Of a stretch of 52,401 bases of DNA, positions 1-52,401 are shown piece after piece. The position numbers and the translations under genes are program-made. Origin of the DNA: Candidatus Levyibacteriota bacterium (GTDB lineage Bacteria; Patescibacteriota; Microgenomatia; Levybacterales; GWA1-39-11); NCBI GenBank assembly GCA_030645455.1, contig JAUSNA010000016.1, forward strand, positions 1 through 52,401. Direction: 5' to 3'. The notes under the pieces are model-generated. The model was not told the DNA's origin, ran no database searches, and saw only the letters and a program-made list of their open reading frames with translations. Every line of letters starts with the position of its first letter. The first letter of the stretch is position 1.

Positions 1-75
1 GGATCGTATTCTATTGCCTTGACTATGATCTTTATGTCCCTAAAAGGTCTTCCCTTTATTTATTTTCAATTCTGA
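1..75 (+). CDS. MBOAT O-acyltransferase, AlgI/PatA/DltB family (3' end only, truncated by window edge)
   Basis: Frame 1 reads GSYSIALTMIFMSLKGLPFIYFQF*. A terminal FIYFQF is characteristic of AlgI/PatA-type MBOATs. The TGA (73-75) overlaps the ATG of the next gene. Confidence 0.8.
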   Translation, partial: GSYSIALTMIFMSLKGLPFIYFQF

Positions 76-1115
76 TGTCACAAAAAGTCTTTCTATTTAC
101 GCTGTTATTTCTGCCAATTGTCGGATTGGAATTATTACTTCATATTAATGCTGACTTTTTTTCACAAATACTTTTGGGAAATTCGTATATTAATTACTGG
201 AAGCAAGCAGCGCCGCGCATAAATTACTGGCCTGATGCTTTAATCATAGGCAGTTCTGTGGCAAGACAAGACCTGAACATGTCTATACTGCAAAACGAAA
301 TCAACAAGCAAGATTTATCCATAAGTATTGGAAATATCTCTCACAACGCAAGCTCAATGTCGCATGAATATCTTACGCTTAAAAGAATTCTTAAGACGTG
401 TAAAAAATGTCCCAAAACGATTATTTTTCAAATAACCGATATTGCGGTTAAGAAGAATGAGATCTGGCTTTGGAAAGAATCAACTCTTGGCGGAATTCAG
501 AATCTATATTTTCCTGATAATGAGATTGATAGTGCTCTTCTTGAAGCATCACTGCTTGATCCGTATTACAAACAATACCTTGAATCCTTGCGCCTGGAAT
601 TACTGTTAAGATTACCTTTCACAAAAGGTAGAATATTAAGTTTTGTAGAAAACAAGATCTATAAACTGCTCAATCTAACTCAAGAAGATAACTACGAACC
701 GGAATTTATTGATGCTCAGGAACAGTACGCATATCCGGAGTACATGGATGAAAAGAAAAAAAGAATTTCAATGTCTTATGGACGTGATGAATTGTCAAAT
801 TACCAAGTTGGCGGTGTAACTCAATTGTTCTTCCATAAGTTCTTAAATCTAGCAAAGAAAAATAATATAAAGGTCATTCTTGTCGTTATGCCTCAGCATA
901 AGGATTATGTTGAGGCATTTGACGAGCACCAAACAATATTTATGGATTTTGTAAATAAAACTGCAAAAAAATATAACCTTACACTTTTAGATCATCGTGA
1001 ATACAACAATACGAATGATCTAATATTTTTTGACTTGACACACCTCAACATCAAGGGGGCTAGCATTTACTCCAAATATATTGGCCTTCAGCTTGCACGT
1101 GAATTAAAAAAATAA
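75..1115 (+). CDS. SGNH-family membrane-anchored protein (DltD/AlgJ/PatB-like acyltransferase partner)
   Basis: N-terminal TM segment, block-I IIGSS nucleophile motif, C-terminal DxxH (FFDLTHLN). Translationally coupled to the MBOAT gene. Confidence 0.75.
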   Translation: MSQKVFLFTLLFLPIVGLELLLHINADFFSQILLGNSYINYWKQAAPRINYWPDALIIGSSVARQDLNMSILQNEINKQDLSISIGNISHNASSMSHEYLTLKRILKTCKKCPKTIIFQITDIAVKKNEIWLWKESTLGGIQNLYFPDNEIDSALLEASLLDPYYKQYLESLRLELLLRLPFTKGRILSFVENKIYKLLNLTQEDNYEPEFIDAQEQYAYPEYMDEKKKRISMSYGRDELSNYQVGGVTQLFFHKFLNLAKKNNIKVILVVMPQHKDYVEAFDEHQTIFMDFVNKTAKKYNLTLLDHREYNNTNDLIFFDLTHLNIKGASIYSKYIGLQLARELKK

Positions 1116-1125
1116 TTATCAACAA

Positions 1126-1161
1126 TCAATTCTTCTATTTGAGAAATGCGGGGATGTTAAA
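1126..1161 (-). repeat. Degenerate copy of the last 12 codons of ftsZ (direct repeat with 1792-1827)
   Basis: 28/36 nt identical to 1792-1827, including a perfect 16-mer AGAAATGCGGGGATGT (1142-1157 = 1808-1823). Minus-strand translation is FNIPAFLK*KN* versus [11 protein letters not shown]. Confidence 0.9.
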
Positions 1162-1199
1162 AAAATCAGATTGCATCTTGAAAGCTGATTTTATTTTTT
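1162..1199 (+). terminator. Probable intrinsic terminator (possibly bidirectional)
   Basis: Stem AAAATCAG (1162-1169) / CTGATTTT (1185-1192) with imperfect inner pairing. Followed by ATTTTTT and preceded by an A-run. Confidence 0.55.
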
Positions 1200-1225
1200 G
1201 ATTGTAAGGTTTAGAAAATATCAAG

Positions 1226-1234
1226 TGATATAAT
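1226..1234 (+). promoter_or_regulatory. Extended -10 promoter (TGaTATAAT) for the protease gene, likely leaderless
   Basis: TGATATAAT ends 5 nt before ATG 1240. No Shine-Dalgarno is visible. Confidence 0.6.
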
Positions 1235-1239
1235 GCGAG

Positions 1240-1791
1240 ATGAATATGTCTCATGAAGCAAAAGCAAGAATCATCCCGCATGGCGAGAAGGCACAAATAC
1301 TGGACTACGCAATAAAAGCAGCTGGTAGTATAGATGCACCTTCTAGCCCTGAGGCGTTCGCTCGGTTTTGTAGAAATCTATTGGGAATTGACGAAAAACA
1401 CGGACTTTTTGGAGACGAAATACATCAACTGGTAGATAAATTAGGCTTACCTCCAACCGCTTTCTTCAACCCAGGAAACCACTGGACGCTTGTTGTAACT
1501 CCTGGGACAGAACAAATGCGTGTATATGACCCAGTGTCTGGCGTACAAGATGTTTCAACCGACACTAATAAACATATTTATTATTCAATGAGTAAGGGGC
1601 TAATGAGACTTAGTAAAGATGGTTTTTGGAATTTTGGAAGGTTGTTGGAAGACAATTACTCATTACCTGAAGAGCCACTTCAACAACTTGGCGGTTTACA
1701 AACAGATGCCTGGAACTGTGGTCCACTTGCAGTATATGCCGCGACTCTTGCACATGGAGAAAAAAGGTTACTTGAGACTAATAAGGTCTGA
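1240..1791 (+). CDS. Ulp1/SENP-like CE-clan cysteine protease
   Basis: Motifs occur in H-D-Q-C order: GNHWTLVV, VYDP, LQTDAWNCG. This matches the HW…(Y)D…QxDxxxCG signature of CE-clan peptidases. Confidence 0.7.
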   Translation: MNMSHEAKARIIPHGEKAQILDYAIKAAGSIDAPSSPEAFARFCRNLLGIDEKHGLFGDEIHQLVDKLGLPPTAFFNPGNHWTLVVTPGTEQMRVYDPVSGVQDVSTDTNKHIYYSMSKGLMRLSKDGFWNFGRLLEDNYSLPEEPLQQLGGLQTDAWNCGPLAVYAATLAHGEKRLLETNKV

Positions 1792-2946
1792 TTAGTTTTT
1801 TTGTCTTAGAAATGCGGGGATGTCAAAGACGGACTCTTCGTCGTCGTTATTATTTCTTGAAGGTTCTTCTGCCTGATACCCTTGATTTGTGGGGGGTTGA
1901 TTTACAAATGGGGAATTGGTTGGTTGCTGCTGGTTGTAATCCTGATTCTGGTCTTCCATAGTACTTTGAACCATTTGCTGAAGCCTCTTTCTTGACTCAT
2001 CAAATCCTGTTGCAATAAGCGTGATTCGAATGCTATCAAAAGCACCTTTATCAATAGTTGCTCCGAAGATGATATTTGCATCAGGATCTGCAGCTTGGGT
2101 AATAATTCTTGAAGCCTCCTCAACCTCTTGAAGAGAAAGATCCTCTCCTCCCGCGATATTAAATAGTACTCCCCGTGCTCCATCCATACTGACCTCAAGA
2201 AGAGGTGATGATATAGCTTGTCTTGCTGCAATTTGCGCTCTGTTTTCTCCAACTCCAACTCCAAGTCCCATTAGAGCCGTACCTGCATCGTTCATAATCG
2301 CCTTTACATCGGCAAAGTCGACATTAACGTATCCGCTTTGAGTAATAAGATCTGAAATTCCCTTTACCCCGTGTCCTAATACCGAGTCGGCAACACGGAA
2401 TGCCTCAAGAAGAGACAATTTCTTGTCCACACTATCCAAAATTCTCTGATTGGGAACAACGATAAGGGTATCTACAAATTCCTTAAGCTCTTCAATTCCC
2501 TCCTCTGCTGCGACCATTCTTCTTGTACCTTCGAAATTAAAAGGTTTTGTAACAACAGCAACAGTCAATGCACCAAGCTCCTTGGCAATCCTTGCAATGA
2601 TGGGGGTTGCACCTGTTCCGGTTCCTCCACCCATTCCGGCCGTAAGAAACACCATATCAGATCCTTCTAAAAATTGCTTTATCCTCTCTGCGCTTTCCTC
2701 AGCAGCTGCTCTCCCAACTTCTGGATTGCCTCCTGATCCTAGTCCGCGTGTAATATTTTCACCAATCTGAAGTTTTGATGCAGCTTGTGAATTGAGAAGT
2801 GCTTGTGCGTCTGTATTAACCGATATAAAATCTACTCCGTCGATTTGTCCGTCTAAGACCATCGAATTCGTAGCATTTCCTCCGCCTCCGCCAATTCCCA
2901 TGACTCTTATTTTTGCGAAACTTGCTGTTTGAGGCTTAATTAACAT
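1792..2946 (-). CDS. ftsZ: Cell division protein FtsZ
   Basis: [16 protein letters not shown], tubulin signature GGGTGTG, NVDFADV, and C-terminal core peptide DIPAFLR. Confidence 0.99.
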
Positions 2947-3011
2947 ATAGAAGTATGACCAATACTATCACACGTTAAATCAATTTTCAACGAAATAGAA
3001 AAGTGGTAAAT

Positions 3012-4316
3012 TTAGCGCTTTGGGAGGAATTTTTTGAGCAGCTTGGTAATTGAAGATATTCCTTTAAAGTCAAATTTAAATCCTGTGATCATGCTAGAAA
3101 GACCGGGGCCAGCAACTCCCTCTCCTCTAAAATTTCTCGAGTATTCCAAAAGACCTACTGCAGTTGCAAAAGTAGGTGACTCGACGTCATCAATAAGTCC
3201 TGCGATGTTTTGAGGAACTCCGACCCTAACCGTCATTGACAACATCCTCTTTGCACTATCCTCAGCGCCAACTGTCTTTGCTCCACCGCCTGTAATAACG
3301 AGTCCTGCCGGTGTTTGGGTTGCAAATCCGCTTTTTTTGATTTCCAGTGCAATCATTGTAAATAATTCGTTAAGTCTTGGCTTGATGATACCTTCAACCA
3401 GAGTTTTTGATGAAACTTTTTTTACGTCCTCCGGCAAATGCAACTCATTTAGATCCAACTCGTCTTCCTCTTGTCTGTTCCTTCTCTGGCCGGGCTCAAG
3501 TTCGGGCATTCTCACTCTTTTTGTGTAGTGTTTTGAGAGATAAAGCTTTATTTTTTCAGCACTTTCGAGGGAAATCTTAAGTCCAATCGCCAAGTCATTT
3601 GTTATATGCCGTGCTCCGATCGGCACAACGCTTGTGTAGGAAAGTGACCCGTCGACATAAATTGCTATATTGGTAACCCCGGCACCGATATCAGCCAAAA
3701 CTACTCCCAATTCTTTTTCAGTATCCGAAAGAACAGATAGTGAGGACGCAAGCCCCGCAAAAACAAGACTTTGGACGTTGACTCCAGCCTCAGAGGATAA
3801 AATTTTCTCTACATTTTTAACACCTGCGGAATTAGCTGTGATAATATGAGTGTCAACCTCAAGTCTTACGCCTGACATACCAACCGGATCCTTTATTCCC
3901 CCCTCACCGTCAACCGTAAATGTTTTTGGTATAACGTGGATAATTTCTCTGGTTGAGGGAAGACTCACAGCTCCTGCTGCCTCCAATACTCTTTCAACGT
4001 CGTATTCGGAGATTTCACCGTCAGGCTGACTGACTGCAACTACCCCTTTTGAATTTTGAGACTCGATATTTACCCCCGAAACTGAAACAAAAACACGGTC
4101 AATTGAGTGACCGGCCATCCGTTCCGCGCTATCTAATGAGGTATTAATTGCATCGGATGCCTCTTCAATATTTACAATTTGGCCTTTTTTAACACCTTTT
4201 GAAAGAGATTCTGATACTCCCAGAATATTTATGATGTCTTCATCAATGCGGCCGATAAGAGTTGCGATTTTTGAGGATCCAATATCAATCCCCACGACAA
4301 TATCAGCATTTTTCAT
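3012..4316 (-). CDS. ftsA: Cell division protein FtsA
   Basis: GIDIGSSKI, DIGAGVT, ITNDLAIGL and ITGGGA motifs. Lies upstream of ftsZ. Confidence 0.98.
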   Translation of the reverse strand: MKNADIVVGIDIGSSKIATLIGRIDEDIINILGVSESLSKGVKKGQIVNIEEASDAINTSLDSAERMAGHSIDRVFVSVSGVNIESQNSKGVVAVSQPDGEISEYDVERVLEAAGAVSLPSTREIIHVIPKTFTVDGEGGIKDPVGMSGVRLEVDTHIITANSAGVKNVEKILSSEAGVNVQSLVFAGLASSLSVLSDTEKELGVVLADIGAGVTNIAIYVDGSLSYTSVVPIGARHITNDLAIGLKISLESAEKIKLYLSKHYTKRVRMPELEPGQRRNRQEEDELDLNELHLPEDVKKVSSKTLVEGIIKPRLNELFTMIALEIKKSGFATQTPAGLVITGGGAKTVGAEDSAKRMLSMTVRVGVPQNIAGLIDDVESPTFATAVGLLEYSRNFRGEGVAGPGLSSMITGFKFDFKGISSITKLLKKFLPKR

Positions 4317-4338
4317 ATAAACAAGTTTAGTAGAAGCT

Positions 4339-4848
4339 CTAAAATTTTACAATAGGCTTATTGTACCTCAAATCGATGGAAATTGCTTGTTTACCGTCCA
4401 GTGTAACCTGCCTGTCTATAGCCTCAACCAAATCCATTTGGATCCCTATATCCTTATATTTTGTAACAATTACTTTTGTTTTCCCATTAAGGGTAAAGCT
4501 GATAAGTGCCGCTTCGGTTGCAAATGTAATACCCGTAATAGGTAACCGGCTTTCCTCGATGATCTCTTTTGCCCGGTTGTCGTCAATAATTACTGTTCCT
4601 TGTGGAGTTATAAGCTCTTCGTTTTTTGCAACAAAAAACTCTATTACATAAAATCTAATCAAATAAAGAAAAGCTGAAAGCGTAGCTATTACTGCAAGAA
4701 ATATCAAAAATGTTCTGATTATTTTTTTATATTCCCTGTGCTTTTTTGCTTTGACGAATGGACGAATCTCGGCCTTTTTTCTTCTTCTAAATAATGATAC
4801 CTTTCGTCTTTTATGTGGGGCGGACGCCACTACTTCCTCTTTTTCCAT
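4339..4848 (-). CDS. ftsQ: Short FtsQ/DivIB-like protein
   Basis: Basic N-terminus, single TM, C-terminal IDLRY motif typical of the FtsQ beta domain. Sits between murG and ftsA. Confidence 0.6.
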   Translation of the reverse strand: MEKEEVVASAPHKRRKVSLFRRRKKAEIRPFVKAKKHREYKKIIRTFLIFLAVIATLSAFLYLIRFYVIEFFVAKNEELITPQGTVIIDDNRAKEIIEESRLPITGITFATEAALISFTLNGKTKVIVTKYKDIGIQMDLVEAIDRQVTLDGKQAISIDLRYNKPIVKF

Positions 4849-5935
4849 ATAATTCTATTTGTTCAATTATCTTGTCGGCCGCATCTTGGTGTACATATTT
4901 TGATGCATCCGCAGCTTTTTTGGCATATTTTTCTCTATTATTTATCATAGCATGTATTAGCGCGACAAGACCCTCTCTTGTTACGTCTTTTTGCTCAAGA
5001 AATTCACCCATACCCGTATTTACATAAAGCTTGGCATTGTCTTTTTGCTCACTTTTTTGACCATGCGGCAAGGGAATAAGAAGACCAACAGCGCCTGTTG
5101 CCATAAGCTCCAAAACAGTATTTGCACCTGACCGCGAAATTACAAGAACTGCGTTTTGAAAAAAAGATGCAACTTCTTGAGGTGAAAAAAATTCGGAAAC
5201 AGTATATTTTTTTGAATATTCGAGAGACAAAGTCTTTTTAAATTGTGTCAACGTTGCAAAATCATTAAATTCAGCAGCATTACCTGTCTGGTGAACAACG
5301 GAGTACTTATTAAGCAATTCGGGTAAAATAGAATATATCGTTTCATTAATAAAATGCGCCCCAGTACTACCGCCCGTTATGTATATAAAAGGTTTTGTGA
5401 TGGCTAGAGGAAGAGCATTATCCTCAAAAATTTCACTGCGCAATGGGTTTCCTGTCAAAACAGTATTTGCATTTTTGAAGTATTCCCTTGATGCTTCATA
5501 AGACAGACAGACAACTCGCGCAATACGCGCAATTGCTTTTGATGCCAGTCCTGCTCGTTGAGTTTGTTCATGAAGAACGACCGGTATGCGAAGTAATGAT
5601 GCGGCAACGGCTACCGGAAGACCAACGTAGCCGCCAAATGTAACTATAACATCAGGTTTGAACTCCATAAGTATTTTATATGCACTATATATCCCTCTCG
5701 GAAAACGCAGGAGTGGGGGAACGGAATGTAGGGTAAATTTCCGCTGTAGCCTACCCGCATTTATTTCCTTAAATGAAATTCTTTCTCTCTGACAGACTTT
5801 ATACTCATAAGTTTCATTAACTTCTCCTTCAAAGGCATATTTTCTTCCTACTACCAAAATATCATTATCACTTTTTATTTTTTGAATAACCGAATACGCA
5901 GGACTGAAATGCCCTCCCGTAATAACAATTCTCAT
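4811..5935 (-). CDS. murG: Lipid I GlcNAc transferase MurG
   Basis: ITGGHFSPA, GGYVGLP, LHEQ, TGNPLR, TGGSTGA, SRSGANT and EQKDNA motifs. Confidence 0.96.
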   Translation of the reverse strand: MRIVITGGHFSPAYSVIQKIKSDNDILVVGRKYAFEGEVNETYEYKVCQRERISFKEINAGRLQRKFTLHSVPPLLRFPRGIYSAYKILMEFKPDVIVTFGGYVGLPVAVAASLLRIPVVLHEQTQRAGLASKAIARIARVVCLSYEASREYFKNANTVLTGNPLRSEIFEDNALPLAITKPFIYITGGSTGAHFINETIYSILPELLNKYSVVHQTGNAAEFNDFATLTQFKKTLSLEYSKKYTVSEFFSPQEVASFFQNAVLVISRSGANTVLELMATGAVGLLIPLPHGQKSEQKDNAKLYVNTGMGEFLEQKDVTREGLVALIHAMINNREKYAKKAADASKYVHQDAADKIIEQIELYGKRGSSGVRPT

Positions 5936-5970
5936 GATCTCCTCCTTCTGAGTCTCCCAAGTGTCCCTCT

Positions 5971-7077
5971 TTAAATTCGGTGAAGTGAACTATTTTTTCT
6001 CGGCGTAACACTTTTATCAAGGGCAATATTAAGCAGTAATCCTATTGCAACGAAATTTATAAGCATTGAGCTTCCACCATACGAAATAAATGGCAACGGT
6101 ACACCGGTCAAAGGAATAAGAATCGCCTGCGATGCAAGATTTATGAGCGTTTGAATGGTCAGAAAAACCGTAATTCCTGTTGCCATAAGCTTCCCAAATT
6201 GAGTCTTTGCATTCATCGCAATCATGATCCCTATTGCCGATAAGCTCATGTATAGACCAACCAAAATTACACTACCGATATATCCGGCTTCTTCAGCAAA
6301 AATTGCAAAAATTGAATCTGTCGTGTGCTCAGGCAAATACGCGTACTTCTGTACTGAATTTCCAAACCCAACGCCGCTTAATCCCCCCGACCCAAGGGCA
6401 ATTACAATTTGCTTGGTGTGATATGAGGTAGTGTCCAAGTTATTTACATCAACATTTTGAAAAGCCGTCATCCTTTGCACTCGGTATGGCGATGCCCCTG
6501 CAACTAGCACCACACCCAATATTCCCACCAGTAAAATCGGTGCTATCTCACGTATAGAGGCACCTGAGACAAAATATACGATAAATGAAGTTGCACCGAT
6601 AATAATGGAAGTTTTAAGATCGGGCTGGAGCAAAACAAGACCGCACGCAACACCAATCAGTAGCAGTAGCGCGGGCAGTCTTCCTTTTTCTTTGACGCTC
6701 AACCACGACGCAAGATATAAAGACAAAGTAATTTTTAATAGCTCGGAAGGCTGAAATACTGAAATACCAAGATTGATCCACCTGCGGGATCCGTTGAGCT
6801 CAAGTCCAATCCCCGGCAGAAAAACCAAAACAAGAAACCCTAAAGTTGTCAAAAGAAGCGGTAGGGATAAATTGTATAAAAAACTTTCCTTAAGACGGGA
6901 TACAAAAAGAGCAGCAACCATCCCAAGTGCGATCCAAATACTTTGGTTTTTGATAAAGTAATATTTATCTTTCAAATCTAGCTGTGCGGTGTAAGAAGAA
7001 CTATCGTAAAGAATAAAAAGTCCAAGAGTTGTGAGAATACAAATTAAGACAAGCAGGGACAGGACGAGTCTGTTCAT
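5971..7077 (-). CDS. ftsW: SEDS family peptidoglycan polymerase FtsW
   Basis: RRWI, FQPSELLK, QPD, YLPEHTTDSIF and TGVPLPFISYGGSS motifs. Confidence 0.96.
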   Translation of the reverse strand: MNRLVLSLLVLICILTTLGLFILYDSSSYTAQLDLKDKYYFIKNQSIWIALGMVAALFVSRLKESFLYNLSLPLLLTTLGFLVLVFLPGIGLELNGSRRWINLGISVFQPSELLKITLSLYLASWLSVKEKGRLPALLLLIGVACGLVLLQPDLKTSIIIGATSFIVYFVSGASIREIAPILLVGILGVVLVAGASPYRVQRMTAFQNVDVNNLDTTSYHTKQIVIALGSGGLSGVGFGNSVQKYAYLPEHTTDSIFAIFAEEAGYIGSVILVGLYMSLSAIGIMIAMNAKTQFGKLMATGITVFLTIQTLINLASQAILIPLTGVPLPFISYGGSSMLINFVAIGLLLNIALDKSVTPRKNSSLHRI

Positions 7078-8085
7078 TTAATTTATGAAAGCAAGATAAA
7101 GACCAACCATTGCAAAAGCAAATCCCATAAGCCAACCGCGCATAACAACTTTTGGCTCTTCCCAACCCTTCTTGAGAAAATACAGATGGAGAGGTGCAAT
7201 GGGAAAAGCTTTTCTCTTGAGGAACTTTTTAGAAAGTATTTGAATCAAAGAAGAACCGACTTCAACTACATATACTCCGCCAATTACGGCAACGGCAATT
7301 TCTTTTCCGGTTAGAAGCCCTATTACGGCAAGCGCCGCTCCTAAAGATAGAGACCCTACGTCCCCGAGCCAAAGACGTGCTTTGTAAATATTAAAATAAA
7401 GAAATGCCCCGACGGAACCCAGTAAAATTGCTATATAGATAGCAAGAAATTCATTAAGTAATGACTTTGAAATAACTAGAAATGCACAAAGACAAATAAG
7501 GAGCACACCGCTTGCCAATCCATCAAGTCCATCCGTAATATTGAAAGCATTAGTAAAGCTGACGATAACAAATGCCGCAAAAAGGATATAGAGGGGCCCG
7601 AGCATGATTTCCCCCATAGCAGGGATGTGTACAAAAGTGTAGCCGTTGGCGTACATAACCCACCCGACTATCAATGCTAGTACCCACTGAATAACAAATT
7701 TATGCTTAAAGCGCAGACCAAAAAATCCGGTCCTCTCAACATTAAGAATTTTTTTAAGGTCGTCATAAAAACCTAACGCGCCAAAACCGATAAAAGTAAA
7801 AAGGAGCACAAATATCTCCCACAGTCTTACCTGTACACTAAAAAGTCCATAAGCCCACAAGGTCAAAAGGGTGACAACAAAAATTATAAGTAGCCCACCG
7901 CCGATTGGCGTTCCTACTTTCCATTCATGCAATTTATCAAAAACATAAGTTCTATTATTAAAAATGTCCCTCGTTTTTTGCTTTTGGCGTTGCATTTTCA
8001 TACGGTACAAAAAGTCGATAAAGGGGACTATTAAAATTGAGGTTATAAAAAGTGAAAGAATTACAAATCCAAATACTTTATCCAT
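7078..8085 (-). CDS. mraY: Phospho-N-acetylmuramoyl-pentapeptide transferase MraY
   Basis: TPIGGG, GFYDD, NITDGLDGLA, GDVGS and WEEPKVV motifs. ATG at 8085; an alternative TTG start lies at 8118. Confidence 0.95.
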   Translation of the reverse strand: MDKVFGFVILSLFITSILIVPFIDFLYRMKMQRQKQKTRDIFNNRTYVFDKLHEWKVGTPIGGGLLIIFVVTLLTLWAYGLFSVQVRLWEIFVLLFTFIGFGALGFYDDLKKILNVERTGFFGLRFKHKFVIQWVLALIVGWVMYANGYTFVHIPAMGEIMLGPLYILFAAFVIVSFTNAFNITDGLDGLASGVLLICLCAFLVISKSLLNEFLAIYIAILLGSVGAFLYFNIYKARLWLGDVGSLSLGAALAVIGLLTGKEIAVAVIGGVYVVEVGSSLIQILSKKFLKRKAFPIAPLHLYFLKKGWEEPKVVMRGWLMGFAFAMVGLYLAFIN

Positions 8086-8124
8086 ATTGGTTGACACGCT
8101 CAATTGAATGAGCAACAAGGCTGA

Positions 8125-8153
8125 ATTATACAGTCTATCCTTATATTTTACAA
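8125..8153 (-). promoter_or_regulatory. Sigma70-type internal promoter upstream of mraY
   Basis: TTGTAA (8153-8148), 17-nt spacer, TATAAT (8130-8125). Confidence 0.6.
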
Positions 8154-8187
8154 CGAATCTAAGGCGAATAGGAAGTAAATGTTATGG

Positions 8188-8832
8188 TTACTTTAAGGTC
8201 GTCTTGGAAAGATATGTACCTTTGACGGAAATCAGGGGAAAAACCAATGATTCGCAAGCTAAAACTGTTCCGGGGTTAATAACAGCACTGACCCCAATAA
8301 AGGTCTTGTCTCCAATTATGCTCCCCATTTTCTCCATATTTGTTGGAATTCTTTCTTCGCCATTCTTTATTACTACATTTTGTCTATCAAACCGCCAATT
8401 CGCAAGCGTGGCTCCACCCGATATATTGCAATTACTTCCAACAATACTATCCCCTATGTAGTTAAGATGCGCAAGAGCAGTATCTCCTAAAATTGTCGAA
8501 TGCTTTACCTCCGTCGCATGACCGACATTCACATTTTCACCCACAAGAACATCTCCCCGTAAGAATGCTGCATGGCCAATGGTTGAATTATGACCGATAA
8601 TAGCACTCCCCTTGATCCTTGCAGTATCATCTATGGTAACGTTGCGTCCGACAAACACATTTTCACTTATCTGCTTGTACTCTGCGGCGTAATTTGTGTT
8701 TTTAAAATCGGAAATAAAATCAGATATCTTAGGCAGAACTTCCCAGGGATACTCACACGAAGAAAAAAGATCATTAAAAATCCCTACTGTTTTGAAAAAC
8801 TGAGAATAATGAAATGGCGAATCAGTTTTCAT
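8188..8832 (-). CDS. Hexapeptide-repeat acetyltransferase resembling the GlmU C-terminal domain
   Basis: Left-handed beta-helix repeats, EVKHS, HLNYIGDSIVG, ANWRFD and IIGD…PGT. Overlaps the GlmU N-domain gene. Confidence 0.8.
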   Translation of the reverse strand: MKTDSPFHYSQFFKTVGIFNDLFSSCEYPWEVLPKISDFISDFKNTNYAAEYKQISENVFVGRNVTIDDTARIKGSAIIGHNSTIGHAAFLRGDVLVGENVNVGHATEVKHSTILGDTALAHLNYIGDSIVGSNCNISGGATLANWRFDRQNVVIKNGEERIPTNMEKMGSIIGDKTFIGVSAVINPGTVLACESLVFPLISVKGTYLSKTTLK

Positions 8833-9562
8833 ATTGAACCATTTGCTCCGCTTGGATAAGGTCTTCCCTTGTGTTTACACCTCTCCAATTACCTCCGGTT
8901 AATTTGTACGCGGCAATTTTTCCATTGTGTCCTGCAATAATATCAATGATATCGGTTATATAATATTCTCCTGTAACAAGGTTCTTTGCAATGTTTTTTA
9001 TATTTTCCTCCAGATATTTTTTATCAATAATATAGCAACCCAGATTTATTTCCGTTATTTTCCTCTGCTCTTCCGATGCGTTTTTTTCCTCAACAATTCC
9101 TACAACTTCATCTTTTTCATCTCTAATAATCCTTCCAAAACCCGACGGATTTTCCATTTGCATAGTAATAAACGTAATTTTTGCTTCTTTTTCGCGGTGG
9201 GTTTCATAAAGCTTTTGGAAAGTCTGGGGAGTATGGAGGAATGAGTCATCCCCGTATACTATGAGAACATCATGAGTGTTGATAGGAACGCATGATAAAG
9301 CAGACTGAACCGCGTGTCCTGTCCCGAGCTGCTCGGTTTGCTCAGCTATAATTATATCCTGAGCAAGCAATGGAATAACTGATTCTTTGGCAAATCCCAC
9401 AACAACCACGATATTTGAAATACCGGCTTGATTGAGAATTTTAATCGTTCTGACAAGCATTGGCTCACCACTAACTTCCAATGCCACCTTATTGGTGTCG
9501 GTCGATTGCATGCGGGAACCTCGACCCGCAGCCAAAATAATTGCTGTTAGATTTTCCATCAA
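8822..9562 (-). CDS. glmU: GlmU N-terminal domain only (GlcNAc-1-P uridylyltransferase)
   Basis: ILAAGRGSRM, EQLGTGHAV, GFGRIIR, IVEEKNA, EINLG, GEYYITD and GVNT. The ORF ends where the LbH domain would begin. Confidence 0.85.
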   Translation of the reverse strand: MMENLTAIILAAGRGSRMQSTDTNKVALEVSGEPMLVRTIKILNQAGISNIVVVVGFAKESVIPLLAQDIIIAEQTEQLGTGHAVQSALSCVPINTHDVLIVYGDDSFLHTPQTFQKLYETHREKEAKITFITMQMENPSGFGRIIRDEKDEVVGIVEEKNASEEQRKITEINLGCYIIDKKYLEENIKNIAKNLVTGEYYITDIIDIIAGHNGKIAAYKLTGGNWRGVNTREDLIQAEQMVQYEN

Positions 9563-10890
9563 TAATCTTCTTCCTCTTCAACTATGTCAGCTCCGATATC
9601 CCTTAAACGTTGAGCAAACTTTTCGTAGCCACGCTCGATATGCTCAATTCCATAAACAATACTCTGCCCATTTGCCAGAAGCGCTCCTATTACGACCGTT
9701 GCTCCAGCCCGAAGGTCACTAACTTTTAAAACTGCGTCGTGGAGTTTTTGGGGACCTGTTATTTTTATTGCCTGCCGATAAGATGTCTTTGGATTATAGT
9801 TAAAGTTATAAAAGGATTCGGGATTCTCAACCTGTGGATTAATATAATCAATCTTCGCTCCCATTTTTTTAAGCTCGGATACATATCCAAATCTATTTTC
9901 GTAAATCGTTTCGTGGATAACGGATTCACCTCGTGCTTGGGTCATAAGAATTGCCCATGGTCCTTGCCAATCCGTTTTAAACCCCGGCTCTGGGGCAGTA
10001 ACAATTGATGATGGATTTAGCCCATTTGATGCAAAAAATCTCACACAATCATCGGTTTTTTCGTACTCTACACCACTTTTGCCAAGCTCCTGCAGAAAAA
10101 TTTCTACATTATCAAGATTTACATTTGATAATGTAATATTCCCCCCTGAAAGAACGGATAGCACTGCAAAAGTAACAAGCTCATTGGCATCGGAAACTAT
10201 CTCATACGTGGTGCCGTGAAGCCTCTCTACCCCTTCAATTACAATTTTTCTACTCTCAACCCGTTGGATTTTTGCTCCCATGCTATTGAGTAGAGAGATA
10301 AGGTCATCAATCTCATGTTCTTCGGCTGCATTTTCAATTGTTGTTATGCCTTTTGCAAGTGTCGCTGCCATAATCATAGTTTCGGTACCCGTATGTGTGT
10401 TTTTTTCAAAACGGTAGTTAGTCCCGATCAATCCTTCCGTTGAAGCGTGAAAGTATCCATCTTCAGATCTATACTCAATTACGGCCCCCATCTTCTCCAA
10501 ACCCTCAATATGTCTCTCGATCGAACGTGCTCCGAGCCTGCAGCCCTCCGGATTTGGCACAATAGCCTTCTTTACTCTTAAAAGAAGGGGGGCCAAAAAC
10601 ATTGATGAGGTTCTTACCCGTGCACCTTCAGCAAGGGTTAGCTCATGATTCTTTACCTCCTTAACGGTTATTGTAACCTGTCCCTCTCCCCGCTCGACTG
10701 TCCCGCCAATTGATTCGATTATCTCAAGCAATGCTTGGTTATCAGTGATCTCAGGGACATTCTTAAGCGTAACCGGCTCATCCGTAAGACATGCTGCAAT
10801 AACGGCCTTAGTGACAACATTTTTAGAACCGGAAATTCGTATTGTCCCCGACAATGACTTACCACCTTTAATTAAGTATTTTCTGGTCAT
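9559..10890 (-). CDS. murA: UDP-GlcNAc enolpyruvyl transferase MurA
   Basis: ISGSKN, catalytic-loop GCRLGAR, ETIYENRF, DLRAGA and IERGYE motifs. Confidence 0.97.
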   Translation of the reverse strand: MTRKYLIKGGKSLSGTIRISGSKNVVTKAVIAACLTDEPVTLKNVPEITDNQALLEIIESIGGTVERGEGQVTITVKEVKNHELTLAEGARVRTSSMFLAPLLLRVKKAIVPNPEGCRLGARSIERHIEGLEKMGAVIEYRSEDGYFHASTEGLIGTNYRFEKNTHTGTETMIMAATLAKGITTIENAAEEHEIDDLISLLNSMGAKIQRVESRKIVIEGVERLHGTTYEIVSDANELVTFAVLSVLSGGNITLSNVNLDNVEIFLQELGKSGVEYEKTDDCVRFFASNGLNPSSIVTAPEPGFKTDWQGPWAILMTQARGESVIHETIYENRFGYVSELKKMGAKIDYINPQVENPESFYNFNYNPKTSYRQAIKITGPQKLHDAVLKVSDLRAGATVVIGALLANGQSIVYGIEHIERGYEKFAQRLRDIGADIVEEEEDY

Positions 10891-12359
10891 TTTTTTAAAT
10901 TGTAGGCTATTTTATACACATCCCCAGCACCCATTGTGACAATTATATAGTCATCTGAGGTGAAGTTTTGCCCTACGTATTCTACCACATCGGAAAACTT
11001 TTCAAAAAATTCTGTATCTACTTTTTCCCTATGAGCATTAACATATTCTTCAACTGAGAGGTTATCTTTTTCGGTATCACGTGCTGATTTGAAGACGGGA
11101 AGAAGTAGGAGCTTATGTACTTTCCGAAAAGCGTTTCCAAACTCGGGAAGTAGAGCTTTTGTTCGTGAATAGGTATGGGGTTGAAAAATACAAACAAGTT
11201 TTTTTTCAGGATATGCCTGCTGGATGGATTCTACGGTCGTTTCAATCTCTAATGGATGATGTCCATAGTCATCAATAACGAGCGCTCCTCCTGAAGTTTT
11301 CCCTACAATTTCTGTCCTTCTTTTTGTCCCCCTAAATTCACGCAAACATATTCTTATTTTCTCCGATTCAAATCCTAATTCGGTAAGAAGTACGATAACC
11401 GATAAGGCATTTTTTGCATTGTGAGCACCCGGGATCGAAAGCTCAAAATGCCCCAGTTCTTTTCCTTTTCTTAGTACATTAAATCTTGATGACAAACCAT
11501 GTGAAACTATCTGAGAAATTGTATAGTCGTTATGCGGTTTCTCACCATATGTAATTACCGATATGTCTTTTCCAATTTGATCTTTGAATTTTGAAAGATA
11601 TTGATCGTCACCATTTACTAAAAGTTTGCCACCGCTTTTTATATTGTGTGCTAATTCTTCAAAAGCACTTACAATTTGGTCTATATTCTCGAAAAGATCC
11701 GGATGGTCAAAATCAATATTATTAAATATTGCGTATGTTGGTTGCTGATAAAGAAATTTTGGGATCCGGTCGTGCGTAGGTTCCGAAGCGTATTCATCGG
11801 ATTCCACAACAAAAAATTCCCCATTCCCTAGATGTCCCGGGGCACCCAAAGGAAAAACTTCGCCTGTACCAACGCTGTAAGAGGGATCAAGACCCATGGC
11901 TTTGAGTGTGGTTGCGAGAAGAGAAGAAATAGTTGTCTTTCCATGTGATCCAGCTACTGCTATTGACTTAAATGATTTTCCAATAATTTCACCTTCCATA
12001 AAGATAGCCAGTGCCTGTCCCTGAGATAGATACGCTATCCCATTTTCCTTTGCCCATTTTACTTGAGGGTTATCAAAACCTTTATGTGCACCTGTTTTCA
12101 CAACGAGACACTTATTCTTATCTGTTTATCCGAAAAAATCCGATATAATAACCTCACTAAATCCGGTATTAATCTTTATGTTATTTTTAAGAAGATAATG
12201 GTCCGTTATAAATTCTTCACCAATATCTGAACCCTCAATTTCAAAGCCGCATCCCTTGGCTATAAGAGCTAATGGAGCAACACCCACTCCTTTAATTCCG
12301 ACAAAAAATATTTTCTGAATATTTTGAAAAGTAGGCAATATTTTTAAATCGTATTTCAT
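10887..12359 (-). pseudogene. murC: UDP-MurNAc-L-alanine ligase MurC interrupted by one in-frame TAA at 12126-12128 (or a sequencing error)
   Basis: The 77-aa ORF (FVGIKGVGVAPLA) and the 404-aa ORF (GSHGKTT, ESDEY, DFDHPD, DDYGHHP, FQPHTYSRT, MGAGD) are in the same frame: …DFFG*TDKNKCLVVKTGAH…. Confidence 0.85.
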
Positions 12360-13579
12360 GTATTGTTACGGAAATAATTTTTGACGGTTGCCTGGTCGCT
12401 CCACTCCTCTTCCCCGTGCCCGTAGTTGATCGACCTCTCATGACCTTTACCGGTAATTACTATGGTATCATGCTTGCTAGCCATCGAAAGAGCCTTCTCA
12501 ATTGCCTCTTTTCTATCCGGTATTTCATAAAGTGCCTTGGTATTTTCGTCCTCATCTCTAGTGCGCTTGGTAAACCCCTGTATCCCTTCTTTTATATCGC
12601 TGTTAATTTTTTCTATTTTTTCCGAGCGCGGATCTTCAGAGGTCAGAATAATGATATCGTCATAAAAAGAAGCCGCCTTTCCCATATCCGGCCTTTTTGC
12701 ATGGTCCCTTTCCCCAGCTGCTCCAAAAACATGGATAAGCCTACCGGTCGTTCTTTTTCGCAACTCAGGGAGTATTTGATCAAAGGAATTTGCCGTGTGC
12801 GCAAAATCAACCATGACCATAAAATCTTTATTGTGTACTATTTCCTGTCTTCCAACCGGGACCTCGTATGTCCTGATTGCCCGATCTATTGAGGAAGGAT
12901 CGATACCTAATGCTTTTGCTACGGCAGTCGCCGCCAAAATATTCTCCAAATTAAAATCCCCAATAAGCTTTGTTTTTATAGAAAAAGGTGTATTTAGCAA
13001 TGTAAGATCATTTGTATTGTTGCCGTGAAGAGAGTAACTTATTAATTTGTCGCTTGGAACTTTTTGAATAACCTGCGGGAACCACTCTCCATTGCTGTTA
13101 ATAACGCTGATTTTAGAATGTTTGAATAGACGTAACTTCGTATCCACGTACTTTTGGTAATTTTTGTGATAATCTAAATGCTCGTGGGTAATATTTGTTA
13201 GCACACCAACCGTAAATTCAATTCCCCAAACTCTATTTTGATCAAGAGCGTGTGAGGTTACTTCAAGAACTGCATGCGTGCACCCTTTCTTGCGGGCTAT
13301 ATTTAGATATTTTTGAATTGCAAAAGGAGAAGGTGTTGTTACATGAAATCCCGTATCGTAATTCACACCGTCAATAACAGCTCCAATTGTTGAAATAACT
13401 GCCGCCTTTTTCCCGGAATTTTTAAGGATATGATAGATAAGGTTTGCCGTTGTGGTTTTACCATCGGTTCCTGTCACACCAATGATTGTAAGTTTTCTTC
13501 CCGGGAAAAAATAAATAGTCGAGGCAATCCCTGCAAGAAAAAGATGTGCATAATTTTTTGCCTTCCTTAAAAATGACAT
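12356..13579 (-). CDS. murE: UDP-MurNAc-tripeptide synthetase MurE
   Basis: GVTGTDGKTT, EVTSHALDQ, HEHLDYH, DFAHT, EDPR and GKGHE motifs. Confidence 0.92.
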   Translation of the reverse strand: MSFLRKAKNYAHLFLAGIASTIYFFPGRKLTIIGVTGTDGKTTTANLIYHILKNSGKKAAVISTIGAVIDGVNYDTGFHVTTPSPFAIQKYLNIARKKGCTHAVLEVTSHALDQNRVWGIEFTVGVLTNITHEHLDYHKNYQKYVDTKLRLFKHSKISVINSNGEWFPQVIQKVPSDKLISYSLHGNNTNDLTLLNTPFSIKTKLIGDFNLENILAATAVAKALGIDPSSIDRAIRTYEVPVGRQEIVHNKDFMVMVDFAHTANSFDQILPELRKRTTGRLIHVFGAAGERDHAKRPDMGKAASFYDDIIILTSEDPRSEKIEKINSDIKEGIQGFTKRTRDEDENTKALYEIPDRKEAIEKALSMASKHDTIVITGKGHERSINYGHGEEEWSDQATVKNYFRNNT

Positions 13580-13604
13580 AATTAATTATACCGTTTTTGG
13601 GGCG

Positions 13605-15290
13605 CTAACGTGACGGTTCAATATTGTAATACTGTATGAGATCACGCGCTATTGAAAAAAATATGGGAGCGGCAGTTTCAGATCCATAAATTGAAGTACG
13701 AGGCTTATTAATAACCACTAGCATAGTAACCTTAGGATCCTCGGCAGGAAAAAATCCGACAAAAGACGCATTAGTATTTGTGGGATCATAATGTCCCTCA
13801 ACAGCGATTTGTGCAGTACCTGTTTTGCCGGCGACACTATAATTTGGGATTGCCGTAAATTTTGCTTCTCCCTTTTCAACGGCATTCACCATCATCCAGG
13901 TCATAACTTTAGAGGTCGCATAGCTTATCGGTTGCCCGACAACCTTTGGCTCAATCGTTATTATTTTGTCATCGGGTGTGATAATTTTTTCAACTACTGT
14001 CGGTTTCATAAGCTTTCCTCCATTTGCTATTGCATTAACAGCTGTCACAAGCTGTATTGGAGTAACGGAAATACCTTGACCAAAGCTTGCGGTTGCAAGG
14101 TCAATTTCTAGCCATTTTTTTGGCAGCCTTAATTCCTCCATCACTTCACCTTGAATGTCTATCCCCGTGAGACTTCCTACCCCAAATTTCTTCAAGTAGA
14201 TCAAAAACCTTTCAATCCCCATTTTTCTTGCAATATATACCATGCCTGTATTATCCGAATGCTGGATAACCTCAGTCATAGTATTGTTGGGGTAATATTT
14301 TCCATCCCATGTTTTAATTTCGTACCCGGCAAGTTCAACCGGCCCATCGCAGTCGGGACACCTGGTCTCGGGTGTAACCAGTCCGCTATCAATTGCAGCA
14401 GCCATAACCAGGACCTTAAATGTAGAACCCGGTTCAAAAAGATGTGACACGATTGGACTCGTATAGTACTTTCCATCGTATTCCCAGTATTTGGCCGGGT
14501 CGAATTTAGGGTATGAGGATGTTGCCAAGATCCTTCCCGTTTTTGTCTCCATTGCAATAACAGTCCCGCCGTCTGCACCATACCGCTCAACTCCTTTTTT
14601 CAACTCAACGTCAGCTAAATATTGAACGGCTCGGTCGATACTGGTAACAATAGTTCTGCCATCAATCTTTTTATCTTCGCGTACGTCAGTCAGAATCGGA
14701 TTCCCCAAAGCATCCTTTATAAGGTATGTGCTACCCGGCCTGCCTCTCAATTGCCTGTCGTAAAACCCTTCAAGTCCGAAATATCCTTGATCTTGTCCCT
14801 CCTGATTTTTCCCCACAAAACCGATAAGATGAGCTGCCATCGATGCTTCAGGATAATAGCGCTCTGTTTCCTGCTCAAATCCCAAAGCGGACAACTTCAA
14901 GTTATCAATTTTTACCTTGGTATCATACGGTAGTCGGCTTCTGAGGCTTACCCAAAAAAGATCCTGTTCAAGTCTTGCTGAAATAGAAGCAGGATCTGCC
15001 CCCAGCATAGGGGCGAGTAACTGTGCGTAATTTGTTACCGAATCAACTTTCTTAGGATTTGCATATAAAAGATAACTAATTCTATTGGTGGAAATTGGGA
15101 AATTGTCTTTAAAAAGAACGTCTCCACGTTTTGCGTTGCTCGCAAGAGTCAGAGTACTTTGGGATCTTCCGGCAAGACGCAAAGTGTCAGACATTATTAT
15201 CTGCCAATAAAAAAGACGGATAATAACCGCAACAAAAAAAATTGCAAAAAATATTGATATTGTTAGGAGACGACCTTGGTCTCTTCTCAT
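13605..15290 (-). CDS. ftsI: Class B penicillin-binding protein (FtsI/PBP3)
   Basis: N-terminal TM; RYYP, EPGSTFK (SxxK), SDN (SxN) and KTGTAQ motifs. Confidence 0.93.
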   Translation of the reverse strand: MRRDQGRLLTISIFFAIFFVAVIIRLFYWQIIMSDTLRLAGRSQSTLTLASNAKRGDVLFKDNFPISTNRISYLLYANPKKVDSVTNYAQLLAPMLGADPASISARLEQDLFWVSLRSRLPYDTKVKIDNLKLSALGFEQETERYYPEASMAAHLIGFVGKNQEGQDQGYFGLEGFYDRQLRGRPGSTYLIKDALGNPILTDVREDKKIDGRTIVTSIDRAVQYLADVELKKGVERYGADGGTVIAMETKTGRILATSSYPKFDPAKYWEYDGKYYTSPIVSHLFEPGSTFKVLVMAAAIDSGLVTPETRCPDCDGPVELAGYEIKTWDGKYYPNNTMTEVIQHSDNTGMVYIARKMGIERFLIYLKKFGVGSLTGIDIQGEVMEELRLPKKWLEIDLATASFGQGISVTPIQLVTAVNAIANGGKLMKPTVVEKIITPDDKIITIEPKVVGQPISYATSKVMTWMMVNAVEKGEAKFTAIPNYSVAGKTGTAQIAVEGHYDPTNTNASFVGFFPAEDPKVTMLVVINKPRTSIYGSETAAPIFFSIARDLIQYYNIEPSR

Positions 15291-15571
15291 CTCGAATACG
15301 TTAGATTTGTCTGACGGAGTGAAATATAGCTATGATTTCCAATAAAACCCAGTTGAGCAGCTTTTGAGGCAACTGTTTCAAAAGAAGTTTGAGCCAGTAC
15401 TTTTGAATTTAATATTTGGTTTTCTTCATCTAATTTCGCGATATTGGTCTGCAATTGTCTTACTACCGTACTGTTTGAGGCCAATATACCGGAAAGGTGG
15501 ATGTTAAGAAGCTCAAGACCAACAGTTAAAAGCAATAGTAAAATAACTGGCAGATATAATTTTTTATGCAT
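15287..15571 (-). CDS. ftsL: FtsL-like cell division protein
   Basis: 94 aa with one TM and a coiled coil ending AAQLGF. Lies between rsmH and ftsI. Confidence 0.7.
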   Translation of the reverse strand: MHKKLYLPVILLLLLTVGLELLNIHLSGILASNSTVVRQLQTNIAKLDEENQILNSKVLAQTSFETVASKAAQLGFIGNHSYISLRQTNLTYSR

Positions 15572-15574
15572 AAA

Positions 15575-16459
15575 CTAATTTCCTTTCTCAAAAACTCTCA
15601 TCTTCGCACTCCGGCTACGCTTGTTTTTAGATAATTCTTCATTAGTAGCTGTAAGTGGTTTTTTTGTAATAACGGTGCCCTTCCCTTCTTTTTTTAATTT
15701 TTCAAATGCTTGCTTAACGATTCTGTCCTCAAGAGAATGAAAACTTATAACAAGAATTCTTCCTTGGGGGGCCAGGAGTTGTACTCCTTTTTCAAGTACA
15801 TTTCTTAACACCTCAAGTTCATTATTTACTTCAATTCTGATCGCCTGAAAAACCCGGGTTGCCGGGTGTATTTCTTCACTTCTGTGAGGTAGCCGCTCAA
15901 TCAATCCCGCCAATTCCTTAGTTGTTGTAATTTCCTTCTTTTTTCGTAAACGCACAATCTCATCGGCAATTTGCCTCGCATTGTGCTCCTCGCCAAAAAA
16001 GTAAAAAATATCTGTCAACTTTTGCAAGGAATACGTATTGACCACGTCTAACGCACTCAACTCTTTTTCCTTATCCATCCTCATATCAAGCTTTTCATCG
16101 TGCCTGATACTAAATCCCCTTCCCGAACTATCCAACTGATAGCTTGATACACCAAGGTCCAACAATATTCCGTCAACTGCGTCAAACCCATTTTCCGCTG
16201 CTATTTCCTCAATATCTTTGAAGTTACCTTTAATAATTTTTAATGCCTTATTCTTAATGTTTAATACTTGAGTTTGTTTCACAAACTCTAGGGCATCCTC
16301 ATCTTGATCAATTCCCAAAACCAGACCTCCGGCATCAATTATCCGCTTGGTATGTCCTCCCCCACCAATAGTTGCATCAATATATTTTTTACCGGGTTTA
16401 ATGTTGAGGTATGCTATAACCTCTTCTAGTAAAACCGGGGTGTGATTGAAATTAGTCAT
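15575..16459 (-). CDS. rsmH: 16S rRNA C1402 methyltransferase RsmH
   Basis: HTPVLL, DATIGGGGH, DLGVSSYQL, LDMRM, FQAIRIEVN, SFHSLEDRIVK and RSAKMR motifs. Confidence 0.98.
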   Translation of the reverse strand: MTNFNHTPVLLEEVIAYLNIKPGKKYIDATIGGGGHTKRIIDAGGLVLGIDQDEDALEFVKQTQVLNIKNKALKIIKGNFKDIEEIAAENGFDAVDGILLDLGVSSYQLDSSGRGFSIRHDEKLDMRMDKEKELSALDVVNTYSLQKLTDIFYFFGEEHNARQIADEIVRLRKKKEITTTKELAGLIERLPHRSEEIHPATRVFQAIRIEVNNELEVLRNVLEKGVQLLAPQGRILVISFHSLEDRIVKQAFEKLKKEGKGTVITKKPLTATNEELSKNKRSRSAKMRVFEKGN

Positions 16460-16898
16460 TTTTTTCCTTTAATATTTTGAACAGTGATATTGCCTTCTGC
16501 TTAATTTGTAACTGATTCATAATTCTGTGGTTTTCAAAAAGCTTCTCATCCCAAAGCTGTATATACCACATACCTCCAACAAATACGGCATTTTTTTTAA
16601 TCTTGGCGTATTCTTTAAGATATTTTGGAAGTATAAATCTCCCTTCTTGGTCCAACTCGACTTCAAATGTCCCTCCAAATATAAAACGATCCAAATCCCT
16701 CACCTCAGGAAGTAGAAAAGAAGCCTTATCAAATACTTCCTTTATTACAATGTCCCACTTTGCTTTCGGCAATACCAACAACGAATTCTCAAACCAATTG
16801 GTGACAAATAGTAAATCTCCTGTTTGTTTTCTCAACTTTGCAGGAAATGCTATCCTATTTTTTGCTCTTACCTGAACTTTATGTACTCCAAGAAACAT
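16452..16898 (-). CDS. mraZ: Transcriptional regulator MraZ
   Basis: MFLG start, two AbrB-like halves (KNRIAFP…, LDQEGRFILP), IQLWD. First gene of the dcw cluster; the ORF track starts it at 16928. Confidence 0.9.
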   Translation of the reverse strand: MFLGVHKVQVRAKNRIAFPAKLRKQTGDLLFVTNWFENSLLVLPKAKWDIVIKEVFDKASFLLPEVRDLDRFIFGGTFEVELDQEGRFILPKYLKEYAKIKKNAVFVGGMWYIQLWDEKLFENHRIMNQLQIKQKAISLFKILKEKND

Positions 16899-16952
16899 GA
16901 AGCTATTATAATCCGCATCACGCTTCATTACTATATATTAAAATATCATTTC

Positions 16953-16970
16953 CGCCACTTATCGCCACTT
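16953..16970 (-). promoter_or_regulatory. Putative MraZ-binding direct repeats
   Basis: Minus strand reads AAGTGGCG-AT-AAGTGGCG: two GTGG-containing units at 10-nt spacing, just downstream of the promoter, like known MraZ GTGG repeats. Confidence 0.6.
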
Positions 16971-16986
16971 TTTAAGGTACTTACTA

Positions 16987-17015
16987 GTTATAGTAGACTT
17001 TTCACGGAAAGTCAA
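16987..17015 (-). promoter_or_regulatory. dcw/mraZ promoter
   Basis: TTGACT (17015-17010), 17-nt spacer, TATAAC (16992-16987). Confidence 0.65.
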
Positions 17016-17077
17016 GAGTATGAGTGTTCGCTTAGAATAATAATTTGAGGCTAAAATGTGAGAATTAAATAAGAATT

Positions 17078-17120
17078 AAGAAGAAAAATAAAAAAAATAA
17101 ATGCGCATGAAAAGTGGCGC
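17078..17120 (-). terminator. Possible weak intrinsic terminator after 17127-17612
   Basis: Imperfect GCGC…GCGC hairpin followed by a long T-rich tract on the minus strand. Confidence 0.35.
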
Positions 17121-17126
17121 TAACGC

Positions 17127-17612
17127 TTACTCCAGGACAAGTTCGTCTTTTACAATTCCCGTTTGTCCGTCTTTGAGGTTGAGACGTATAACAAATGATA
17201 CTTTGGCAACTCCCGTATCGTATTTACACTTACCTGAGCTGCAAGTGCCAATGGTTATTTCTTTTCTAATGGTTGTTTCACCAACTTCCACGTCACCTGA
17301 ACCAATAGCACCCCTTGGCACCATCTCGCCATCAATCTCTGCATCATAATTCATTTCATACTCAAATGAATTGAATTTGCTGACATCAGTAATTTCCATG
17401 GTAACCTCCGTATTATTACTGTTAGCAGTAAGCTTCAAACCGATATCTTCAGGACTCATCTGAATAGCTTGCTCCTCAACGGTTTCTTCAGGTCCCTCAA
17501 CAACTGATGCTTTCTTGGAATTTTGTACGAATATAAAAATGGCAATACCAACCACAATAACAACTGCCCCAATACCAAGAAGTGCAATTTTATTTTGTAA
17601 TATTCCTTTCAT
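17127..17612 (-). CDS. Membrane-anchored hypothetical protein with a CSSGKC loop
   Basis: N-terminal TM and a beta-rich extracellular domain containing GTCSSGKCKYD. Confidence 0.8.
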   Translation of the reverse strand: MKGILQNKIALLGIGAVVIVVGIAIFIFVQNSKKASVVEGPEETVEEQAIQMSPEDIGLKLTANSNNTEVTMEITDVSKFNSFEYEMNYDAEIDGEMVPRGAIGSGDVEVGETTIRKEITIGTCSSGKCKYDTGVAKVSFVIRLNLKDGQTGIVKDELVLE

Positions 17613-17619
17613 GATTTAT

Positions 17620-17649
17620 ATTCTAACAATATAAAAAAACAATAGTCAA
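17620..17649 (-). promoter_or_regulatory. Promoter for the 161-aa gene (leaderless geometry)
   Basis: TTGACT, 18-nt spacer, TAGAAT, then 7 nt to the ATG. Confidence 0.55.
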
Positions 17650-17662
17650 GGCGATAAGGTCA

Positions 17663-20575
17663 TTATGGATTTACTTCCCGCCATTTTGTGTAAGTAGTCT
17701 TATAAAAATCTGTTAATTGTATAAGAAAGTCCGGCCTGGACACGACATACAGAGAAGGATAATTGAGATTTTCGATGCACAAACTTCTATCATTATGGAT
17801 AATTCCAGTACCCGAAGCCGCAAAAGGCTTAAGGCTATTTGCAACCAATGCTCCACCAATGTTGAGCCTTTTATCAGGATTTTCCCCGTCAGCGCATCCT
17901 CCACCATTGATATAAATACTTCCCTGGGCAGTGTAATACCCATCCAAATTGCTTGCCGTAGAAGTAACAACCGCAGCTCCAATTTCACCAACGATTGTTA
18001 TGTTCCTCTTTGCCGCAACAATAAATATACCCTGATTAATTGGTACAGAAATTGGTGTAGTAATTGTGACATTGCCATTAACCAAAATTACCACCCTTCT
18101 TCCATTCACATGATTATATGAATTTATGACAAGGTCTCCATTTGATTCGTATACACCGTTACCTACAATCTGATCTTGTTCAAGAATTCCAGGGACTAGA
18201 GGTGTTACCGTTACCCCATCCTGATAGGCCTTTGCCTTATAAAAGTCGTATGACATTCCACCATTTCTATTCACAGTATTTGAGTTAAATAAATACTCAT
18301 TGTTAACAACCCATTGCTTGATTGATGCAGATGCATCCCCACCACTACCTAAATCCACATTACTACTAGATGAATAAAATATCCCGGGAAAAGCTGACGC
18401 CTGAGGAGTATTCACGTTCTCACCCAAAGAGCCATATTTACCTGCAGGTATAGGATTTGTAAGATTGACAAATCTAACGTCTCCTAGATCTGTTTGGAAC
18501 CAGGGATCAATCGGCGCAATACAAAATACCGCTGTTTGACTTGTACTTCCTGTTGCAAATGACAATCTATTAGTTCCAATTGCCGACTCAACTGCAGGTG
18601 ATACATCGGTTCCGAGCACACTGTATCCGGCAGGAACCTGTAGAGTTAGTTGATAATTCCCTTGAGGAAGACATGTAAATGCAGTTGAACCTGATCCCCC
18701 ATTCGTCGTCTGATTTAGATTGACCGATCCACTATTGTTTATATTAAGAGTCGCCCCTGTGCCACCGATACCACTATAGGGATTGCCGCTTGAGGTATTG
18801 CACGCACCAACGCTTGTTACGCTTCTTACATGAGCTGTAACGCCTACTGTTGCCGGAACAGTAATTGATGTATTGTAGCTTGTAGTACCCCCCGCCCCTC
18901 CTACTGTTACTTGAGGCCTATAGGTAGTGAGTGTGCTTGGACAATTTGGAGCCGTCCAGTTGGTGGTGCTGCTAGTTGGAGTATCCGTCTGCACACCCAA
19001 TGTGGGTGGCGGATTATTTCCATTTATATCCGGGTTCCAACTAAATGGAGGAGGAGGAACTCCATTGTTGGGATTTTCGACATCTGTGCAAGATGTAACC
19101 GATAGCGTTGATGTCCCACCAGGACTTACAAAAGCAGGAATAGCCGAAAGTCCACCGGTGCACACGGGGAGGTTCTGCCTTATTCCAAAATTTATTGTTG
19201 GGCTAGAATTATTGAGCACTGTCGACTTTCCGGCGGGAGGATTTGTTAGGATATAACCAGAGGGGACAGTAAGTGTCACCGTATAACTACCATTTGCAAG
19301 AGCTCCAAATGAATAAGCACCAGTGCCACTTGAAGTAGTATTTGCACTTGCCGCACCACCAAGAACAATGGCTGCACCCCCATGTCCACTTTCTCCAATG
19401 TCTTTTGTGCCGTTTGAATTGGTATCGATAAATACAGCACCACTGATAGTATTTCCGGTCCACAATCCAAAATTAATGCCCGAATCGCCCTTTGAAGCAG
19501 TGCGTGAAGATGGAATTGAAATGTACCCGGTAAGTCCAATTGGAGACAACGTGTAACTTGTAGTTCCCCAAAGTACGGGCACCGAATAAGCACCTCCTCC
19601 ACCTGTTGTGACGACCTGCGTATCGAATGCTGAATTGGCATAAGACAAAATCAAAATGCCTGAGGCAGGCGAATCGCTTCCATTTTGAATACCGTCTCCA
19701 TTTAGGTCATAAAAAACCATTCCCGAAATATCAGTTGCAGGTGCAGGTCCGCCGCCAAATCCTCCTCCAGGGATACATGCCGCTGGCGGTCCACCATAGC
19801 AAATGTCTCCAGAGGCGCAACAAACTTGCCCAAACTCAACATATCCACACAGACTACATCCTCCGCCACCACCTGGTGGTGGAGGTGGTGGAGGCCCTCC
19901 GCCACCACCTGGAGAGGGAACAGGGCATATCCCCGACCCAGGTGCGCAATAAGTACAATCATTGCAGAAATTACCACTTACAGTACGCACATCATTGCAT
20001 GTGCCGCCTGCACCACAATACGTATCGGTACCCACACCACAACCGGTGCATGCCGTTCCCGAGCAGTATGAACCGGGAGTACAACTTCCTCCTGGGGGTG
20101 AGGTTGGTGAAGGAGAGCTACATGTTCCAGGCACTATCCCTCCGGTTGTGCAAGAGCTACCACTGCATACACCATAACACTCACAGGCATTTCCACTTCC
20201 ATCGGTACATGCTCGGTTAAAACAGTTTGAAGGCCCACATGATGATCCTCCTCCACTTGTGCATCCATCATACAAAAGACAACTCCCCCCGCCTCCACCA
20301 TAACCACATCCATACGCCCCACAGGAAGATATTCCTCCGCTGCCGGAACAAGATCTATCAAGTGCTCCAACCGGCGCCTGACACCTAGTTTCAGAAGCGC
20401 CACAACCAAGACTACCGCAAGGACATAAATTTCCACCGGAATCAAAACAACCAGTTACCGAATCACCGCAAGCAAATGTGCCGCTACAGCTCTGTGCTTG
20501 AACAGTGATAACTCTTACAAAGAAACCAGAGATAATTAAAGATAAAACAAGTAGCAGAAAAATAACTTTTCGCAT
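17663..20575 (-). CDS. Large secreted surface protein: Cys/Gly-rich tip, SdrD-B/Cna-B-like domains and a beta-rich C-terminal domain
   Basis: Signal peptide; 36 Cys in about aa 30-268; two repeats ISGMVFYDLNGDG / ISGAVFIDTNSNG (SdrD-B-like); C-terminal domain starting PWFQTDLGDV. Confidence 0.8.
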   Translation of the reverse strand: MRKVIFLLLVLSLIISGFFVRVITVQAQSCSGTFACGDSVTGCFDSGGNLCPCGSLGCGASETRCQAPVGALDRSCSGSGGISSCGAYGCGYGGGGGSCLLYDGCTSGGGSSCGPSNCFNRACTDGSGNACECYGVCSGSSCTTGGIVPGTCSSPSPTSPPGGSCTPGSYCSGTACTGCGVGTDTYCGAGGTCNDVRTVSGNFCNDCTYCAPGSGICPVPSPGGGGGPPPPPPPGGGGGCSLCGYVEFGQVCCASGDICYGGPPAACIPGGGFGGGPAPATDISGMVFYDLNGDGIQNGSDSPASGILILSYANSAFDTQVVTTGGGGAYSVPVLWGTTSYTLSPIGLTGYISIPSSRTASKGDSGINFGLWTGNTISGAVFIDTNSNGTKDIGESGHGGAAIVLGGAASANTTSSGTGAYSFGALANGSYTVTLTVPSGYILTNPPAGKSTVLNNSSPTINFGIRQNLPVCTGGLSAIPAFVSPGGTSTLSVTSCTDVENPNNGVPPPPFSWNPDINGNNPPPTLGVQTDTPTSSTTNWTAPNCPSTLTTYRPQVTVGGAGGTTSYNTSITVPATVGVTAHVRSVTSVGACNTSSGNPYSGIGGTGATLNINNSGSVNLNQTTNGGSGSTAFTCLPQGNYQLTLQVPAGYSVLGTDVSPAVESAIGTNRLSFATGSTSQTAVFCIAPIDPWFQTDLGDVRFVNLTNPIPAGKYGSLGENVNTPQASAFPGIFYSSSSNVDLGSGGDASASIKQWVVNNEYLFNSNTVNRNGGMSYDFYKAKAYQDGVTVTPLVPGILEQDQIVGNGVYESNGDLVINSYNHVNGRRVVILVNGNVTITTPISVPINQGIFIVAAKRNITIVGEIGAAVVTSTASNLDGYYTAQGSIYINGGGCADGENPDKRLNIGGALVANSLKPFAASGTGIIHNDRSLCIENLNYPSLYVVSRPDFLIQLTDFYKTTYTKWREVNP

Positions 20576-20620
20576 AAATTAAATAAGATATATAATTATC
20601 TTATGTCAAACAATACTCCA

Positions 20621-20639
20621 GCACAAGAAAATTACAAAA
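20621..20639 (-). repeat. Degenerate direct repeat of the glyS 3' end (with 23296-23314)
   Basis: GCACAAGAAAATTACAAAA vs GTGCAAGAAAATTACGAAG: 15/19 identical, perfect 12-mer core, and all four mismatches are transitions. Confidence 0.5.
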
Positions 20640-20657
20640 AAGCAAAATACAACTCAA

Positions 20658-21809
20658 TTATTTGACTCGCAATATGCTATTCCATCGAGTGGAGGATTTG
20701 GAAGGTATTAAGAATTTGTCAAACTCATAAACAATTGGCTGATTCTTTTTATATCCATCCAATGTTACTACCCTTGCATCCTGAGACTCTCTGTCACTCA
20801 ACAAAGCTAAGGCCCATTGGATATCATATGCTAAAGTAGATTCACTTTTTTTATATTCACTCTTATCATTTATATCAAATCCGTTATAGTCAAATATTTC
20901 GAGGTACAGCTCACCATTAATCAAACGGTGACCGTATTTATATCCCGCAAAGGGTGATAGTAAAGCCGTTGGGGATGATAAAAGTACAATATTGGTACGT
21001 TTTTTGGGATCAATAGTTATCTCTCCATAATCTAAAATGCTTTCCCCTTTGTATCCCTGAATTTTATATGTCATATCTTCACCATGGGCAACCTTTTCCT
21101 TAAACAGTTCGAAATCAATATCATTGCGACCATTAATGCCTTCAGTTTTCCAAGCCAAATAATGACCGTATAGAATACCTTGATTTAATTTTATTTCTGC
21201 ATCTGAATAATCTTTCTTATTCAAGTAGACTTCGTTAACCTTAATACCATCCTTTCGAACACCATCTTTACCCTGATTAGGATCATCAACAACACCAACT
21301 TCTTGCAATTGTTTTTGGATAGAAATTGTCGTGTTGCCAAAGTCCTGTATAAAACCTAATTCCAAGGGATATTTTTCAATCTTTTTTGATTCCACTGTAG
21401 GTGTTGCCTCAACTGTTGGATTATTTGTAGGTTCTAGTATTGGTGTTACATTTGCAGCTGCAACACCTTTAGGATCATCTTCTCCATCCGAATTAAGAAC
21501 TTGACTGGCCATAAAAGCACCTCCTCCTGCAATTCCTATTGCGGCAAGTCCGGCGGCAATTTTCCCCTTGATTCCTCCAAAAGGATTCTTATTGGGATTG
21601 TGCTCAATTGAAGGACCACGTCCCGGTGCAGGTGGAATAGTATTTGCCGGAACTTCACCAAAAGTCGCCTGCAAAATGTTGGGTTTATTACCAAATCCTA
21701 CCCCCTCAGCCGCAAAATTTAAAGGCTGAGAGCCAAACTCCTGAGCCTGGGGTAAAATCTGTTCTGGTGGTTGCGAACCGTTTTCGGCACTCATGCTGTT
21801 TTCAGCCAT
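20658..21809 (-). CDS. Hypothetical single-pass membrane protein with a Pro/Thr linker
   Basis: Disordered N-terminus, hydrophobic IAAGLAAIGIAGGGAF, linker PTNNPTVEATPTVE, and a C-terminal domain I do not recognise. Confidence 0.75.
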   Translation of the reverse strand: MAENSMSAENGSQPPEQILPQAQEFGSQPLNFAAEGVGFGNKPNILQATFGEVPANTIPPAPGRGPSIEHNPNKNPFGGIKGKIAAGLAAIGIAGGGAFMASQVLNSDGEDDPKGVAAANVTPILEPTNNPTVEATPTVESKKIEKYPLELGFIQDFGNTTISIQKQLQEVGVVDDPNQGKDGVRKDGIKVNEVYLNKKDYSDAEIKLNQGILYGHYLAWKTEGINGRNDIDFELFKEKVAHGEDMTYKIQGYKGESILDYGEITIDPKKRTNIVLLSSPTALLSPFAGYKYGHRLINGELYLEIFDYNGFDINDKSEYKKSESTLAYDIQWALALLSDRESQDARVVTLDGYKKNQPIVYEFDKFLIPSKSSTRWNSILRVK

Positions 21810-21844
21810 ATTATACCCCTATTTGCTATAGGGCATCAAGTTAT

Positions 21845-22624
21845 CTACTCATCATTAGTAGTCTCTTTGATTTCGATTGAGTTTATAGTGTAGTCATCTA
21901 TTTTTTTAAGCAAGGAAATGAGCTCATTTTCCTTATCAGGATTCATCTTTCCCCCTATTGGATTATAAGACATGCGGAATGTTGTCGTCATAAGATTTTG
22001 CAGAAAAAAATCTTCAGAAGAGGTATTTTTATTTGAATAAGCCTCGTCTGAAAGAAAAATATAAAGGTGAAAAGTGTTGCCATCAAAAGATAATCCGCTG
22101 GACGAAACCGGAATTTTTTTGAGCAAAAAATACTTATTATTTGGCTGCTCTTGATCCGTCAGATGAATTACTAATTTTTTAAGAACCTGAGTATATTTCC
22201 CAGGTTCTAGGTAATACTTCCTCCCAAAAACTCCAAATTGATTAGCAAATTGAGTCAAGACTTTTTTATCTCTAATTGATATCTTTACCAATGGTACATC
22301 TGAAACTACCTCAATTTGTGGAATCACACTCGCATCAACCAAATACAGGTCAGCATCAAGAGCTTTCTCGATCTTTTTTACATTACTTGGCGTTAATTGA
22401 CTTACTGGTTTTTGTTGATATCTAGTCGGTAGCCATCCAAAAAAGCCGGGAAATATTTTTTCCAAAGAAACAATGTTCAGATAATTAAACGCAACGATTA
22501 TTCCAGCAACGAGTACAATCAATCCAATAATTTCTACCGAAAGAATTTTTAAAGCATTTTTTTGCTGCTTTTCTTGTGAAGTATATGAAAATCCCTCATC
22601 CTTTTTATTATTTGCTTGCAACAT
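21845..22624 (-). CDS. Hypothetical membrane-anchored protein
   Basis: 259-aa ORF with an N-terminal TM and no recognised motif. Confidence 0.7.
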   Translation of the reverse strand: MLQANNKKDEGFSYTSQEKQQKNALKILSVEIIGLIVLVAGIIVAFNYLNIVSLEKIFPGFFGWLPTRYQQKPVSQLTPSNVKKIEKALDADLYLVDASVIPQIEVVSDVPLVKISIRDKKVLTQFANQFGVFGRKYYLEPGKYTQVLKKLVIHLTDQEQPNNKYFLLKKIPVSSSGLSFDGNTFHLYIFLSDEAYSNKNTSSEDFFLQNLMTTTFRMSYNPIGGKMNPDKENELISLLKKIDDYTINSIEIKETTNDE

Positions 22625-22625
22625 A

Positions 22626-23165
22626 CTAGTTCTTTTGTTCTAAGCCAAGAAATATTTTTCCTTGTATAAGAATTTTTCTGCTTAATTCTGGTGAGCGCTC
22701 TTTTGCCAATGAAGGTAAATTTGAAAATATTATATCCTGTAATGACTCTTCCCTTAATTTTCTCCCAGATTTTGTATTATCTTCCAAATAAAAATATGGA
22801 ATATTAAATTCTAATGTATATGCTGAATTATTCTTACGGTCAGTCACATCAAAATATGTCACTTTATTTTTTGGATCTTCAGTAACAACCATCCTATTAA
22901 CAATTATCTTTACCCTTTTGTTATTTATTGCGTCAAACAAACGGAAGTCCTCTTTCAAAACCTTTAGCAGGGCATCCTTATCTGTTATTGTAATGTCATA
23001 GTCTTTTGACTCAATTACAAATGAATAATCTTGCGTCTTTTCCTCTTCATTATTAACAACCGCACTCTTTTCACGAGTAGATGTAATAGATTTTCCCGCA
23101 ACAATTAGAACAAAAGAAATCAAAGCAATCGATAAAATAATGATACCTAGCCTCTTCTTGTTCAT
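22626..23165 (-). CDS. Hypothetical membrane-anchored protein
   Basis: 179-aa ORF with an N-terminal TM, 1 nt from the next gene. Confidence 0.7.
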   Translation of the reverse strand: MNKKRLGIIILSIALISFVLIVAGKSITSTREKSAVVNNEEEKTQDYSFVIESKDYDITITDKDALLKVLKEDFRLFDAINNKRVKIIVNRMVVTEDPKNKVTYFDVTDRKNNSAYTLEFNIPYFYLEDNTKSGRKLREESLQDIIFSNLPSLAKERSPELSRKILIQGKIFLGLEQKN

Positions 23166-23281
23166 ACTTTTTTAGATTAAATGAAATCTATGTAGACCTT
23201 AACTTAGATAATGAGCTTATTATAACTATATGCAACGGGTGGAAGTTTTGCAAACAAAAATTAGAAATAAAAGATAGTACA

Positions 23282-24742
23282 CTATACGAGTTTTTGTGCA
23301 AGAAAATTACGAAGTTCGGAAATTTTTATCCGTTGCTGCTCCATAGTGTCACGATCCCTAACGGTGACAGCATCGTCTTCCAACGTATCAAAATCAACAG
23401 TTATACAGTACGGTGTTCCTATTTCGTCTTGTGCAAGATATCTTTTTCCGATATTTCCCCTAGCATCGAAATTTATATAATAATTTTGAGAAAGATCTTT
23501 GTAAATTTCGCGCGCCTTTTGCATAAGCTCGGGCTTGTTGGCAAGAAGCGGAAAAACAGCTGCCTTGAATGGTGCAATCTTTGGCGAAAGCTTAAGAACG
23601 GTTCTTCCTTCTTCCTCGACATATGCATCAGACAAAGCCATTAGAAATATTCTATTGATACCAACAGCGGGTTCTATGACGTGAGGGAGCACTTTTTTCC
23701 CCGTTTGACTGTCCACAACTTTTAAGTCTTTACTTGCCCCCTTCTCATGCTGAGAAAGATCATAGTCGGTCCTATAAGCAAGTCCCCATAACTCCTTGAA
23801 TCCAAATGGAAATCTATACTCCAGATCCTCCGTTCTCTTGCTGTAAAATGATCGCTCTTCATCGCTGTGAGTTCTCCATCGTAAATTCTCGTCCTTAATA
23901 CCGATTGTCTTTGTGACAAATTCCCACATGTCCTTTTTCCACGTCTCGTATAACTCTTCCCAGTCAGATTCTTCAGGATCAAAGAAAAATTCTATTTCTC
24001 CCTGCTCAAATTCCAAAGTCCTAAAAACAGAATTTCCCGGAGTAATTTCATTCCGAAAACTTTTCCCCAGCTGCGCAATTCCAAAGGGAAGCTTGACTCT
24101 ATTGGATTCCAAAACATTTTTAAAATTAACAAACATTCCCTGCGCTGTCTCTCCCCGAAGGTACGCAAGGCTTTGGTCGCCCTCTACAATTCCCATATGT
24201 ACGGGGAATAGAAGGTTAAATTTTCTAACCGCAGTCCATTTGTCTCCCTTATTTTCACTGCAATTAGGGCAACCTATTTTGAAAACATTTATAAATTCGT
24301 CCATTTTTTCTTCACTCCACCCCTCAACTTTTGCAGTTTTTAAAGCCATCAAAAGCTCTTCACTTGAGATTTTCTCGGTTTTTGGGGGGTTTTCTCGTAG
24401 CTCTGCTTGAAGTGTTTCTATAAAGTCTTCCAGTAGGTGATCGGCTCGCATGCGGAGTTTGCAGTTGCGACAATCAACCAACGCGTCAGCAAACCCACCA
24501 ACGTGACCAGATGCTTTCCAAATCTCCTGGTGTGAAATTAAGGAAGCTTCAAGTCCCACGATATCTTCTCGTCTGTGAACAAACGCCTCCCACCATAAAT
24601 TCTTGATATTTCTCAAAAGTTCAGCGCCAACAGGTCCGTAATCATAAGTATTCGCAACTCCACCGTAAAGTTCGGACCCGGGATAGATAAATCCGCGTCT
24701 TTTGGCGAGTGCTACAATTTTTGCAAGTGAGATGTTTTCCAT
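23282..24742 (-). CDS. glyS: Glycine--tRNA ligase, homodimeric (alpha2) type
   Basis: KRRGFIYP, YDYGPVG, ASGHV, YLRGETAQG, FRNEITPG, FEQGEIE, HVIEPAVG and an anticodon-binding domain (QDEIGTPYC). Confidence 0.97.
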   Translation of the reverse strand: MENISLAKIVALAKRRGFIYPGSELYGGVANTYDYGPVGAELLRNIKNLWWEAFVHRREDIVGLEASLISHQEIWKASGHVGGFADALVDCRNCKLRMRADHLLEDFIETLQAELRENPPKTEKISSEELLMALKTAKVEGWSEEKMDEFINVFKIGCPNCSENKGDKWTAVRKFNLLFPVHMGIVEGDQSLAYLRGETAQGMFVNFKNVLESNRVKLPFGIAQLGKSFRNEITPGNSVFRTLEFEQGEIEFFFDPEESDWEELYETWKKDMWEFVTKTIGIKDENLRWRTHSDEERSFYSKRTEDLEYRFPFGFKELWGLAYRTDYDLSQHEKGASKDLKVVDSQTGKKVLPHVIEPAVGINRIFLMALSDAYVEEEGRTVLKLSPKIAPFKAAVFPLLANKPELMQKAREIYKDLSQNYYINFDARGNIGKRYLAQDEIGTPYCITVDFDTLEDDAVTVRDRDTMEQQRIKISELRNFLAQKLV

Positions 24743-24750
24743 TTGAGGCT

Positions 24751-24780
24751 AGTATATACTTTTCTTGCTGTAAATTGCAA
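24751..24780 (-). promoter_or_regulatory. glyS promoter (leaderless or very short leader)
   Basis: TTGCAA, 18-nt spacer, TATACT, then 8 nt to the ATG. Confidence 0.55.
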
Positions 24781-24841
24781 CCGCAAAGTTATAATTTCAG
24801 CTTATGAAAAAGCAAAACAGTCGGGCAAGGACAAATCTTTT

Positions 24842-25375
24842 TTAACTAAGATTTCCAATTACTCTCGACTTAAGTTTTCTCTCAATAAGACTTTCAATAT
24901 AACTTCTTGATTCGATTTCTGTAGCAAATTTATTCTCCACATCCCAATAGCCCAAATGCGTCAATGTTTTCATTTCAAATCCTAATAACGCTTCTTCGCT
25001 GTGTTCTCCTTTACTCAAAAATTCAAACACATGGGTAAATAGTTCTTTATTTACTTGTCCAAAAGGACATAAATTATCAACGAGTTCACAAACAAGAAAT
25101 GCAATTTCGCATTGCTTGAGCGTGTTTTTTCTTTCCTCAAAGGAATTGACCAGTTCTATTTCCGTCAAAATAAAATTCTTGGACGTTTTAAGCGAATGAA
25201 ATCTAATAAGATTTAGAAGCTCAATATGAGAAGAACGCCGGCTTGTGATTTTTCTAACACCTTTTGCCAGCACCTCAACTTTGCCGTAATTTTTCGTAAA
25301 AAGTGTAACAAACCGATCCGCTTCTCCCAAATTAACCCGCTTGACCACAAAACCTATGTCGTTGAGATATGTCAT
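24842..25375 (-). CDS. recO: DNA repair protein RecO (short form)
   Basis: N-terminal OB fold GEADRFVTLFT…GKV…AKGVRKITSRR; FEMKTLTHLGY; C-terminal ERKLKS. Confidence 0.92.
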   Translation of the reverse strand: MTYLNDIGFVVKRVNLGEADRFVTLFTKNYGKVEVLAKGVRKITSRRSSHIELLNLIRFHSLKTSKNFILTEIELVNSFEERKNTLKQCEIAFLVCELVDNLCPFGQVNKELFTHVFEFLSKGEHSEEALLGFEMKTLTHLGYWDVENKFATEIESRSYIESLIERKLKSRVIGNLS

Positions 25376-25383
25376 GAAAGAGA

Positions 25384-27345
25384 CTAAAAACCACTTAACT
25401 TGAGTTGCATGTCAGACCGCAAATCGAATTCCTGTACTTTTTTGCCATTGACGGTAATAACCGTCGGCATACTATCCACTCCCGGTTGTTTTTGAATATA
25501 AAGAGGCAGTTCCTTTTCTGTAACTTTGAACGGGAGAGAGTACTCGTATGTCATCGTAGCTTTTCCCTGAGGGTTAACAGTAAAGAATGCATCAAACACA
25601 GTCTTTCCAAGATCCTCAAATGTTTCTACCTTTACCTGTGAACCCTTTGAGCTATCCAAAACGCTTCCCTTTGGAACCAACATCCTCTGGTAATTTCGAA
25701 GCGTCGCGTTAAGACACAGGCCTCCTCTTTCCAAATTACAGTCGGAGTGGGGTTTTGGATTTTTGTATTCAATCGTAACTTTCTTCTTTATTTCTCCGTT
25801 TTTCCCGACAGAATAGTCGATAGCAAGTGTCTTGTCCACAAATAGATTGGACTTTTGACCGCCGAAGTTAGCATCATTGATGTATTGATAATCACCGGTA
25901 AATTCTCTGACTTTTCCTGCCCAATTAAGAGCCTCTATGCCATTTTGGGCATCTTTATCGTAAAGATAAAATAGTATATTTTTTTCGTTGGCATCAACAA
26001 TGAATTGCTGGAAGAGCTGACCCCAATAAAGCTTGGGTGAGGACTTAAGCGCCTTATCAAGGGTCGCGAGCATCAAATCTCCAACCAGACCTTTTCTATT
26101 TGTTTTTACATAATTCACAGGACGGGAAATTTCATCCTCCAACGTATAAACAACTTGCGGACAGTCACAACGGGGGTCATTATCGGCTGTGAATTTCAAA
26201 CCCGAGGCTTCAACCTCACCAAGAATTCTTATGATATTTACAAAAAAGTGAGTATTAATTGCAATTATTCCATCAACCTCATTCTTCTGGCTTGAAAGTT
26301 CATACAATTCATTAAAACTCTTCATAGACTCAACAAAATCCGGAGACAAATTACTATCTCTGATAAAAGCTTGCTTTACGCTTGGAAAGTATTTGCGGAT
26401 AATGGGGGACGGTGCTGGATGAGAAGAAATACTATTATCCAAGTTATAAATATCGGAAGAACTATCCACCTTAATATCCCCTTCCTCAACGCGGAAAATC
26501 GCATAGTACGTCAAAAATCCTCCGGTCGGACGCAATTCCGCATCATTCTGGAAAAGCAGAAGATACTTCTTTCCTTCTTTTTCACCAAGAAGTGTAGGTA
26601 GCGCTTTGATAAGCGGCTTACCTTGTCCTACAGCAACTACAGCACCATCGGTAATATTTTGAAGCTGTGTAAGCTGTTCTCTGACCGCTTTTAACTTACC
26701 GATTGCAGGGTAATGCCCAGGGTTCACCTGGTCTATTTCACCCTTCGCCTGAATCAATTCCTTCTCGATCTTATCTATTTGCGGTACAACTTTACCCATC
26801 GTCTTGACTGCAGTTCTGATCCTGTCCTGTGCGGTTCCACCTGTAAATGTTCCCTTTCCTTTGAGTCCCAATACATCTACGTATGGTATCAATGCGTCAG
26901 CCGTAATAATTCCGGCATTTACCCCGAATGATGATGCTTTTACCATGTGATCGGCATCATTATAATATCCTGAGATAAGAGGGACAAACTTTAAGAAGGA
27001 CAATCCGGTCATTTCTTTTTTAAGTCCTGTTATTTCAGTTTGGGTTTTGGCCAGTTCTTCTCGGGCAAGTGCTATGTCTTGTTGCTTGAGCTGAGTAAAT
27101 GCAATACTCGCCTGCGCTTTTACTTTCATTGCCTGCTTGTAAACGGCAAAGGCTCGAAATCCAACAAATAGAGTAACTAAAAGTATAACGACAAGAGCTA
27201 TTCCTCCATAAGTCAGTACTTTTTTATTCTTAAAATTTATACGGAACTTTCTTTTTTTTCTAGCATTTCTACTTTCCATAGGACTTGGTGTTATTGTGTC
27301 TTCAGTGCTTGTTAGATCAATTTTTTGGAATCCTTTTTCTTCCAT
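25384..27345 (-). CDS. DUF4012-like membrane-anchored protein
   Basis: TM plus coiled coil, then YLLLFQNDAELRPTGGF, DSNLSPDF, DANFGGQKSN and IQKQPG, all typical of DUF4012 proteins. Confidence 0.8.
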   Translation of the reverse strand: MEEKGFQKIDLTSTEDTITPSPMESRNARKKRKFRINFKNKKVLTYGGIALVVILLVTLFVGFRAFAVYKQAMKVKAQASIAFTQLKQQDIALAREELAKTQTEITGLKKEMTGLSFLKFVPLISGYYNDADHMVKASSFGVNAGIITADALIPYVDVLGLKGKGTFTGGTAQDRIRTAVKTMGKVVPQIDKIEKELIQAKGEIDQVNPGHYPAIGKLKAVREQLTQLQNITDGAVVAVGQGKPLIKALPTLLGEKEGKKYLLLFQNDAELRPTGGFLTYYAIFRVEEGDIKVDSSSDIYNLDNSISSHPAPSPIIRKYFPSVKQAFIRDSNLSPDFVESMKSFNELYELSSQKNEVDGIIAINTHFFVNIIRILGEVEASGLKFTADNDPRCDCPQVVYTLEDEISRPVNYVKTNRKGLVGDLMLATLDKALKSSPKLYWGQLFQQFIVDANEKNILFYLYDKDAQNGIEALNWAGKVREFTGDYQYINDANFGGQKSNLFVDKTLAIDYSVGKNGEIKKKVTIEYKNPKPHSDCNLERGGLCLNATLRNYQRMLVPKGSVLDSSKGSQVKVETFEDLGKTVFDAFFTVNPQGKATMTYEYSLPFKVTEKELPLYIQKQPGVDSMPTVITVNGKKVQEFDLRSDMQLKLSGF

Positions 27346-27421
27346 AGGCGGAGTTCAATAGTATATTTAACCACATTTGAAAGTTTTATTGCAACTTTTG
27401 AGCCTTTATCGCAAACCACTT

Positions 27422-28060
27422 TTACATCGCTCCCTTGCCCGAAAACATGGCTATAGGAGTTTTTATAATAATATACATGTCGTAAACAATGGACCTTCTT
27501 TTGGCGTACTGTGCATCAAGTTGAATGCGCTTGTCAAAATTTATTTGACTTCTTCCTGTTACTTGCCACACGCCGGTAATACCGGGCTTAACAGACAACA
27601 CAACTTTTACAGCATCCTTTGTGTAAGGGTATTTCTTTTGCTGATCCCGAAGCTCATCCGGATAATATGCCCGGGGACCCACCACACTCATTTCCCCCTT
27701 AAGTACATTTAAAAATTGAGGGATTTCATCAAAAGAGTACTTTCGGATAAAACGTCCAACACTCGTAATACGGGGGTCGTCCTTTAATTTATACCCACCT
27801 TTTTTATATTCATTTAAAAGTTCTTTGTACTCGGGGTCTTTAACCAATATCTCATGCGCGTTTGCTACCATTGATCTGAATTTATACATTCTGAAAGAAC
27901 GCCCACCTTCACCGATGCGGGGCGGCGTATCAGCGAGAAGCGGACCCTTAGAATTTACTTTTATAGCGATTGCAGTCACTGCAATAATCGGAGAAAAAAC
28001 TATCAACGCAACTACTGAAATAAGGATATCAAGCAGGCGTTTTGATGCGTCATAAAGCAT
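27422..28060 (-). CDS. Priming polyprenyl-phosphate sugar-1-P transferase (Bac_transf; PglC/WbaP-like)
   Basis: KRLLDI, YKFRSM, DDPRIT, DEIPQFLNVLKGEMSVVGPR and KPGITGVWQV motifs. Confidence 0.95.
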   Translation of the reverse strand: MLYDASKRLLDILISVVALIVFSPIIAVTAIAIKVNSKGPLLADTPPRIGEGGRSFRMYKFRSMVANAHEILVKDPEYKELLNEYKKGGYKLKDDPRITSVGRFIRKYSFDEIPQFLNVLKGEMSVVGPRAYYPDELRDQQKKYPYTKDAVKVVLSVKPGITGVWQVTGRSQINFDKRIQLDAQYAKRRSIVYDMYIIIKTPIAMFSGKGAM

Positions 28061-28062
28061 AG

Positions 28063-29145
28063 TTATGTAAGGGACTCGTGTTCTGTGCCTGAAAGACTCT
28101 CAACGAGCTTTTTGATTTTGGGAACTGATTCTTTAGGACAAATGAGCACAACATCCTCCGTATTAATAATTAGATAGTCATTTAGATCAATTCCAACAAC
28201 CATTTGGTCCGTATAATTGAATACCAAGCTATCGGTTGAGCTTTCAAGCATAACCTTTCCGCGGGTTACATTCTCGTCTTCTCTCTCAGACAAAGCCTCT
28301 TTCAGAGCCTCCCAAGCACCAATATCACTCCATCCAAGATCCGCGCCAATAACAAACCCGTCAGTCCCCTCTATTTTTTCCAGAATTAAATTATCAAATG
28401 AGACTTTTTCAAGGGTCGGAAAAACTTCTTTCAGAACATGCTCGTACCTATCGGTTCCCCACGCCTCCTGTATGCGAAGAAGAGCTTCGTGCATATCAGG
28501 TGCGTGCTTTTTATATAAACTCATCAAAAAATTTGGCGTAGTTCCGAAATATCCAGGGTTCCATGCATGGCTGGCGCTATTGTGAAATATCTCTGCCTTT
28601 TCAATTTCCGGACGGTAATGAAGACTTTTGAATTCAAACAGATCAATACCGTTAATATTCTTTAGCTTTTCTCCGAATTCAATCCATCCCAAATTTTGAC
28701 TTGCAAAACGGGAACGCTGTCCGATAAAAACAATCTTATTCTCTTCTTCAGTCAAAACCTTACCCGCAGCGGTTAATATACTTCTAAAAAGAGCTTCATT
28801 TTTGACTAAATGATCACTCCATAAGATAATAAAGGGTTCTGACGGTGAGATCTTTTGGAAAATTGAAGCTACTAATCCAACTGCTGCACCGACATCCCTC
28901 ATCTCAGGCTCCAAGATAAAGTTCTCACGAGGAATTTCGGGTAGTTGCGAAAAAAGGATATCCCTATATCTATCTCCTGACGAAATGAAAACGTCCTCCG
29001 GTTTAAAAATTGGACTCACCCTATCATAAGCCAATTGTAGGGTAGATCTTTCACCTATAATTTTTTCGAATTGTTTTGGAGTATGTTTTCTTGACAATGG
29101 CCAGAGCCTTGTTCCAACACCGCCTGCAAAAATTACTACTTTCAT
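28063..29145 (-). CDS. manC: Mannose-1-phosphate guanylyltransferase
   Basis: AGGVGTRLWPLSR…PKQF, SDH and GWSDIGAW motifs. Confidence 0.92.
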   Translation of the reverse strand: MKVVIFAGGVGTRLWPLSRKHTPKQFEKIIGERSTLQLAYDRVSPIFKPEDVFISSGDRYRDILFSQLPEIPRENFILEPEMRDVGAAVGLVASIFQKISPSEPFIILWSDHLVKNEALFRSILTAAGKVLTEEENKIVFIGQRSRFASQNLGWIEFGEKLKNINGIDLFEFKSLHYRPEIEKAEIFHNSASHAWNPGYFGTTPNFLMSLYKKHAPDMHEALLRIQEAWGTDRYEHVLKEVFPTLEKVSFDNLILEKIEGTDGFVIGADLGWSDIGAWEALKEALSEREDENVTRGKVMLESSTDSLVFNYTDQMVVGIDLNDYLIINTEDVVLICPKESVPKIKKLVESLSGTEHESLT

Positions 29146-30227
29146 AAATAATGTTGTGTCTTCAAAAAAGCAGAAAGCGCTTTCTTGAACTTATCTTCAG
29201 AAAAACGCTTTGCATTTATCTTACAATCCTTTTCATTATAACGGCTGTCTTTGAAATTTAGCAATACATCGCACAGAGCTTGCACCGATTGTCTTTTAAA
29301 AAATATCCCAGTAATACCTTCATCGACAATCTCCAATGCCCCACCCGCTCCATACGCTACGACTGGCTTTCCGGCCAGTTGTACTTCAACCATTGTTATG
29401 CCAAAATCTTCTTCTCCGGGAAAAATCAGGGCCCTACAATTTCTATAATATGAAATTAGTTCTTCGTCACTTACCCTCCCTTTGAAAATAATTGTATCCC
29501 CGGCAATAGAATCCAATTTTTCGTATTCACTACCCTCTCCAATTACTACAAGCGGCAACTTGAGTCTGGTACAAGCACGGACCGCAAGATCAATCCTCTT
29601 GTAGTCAACAAGGCGGGAAACAACCAAAAAATAATTTTTTTCCCTAATTTCTACCGTCCTAACTTTCTTTTTGTACAATCTGTCTGCCGGCGGATAGATA
29701 ACAATACTTTCTCTTTTATAATATTTTTGAATTCTTTTTTTGACATTCGCAGATATCGCAATAAATTTGTCCGGCCTTTTTGAAGCCGCTAAATCCCACC
29801 TTTTTAAGTACCATACAAGTGGATAGGAAAAAAATCTCAAGATAATGTTTTTGAAGTATTCTTCATAACCACTCCATAAATATCTTGTCGGAGTTAAGCA
29901 AATACACACATGTGGTACGTTAATCGGAACAATAATTCCCTTCGCAGCCTCGCTTGTAACCGAAATCACCAAGTCAAAAGATTCAAATTTAAAGGATTCG
30001 AATGCAAATGGCATGAGGTATGGAATAAACTCATGTCTCCTGTTAATAATTGGAATTTTCTGCAAATAAGACGTTCTTATTTGGAATTTTTTTGCCCAAG
30101 GAGTTGTCTTTTCATTATAGACCGAGGTGAAAAGAATTGATTTGGGAAATAATTCGGCAAGACTTTCAAGGACACGCTCGGCCCCCCCGATCTTATTTAC
30201 CCTGTCATACACTATTGCAACTTTCAT
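29142..30227 (-). CDS. GT4 glycosyltransferase (WbaZ-like mannosyltransferase)
   Basis: GGAERVL, TPTRYLW, VSRLVDYKRIDL and EEDFGITMVE motifs. Confidence 0.9.
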   Translation of the reverse strand: MKVAIVYDRVNKIGGAERVLESLAELFPKSILFTSVYNEKTTPWAKKFQIRTSYLQKIPIINRRHEFIPYLMPFAFESFKFESFDLVISVTSEAAKGIIVPINVPHVCICLTPTRYLWSGYEEYFKNIILRFFSYPLVWYLKRWDLAASKRPDKFIAISANVKKRIQKYYKRESIVIYPPADRLYKKKVRTVEIREKNYFLVVSRLVDYKRIDLAVRACTRLKLPLVVIGEGSEYEKLDSIAGDTIIFKGRVSDEELISYYRNCRALIFPGEEDFGITMVEVQLAGKPVVAYGAGGALEIVDEGITGIFFKRQSVQALCDVLLNFKDSRYNEKDCKINAKRFSEDKFKKALSAFLKTQHYL

Positions 30228-31299
30228 ATATATTTAATGTCTGATCTACACATTCTTCCCATGAGAACTTCTCGCTTCGTATTTTTCCCCTTTTGATTAG
30301 ACTGTTCCGCACTTCATTGTTTTGAAGAACAGTTTTGATTTTCTTACAAAGATCGTCAGTATCCTCTGGATCAAAATACAAGACTGCGTCCCTACCAATC
30401 TCAGCAAAAGCTTTAGTGTCTGAGCAAACCACGGGGCAGGAAAGACTCATTGCCTCAAGAACCGGCAATCCAAATCCCTCCATAAGAGAAGGAGCAACAA
30501 CAAGCTGTGCATTTGTATAATAATCGAAAAGTTCGGAATCATCAATATTATGCAGAAAATGAACTCGCGAAAAGTTACGCTCCAGCTTCTCGTAGAAAAA
30601 ATCCTGTCTACCGATACAGACAAGATCTATATCAACTTCTACCCGCAACTTAAGATAAGCAGATACAAGAGACTTTAGGTTTTTATGCGGATAAGCGTTG
30701 CCAACATATAAGATATAGTTTTTTGAAACTAGTTTTTTACCTGACTTAACGCCTTTTATAAGGGGGTCAAATCCTTCATATATAACTTCTATTTTCTTGA
30801 TATCGGCTTTGTAATGTTTTGCTAGCTCTTCTTTTGTTGCTACAGAAGGTACAATTATTTTCTTTGCATTTCTAACCGCCCTTCCTGTTATTTGTTTGTA
30901 TGCAAGATATTTAGCGTAATAAACGGGTAAAGCATGAGAACTTGAAACGCCTGTCGGATAATGGTCAATAATAAGATCATGAATCGTAATAATAAAAGGT
31001 TTCTTGTAAAAAACTGGGTATGAAAAGTACGGAAAGTGCATGAGATCAAGATTTTCCCGCTCAATAGTCTTTTTAAATTCCCATTGCTCGGAAAGTGTAT
31101 GCCATTTTGTATCGGCTATCACCTTTTTTATGTTCTTGTTCTTGAAAGAAACTTCGGAATAAGCTTTTGAATTGAGAAATACAGTAAATGAATGTGTTAA
31201 TACCCTTTTGTCCAACCCCAAAACCAAATTTCGGATATAACGGCCTACCCCGCTTTCATACCATAATCGTGCATCAATTCCAATCTTCATAAATGTCAA
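30205..31299 (-). CDS. GT4 glycosyltransferase (MtfB-like)
   Basis: IDAR, GVGRY, TIHDL, YPHKN and [11 protein letters not shown] motifs. The start may be ATG 31290. Confidence 0.92.
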   Translation of the reverse strand: MTFMKIGIDARLWYESGVGRYIRNLVLGLDKRVLTHSFTVFLNSKAYSEVSFKNKNIKKVIADTKWHTLSEQWEFKKTIERENLDLMHFPYFSYPVFYKKPFIITIHDLIIDHYPTGVSSSHALPVYYAKYLAYKQITGRAVRNAKKIIVPSVATKEELAKHYKADIKKIEVIYEGFDPLIKGVKSGKKLVSKNYILYVGNAYPHKNLKSLVSAYLKLRVEVDIDLVCIGRQDFFYEKLERNFSRVHFLHNIDDSELFDYYTNAQLVVAPSLMEGFGLPVLEAMSLSCPVVCSDTKAFAEIGRDAVLYFDPEDTDDLCKKIKTVLQNNEVRNSLIKRGKIRSEKFSWEECVDQTLNIYESCNSV

Positions 31300-31318
31300 T
31301 TAAATTTTTACAAACGGA

Positions 31319-32203
31319 TTATGCTAACAACCGCTTCGCTTTAATTCCCAACATAACAAGTGACGTAACAAGAGGTGAATATTTCCCTTTGTAATGTTTG
31401 TTATAAAAAATTTCCATAGCCTTAAACCTGTGATAGGTTGCAAATTTCTTAGTATCATTACTGGCCTTAGTAAAATTTTTTGAAACTTTTTTTATCCCGC
31501 TTGATATACCCTTCAAATGAAGCGCTGTTACATTGGGAACAAAATATATTTTGTAACCTTTCTCTTTAAGCCTGTAACAAAAGTCGATATCCTCACCATA
31601 GAAGAAATAATCCTCGTCCCACCATCCAAGCTCCTCTCCCAACTTAAAAGGAACTATCATAAATGAACCCGCCAAAGAGTCTATCTCGTGAACACTATCA
31701 AGCGTTAAATAAGACATGTTATATCCTCCAAAAAGCCGTGTCTTTGGAAACAATTTTGAAAGACCTGAAAAATGACTCAGGGCATTCCAGGGAGTCGGGA
31801 ACCCGCGATGTGAAGAGTCATCTGGCTCTCCGTTGGGAAGCAATACATTGCACGTTGCGGCACCTGCACCTTCATGCTTCTCCATAAATTCAATCATAAA
31901 ATCAATCGTATTTGCATGAACAACAGTGTCGGGATTTAAAAAGAGTACATATTTACCAAAAGCTTTTTTTATACCGATATTATTTCCCCTAGAAAAGCCA
32001 TAATTTTCAGCGTTATGAATATAAGTAACTTTTCCACCAAGCTCTTCCTTGATCTTCGTCTCGGTTCTGTCATTTGTACTATTGTCTGAAACAATAATTT
32101 CAAACAAATGCTTATCAACAGTTTCGTAAATTGAATTGACACAACCCGTAATCGTGTCTTCCGAATTATAAGTAACTATTATTATTGATAAATCTTTTTT
32201 CAT
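31319..32203 (-). CDS. GT2 glycosyltransferase (WbbL-like)
   Basis: SIIIVTYN, DNST, NYGFSRGNN, LNPD and EDIDFCYR motifs. ATG 32203 overlaps the upstream stop (ATGA). Confidence 0.9.
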   Translation of the reverse strand: MKKDLSIIIVTYNSEDTITGCVNSIYETVDKHLFEIIVSDNSTNDRTETKIKEELGGKVTYIHNAENYGFSRGNNIGIKKAFGKYVLFLNPDTVVHANTIDFMIEFMEKHEGAGAATCNVLLPNGEPDDSSHRGFPTPWNALSHFSGLSKLFPKTRLFGGYNMSYLTLDSVHEIDSLAGSFMIVPFKLGEELGWWDEDYFFYGEDIDFCYRLKEKGYKIYFVPNVTALHLKGISSGIKKVSKNFTKASNDTKKFATYHRFKAMEIFYNKHYKGKYSPLVTSLVMLGIKAKRLLA

Positions 32204-33372
32204 ATCATTTTTCTCCATACGTTTAATAAATCGTTTCCGATTTTTTCCCATTTATAACTTTTCTCAACTAAAGCTCGCGCATTGACAGCCAACCTTTTCC
32301 TCAAGGTCCCGTCATTATATATAAGATTAATTTGCTCAATATATTCATCTGGACTTCCTGCTTTCAAAAAATGCTCACCTGCTATTGCACCAAGACCTGA
32401 CAGTCTTTCGGGCTGGGCAACAATCGGCAACCCAAGAGACATCGCTTCAAGCACCTTAAAATTAGTTCCGCCGCCAATTCTTATCGGAAATATCAATATG
32501 TCCGCACTTCTGTATTCGGAAATTATATCTTCAACAAAGTCCTTCGTTATTACTTTCTCGTCTTCAAATTTAAATTTAGCTCCGCTTTGCTTTCCAATAA
32601 TCGTAAATGTGAGATCCTTTTTTAATTTTTTGAATACATTGGAATAGAAATAATTTACCGCATCAACATTGGGAAAATAAGTAAAATTCCCTACAAACAA
32701 AATATTCTTTTTAATTTTTGGATCGTACGAAAATGTAAAATTATCCGGTTCAATCCCGTTTGCGACTATTTCACTTTTTATTCCTATCTCACGTTCCAGC
32801 AAATCCGCTTCATCGTTTGTTATAACAGTCACACTATCTGCACGTTTTGCCATTAACAATTCTTCTTCTTTTAGACGCGCTGCTTGTTGTTTAACAAATG
32901 GCTTGAGATAAAATCTCTTCATGTATTTTGCGTAATCGTAATAGAGAAGATACTCAATATTTTCTGTTCCGAGAACACTTTTAACTCTTGTTGTTCTAAG
33001 CGCGTCGATGTAATAACCGGTATATGTCGATTCATAATGAACAATATCTATTTTTTCGTTATGGATAATATCCCTCAACTCTTCTATGACCGCTTTTTCA
33101 AAATACAGTGTTTTAAATATTGAAGAATTATGAATTATTGTGCTTGGAATATTTAGCGGAGAAGCCAACTTTTTCCTTTTATATACTTTTATATTTTTTA
33201 CTCCTAATTTCAAAATTTCATCGTTCAGTTCCGGATTGTAATCTTCCCGGACGAAAGAGTACAAAAAAACATTGGCTTTTTTAGCAGTATATTTTAATAG
33301 ATGATATGCCCTATTTTTTCCACCGGAAGTCATCGGATACGGAAAATCATATGTTATGAATAAAACATTCAT
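32200..33372 (-). CDS. GT4 glycosyltransferase
   Basis: FPYPMTSGG, VANGI, FVGNF..FPN and GGGTNFKVLEAM motifs. Confidence 0.9.
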   Translation of the reverse strand: MNVLFITYDFPYPMTSGGKNRAYHLLKYTAKKANVFLYSFVREDYNPELNDEILKLGVKNIKVYKRKKLASPLNIPSTIIHNSSIFKTLYFEKAVIEELRDIIHNEKIDIVHYESTYTGYYIDALRTTRVKSVLGTENIEYLLYYDYAKYMKRFYLKPFVKQQAARLKEEELLMAKRADSVTVITNDEADLLEREIGIKSEIVANGIEPDNFTFSYDPKIKKNILFVGNFTYFPNVDAVNYFYSNVFKKLKKDLTFTIIGKQSGAKFKFEDEKVITKDFVEDIISEYRSADILIFPIRIGGGTNFKVLEAMSLGLPIVAQPERLSGLGAIAGEHFLKAGSPDEYIEQINLIYNDGTLRKRLAVNARALVEKSYKWEKIGNDLLNVWRKMI

Positions 33373-33384
33373 GTTTTAAAAAAA

Positions 33385-34866
33385 CTACTTCCGAAGAACG
33401 ATCCTATCCATTACGCAAAGTTTGAGATCTACAATGACATAAGTATCTGTCTTCTCAAGTATTTCACATTGCTGCATCCAGTAATTGGTTGCGTCATCAA
33501 AATTAACAGACACTAAATGCGTCGCACCTTCACTAATATATTTAGGTATTTTATCTCCTCCGTATGTAAATCCATGCCTATTGGTTTGATAAAGAAAAGC
33601 CGAGTCATTGTCATACGGGGCGATCACTAGTGCTTCTTTAGGCAACAATCTATCAACTGCTTTGCCTGCTTCAACTATTTCCGGGTGATTGATATTGTAA
33701 TATCCCCTTACCTCATACCAACCAAATGAAAACATAAATAATACAAGTGCCACCGCAACAATGCTATTTATCCCGCGCATAACTATTCCCTGACCAGACT
33801 TTAAAAGGTATTCAAAGCCAAGGGCTATAAAAATACACCCAATTGGAACAAGTGGCATTTGGTAATAATCGTGAGTTACGTTACCCTTGGCTATAACAAC
33901 AAAAAAAGCAAAAATAGATGCAAGCCAAAAATAGTAAAAATACCCAGATTTTTTTGAAAATCCCTTTACTATCCCGATCCAAAAAAGTACAAATCCGCCT
34001 GTTGCAAAAATTAACCTACTCATCCTATCGTAAACAAGCCACCGGAAATAAGCACCGGTAAAACGAATATTTCCCTCGTTATAAAGCCATGTTGTCCCAA
34101 ACATCCCCTCCGGATGCTGGTAAATATGGTATCTCCATAACATAAAGGGGGCAAGGGCAACAACAAGAAATGCATACATTCCTACTCTTCCGATCATCTT
34201 TACTCCCCATTTCCTATAAAAAAGGTAGGAGATCGGAAGCAACAAGACTAATGCATACGGTTTGGTCAAGACTGCCAGGGAGAAAGATACTGCCGCAATA
34301 AGCATTAATAAAATATTTTCCTTCTCAAGCCATTTGGTAATTAAATACAATGAAGCAACGCTAAAAAATATATACAGAGGGTCTGCCATCGTTACCCTTC
34401 CGTAATAGACGTTGTACGGAAGAAAAGCAAACAATGCCGCTGCCCCCAGTGCTACCCATCTGGATGAGTATCTTTGAACCAAAAGATACATGAATAATAT
34501 TGTTAGTGTTGAAAAGATTACACTAATCATCCGTGCATAATGCTCGTGGATGCCAAAATTGAGATAAACATAATAGGTAATGATGTTATATAAAGGAAAT
34601 TCCGCAAAAAAGTAACGGTTGGGATTTGGCTCACCTGTTTCGTTGAGGGGATTGAGAGCATCATATTGAGGATAAAGCGGATTGAATCCGTCTTTAATAA
34701 AATTTCTAGATACGGCCGCTGTGTCTGCCTGCCGCCAACTGTGCCAGTCTGCTATCGGGTTATCAATTTTGTATGTTCTGAACCAAAATCCAAAAAACAT
34801 TATAATGCCAATCACACAACCAATAAATAGCTTACTCCCGGATAATTTTAGAATTTTATTTATCAT
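33385..34866 (-). CDS. GT-C glycosyltransferase (ArnT/PMT family)
   Basis: Multi-TM protein with WRQADT, EFPLY, TKP and HDYYQ motifs. Confidence 0.85.
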   Translation of the reverse strand: MINKILKLSGSKLFIGCVIGIIMFFGFWFRTYKIDNPIADWHSWRQADTAAVSRNFIKDGFNPLYPQYDALNPLNETGEPNPNRYFFAEFPLYNIITYYVYLNFGIHEHYARMISVIFSTLTILFMYLLVQRYSSRWVALGAAALFAFLPYNVYYGRVTMADPLYIFFSVASLYLITKWLEKENILLMLIAAVSFSLAVLTKPYALVLLLPISYLFYRKWGVKMIGRVGMYAFLVVALAPFMLWRYHIYQHPEGMFGTTWLYNEGNIRFTGAYFRWLVYDRMSRLIFATGGFVLFWIGIVKGFSKKSGYFYYFWLASIFAFFVVIAKGNVTHDYYQMPLVPIGCIFIALGFEYLLKSGQGIVMRGINSIVAVALVLFMFSFGWYEVRGYYNINHPEIVEAGKAVDRLLPKEALVIAPYDNDSAFLYQTNRHGFTYGGDKIPKYISEGATHLVSVNFDDATNYWMQQCEILEKTDTYVIVDLKLCVMDRIVLRK

Positions 34867-37800
34867 CTTCTATCGGCCCTTTCTTGCCCCAAACAATTCT
34901 TCTTAAGCTTCCATCGGGCTGGAATTTGTATACCCAAGCAGCTGTGGATTTATAAGTGTCTTGAGAAACTTCCTCAATGTTATTAACTTGGTGTATCTGA
35001 ATATTTTCATTTTTGAATGCAAACCACACCGCGTCATTCAAACCAACAGGAAATACCCAAGCGTCACCGTTTTTAACAGGCACGTTGGAAAAATATATAT
35101 CTGACTTTGTATCTTTTTTTGACCACGGATCAGCATAGTGGGAATCAATAGAAGTTAGAAAATTCTTAACTTTTTCACCGGACCCATTCCACTCTATCAT
35201 TGCTTGCTGAGCTTGAATGATATGAAATAGACTGAAAACAGAGAACAGAGTGACAACCGATGCAATGGCAACATCTTTTCCATAATATGTAATGTATCTG
35301 AATATTTTACTGCCCAACATGACGACAAGCATGATTATTCCAAAGGAAGCAAGGTATGAGTAACGGAAAGTTATATTGCCTAACCCCAAAAAGGGAATAA
35401 GACAAATGATAAAAAATAATGCTGAAAACAACGCGATACGTTTTTCTTGCCTGTCCAACGATTTCACAAACGTCTTAATAACAAAGAACAGCACAAAGGT
35501 AAATATTATGCCAATGATAACTGCCATTGGAATATTTGTTTTTGTGATAAGCCGAATTTTTTCATACAAGGGATAGCTTAAAGGCCCAAAGATTGAAATA
35601 AGTAAATAGCCGAATATATTTCCCGCAATATTTAAGGGAAGTTTTAATAAATTATAACTATAATCACCACCAAACCAATGTGTTTGGGCAAAATAACGTA
35701 TTCCAAGATAAAAAATATTCGGAGCAAAAAGCAACAGGTTCACTTTTTGCTTCAAAACGTTTAGTACTTTTCTATAACCTAAATTCTCTTGCGCGAATAA
35801 AGCATATGCAATCATTAAGAACGGGGAAATAATTCCCTGCTCATAAAAAGCGAGTGAGAACAAAGATGAGAGTAATGAAAATACAAGATAATAGATTTTT
35901 CTCTTTTCATACCATTGAATAAATAACAGCAAAGAAGAAAGTATAAAAACTGCACTAAAAAGATGACCCGTTGAGGATATCCACAAAACTATCTCCAAAT
36001 ACCCGCTTGCAATAAGAAAAATGAAACTTGAAGCAGAGGCCAGCAGATTTTTTTTAAGAATTTTGCGTGCAATAAGGTAAAGCAAAACAGCCACGATAAA
36101 ATGGAGAGCAACAGAAACAAAATGGTATACGATCTGATTTAACCAAAAGAGTGGATACATCAATAAGAAGTATGTTTTTGTACCCGGCCTGTAGAAAAAT
36201 CCTTCAGAATTAAAGAAATACTGGGAAATAATCGATGGTACCGATGAGCACGAATTTCCCGGCAATTTACAATCGGCAGCCCAACGGAACCATGTAAAAT
36301 CATCTCCTATAAAATAGGCGCTAAGACTTGTTGAGAATACTGTTACGGTAAGTAACAATAAATAAACAATAACGGCGTAAGAAGATGTAAGCGCTGAGAA
36401 AATCTCTCTATATAAATTAAAGTGTTTTGTTTGGTACAAAGAAAGTATACCTATGACAATGCCGACAAGAAGCCATAATTGAAACGCGACTTTTGATGCC
36501 TCAAATACATCAATAAGAATTGCATTAAGTGAAAGACCAATTACTCCTGCGGTAAAACCCAAGACAAAACTCCGAAGCACTCGCGACTCAACATTCGGCA
36601 ATGTTTTTTTTATATAAATTCCTAAAATCAAAAATATCAATACAAAAGATAGTGTCCCAAAAAGTCCTGTCTCACCAAGCATCCGGTAATAATTATTGTC
36701 AACCGCAAGACTCACCGATCCATATCCGCTACCCAAAAATAGATTTCTACCAAAAGCCAAAAGGGCATTTGGCCATTCCCCTTGAAAACGTGTTGTAAAT
36801 GAAAGGTCGTAAGCACTGGCGCGCTTTACTAAATAATCACCCGGAATTCGCTTTACTGTCGCCGCAGTTGTTGATCCTTTCGGAGGATATTCATAGAAAA
36901 AATTAGTGAGTCTTTTAGTCACGGGGGAAAGCGAAAGGTTGATATATCCACTCCCTTGGGGCAAAGTCTCACCGGTTGAGGTAATTTCTGCGGGAACAAT
37001 TGCTGCCTCTCGGGGAAGACGCAATGGAATAAGGTGGATTGGGACTCCTTCTTTAATGGCGCGTTCCCTCTCGAGATTTGATATTACAATTTCCTTCCCA
37101 ACAGCAATCTCATCTTTTACAATAATTTTGTCATAAAGATAATCCCTTGGGAAAAAAGTGACATGACCGATTGCAACGCCACTATTTGCCTCAACTAATA
37201 CATCTACTTCCTTTACTGTATTTCCAAACCGTGCAAGGAGAGACTGCTGAGAGAGCAAAAATAGTGCTCCGCCAATACAAATTATGGGCGCAAGCATTAG
37301 AAATGTTTTACGCTTGTGAAACAAAAAAACAAAAAAGAGCGCTATAAAAAGAACAAAAAACGATACTCTTGAAACAGTCATAAAAAGTAATGCAAATCCT
37401 AAAAGTGAAGAGATAAGCACTATCAGCCTTAAAAAGATATTTTTGAACCCGAAGAAAAGACTAACAAGTATTGGAATGACAAGCACAAGATACGCAGCCA
37501 AATCATAATGTCCGGCAAAAGTTGATGAAATTCTATTTAACGGAGATATGATGATCGGAATCCCCTTTGCATACTCTTCGTTCATCGTAAGATATGCGGG
37601 AAGAGAAAGATATTTTTGTCCAAAGCCATATGCTACTACGCCTAAAAGTGTCGCAACAACAGTCCATACCGCAGCAAGTGCGAACTTCTTACTTTTGACA
37701 GCAGAATAGGCAACAAAAAATAGACTTAGATATTCAATGTGCCGCAAATAAGCAAGAAGTGCAACATTGGGAAAAACATTTGAAATTGTAGGGAAAATAA

Positions 37801-38071
37801 CGACAACCCCATGAATAGTCGCAACGGCACCGATAGTCCAGAAAGCAAGGATCGGTATAGTCAGCGGAGTCTTTAAGGTTACCTCTTTTTTCAACAACAA
37901 ATAGAACCATATACCCAAAACAAGAAAAACAAGAAAATCCTCTACCCTTATATATACCCAGGTATTTTGTATATCGACTAATGGAAGCTTGGGATATAGC
38001 GGAATAAAAGCAAGTAAAAATAACACCAACGACGGAAGAATGTACTTTTTGATCTTATCGAAAAACTTCAT
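34856..38071 (-). CDS. O-antigen-ligase-like domain fused to a GT-C-like domain
   Basis: N-half has RISSTFAGHYDLAAYL, TVSR and DNNYYRMLGETG (Wzy_C/WaaL-like). C-half has GDDFTW, FYRP and FRYSY in a multi-TM scaffold (GT-C-like). Confidence 0.75.
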   Translation of the reverse strand: MKFFDKIKKYILPSLVLFLLAFIPLYPKLPLVDIQNTWVYIRVEDFLVFLVLGIWFYLLLKKEVTLKTPLTIPILAFWTIGAVATIHGVVVIFPTISNVFPNVALLAYLRHIEYLSLFFVAYSAVKSKKFALAAVWTVVATLLGVVAYGFGQKYLSLPAYLTMNEEYAKGIPIIISPLNRISSTFAGHYDLAAYLVLVIPILVSLFFGFKNIFLRLIVLISSLLGFALLFMTVSRVSFFVLFIALFFVFLFHKRKTFLMLAPIICIGGALFLLSQQSLLARFGNTVKEVDVLVEANSGVAIGHVTFFPRDYLYDKIIVKDEIAVGKEIVISNLERERAIKEGVPIHLIPLRLPREAAIVPAEITSTGETLPQGSGYINLSLSPVTKRLTNFFYEYPPKGSTTAATVKRIPGDYLVKRASAYDLSFTTRFQGEWPNALLAFGRNLFLGSGYGSVSLAVDNNYYRMLGETGLFGTLSFVLIFLILGIYIKKTLPNVESRVLRSFVLGFTAGVIGLSLNAILIDVFEASKVAFQLWLLVGIVIGILSLYQTKHFNLYREIFSALTSSYAVIVYLLLLTVTVFSTSLSAYFIGDDFTWFRWAADCKLPGNSCSSVPSIISQYFFNSEGFFYRPGTKTYFLLMYPLFWLNQIVYHFVSVALHFIVAVLLYLIARKILKKNLLASASSFIFLIASGYLEIVLWISSTGHLFSAVFILSSLLLFIQWYEKRKIYYLVFSLLSSLFSLAFYEQGIISPFLMIAYALFAQENLGYRKVLNVLKQKVNLLLFAPNIFYLGIRYFAQTHWFGGDYSYNLLKLPLNIAGNIFGYLLISIFGPLSYPLYEKIRLITKTNIPMAVIIGIIFTFVLFFVIKTFVKSLDRQEKRIALFSALFFIICLIPFLGLGNITFRYSYLASFGIIMLVVMLGSKIFRYITYYGKDVAIASVVTLFSVFSLFHIIQAQQAMIEWNGSGEKVKNFLTSIDSHYADPWSKKDTKSDIYFSNVPVKNGDAWVFPVGLNDAVWFAFKNENIQIHQVNNIEEVSQDTYKSTAAWVYKFQPDGSLRRIVWGKKGPIEDDK

Positions 38072-38943
38072 GATATAGTCTTGAGAGCCTTTGTATATGT
38101 ACTAACTAAGTCTTTTTTATCCAGTACACTCCCAAGAAAAATTATAGACGCCGCCTTTATACTAAGCAAGTTCTTAACGCATTGGACCATTAAGAATGAG
38201 GCGTGTTTTTCATAAAATGTAATAAGACCTTTGTAGATATTTACTATTGCAAATTCACGGCTGGAGCTTCCTTGCCCTTTGTGGATGATTTTTGCAAACG
38301 GTATAAAACGGGTCTCATACCCCATCTGTCGTGCCCGATAGCAAATATCCATATCCTCAACATACATAAAATAGTCCTCATCAAAACCTTTGAGTTTTTT
38401 GTAAGCCTCGGTGCGAAATGCCACAAACCCTCCGCTCACATAATCAACCTGCCTTTCCTTTTTAGGTGAAAAACGCAACCCAAATGCATCCTCCACTCCT
38501 AAGCAAAAAAGCAAAATCGTAAATAGGTTATAAAATTTACCTGCGGTCTTTTCTCTCTTTCCTTCTTCTTTCTCAATTACCAGACCCGCAATTGCCAATT
38601 TTTTGTTAGCATGAAAAGCACCTATTACCTTTTCAAAGTCAGAAGTCGCAAGCGTTGCATCCGGATTAATGACTATTAGTATCTCGCCTGTCGCATGGGA
38701 TGCGGCAACATTTATGCCCTTTGCGTAACCGCAATTTTTGTCATTTTGGAAAAAATAGATATTACTTGTTACGTATTTTTTGATCTCTTCGCTGCTGCCA
38801 TCGGTAGATGCATTATCAACGATTATAACCTCATATAATCCGTTTTTTATCTCACTTCCAACTTCTTTCTCAATAGATGAAAACAAATTCTTAAAATAAT
38901 GTGAGGAATTATATGTGAGGATAAGAAATGAGATTGTGGGCAT
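38068..38943 (-). CDS. GT2 glycosyltransferase
   Basis: VDNASTD, NPD and GFDEDYFMYVEDMDICYR motifs. Confidence 0.92.
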   Translation of the reverse strand: MPTISFLILTYNSSHYFKNLFSSIEKEVGSEIKNGLYEVIIVDNASTDGSSEEIKKYVTSNIYFFQNDKNCGYAKGINVAASHATGEILIVINPDATLATSDFEKVIGAFHANKKLAIAGLVIEKEEGKREKTAGKFYNLFTILLFCLGVEDAFGLRFSPKKERQVDYVSGGFVAFRTEAYKKLKGFDEDYFMYVEDMDICYRARQMGYETRFIPFAKIIHKGQGSSSREFAIVNIYKGLITFYEKHASFLMVQCVKNLLSIKAASIIFLGSVLDKKDLVSTYTKALKTIS

Positions 38944-38947
38944 AGTA

Positions 38948-39502
38948 TTAACGGAACCAAGCAGCCCTTCCTAACCGGTAGTTAAGACTTTTTTCCTCCC
39001 GTGTCCCAATTTCTTTTGCAGGTACTCCTCCAACTATTGTCAAAGCGGCAACATCTTTCACAACAACTGCTCCGGCAGCAACAACAGCCCCTCGACCCAA
39101 AGTTACACCGGGCAAAATTATCGCCCGAGGTCCTATAAATACGTAATCCTCGATAACAACCTTATCCATTCTTGCCTTCGTAAATTCTTGAGAATGGATA
39201 TCGTGCTCTGCGTTGTAAATCATTACATTTGAGGCAATATCAACGTGATCTCCAATTTGAAGGCGTGCTCTTCCATCCAAAACCGCCCACTCACCTATTA
39301 TTGTGTCCTTCCCAATTGATATATTTGTCGGGTTATAAAAAGAAGCAAACATGTGTATAGTTGAACCTTTCCCAATAGCTACACCAAACAAACGGTAAAT
39401 AAATCTCCTATAATGATGAAACGGCACGTATCCCGCAAACCTGAGTTTTGCACAAACCAACTCGTTCCAAACTGCTCCCATTCTTCTTCCGATTTTATCC
39501 AT
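38948..39502 (-). CDS. Hexapeptide-repeat sugar O-acyltransferase
   Basis: IEDYVFIG, ILPGVTLG..AVVAAGAVV and GGVPAK motifs. Confidence 0.9.
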   Translation of the reverse strand: MDKIGRRMGAVWNELVCAKLRFAGYVPFHHYRRFIYRLFGVAIGKGSTIHMFASFYNPTNISIGKDTIIGEWAVLDGRARLQIGDHVDIASNVMIYNAEHDIHSQEFTKARMDKVVIEDYVFIGPRAIILPGVTLGRGAVVAAGAVVVKDVAALTIVGGVPAKEIGTREEKSLNYRLGRAAWFR

Positions 39503-39503
39503 A

Positions 39504-40628
39504 TTATTTCGCAGATACTACTTTTTCAACAGCTGCAAGCACTTCACTGGCTGCCTTTTCCCACGTAAATTTTTTATAATGAATGTTCCCCTTATCTATC
39601 ATTGATTGTCTCAAGGTATTATCTTTAAGAACTTCACTTATTTTGTCTGCAATTTCTTGTGTATTTTCAGGATCAACATACAAAGCGGCATCTCCTCCGG
39701 CTTCCGGAAGACTTGAAATATTACTCGTGATTACAGGACACCCATATCGCATCGCTTCAAGTACGGGTAGTCCGAATCCCTCATACAAACTTGGCAATAC
39801 GAAAACCTCAGCTTTTCTATAGAATTGTGGTAGATCATGGTCTTTAACATAGTCCAAAAAAAGTGTATCTTTTTCTACTCCATATTTTTTTGGAGCATTT
39901 AAAATATCTTCATACAACCAACCTTTTTTTCCAACAATAACTAGCTGATATTCCTCTTGGATCTTCCGGGGAAGTATAGAAAATGCTTCAATAAGGCGTG
40001 AAATATTTTTTCTCGGCTGAAGGGTTCCAACAAAAAGAATGAATTTTTTTGTTATGCCAAAATCTTTCAGATCGGAGGGCGTTTGTTCCATAGATAGCAT
40101 CTTTAATCCAAGATGAACAACAGATATTTTGTCATCGGGGATTTTATAGTACTTAATTATATCATCTTTAGTGCTTTTACTAATGGTTATGATCCGACTT
40201 GCCTTCTTGACTGAATACTCAGTCCACCTTGTAAGCTGAAATAAATCATTCTTTCTAAAAGTCTCCGGAAAATGAAGAAATGAAAGATCCATGACCGAAA
40301 CAATAGTCGGAACCGGCGCTATGCGGGGAGCATAATGGGTAAGCGTGAGAAAAACATCCGGTCTTTTTAGCGTTGTTACAAGGTGGAAAGGAAGCCCAAT
40401 TTGAGTCCACAATTTTGCCGGTTTGACAACTTTATACTTCCACCATTCAGTCTCTTCGGGCAATTCTCCGAGAGGATTTGATTTCAAATAAATTACGAAT
40501 GTGTAATTATTTTTTTTATGCTTTCTAAATTCGTAAAGATTTAAAAGAATTTGATAAGCATATTCCGAAATCCCCACCCTCCTTTCAACATTTGCCTCAT
40601 TGGCGTCTATTCCTATAATCATACTCAT
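39504..40628 (-). CDS. GT4 glycosyltransferase (MtfB-like)
   Basis: [24 protein letters not shown] and FTWEK motifs. Confidence 0.93.
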
Positions 40629-40657
40629 ATTTATTATTTTTTCTGTAAATAATCCGG

Positions 40658-41194
40658 CTATATTGTTATTCCGGGATAAATAACCTTCAATTTTGATTGA
40701 TCAAATCCTAAAATTTTAATTGCATCATTTTTTGTCGCCTCAGAAATACAAAAAATTAAATCGCATTCTTTTTTAACCCATGCAAGTTTTTTCTTTTGGA
40801 CTTTTATTATTTTTTCATGAGTCTCAGCAGGATATTTATATACTATTAGATCATATAATATTGTTGCCTTTATGGCCTTTCTCACCGGAGCTTCAGTCCA
40901 ATCGGACGAAACAAAAATATCAATATCACCAACAAAAAATTCTATCGGGACTTGATGTACGACGTTCCACAAAAGATGAAGTCCTGATGGCGGAATTTTT
41001 TTTAAGACAGTGGTCACATTTTTTTTATTTTCCAATTTTTTAATGGACTCGGGCAACTTTCCCCGTAGGCTTGAAAAAAACAAAATAAATTCGTGAGATT
41101 CATTTGCCACCAATTTATTAACCAGATTTTCAAGATAATTGGCAACACCGGTATTTGGATATGCAAGCTGGCTTATATCTATAGCTATTCTCAT
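40658..41194 (-). CDS. GT4 N-terminal domain only
   Basis: IAID, TGVANY, YDL, ISEATK and VIYPG, then a stop. The nucleotide-sugar-binding C-domain is absent. Confidence 0.75.
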   Translation of the reverse strand: MRIAIDISQLAYPNTGVANYLENLVNKLVANESHEFILFFSSLRGKLPESIKKLENKKNVTTVLKKIPPSGLHLLWNVVHQVPIEFFVGDIDIFVSSDWTEAPVRKAIKATILYDLIVYKYPAETHEKIIKVQKKKLAWVKKECDLIFCISEATKNDAIKILGFDQSKLKVIYPGITI

Positions 41195-42078
41195 TATGTT
41201 TTTTTAATTTTTCTTGTTTTCTTATGCTCCAGATAACCTAAAAAGTGCATTAATTCAACAATTATTGTCAACCTCTGATAACGGCGCTTCAAAATGAATT
41301 GCTCACGCTCTCCTTTTTCCTCGTTTTCTTTCTGTTTCTCAGGATAAACAAAAGGTACTGTTACAGATTTTACTCTGTATCCTTGGAATAACGCCTTTAC
41401 AATCGGAAAAAATTGCCCATTAGAATATTCTTCCAGATCAAAAAGCCTACTCGTAAGAATCCCGTTAAATGGGTGTCCGTCATATTTGGAAAAAATTTTC
41501 TTTAGCATTACGTGGTCATTTGCAAAAACTCTTGCACCGAAGAACGTATCAAACCCTTCGTGCTGTGCGGATAGCAAACCATATGACCTTAGGGCTTCAT
41601 TGTAAAGAAGGTTGCCCTCAATTTCCGATTCGTACATGTATTTTGGGTATGATTTTTGAAATAAAGAGTTTTCTCTTTTTGGGATTACAATATCTGCTTC
41701 TTCGCTTAAAATAGGCTCGATTGATTGCGCCAGGCAGTCAGTAATAAACGAAACCTTCTCAATCTCCGTCATAACTATTGCCCTTACTCCGGGTATCTTT
41801 GATGCAGCAAAAAGAGCTTTCCGTCTTCCAGGAGAACGTTTGTGAATTTTTGATTGAAAAATCGTCACACCCGGTATCTTTTTAAGTTCAGAGAAGAAAG
41901 TTTTGGAGCTCCCTCCGTCAACAAGAACCATTTTATATCCCACTCCTATTGCAAAACGTACGGAATATAAAATAAGGTCCCCTCTAATTTTATCTGTATG
42001 TTTGATGCTTTTGAGCTTTCCCTTATACCATTTGGGCTGATATACAATTCCTATTATTGCGACTTCAGAGTTGGTCAT
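41194..42078 (-). CDS. Divergent GT-A fold protein (GT2-like)
   Basis: LVDGGS, TEIEK in place of DxD, and ADIVIPKR. Confidence 0.55.
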   Translation of the reverse strand: MTNSEVAIIGIVYQPKWYKGKLKSIKHTDKIRGDLILYSVRFAIGVGYKMVLVDGGSSKTFFSELKKIPGVTIFQSKIHKRSPGRRKALFAASKIPGVRAIVMTEIEKVSFITDCLAQSIEPILSEEADIVIPKRENSLFQKSYPKYMYESEIEGNLLYNEALRSYGLLSAQHEGFDTFFGARVFANDHVMLKKIFSKYDGHPFNGILTSRLFDLEEYSNGQFFPIVKALFQGYRVKSVTVPFVYPEKQKENEEKGEREQFILKRRYQRLTIIVELMHFLGYLEHKKTRKIKKT

Positions 42079-42087
42079 AATACTATT

Positions 42088-42300
42088 CTACTTTTTTTTA
42101 AAAAGGAAAAGAAGTGTAGCTATAAGTAGAAGGAAGAAGGCGTACTCAACAAATCTTTGAGCTGTAAAGAAAACCCAAAATTGAAATAACGGCATCGATA
42201 AAATAAGAAGTATAATCGCCGTAACAACAAATAATTTAGGTTTTCTGATATACAGCAACCCTGCCAACAATGCAATAAAGGCCAAGTCTTGAATCTTCAC
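42088..42300 (-). CDS. Small membrane protein
   Basis: 70 aa, strongly hydrophobic, GTG start. Own promoter TTGATT-17-CATAAT lies 6 nt upstream. Confidence 0.65.
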   Translation of the reverse strand: MKIQDLAFIALLAGLLYIRKPKLFVVTAIILLILSMPLFQFWVFFTAQRFVEYAFFLLLIATLLFLFKKK

Positions 42301-42358
42301 AATTTGATTATGTATAGAATGCGCTTTAAAATCAACATTTATTTGCTATACTTTGCAA

Positions 42359-42979
42359 ATGAAAACCTATTATGAAAGGTATTGGCAAAAAAAGGAAATA
42401 CTTGAAGATTTTCACTACAAATGGCCGGTCATAAAAAAATTTATTCCAACAAAAAGAAATATTCACATTCTCGATTTTGGGTGTGGCAAGGGAACTATTC
42501 TGACCGAGATGCAAAAAATAAATCCTCACGCATATTTTACTGCCGTTGATGTATCCCAAAAAGCACTGAATTTTATAAAGAAAAAAGACAAAAAAACAAT
42601 ATTACGCAAAATTCTGGATGGAGGAAGTATGCCATTCCAAGATAATTCATTCGATTTCATAATTGCCTCAGACGTCTTAGAACATGTTTACGACACTGAA
42701 AACGCTTTTTTTGAACTTTCAAGAGTCCTGAAAAATAAAGGAAAAATTCTTATATCAGTTCCCTATAACGGCATGATAAAAAGGACCCTGGTAGCTCTTT
42801 TCTTTTTTGAATTCATTTTTGAACCGTCAACACCTCATATCAGGTTGTACACAAAAAACAGTTTGACTAAATACCTCAATAAATACGGCATAAAGGTAGA
42901 GAAAGTTGGCTACTATGGTAGATTTTTCCCTTTCTCGAATGGAATGTATATGATTGGTGTGAAAAACAAGAAAAAGTAA
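42359..42979 (+). CDS. Class I SAM-dependent methyltransferase
   Basis: LDFGCGKG, PFQDNSFD, DVLEHV and RVLK..G motifs. Extended -10 TGcTATACT lies 6 nt before ATG 42359. Confidence 0.92.
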   Translation: MKTYYERYWQKKEILEDFHYKWPVIKKFIPTKRNIHILDFGCGKGTILTEMQKINPHAYFTAVDVSQKALNFIKKKDKKTILRKILDGGSMPFQDNSFDFIIASDVLEHVYDTENAFFELSRVLKNKGKILISVPYNGMIKRTLVALFFFEFIFEPSTPHIRLYTKNSLTKYLNKYGIKVEKVGYYGRFFPFSNGMYMIGVKNKKK

Positions 42980-42990
42980 TAATTTTTATA

Positions 42991-44127
42991 ATGTCAGACA
43001 AAAGTGTTATCTATGTTAATTTTTCTCCGTATGACAATACAGGAAGAACGCTTGATTTCTTAATCGAAAATTACTCTTTCGTTGCACATTTTTCATTTGA
43101 CCATTTAAGGCTTAAAAATGACCGGCGTGCGCATCTGTCGATATATGTAAAAGGTAAATGTGTTGGCCAACAAAATCTTTCATGGCTAAAAACCCACCCC
43201 ATTCTATTATTTCCCTCTCTTCCAATTGTTGCCATAGCAATGTTTGTCGAAACATTTTGGTACTCATATCTTATCAGTAAGCAAATTGGTAAATTTGACA
43301 CTTATCTTACGGTCAATGCATTCCCCGCGGTGACCGGAATAATACTCAAAAAGCTGGGAATTGTGAAACGGACCGTTTTTTGGGTGTGGGATTATTTTCC
43401 TACAAATTTTCCCGACTGGAGAATGAAGCTAATTAGAATTGTATACCTATACTTTGACAAGGCTGCTTTAGAATTCTCCGATAAGGTTGTCTACCTAAAT
43501 AATTTCTTGAGAAAATCAAGACGGGTAAAAGCATCCTCCCTCGGCAACAAAAATTCTATTATTCCTATCGGTACAGATCCTAGAAGCTTTGTGAGTGAAA
43601 AAAGAAATATCGTGGGTCACATGGGCCTCATAAAGGAAAGCCAGGGACTTGCAATCCTTTTTGACAATCTTGAGGAATTCTTTAAGAAATTCCCTGACTA
43701 TACTATTGAGATAATAGGAACGGGACCAGAGGTTGAAAAATATATAAGACAATCAAAAAAATATTATGACAGAATTAAATTTTATGGATTTATGGAACAA
43801 GCCGACACAATTGATGCACTTATTTGCAAATGGAAAGTTGGCTTAGCAACGTACATCCCTACCACATGGAGTGAGCATTATTGGGGAGATCCCTCCAAAA
43901 TCAAGGCTTATATTGCCAATGGTGTTCCCGTTGTAACAACATCAGTTCCGGAATTTTCACATCAATTAAAAATAAACCATGCCGGATTGGTCATCCCCTA
44001 CGATAAAAATGCATTATTCTCTGCTATCAATACTGTGATTAAAAGAAACGAAGAATTTTCGAAAAATGCAATTAGACTTTCAAAAGAGTATTACTATAAG
44101 AAGATTTATAAACAACTTTTAAAATAA
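42991..44127 (+). CDS. GT4-like glycosyltransferase
   Basis: IIGTG and DPSKIKAYIANGVPVVTT motifs. Paralogous to 44716-45930. Confidence 0.85.
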   Translation: MSDKSVIYVNFSPYDNTGRTLDFLIENYSFVAHFSFDHLRLKNDRRAHLSIYVKGKCVGQQNLSWLKTHPILLFPSLPIVAIAMFVETFWYSYLISKQIGKFDTYLTVNAFPAVTGIILKKLGIVKRTVFWVWDYFPTNFPDWRMKLIRIVYLYFDKAALEFSDKVVYLNNFLRKSRRVKASSLGNKNSIIPIGTDPRSFVSEKRNIVGHMGLIKESQGLAILFDNLEEFFKKFPDYTIEIIGTGPEVEKYIRQSKKYYDRIKFYGFMEQADTIDALICKWKVGLATYIPTTWSEHYWGDPSKIKAYIANGVPVVTTSVPEFSHQLKINHAGLVIPYDKNALFSAINTVIKRNEEFSKNAIRLSKEYYYKKIYKQLLK

Positions 44128-44128
44128 T

Positions 44129-44719
44129 TTACTTCGCAAATTCTAAAATATACATTTTTCCAAAGGGTAACAAATCCTCGTATCCTGCAGGGTGATAAGA
44201 AATAGTATTTTTAAGACCAAATTTTTGAAATACATTCTTCCACTGCTTAATCGTTTTAAAATTATAAGGCAAAGGTGTGTTATCGAACTTCAAAATATTA
44301 AAAAACCAATCAAAAAACCGCATGAAAGGAATTTCGAGTTTTGAGTGAGGAATCGACTCGACAATAATTACTCTCCCCTTGCTAACCCGGACACACTCCC
44401 TAATAATCGCCTGAGGATTATCACAATGGTGTAATACATAGAAGGCGATAGTCGTATCAAAAAATTCATCTTTGAAAGGCAATTTCTTGCCATCGTATTG
44501 AACAAATTCAAGCTTTTTGTTTGTTGGTTTTCTCATTAGAGGAATAACGTCAACACCGGTTATTTGTGTTTTTTTATAACGAGAAGCAATCTGCCGGGAT
44601 AATTCCATGTCTCCGCATCCAAAATCCAATATTCTCTCTCCGTCTACTAAGTAAGGCCTCAACAATCCAAACTTCCAAATACTATTCTTTTTTTTTATTT
44701 TTTTGTAAATATTTATCAT
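44129..44719 (-). CDS. Class I SAM-dependent methyltransferase
   Basis: ILDFGCG, YDGKKLPF, VLHH and RVSK motifs. Confidence 0.9.
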   Translation of the reverse strand: MINIYKKIKKKNSIWKFGLLRPYLVDGERILDFGCGDMELSRQIASRYKKTQITGVDVIPLMRKPTNKKLEFVQYDGKKLPFKDEFFDTTIAFYVLHHCDNPQAIIRECVRVSKGRVIIVESIPHSKLEIPFMRFFDWFFNILKFDNTPLPYNFKTIKQWKNVFQKFGLKNTISYHPAGYEDLLPFGKMYILEFAK

Positions 44720-45930
44720 AGTGATTCCATCTTTCTAAAGGCCAGCTCATATTCATTTTCCCAAGTATTATTCTTTGCAAATTTCATAGCATTTTTTCTC
44801 ATTTCTAAGTATCTTTTTTCATCTCTAAAAAGAGTTATTATTGCATCAGCTATTTCACCCTTTTTGTCATTCACAATAATGGCTGCACCCTTTTTAAGCA
44901 CCTCTCTTCCCAGTGGTGGAACTGTGGTTGTAACTACCGGTAATCCTGAGGCCAAATATGCACGTATCTTTGTTGCATCCCCATATAACCTCGGCGACCC
45001 CTCAAAATGGATATACGGAGCAAGACCTATCATAAATTTTCGTATAGTTTTGGATACTTCCTCGCGACTTGCAATAAACCCGTGAAATACAATATTTGAT
45101 TCAACTTTTAGTTTCTTTGCTAATTTTTGCAACTCCTTCTCTCTTCCTCCTCCAACGATATGCAATTTTGCACGGGGAAATTTTTTTAAAACATGCGGCA
45201 AAGCTTCAATTGCCAAATCTGGACCATTTTCAGGTCCTAAAGTCCCCATAAAAACCATGCTTAACGGTTCTATTTTATCGATTGATTCAAATTTAATTTG
45301 TTCAGGATACAGTGCATTTGGAACTATAAGAACCGGAGCACATTCTTTTTCACCTGCTCCTGCTTTGATACGTGCAACGTGCATTGCCGGAGACACATCC
45401 CAAATAACATCTGAATTTCTTGCTGCATACCTATCAAGCCATAAATATAGTGAATTAAAAATAGCATTACCATACCTACTCGGGGAATAATCCGAAACAT
45501 AATAAATTACTTTTTTTACCTTACCGATTTTTTTGAGCAATATTCCCCCTATTGCATTAATAGATTCAAAACCTACGAAATAATCCCATCCTCCACCCCT
45601 CATCCCTACATCCAAGACAGATAATAAGTCTCTCAATTTAAATGAGATATGGGTCTTGTTATTATTGGAAAATTTTAAGAAAGGATAGATTAAATAGAGA
45701 TACCAAGAAACATTTTCAATTTTAATTAACTTTTTTCCTTTATAATTCTCTATTCTAGGCAGTAGAAAATCACTTTCCGGATAGGGCTGGTCTATCAAAA
45801 CAGTTTCGGCAACGCGCTTCGTAAAAAAATCCACCATCGGCTCAACGTTACCATTTATAGGAAGTCTTATCCCGTTTTTCCATGGAGAAAAAGTAGCAAT
45901 CAATACCTTTGAACGGGAAGTTAATTTCAT
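44716..45930 (-). CDS. GT4-like glycosyltransferase
   Basis: VPNA, FMGTL, IVGGG and DATKIRAYLASGLPVVTT motifs. Confidence 0.88.
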   Translation of the reverse strand: MKLTSRSKVLIATFSPWKNGIRLPINGNVEPMVDFFTKRVAETVLIDQPYPESDFLLPRIENYKGKKLIKIENVSWYLYLIYPFLKFSNNNKTHISFKLRDLLSVLDVGMRGGGWDYFVGFESINAIGGILLKKIGKVKKVIYYVSDYSPSRYGNAIFNSLYLWLDRYAARNSDVIWDVSPAMHVARIKAGAGEKECAPVLIVPNALYPEQIKFESIDKIEPLSMVFMGTLGPENGPDLAIEALPHVLKKFPRAKLHIVGGGREKELQKLAKKLKVESNIVFHGFIASREEVSKTIRKFMIGLAPYIHFEGSPRLYGDATKIRAYLASGLPVVTTTVPPLGREVLKKGAAIIVNDKKGEIADAIITLFRDEKRYLEMRKNAMKFAKNNTWENEYELAFRKMESL

Positions 45931-47057
45931 TTTTCAAGAAGATTTCTTTCCTTTAATTCTTTTTGTGCCCTTTCGAATATATCTTCGGCTTTCTCGTTCT
46001 TAGACCATTCAATTAATTCTTTGAACCCCTTTTCAAGTGTAACTTTTGGTTCCCACTTGAGCAATTTTTTAGCCTTAGAATTATCGGCAAAACAATTTCT
46101 AATATCGTCTTTTCTAGCTAATTGCGAAACTTCCGGCTTTATATCTTTTTTCAACAATTTGGCGAGTAGAATCGCGGCTTCTTTTATCGAAATAGGATTT
46201 CCGGAACCTAGATTAAAAATATTATGATCTGCTTTCTTATTTTTCATAGCCTTCACCAAAGCGTCAACAACATCATGAACTGATATAAAATCTCTAGTTT
46301 GTAATCCATCCTCATAAACAACTGGTGCATTTCCGTTCTTAAGTCTACTTATAAATATTGCAGTAACCCCGGTATATGGATTTGAAAGGCTCTGCCTTGG
46401 CCCATACACATTAAAACATCGAAGCGAGACAACGGGAATATCATAAAGTCTTCCTATCTTGAGCAAAAGTGCTTCCTGCACGTTCTTCGTTAAAGCGTAA
46501 ATGCTGTTGTTATTTACTGCTGCCTCTTCATTTGTTGCAATGGGATTTACTTTTTCCCCACATGAAGGACATTTCAACTCCCAATCTTTTTCATCCATTT
46601 GTTTTTGAGAACGAAGTTCCGGCTTGACCCTGCCATGATTTTTACATTTATAATTCCCTTCTCCGTAACTTGTCATCGACGCTGTCATAATAACTTTTCT
46701 AACATGGTGCTTATTGTTAACGAGAATATCCAGAATATTTGCCATACCTCCGATATTAACGTCAGAAAAATCCTTGATCTCGTAGTTACTTTGCTGAACG
46801 CCAACTCTTGCTGCAAGGGGGAATATGTAGTCGGCTTTCAAAACATGCTTTTTTAAGGTCTCATAGTCCTTAAGGTCTGCTTTAACAAATTTTGCTTTTT
46901 TATTTAAATACGTCGGAATTTTTCCTTGATGTACCTGCTCCAATAGATTATCGTAGATTGTGACCGAGTATCCCTGATCTATCAATTTATCCGTCAGGAA
47001 TGAACCTATAAACCCCGCACCACCGGTAATTAATACATTTATTCTTTTTGCTTCCAT
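45927..47057 (-). CDS. NAD-dependent nucleotide-sugar epimerase/dehydratase
   Basis: TGGAGFIG, YALTK (YxxxK), FNVYGP and RDFISV motifs. Confidence 0.94.
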   Translation of the reverse strand: MEAKRINVLITGGAGFIGSFLTDKLIDQGYSVTIYDNLLEQVHQGKIPTYLNKKAKFVKADLKDYETLKKHVLKADYIFPLAARVGVQQSNYEIKDFSDVNIGGMANILDILVNNKHHVRKVIMTASMTSYGEGNYKCKNHGRVKPELRSQKQMDEKDWELKCPSCGEKVNPIATNEEAAVNNNSIYALTKNVQEALLLKIGRLYDIPVVSLRCFNVYGPRQSLSNPYTGVTAIFISRLKNGNAPVVYEDGLQTRDFISVHDVVDALVKAMKNKKADHNIFNLGSGNPISIKEAAILLAKLLKKDIKPEVSQLARKDDIRNCFADNSKAKKLLKWEPKVTLEKGFKELIEWSKNEKAEDIFERAQKELKERNLLEK

Positions 47058-49021
47058 TTTTTTCTAATGATAGGATATACAACTACACTAAGAAGAGTAA
47101 TAAGGCTGATAATCCAACCTACATTGTAGTTTCTCTGCTCCGAAAATTCAATGAGGATATCCCGGGAACCACTAGGCACAGTAAATTGCTGTAACCCATT
47201 TTTGGAGGGTTCAGTCTTTAATTGAGATTTTCCATGATAAACAACCCAGCTCGGATCAAACTTTTGCGAAAATACAACCTTCTCAGGTTTTGAAAAATTG
47301 GTTGATAAGCTAAATACAGCAGACGAAATTCTTTCAAATTCTACACTTTCATTGTTAACTGAGAACAAACCGTTATTGTTTGGCGTTTGGTATATGGTTA
47401 ACTTTCCTTGCTTTATTTTTTTCAGATAAGAAACGCTATCAAGTAACTTCTCAGTTTTTAGCCTCTCTTCAGGACTATATTTCCTATCTTTAAGAAAAAT
47501 TTCAGAAAGCGGATCGCTCGGAATAACTACGTATTTAATAGAAAGTTCCCGAAGCAATACAACTGAGCTTTCCTTTTTTAGCTCGTCCACAATTTCAGCA
47601 GCATTAGTTGCATTAAACAAGGGAGAAGCTTCCATGGATGGATGGCTTGAGTCTGAATAAGTGAACCTTTGCTGTCTTGGAACCCACAATGTGCGGTAGA
47701 AATACTGATCTTTAAATATTTGATTTTTAAACTCCACGTATTCGGGTGGCACACTTTTTTCAGAAAATGTTCCCCCAAGTTTACCTACTACCGCTTCCTT
47801 ACTCAATAAAACCCAAAAACCAATAAAGACTATTGCCGGTATATAAAAAAGCCATTTATTCCTCCTTGCCAAAAAATATGATAGAAAGCTTAAAACTAAG
47901 GGAATAAGCACGGAATAAGACATTACAGCCAACGTATACCATTTTGTTGGATCTCGAAACATTTGAAAGCCCGGTATTTTTTCAAAAAGAAATACATAGA
48001 TTTCTCCAAACGGCGCGTTAGCACCTTTCGCCAAAAAGACACCCATAAGCCCCAAAAGGACAATTATTGATACCTTTTTTTTATTTCTGTTTTTTAAAAT
48101 AAGAGCCAAAAATGCTATAACCGGAAGAGTTAAAAATAGTGGAGACTGAAAGGATACTTTTCCGAATATATTTTCCGGCCAATTGGGATGAAGTATAGAT
48201 AGTGTGTTTGAAAGTGTTGCAAAAGAGAAAAATCTTAAAGACTCGGTAGACGTATAGGCTTGACCAAGTGTTTGCAATGGATTCGTCGGATGAGCAATGT
48301 TGGGAAATAACCAGTAAGAGTTCAGGAATAAAGCTAAAATATAGGGTACAGAAATTTTAAGAGCATATCCCCTCCATAGTTTTTTCAAATTCTTGTCTTG
48401 AGAAAGCCGATAGACCAGATATGTGAAATACAACATAATTGCAAATGACGCGATATAAAAAATACGGATATCAAAGGTCATCAATAAAGCTAAAGTAAGA
48501 ACAGTAGAAATTGTATTTCTGTAATTTATAGATTTCGAATTAAATTGGTTTATAAATTGACCAAATACCAAAGGTACAATTGCATATCCCAAAGCTACCC
48601 CCATTTGTCCTCCTCCCACTACCATTAGAATGTAGGTATTCGTGCTATATATGAGTGAGCTAAGTACTGCAAACTTACTGTCTATTTTGAATTGCCTCGC
48701 AAGATAAAAGCTTGAGATTACAGAAAGGAACAAAAACATTCCAAACCATAAAATCTTGTAAGTTAATTGCCACGAAAGTCCAATCAAACTCCCCAGATGA
48801 TATGTGGCATATAAATAGCTATCCAAACTATAAACTATAATCCGCGCCCCCAATCCGTTGCCATGCAGGCTGCTCCACGCCGGAGGAACAAATGGCAGCT
48901 GGGACAAAAATTCAGGATAGAAAAATGGCCAATCACCGCCAATTATATTTGTATTGAAAAACCAAGGTCCGAAGATCAGAAAAAAAACAATAAAAACAAG
49001 TAAATAGATAATTTTATTCAT
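47039..49021 (-). CDS. Multi-TM GT-C-like protein (YfhO/AftD-like)
   Basis: GGDWP and FRDPTKW motifs, many TMs, an extracellular domain, and a C-terminal FSQKFDPSW followed by a TM. Confidence 0.7.
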   Translation of the reverse strand: MNKIIYLLVFIVFFLIFGPWFFNTNIIGGDWPFFYPEFLSQLPFVPPAWSSLHGNGLGARIIVYSLDSYLYATYHLGSLIGLSWQLTYKILWFGMFLFLSVISSFYLARQFKIDSKFAVLSSLIYSTNTYILMVVGGGQMGVALGYAIVPLVFGQFINQFNSKSINYRNTISTVLTLALLMTFDIRIFYIASFAIMLYFTYLVYRLSQDKNLKKLWRGYALKISVPYILALFLNSYWLFPNIAHPTNPLQTLGQAYTSTESLRFFSFATLSNTLSILHPNWPENIFGKVSFQSPLFLTLPVIAFLALILKNRNKKKVSIIVLLGLMGVFLAKGANAPFGEIYVFLFEKIPGFQMFRDPTKWYTLAVMSYSVLIPLVLSFLSYFLARRNKWLFYIPAIVFIGFWVLLSKEAVVGKLGGTFSEKSVPPEYVEFKNQIFKDQYFYRTLWVPRQQRFTYSDSSHPSMEASPLFNATNAAEIVDELKKESSVVLLRELSIKYVVIPSDPLSEIFLKDRKYSPEERLKTEKLLDSVSYLKKIKQGKLTIYQTPNNNGLFSVNNESVEFERISSAVFSLSTNFSKPEKVVFSQKFDPSWVVYHGKSQLKTEPSKNGLQQFTVPSGSRDILIEFSEQRNYNVGWIISLITLLSVVVYPIIRKKWKQKE

Positions 49022-49161
49022 GCTCTAAATTATTGACTGCAAATAGATGGTAGGCACTCTTTGGGAAAAAAACATAAAAAGGCTCAGCTATAAATGCTAC
49101 AAATCCCCAAAAAAACCACGGCTTGTATTTGATTGAAACATAATTCTATTATTCTTTTCAT
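49014..49161 (-). pseudogene. Probable remnant of an internally deleted gene
   Basis: An ATG (49161) overlapping the upstream TGA gives MKRIIE…. A different frame gives …YKPWFFWGFVAFIAEPFYVFFPKSAYHLFAVNNLEHE*, whose end overlaps the next gene's ATG. Confidence 0.45.
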
Positions 49162-52100
49162 CTTTTTCTAATCAGAAAAATCATAGTAATAATAAGGGTT
49201 AAAAGCGAGACAAAAGATATCAGACCACCTATATAAAATAACTGCTGTCCTTTATAAACAAGAACGAGAGTGTATTCGGATTTACTTTCAGTATCATCAG
49301 GAGTTATATACCAACCATTTGCATACCCATTTGCAACCATATGAGTTTTATCAGCTACATATGGTCCTGTCCATCCATTAAATAACTCCAGACCCGGAAT
49401 ACTTCTCTGTGCTTCCCCCTCTTTTATCTGACCATCAAAGTACTGAAACTTTATAGGAATAGTAGGAGCATTTTTCGTAAGCACTATCTTCCAATTTTTA
49501 TCATACGCATCCGAAAATACAAGAAAATATGGCTTTTTCGCATCCTTAACTATAATTTTATAAGCAACAGGATTAATCCTCTGGAATACAATTTTAGGAG
49601 TATAAATCTCACCGGGAACGTCCTTTACAAACAAGACATTTGGTACTAAAGTTTCTGTAACGTTAAAGTTTCTTATTGAAAGTGTTGCTCCAGAAGAAGC
49701 ATGATTGTTTGCAAACTCAATAAAGGCTGCAGTAGCATAAGGATCGGACGCGATAATGGTCTGCTCGGATTTCCAAGACATACTGTTGAGATTTTTCTTA
49801 AAAAAACTATTCCTTCCCCTACTTTTACCGGAGCTTTTGATATCCAAAAAACTATAAACAAAATTGTCACCATTAGTCATATATTCAAATGTTATAAGAT
49901 ATTGCTTCCCCGGCTCATACCCTTCAATCCTTTCACTGTATGCCTTAAAATCTAACTTCTTTGCCTCTAACGTTACTGCCTTATTGAGTTGTGAATCCTG
50001 CATGTAGTTTCGCCGGGAATAATCGATAGTAAAATTTATCGATCCTGAAGACACAGAAACATCAGGAAATTTTATGAACTTCTCATTCTTTAAGCTACTT
50101 GTTAGGAAATGTTGTTTATTATTAAATGTAAGAATAGCAGCAGCTGCGTTTTTATCCAGTGGTGGAATATTTTCAATATGCAACTCGTATGCTCCATTAT
50201 CACTTTCAGGAAGAATAATAGAGTATTTATTGTTTTCGGAGGAGAAAACCGGAATAGACAAGGTGTCATATATTTCATAAAATGTTTTATCGACCATATC
50301 CATTAGTATTTCTTTATCTTTAGATGATTTCGTTGTTAAATGAATTTCGTCAATTAATAAAGCTTGGTGGCGTTTTAATTGCTCATCAATTTTTACCAAT
50401 TCAGCATTAATTTCAGCCCTTTCATTTTTCACCGTTTTAAGGAAAGTTAATAACTCTGCATAACCTCTTTTATAACTTTCAAGACTTCTTTCCCAACTCA
50501 TGTAATAATCACCAATAGGTATTATCGATGTTGATGCATTTACTTCCATAATATTTCCCCATTTCTTAAGCTCATACAATCGTTTGCTCAAAAGTAGCAT
50601 TGCAGTATCAACATGAGGTCTCATTTCCTTTTTATTGGAGAGTTCAAACCGCTCCCTCATTAAAACCAATGGATAAACTAATTCATCCATCCGTCGGGCA
50701 ATATAGGGAGCATGATTATGCAGGTGATTATTGTAAATAAGTGCATCAAAAGGGTTAGATGATTGAGCTTGAAAAACGTCTTGTTGATGACCTATCGTAA
50801 TCCCTGTTTTGTTTTGTGCAAAAGCTTTTCTAATGTTAGTTGTGTTGCTAAGAATATATGATTTTGCAATGTCACTAGAACTGACCACCTCTGTTGCAGC
50901 ATAAATATGTGGAAGATACGCCTCATCGGGCATTCTATATAAATGATAGTTTTCACCAAAACTCTTTACTTTTATTAAATTAAGAGCAGCTATGAACTCT
51001 TTGTACTTTTCCTGCGTTTGAGGAAAAGACGAACGCGCATATTCATAGGGAAATCCAGGAAATCCTTTTTCGTATACTAAGGGGTCAGAATTGTAAAAAA
51101 CGTAACCAATATTATAGTTTGCAAAAATCTCTTTTATTCTTCCGTAATCTTGAGTTTGGGCTGCCTTCGCAAAAATACCGTTAAAAGAACCAAAACTTGA
51201 TGTGCCTGCAAAATCTCTTTTTCCTGCAAGGTATGCAATTAGAGCCGGGCCTTCATATACTCCAATTTTTTCCTTACCCGCAACTATCTGGTAACCCGGA
51301 TCGCTTAAGGGAAGCACTAGCACCTTTGAATCCTGTTTTATATCTTTCACGTACTTCATTGCTTCAGTAAAATGGGGGTCAGGTACATCAACAAGCTTTA
51401 AATTATCACTTTGCCACACATCTTTATTCACCATATCTCCAATTAAAAACGGTGTGGCATGCAAAAGCATTATGATGATCAATACGGATGAAAAAATATA
51501 AATAATTTTCTTATTTAATGAGTTAAAAACAAAAGATAGTGACAACGAGAAAAATATTGAATAAAAGAAAATGTACGCATATTGCCATTGTCCAAAATAG
51601 TTGCGAAACATAGAAAATCCGGGAAGATTAAAAAGTGATTTATAGAATTCAATTCCAACCGTTGTGATATTTCCAATCGCAAAAAACAACACAATAAGAA
51701 ATGCTCCTGCTGTTAACAAAAGTAACTTTGAGCGTCCTCGCATTAGCGCAAAAACAAAAATAAAGGGGGAAATGGCTGTATAAATATTTGAGATGGGATT
51801 AGTCGACATTTGCGGCATATGGAAAAGTCCGTTTGTCACCTTCACCGATGCAGAAACTGCCGAAAAATAGCTTAACCCTCTGTCAAATTTCCCCTCGCTA
51901 GTAAATACATTTGCATAAAGATCACTACCGGGTTTAAAAAGAGATGAGAAAAGAGGGAACAGGTGATAGGAGTGAATAAGAATAAACAACACTAAAGTCA
52001 ATCCTATTTTCCACCAAGAAATAATTCTCTTCTTAACAACAATTGTGTAAACAATAAGGAACAACAGTGCCAATGGATAAAAGGCAAATAGTGGTGGGGA

Positions 52101-52400
52101 TGCCCCAAAACTAAAATTATGGGAAAATATAAATGTAACCAAAAGAGCGGTGAATAGATAAATTATCTTGTTGCTTTTCAAAAATAAAAATACCAGCAAA
52201 AAAATTAAAGGATTAAGAAAAAATTGATCATGGGTAAAAATAACTTTATCCCATCCAATGATAGATATAGGAGAAAATATGTAAAAAAGTCCGCCAATGA
52301 TACTAGCCAATAAATATGACTTTTCATTTTTATATCCATTGTCTACTAAAAAACCTTTAACAATATAAAATATTGACAGAAAACCAATGCTTAACTTTAG
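49158..52400 (-). CDS. Large multi-TM GT-C/YfhO-like protein (5' truncated by window edge)
   Basis: The frame stays open past 52310 to the window end. PGFSMFRN, VFSDAYDKNW and HMVANGYANGW motifs and a C-terminal TM. Confidence 0.75.
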   Translation of the reverse strand, partial: LKLSIGFLSIFYIVKGFLVDNGYKNEKSYLLASIIGGLFYIFSPISIIGWDKVIFTHDQFFLNPLIFLLVFLFLKSNKIIYLFTALLVTFIFSHNFSFGASPPLFAFYPLALLFLIVYTIVVKKRIISWWKIGLTLVLFILIHSYHLFPLFSSLFKPGSDLYANVFTSEGKFDRGLSYFSAVSASVKVTNGLFHMPQMSTNPISNIYTAISPFIFVFALMRGRSKLLLLTAGAFLIVLFFAIGNITTVGIEFYKSLFNLPGFSMFRNYFGQWQYAYIFFYSIFFSLSLSFVFNSLNKKIIYIFSSVLIIIMLLHATPFLIGDMVNKDVWQSDNLKLVDVPDPHFTEAMKYVKDIKQDSKVLVLPLSDPGYQIVAGKEKIGVYEGPALIAYLAGKRDFAGTSSFGSFNGIFAKAAQTQDYGRIKEIFANYNIGYVFYNSDPLVYEKGFPGFPYEYARSSFPQTQEKYKEFIAALNLIKVKSFGENYHLYRMPDEAYLPHIYAATEVVSSSDIAKSYILSNTTNIRKAFAQNKTGITIGHQQDVFQAQSSNPFDALIYNNHLHNHAPYIARRMDELVYPLVLMRERFELSNKKEMRPHVDTAMLLLSKRLYELKKWGNIMEVNASTSIIPIGDYYMSWERSLESYKRGYAELLTFLKTVKNERAEINAELVKIDEQLKRHQALLIDEIHLTTKSSKDKEILMDMVDKTFYEIYDTLSIPVFSSENNKYSIILPESDNGAYELHIENIPPLDKNAAAAILTFNNKQHFLTSSLKNEKFIKFPDVSVSSGSINFTIDYSRRNYMQDSQLNKAVTLEAKKLDFKAYSERIEGYEPGKQYLITFEYMTNGDNFVYSFLDIKSSGKSRGRNSFFKKNLNSMSWKSEQTIIASDPYATAAFIEFANNHASSGATLSIRNFNVTETLVPNVLFVKDVPGEIYTPKIVFQRINPVAYKIIVKDAKKPYFLVFSDAYDKNWKIVLTKNAPTIPIKFQYFDGQIKEGEAQRSIPGLELFNGWTGPYVADKTHMVANGYANGWYITPDDTESKSEYTLVLVYKGQQLFYIGGLISFVSLLTLIITMIFLIRKR

Positions 52401-52401
52401 C

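Follow-up and report, generated by a model that had tools for sequence, protein, structure and literature searches.

The insert at the 3' end of ftsZ described here is most probably a site-specific integration scar in the ftsZ tail, that is, a decayed, integrase-less and CIME-like remnant of a tyrosine-integrase element. It lies in a stretch of 52,401 nucleotides, called the window here. The inserted DNA is bounded by two copies of the codons for the FtsZ C-terminal peptide, one of which ends the ftsZ gene itself (the live tail) while the other stands alone (the orphan tail; Table 1). The target gene is left intact, and the tail of its product has the same ending as 11 tails from the same genus. 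More widely, 34 of 34 tails at ftsZ loci (30 relatives plus G001, G004 and G006) end in R(Q/N)(K/R)N followed by a stop.

Table 1. Features at and around the ftsZ insertion site, in window coordinates
Feature	Position	Strand	Remarks
DltD/DUF1574-like gene	75..1115	+	lineage-specific cargo
Orphan FtsZ tail	1126..1161	-	attR-type junction; core 1142-1157
Insert body	1162..1791		630 nt between repeats; without integrase
Cargo gene	1240..1791	+	183 aa; convergent with ftsZ, stop codons abutting
Live FtsZ tail	1792..1827	-	attL-type junction; core 1808-1823
ftsZ, target gene	1792..2946	-	intact, 384 aa; Pfam Tubulin 3.7e-49, FtsZ_C 8.4e-35
ftsA, upstream of ftsZ	3012..4316	-	93% identical to the gene upstream of ftsZ in G007

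The earlier note had described the two tails as direct repeats 666 nt apart, identical at 28 of 36 positions and sharing a perfect core of 16 nt, and this description is borne out in every part. A repeat search over window positions 900-2100 returned a single direct-repeat family (1125-1161 and 1791-1827, 78% identity over 37 nt). The core, AGAAATGCGGGGATGT, occurs in exactly two copies in the window, and the 1.195-Mb assembly from which the window comes (G000) holds no further copy at fewer than two mismatches. A chance origin of the repeat is ruled out, as 0.03 copies are expected by chance at up to two mismatches and none of 100 shuffles gave two. Direct repeats that share an identical core and flank the inserted DNA are characteristic of a tyrosine-integrase element. 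A dif/Xer-like reading of the core was unconvincing on inspection by eye.

Read on the minus strand, the live copy is the end of the FtsZ open reading frame and the orphan copy encodes FNIPAFLK-stop-KN-stop, again as first described. The orphan carries two changes that disable it as a coding end (AGA to AAA and CAG to TAG), which suggest that the insertion is old. Counted by eye, the two copies are identical at 23 of 30 positions from IPAFL to the stop; this divergence falls within the range of the other live and orphan pairs, so that age cannot be measured from identity alone. The proposal that the orphan is another allele of the tail is consistent with the pattern in relatives, in which 14 other live and orphan pairs likewise differ mostly at synonymous positions. 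Such a pattern would follow from one copy having belonged to the host and the other to the element.

A different view of the orphan tail would make it the end of a small protein that mimics the FtsZ C-terminal peptide and competes for its binding partners. There is indeed a minus-strand reading frame of 53 aa (1135-1296, TTG start) that ends in FFNIPAFLK, but the peptidase gene on the opposite strand starts inside it, and it has no Pfam match. Moreover, at least eight other orphans have an in-frame stop within 14 codons before the tail (for instance L-stop-IPAFL in G006 and F-stop-stop-ELKL in G043), which indicates that orphan tails are generally untranslated as parts of proteins. We consider such mimicry extremely improbable.

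A terminator, a promoter and one protease gene had been placed between the repeats. The single gene stands, as it is the sole sizeable open reading frame in the insert, and its assignment as a protease is plausible at the weak level of similarity given below; the two regulatory signals find no support. The putative terminator hairpin at 1159-1195 (-6.8 kcal/mol, z 0.12) is no more stable than those of shuffled sequences and was missed by a terminator scan, and the region before the cargo gene has nothing convincing as a promoter (two sites versus 1.8 expected). The arrangement as a whole finds support in a 1682-nt Logan contig of run X1, which covers window positions 278-1959 and probably stems from the same sample as the window. 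Because this contig spans both repeats and the insert, and was made by a separate assembler, albeit from data that are not independent, an artefact of one assembler's scaffolding is ruled out. Runs X2 and X3 gave only ftsZ fragments of other organisms. The contigs of the three runs (depth about 6.6), a form of data that drops rare forms, showed neither the 666-nt skip that excision would leave nor a circle junction.

The same site was examined in relatives of the same genus, in which a YgjP-like gene (PF01863, 3.2e-54) is conserved as the next gene downstream of ftsZ. Both an empty site and alternative cargo were found, as would be expected of an integration site. In G010, a single tail is followed after 37 nt by ygjP, and in six other genomes (G004, G012, G001, G011, G006 and G005) 1.4 to 8.7 kb lie between ftsZ and ygjP. 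The genes in this interval are mostly unshared among the six, with three common to G011 and G012. In G006, a tyrosine integrase (PF00589 4.7e-30; phrog_1 3e-49) is encoded 170 nt past the live tail, and an orphan tail lies 7.8 kb downstream, directly before ygjP. The ygjP gene of G000 is on a second contig (C2, 13204-13866), the end of which abuts the start of the window. Between the orphan tail and this gene lies lineage-specific cargo, composed of the DltD/DUF1574-like gene and an MBOAT gene at the end of C2; no third FtsZ tail was found near ygjP on C2 at up to four mismatches in 18 nt. Contigs of three genomes of the genus (G003, G006 and G009) terminate within the core, and in G006 another contig begins 55 nt upstream of the end of the core-ending one. 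From these contig ends we infer that the assembly graph branches at the ftsZ core; a mobile-DNA landing site at this position would account for the way in which assemblies of these MAGs repeatedly break off where ftsZ ends.

The integrase of G006 belongs to a family that is closely associated with the FtsZ tail. Of the 245 genomes of the order, 30 encode homologues of it (E<=1e-20), and a tail of the IPAFLRQ(K/R)N-stop type lies within 1.5 kb of the integrase in 24 of these 30 loci, with ftsZ itself there in 19. By way of control, distant tyrosine recombinases (at most 34% identity, 3-kb flanks) have a tail in none of 78 loci; two close homologues (60% and 48% identity) both have one. The closest named homologue is on a contig titled Candidatus Gottesmanbacteria. 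The tail search covered 20 regions retrieved around integrases, and 13 elements of 5.6-14.3 kb, that of G006 included, are bounded by two tails. Taken with the empty site of G010, the 24 loci and the 13 two-tail elements document a shared site in its occupied and unoccupied states. The suggestion that the FtsZ tail served as an attachment site is thus upheld, since the integrase elements of relatives occupy the same codons between a live and an orphan tail.

The position of the core can also be compared across these pairs. In 10 of the 14 other live and orphan pairs, the longest identical run (9-15 nt) begins no more than 3 nt from the Ile codon, and the 16-nt core of the window occupies the same position as the runs of those 10. 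In the pairs of G104, G127 and G139 the longest run (17-31 nt) is shifted towards the 3' end, and the G006 pair, by eye, has a 17-nt run from the Ile codon. Microhomology, which the earlier note had offered beside an attachment site, becomes superfluous as an explanation because a site-specific recombinase family has its core at the same place. The same comparison bears on a local duplication or illegitimate recombination, in which the tail would have been copied by slippage or microhomology repair during the capture of foreign DNA. Such an event would be in keeping with the shortness of the repeat and with an insert that has neither a recombinase nor recognisable element arms, but not with an identical stretch placed where, in 10 of 14 other pairs, the run begins at the Ile codon. 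Nor does it explain why the differences beyond the core are mostly synonymous, as a fresh copy would be identical and a decayed copy would have no synonymous bias. We regard local duplication as very unlikely.

The origin that we propose begins with a circular DNA that would have entered the last codons of ftsZ site-specifically, by recombination within the core ACATCCCCGCATTTCT, the codons for Ile-Pro-Ala-Phe, so that the two repeats would be junctions of the attL and attR type. The recombinase would have been a tyrosine integrase from the family that acts on the ftsZ site across the same CPR order. The incoming DNA would have brought its own codons for the part beyond the core (LRQKN-stop) and, under a Campbell model, positions 1792-1807 would have arrived with the insert. 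Because it carried this replacement end, FtsZ would have stayed whole and the host's end would have been displaced; the original end of ftsZ would now lie 666 nt downstream as the orphan (the post-core part of 1126-1161), having gained its two disabling substitutions after the insertion. The insert itself may have lost its integrase, or may never have had one, and would have kept one cargo gene. Since relatives hold integrase-bearing elements at the same spot, the window insert, which has no integrase inside it, may be regarded as an integrase-less leftover or hitch-hiker. Its arrival through this integrase family, and its status as a remnant as opposed to a satellite, we infer.

Two further searches define how closely the insert is tied to the elements of relatives. 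A profile (nhmmer) built from the element-side arms (75 nt each) of 16 orphan tails left the window arm unmatched even at E<=100, so that only the core and the tail codons connect the insert to integrase-bearing elements. A resemblance, seen by eye, of AGCTTTCAAG in the window arm to AGCTTCAAAG at a similar distance in several elements was dropped when the same 16-arm profile gave no match at this threshold. A search of G000 for the cognate integrase gave only distant recombinases on other contigs, the best of them 26% identical to the G006 integrase (E 1.6e-9). The assembly is 88% complete, and the cognate enzyme could therefore have escaped.

These results also bear on the idea of a minimal cassette that lacks an integrase, which describes the present state of the insert correctly, whereas movement in that form would be a further supposition. 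Stated fully, the idea is that of a satellite, a mobile 666-bp unit composed of an att site and one gene that is moved in trans by co-resident integrases targeting ftsZ; in this it would resemble integron cassettes and Xer-dependent modules, which use an enzyme encoded elsewhere. In favour of a satellite, the core is intact over 16 nt, and there is a second small integrase-less insert in G079. Bounded by the live tail and another tail, this 762-nt insert forms a tandem with an adjoining integrase element of 7.0 kb and contains a Fic/Doc gene (PF02661 2.7e-19) and a small upstream open reading frame; its element-side arm is, by eye, like the arms of full elements. The window arm, on the other hand, has no similarity to full elements, the cognate integrase is missing from the G000 assembly, and neither the cassette nor its gene has another copy in the relatives and phylum genomes searched. 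Excision through the disabled orphan would, in addition, leave an FtsZ ending in FLK-stop, which departs from the ending common to all 34 tails. The disabled orphan, the missing cognate integrase and the unmatched arm make a decayed remnant at least as likely as a minimal cassette, and we judge the trans-mobilised mini-cassette to be unlikely and rank it below the CIME-like remnant.

A more general proposal, which we hold to be doubtful, is that the ftsZ tail is a site of cassette capture, at which integrase-less units of about 0.7-1 kb are captured, stacked and exchanged by integrases that larger elements supply in trans. The content of such a unit would be one gene or one toxin-antitoxin pair together with a copy of the tail core. 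If true, the 666-bp unit of the window and the 762-bp Fic/Doc unit of G079 would be two such cassettes, and CPR bacteria would have an integron-like economy that operates on a protein-coding attB.

The cargo gene of the window is rare. It is absent from 60 relatives, including 12 of the same genus, from 400 sampled genomes of the phylum and from the integrase-bearing elements found, and no homologues were seen in IMG/VR or in a metagenome scan with a 6-row alignment. One close homologue, P0002 (70% identity by BLASTP, 67% in the alignment), is on a 2890-nt contig. The window protein has no match to any Pfam family at E<=1, the family C48 model included, or to any NCBIfam model. Among 30 sequences of the cargo family, Peptidase_C39 is matched by four members and Peptidase_C48 (PF02902, best E 0.003) by two, and a profile of the 30 matches SENP1 at E 0.007. 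C160 is shared by all of these 30 sequences and Q154 by at least 90% of them, and H81 and D97 are invariant in the six closest; His81, Asp97, Gln154 and Cys160 follow the same residue order as in the Ulp1/SENP peptidases (clan CE, family C48). For the predicted structure (pLDDT 87.6), the ten best VIA-align rows all belong to the CE clan (NopD, CidB, SENP8, pS273R, SENP5, SENP3, OtDUB, XopD, Ulp1 and SENP1), with Z of 4.1-5.0 over 92-109 residues and rmsd of 3.6-5.4, values of Z below 8 being ones that, by the tool's own note, may reflect a common arrangement. Foldseek against the PDB gave no match to the model at E<=0.001. The cargo may tentatively be described as a cysteine peptidase of a rare family, weakly similar to the Ulp1/SENP type (CE clan).

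Our analysis indicates that, across an order of CPR bacteria with small genomes, mobile DNA lands in the coding sequence of the FtsZ C-terminal peptide, with a hypervariable cargo slot directly behind the division genes as the outcome. Among the cargo identified to date are a Fic/Doc toxin gene, a rare peptidase and an MBOAT/DltD-like pair, and the accessory genes of these genomes may be located by a simple marker, either a second tail or an integrase of the family. A coding attB in two allelic copies, both readable through selection, also provides a natural system in which to study how cells tolerate integration into an essential gene. The window copy is a modest example and is probably dead.

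Several known systems invite comparison. An integron cassette, which is marked by an imperfect inverted repeat (attC) at its end and depends on an IntI integrase with attI and a promoter before the array, differs from the window insert, the flanks of which are direct copies of a coding tail and the sole inverted repeat of which, by the orphan, is the shuffle-like hairpin described above. The islands and prophages that target tRNA and tmRNA genes by means of tyrosine integrases are comparable, since there, too, the conserved 3' end of an essential and conserved gene is the attB and is restored by the element, and the site likewise gathers different cargo in each lineage. The conserved sequence here is instead protein-coding and, as the attB encodes an FtsZ peptide, its copies drift synonymously and both keep the peptide. 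Site-specific integration within a protein-coding gene is likewise seen in e14 and the lambdoid phages 21 and NC-SV at icd of E. coli. Elements of the e14/phage 21 type supply a new 3' end for icd and displace the old one, which stays behind as a pseudo-end, and the integration strategy itself is thus already known. In contrast to these elements, the system described here targets ftsZ and its duplication is confined to the last 5-9 codons, and the window insert is 666 bp long with neither integrase nor phage genes. A literature search, judged at abstract level, found no publication that names ftsZ as such an integration target.

A further counterpart is the CIME. As defined in PMC5704250, a CIME is a decay product of a complete integrative element that is without integration and transfer genes, retains attL and attR and can be excised or moved by the integrase of a neighbouring element, and in the ICESt1-related elements of Streptococcus thermophilus a new element can integrate beside a remnant of this type (PMC5704250). 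The present system differs from ICESt1 in that no conjugation genes were seen in the one relative element annotated, that of G006, and from a CIME in that the descent of the window insert from a larger element is presumed and the arm profile is negative. The likeness is nevertheless twofold: the window insert has no integrase and keeps both junctions, as a CIME does, and the small insert of G079, in tandem with an integrase element, matches the tandem accretion described for CIMEs.

The 3' end of ftsZ is present twice in the window, once as the working end of the gene (the live tail) and once as a second, displaced copy (the orphan tail), and the two enclose a 666-bp insert with one cargo gene (see table). 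A repeat search finds one direct-repeat family in 900-2100, with a spacing of 666 and 78% identity over 37 nt, and this, together with the open reading frames, bears out the earlier note on the repeats, the second tail and the single intervening gene. The ftsZ and cargo genes are convergent and their stop codons touch. The 16-nt core (AGAAATGCGGGGATGT) occurs in the window solely within the two tails; with up to two mismatches, 0.03 matches are expected in window shuffles, and two were reached in 0 of 100 shuffles. Contig C41 of assembly G000 (1.195 Mb, 88% complete) begins with the window as its first 52 kb; elsewhere in this assembly there is no closer copy of the core. The arrangement is reproduced in an independent assembly of run X1, a 1682-nt contig of which covers 278-1959 with repeats and insert; the window itself probably derives from that run. 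The terminator and promoter also proposed between the repeats fared less well: the hairpin at 1159-1195 has -6.8 kcal/mol and a z of 0.12 against shuffles, consensus scanning places no terminator there, and it gave no convincing promoter.

Features at the ftsZ 3' end in the window, in contig C2 of the same assembly and in relatives
Feature	Location	Strand	Remarks
ftsZ	1792-2946	minus	384 aa; Pfam Tubulin 3.7e-49, FtsZ_C 8.4e-35
ftsA	3012-4316		upstream of ftsZ
Live FtsZ tail	1792-1827	minus	final 12 codons of ftsZ
Orphan FtsZ tail	1126-1161		reads FNIPAFLK*KN*
16-nt core	1142-1157; 1808-1823
Cargo gene	1240-1791	plus	183 aa; sole gene between repeats
DltD/DUF1574-like gene	75-1115 (module stretch 3-1115)		continues MBOAT module of C2
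MBOAT gene	G000:C2:14027-15349		PF03062, 6.8e-28; runs off contig C2 end
ygjP	G000:C2:13204-13866
G079 small insert	L090 (G079:C12) 19197-19976		between live ftsZ tail and second tail; no integrase
G079 third tail	L090 (G079:C12) 12163-12180		end of integrase element
G005 integrase	L042 (G005:C3) 7071-8138
G006 phrog_3364/DUF4325 pair	L043 (G006:C3) 5761-7169

The suggestion that the FtsZ tail serves as an attachment site proves right, in that the integrase-bearing elements of relatives are bounded by tails at the same codons. In G006, a genome of the same genus, a second contig that overlaps the end of the ftsZ contig by 55 nt carries the tail and, 170 nt on, a 340-aa tyrosine integrase (PF00589, 4.7e-30; phrog_1, 3e-49); an orphan tail lies 7.8 kb downstream, immediately before ygjP. 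The same element encodes a 357-aa phrog_3364 protein (2.1e-28), followed directly by a DUF4325 STAS-like protein (4.5e-9), which is possibly a defence module. Homologues of the G006 integrase (E<=1e-20) occur in 30 of 245 genomes of the order. Within 1.5-kb flanks of the 30 loci, a ..IPAFLRQ[KR]N*-type tail is found in 24 and ftsZ itself in 19; the six with neither include two recombinases of 26-27% identity and two on contigs that end near the integrase. The integrase adjoins the live tail in either orientation (12 of the 19 ftsZ-holding loci co-directional, 7 convergent). In a control scan of named genomes (80 recombinase loci, 3-kb flanks), an integrase-adjacent tail occurs only in the two close homologues, one 60% identical and on a contig with the title Candidatus Gottesmanbacteria, the other 48% identical and in a MAG labelled Gammaproteobacteria, and in 0 of the 78 distant loci. 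The 48%-identical integrase (L105, CAYHKI010000009.1, binned 'uncultured Gammaproteobacteria') lies about 230 nt past the FtsZ tail DIPTFLRQIR*; this bin may be mislabelled, or the family may extend outside the CPR.

Regions of up to 20 kb around 20 family integrases, together with G006, contain 13 elements bounded by two tails (5.6-14.3 kb, G006 included). Live ftsZ begins 11 of them, and lies outside the available stretch in G068 and G139. Live and orphan tails were compared in 14 other pairs and in the window's own. In 10 of the 14, the longest identical run is 9-15 nt and starts no more than 3 nt away from the Ile codon, the position also held by the window's core; in G104, G127 and G139 it is further 3' (17-31 nt), and in the G006 pair it is, by eye, 17 nt long and starts at the Ile codon. 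Most differences between live and orphan copies are at synonymous positions, and 15 of 16 orphans, G068 being the exception, still encode IP(A)FLR(Q/N)(K/R)N*. The window's orphan, described earlier as another allele of the tail, does show synonymous-type changes against the consensus LRQKN*; added to these are two disabling ones (AGA>AAA, CAG>TAG), which are absent from the other orphans. Under a Campbell model, the live-tail codons past the core would have arrived with the insert, and the orphan codons past the core would be the host's original ftsZ end. Most integrase elements carry a conserved AGCACC..GGTGCT hairpin and T-run just past the new ftsZ stop (L085-L103), which has the look of a substitute ftsZ terminator.

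ftsZ was detected in all 40 relatives searched, and its downstream region was compared in 12 (10 congeneric, 2 from the same family), where the conserved downstream gene encodes a YgjP-like metallopeptidase (PF01863, 3.2e-54). The distance from ftsZ stop to ygjP is 37 nt in G010, an empty site with a single tail, and about 1.4 kb in G004, 2.4 kb in G001, 2.5 kb in G012, 4.6 kb in G011, 7.9 kb in G006 and 8.7 kb in G005; the genes in the interval differ between genomes almost throughout, three being common to G011 and G012. In the G005 interval, a family integrase of 39% identity lies at 6 kb from the tail and no second tail is recognisable, an arrangement suggestive of older insertions here that have since eroded. 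In G000, ygjP is followed by the MBOAT gene; the window's DltD-like gene continues this module, so the order is ftsZ, insert, orphan tail, DltD-like gene, MBOAT gene, ygjP. The two module genes form an O-acyltransferase pair between orphan tail and ygjP, and the DltD-like gene was not found downstream of ftsZ in any of the 12 relatives. In three assemblies of the same genus, a contig (G009:C5, G003:C17, G006:C7) breaks off within the tail core (..GACATCCCCGCATT, ..GACATCCCCGC, ..GACATCCC), which looks like assembly-graph branching from presence and absence of inserts in the sampled populations.

The cargo gene was found in none of 60 relatives (12 of the same genus) and none of 400 sampled genomes of the phylum. 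Among 5.8 billion clustered proteins its product has a single close relative, 70% identical by BLASTP and 67% identical in an alignment; among 1.84 billion representatives, 47 relatives reach E<=0.001. Across 30 sequences C160 does not vary and Q154 hardly does, and all six of the closest share H81 and D97. With the structure predicted from these 30 sequences (pLDDT 87.6), Foldseek gave no match at E<=0.001, and every one of the ten best VIA-align rows is a clan-CE peptidase, at weak Z scores of 4.1-5.0. The family profile matches SENP1 at E 0.007, and Pfam assigns Peptidase_C39 to 4 and Peptidase_C48 to 2 of the 30 members. 'Ulp1/SENP-like cysteine peptidase' serves reasonably well as a working label and does not imply family membership.

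The 666-bp unit is likely an att scar, left by integration at the ftsZ tail. This reading has its limits: the insert has no integrase gene; G000, at 88% completeness, has no close homologue of the family (best 26% identical); the window's arm is not picked up by a profile built from 16 element-side arms; and no excision junction of the unit is seen in the contigs, which could not have shown one. Given such a scar, we therefore favour an integrase-less remnant, resembling a cis-mobilizable element (CIME), of an insertion by the tail-targeting integrase family. The less probable alternative, a cassette mobilised in trans as a satellite, stays alive because in G079 a 762-nt insert that lacks an integrase and an integrase element of 7.0 kb are arranged in tandem; the 762-nt insert carries an 80-aa upstream ORF and a gene of the Fic/Doc family (PF02661, 2.7e-19), co-directional with ftsZ.

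At the level of listings and abstracts, a full-text literature search returned no paper in which ftsZ is named as a target of integration; the strategy is known, and ftsZ as its target is apparently unreported. The elements e14, phage 21 and NC-SV, at icd, restore the 3' end of the gene. That these three integrate inside a protein gene is established (PMC12803456), and CIMEs are described as integrase-less remnants that keep attL and attR, with tandem accretion beside them (PMC5704250). The window's copy is an ordinary, probably inactive example of this known integration strategy.
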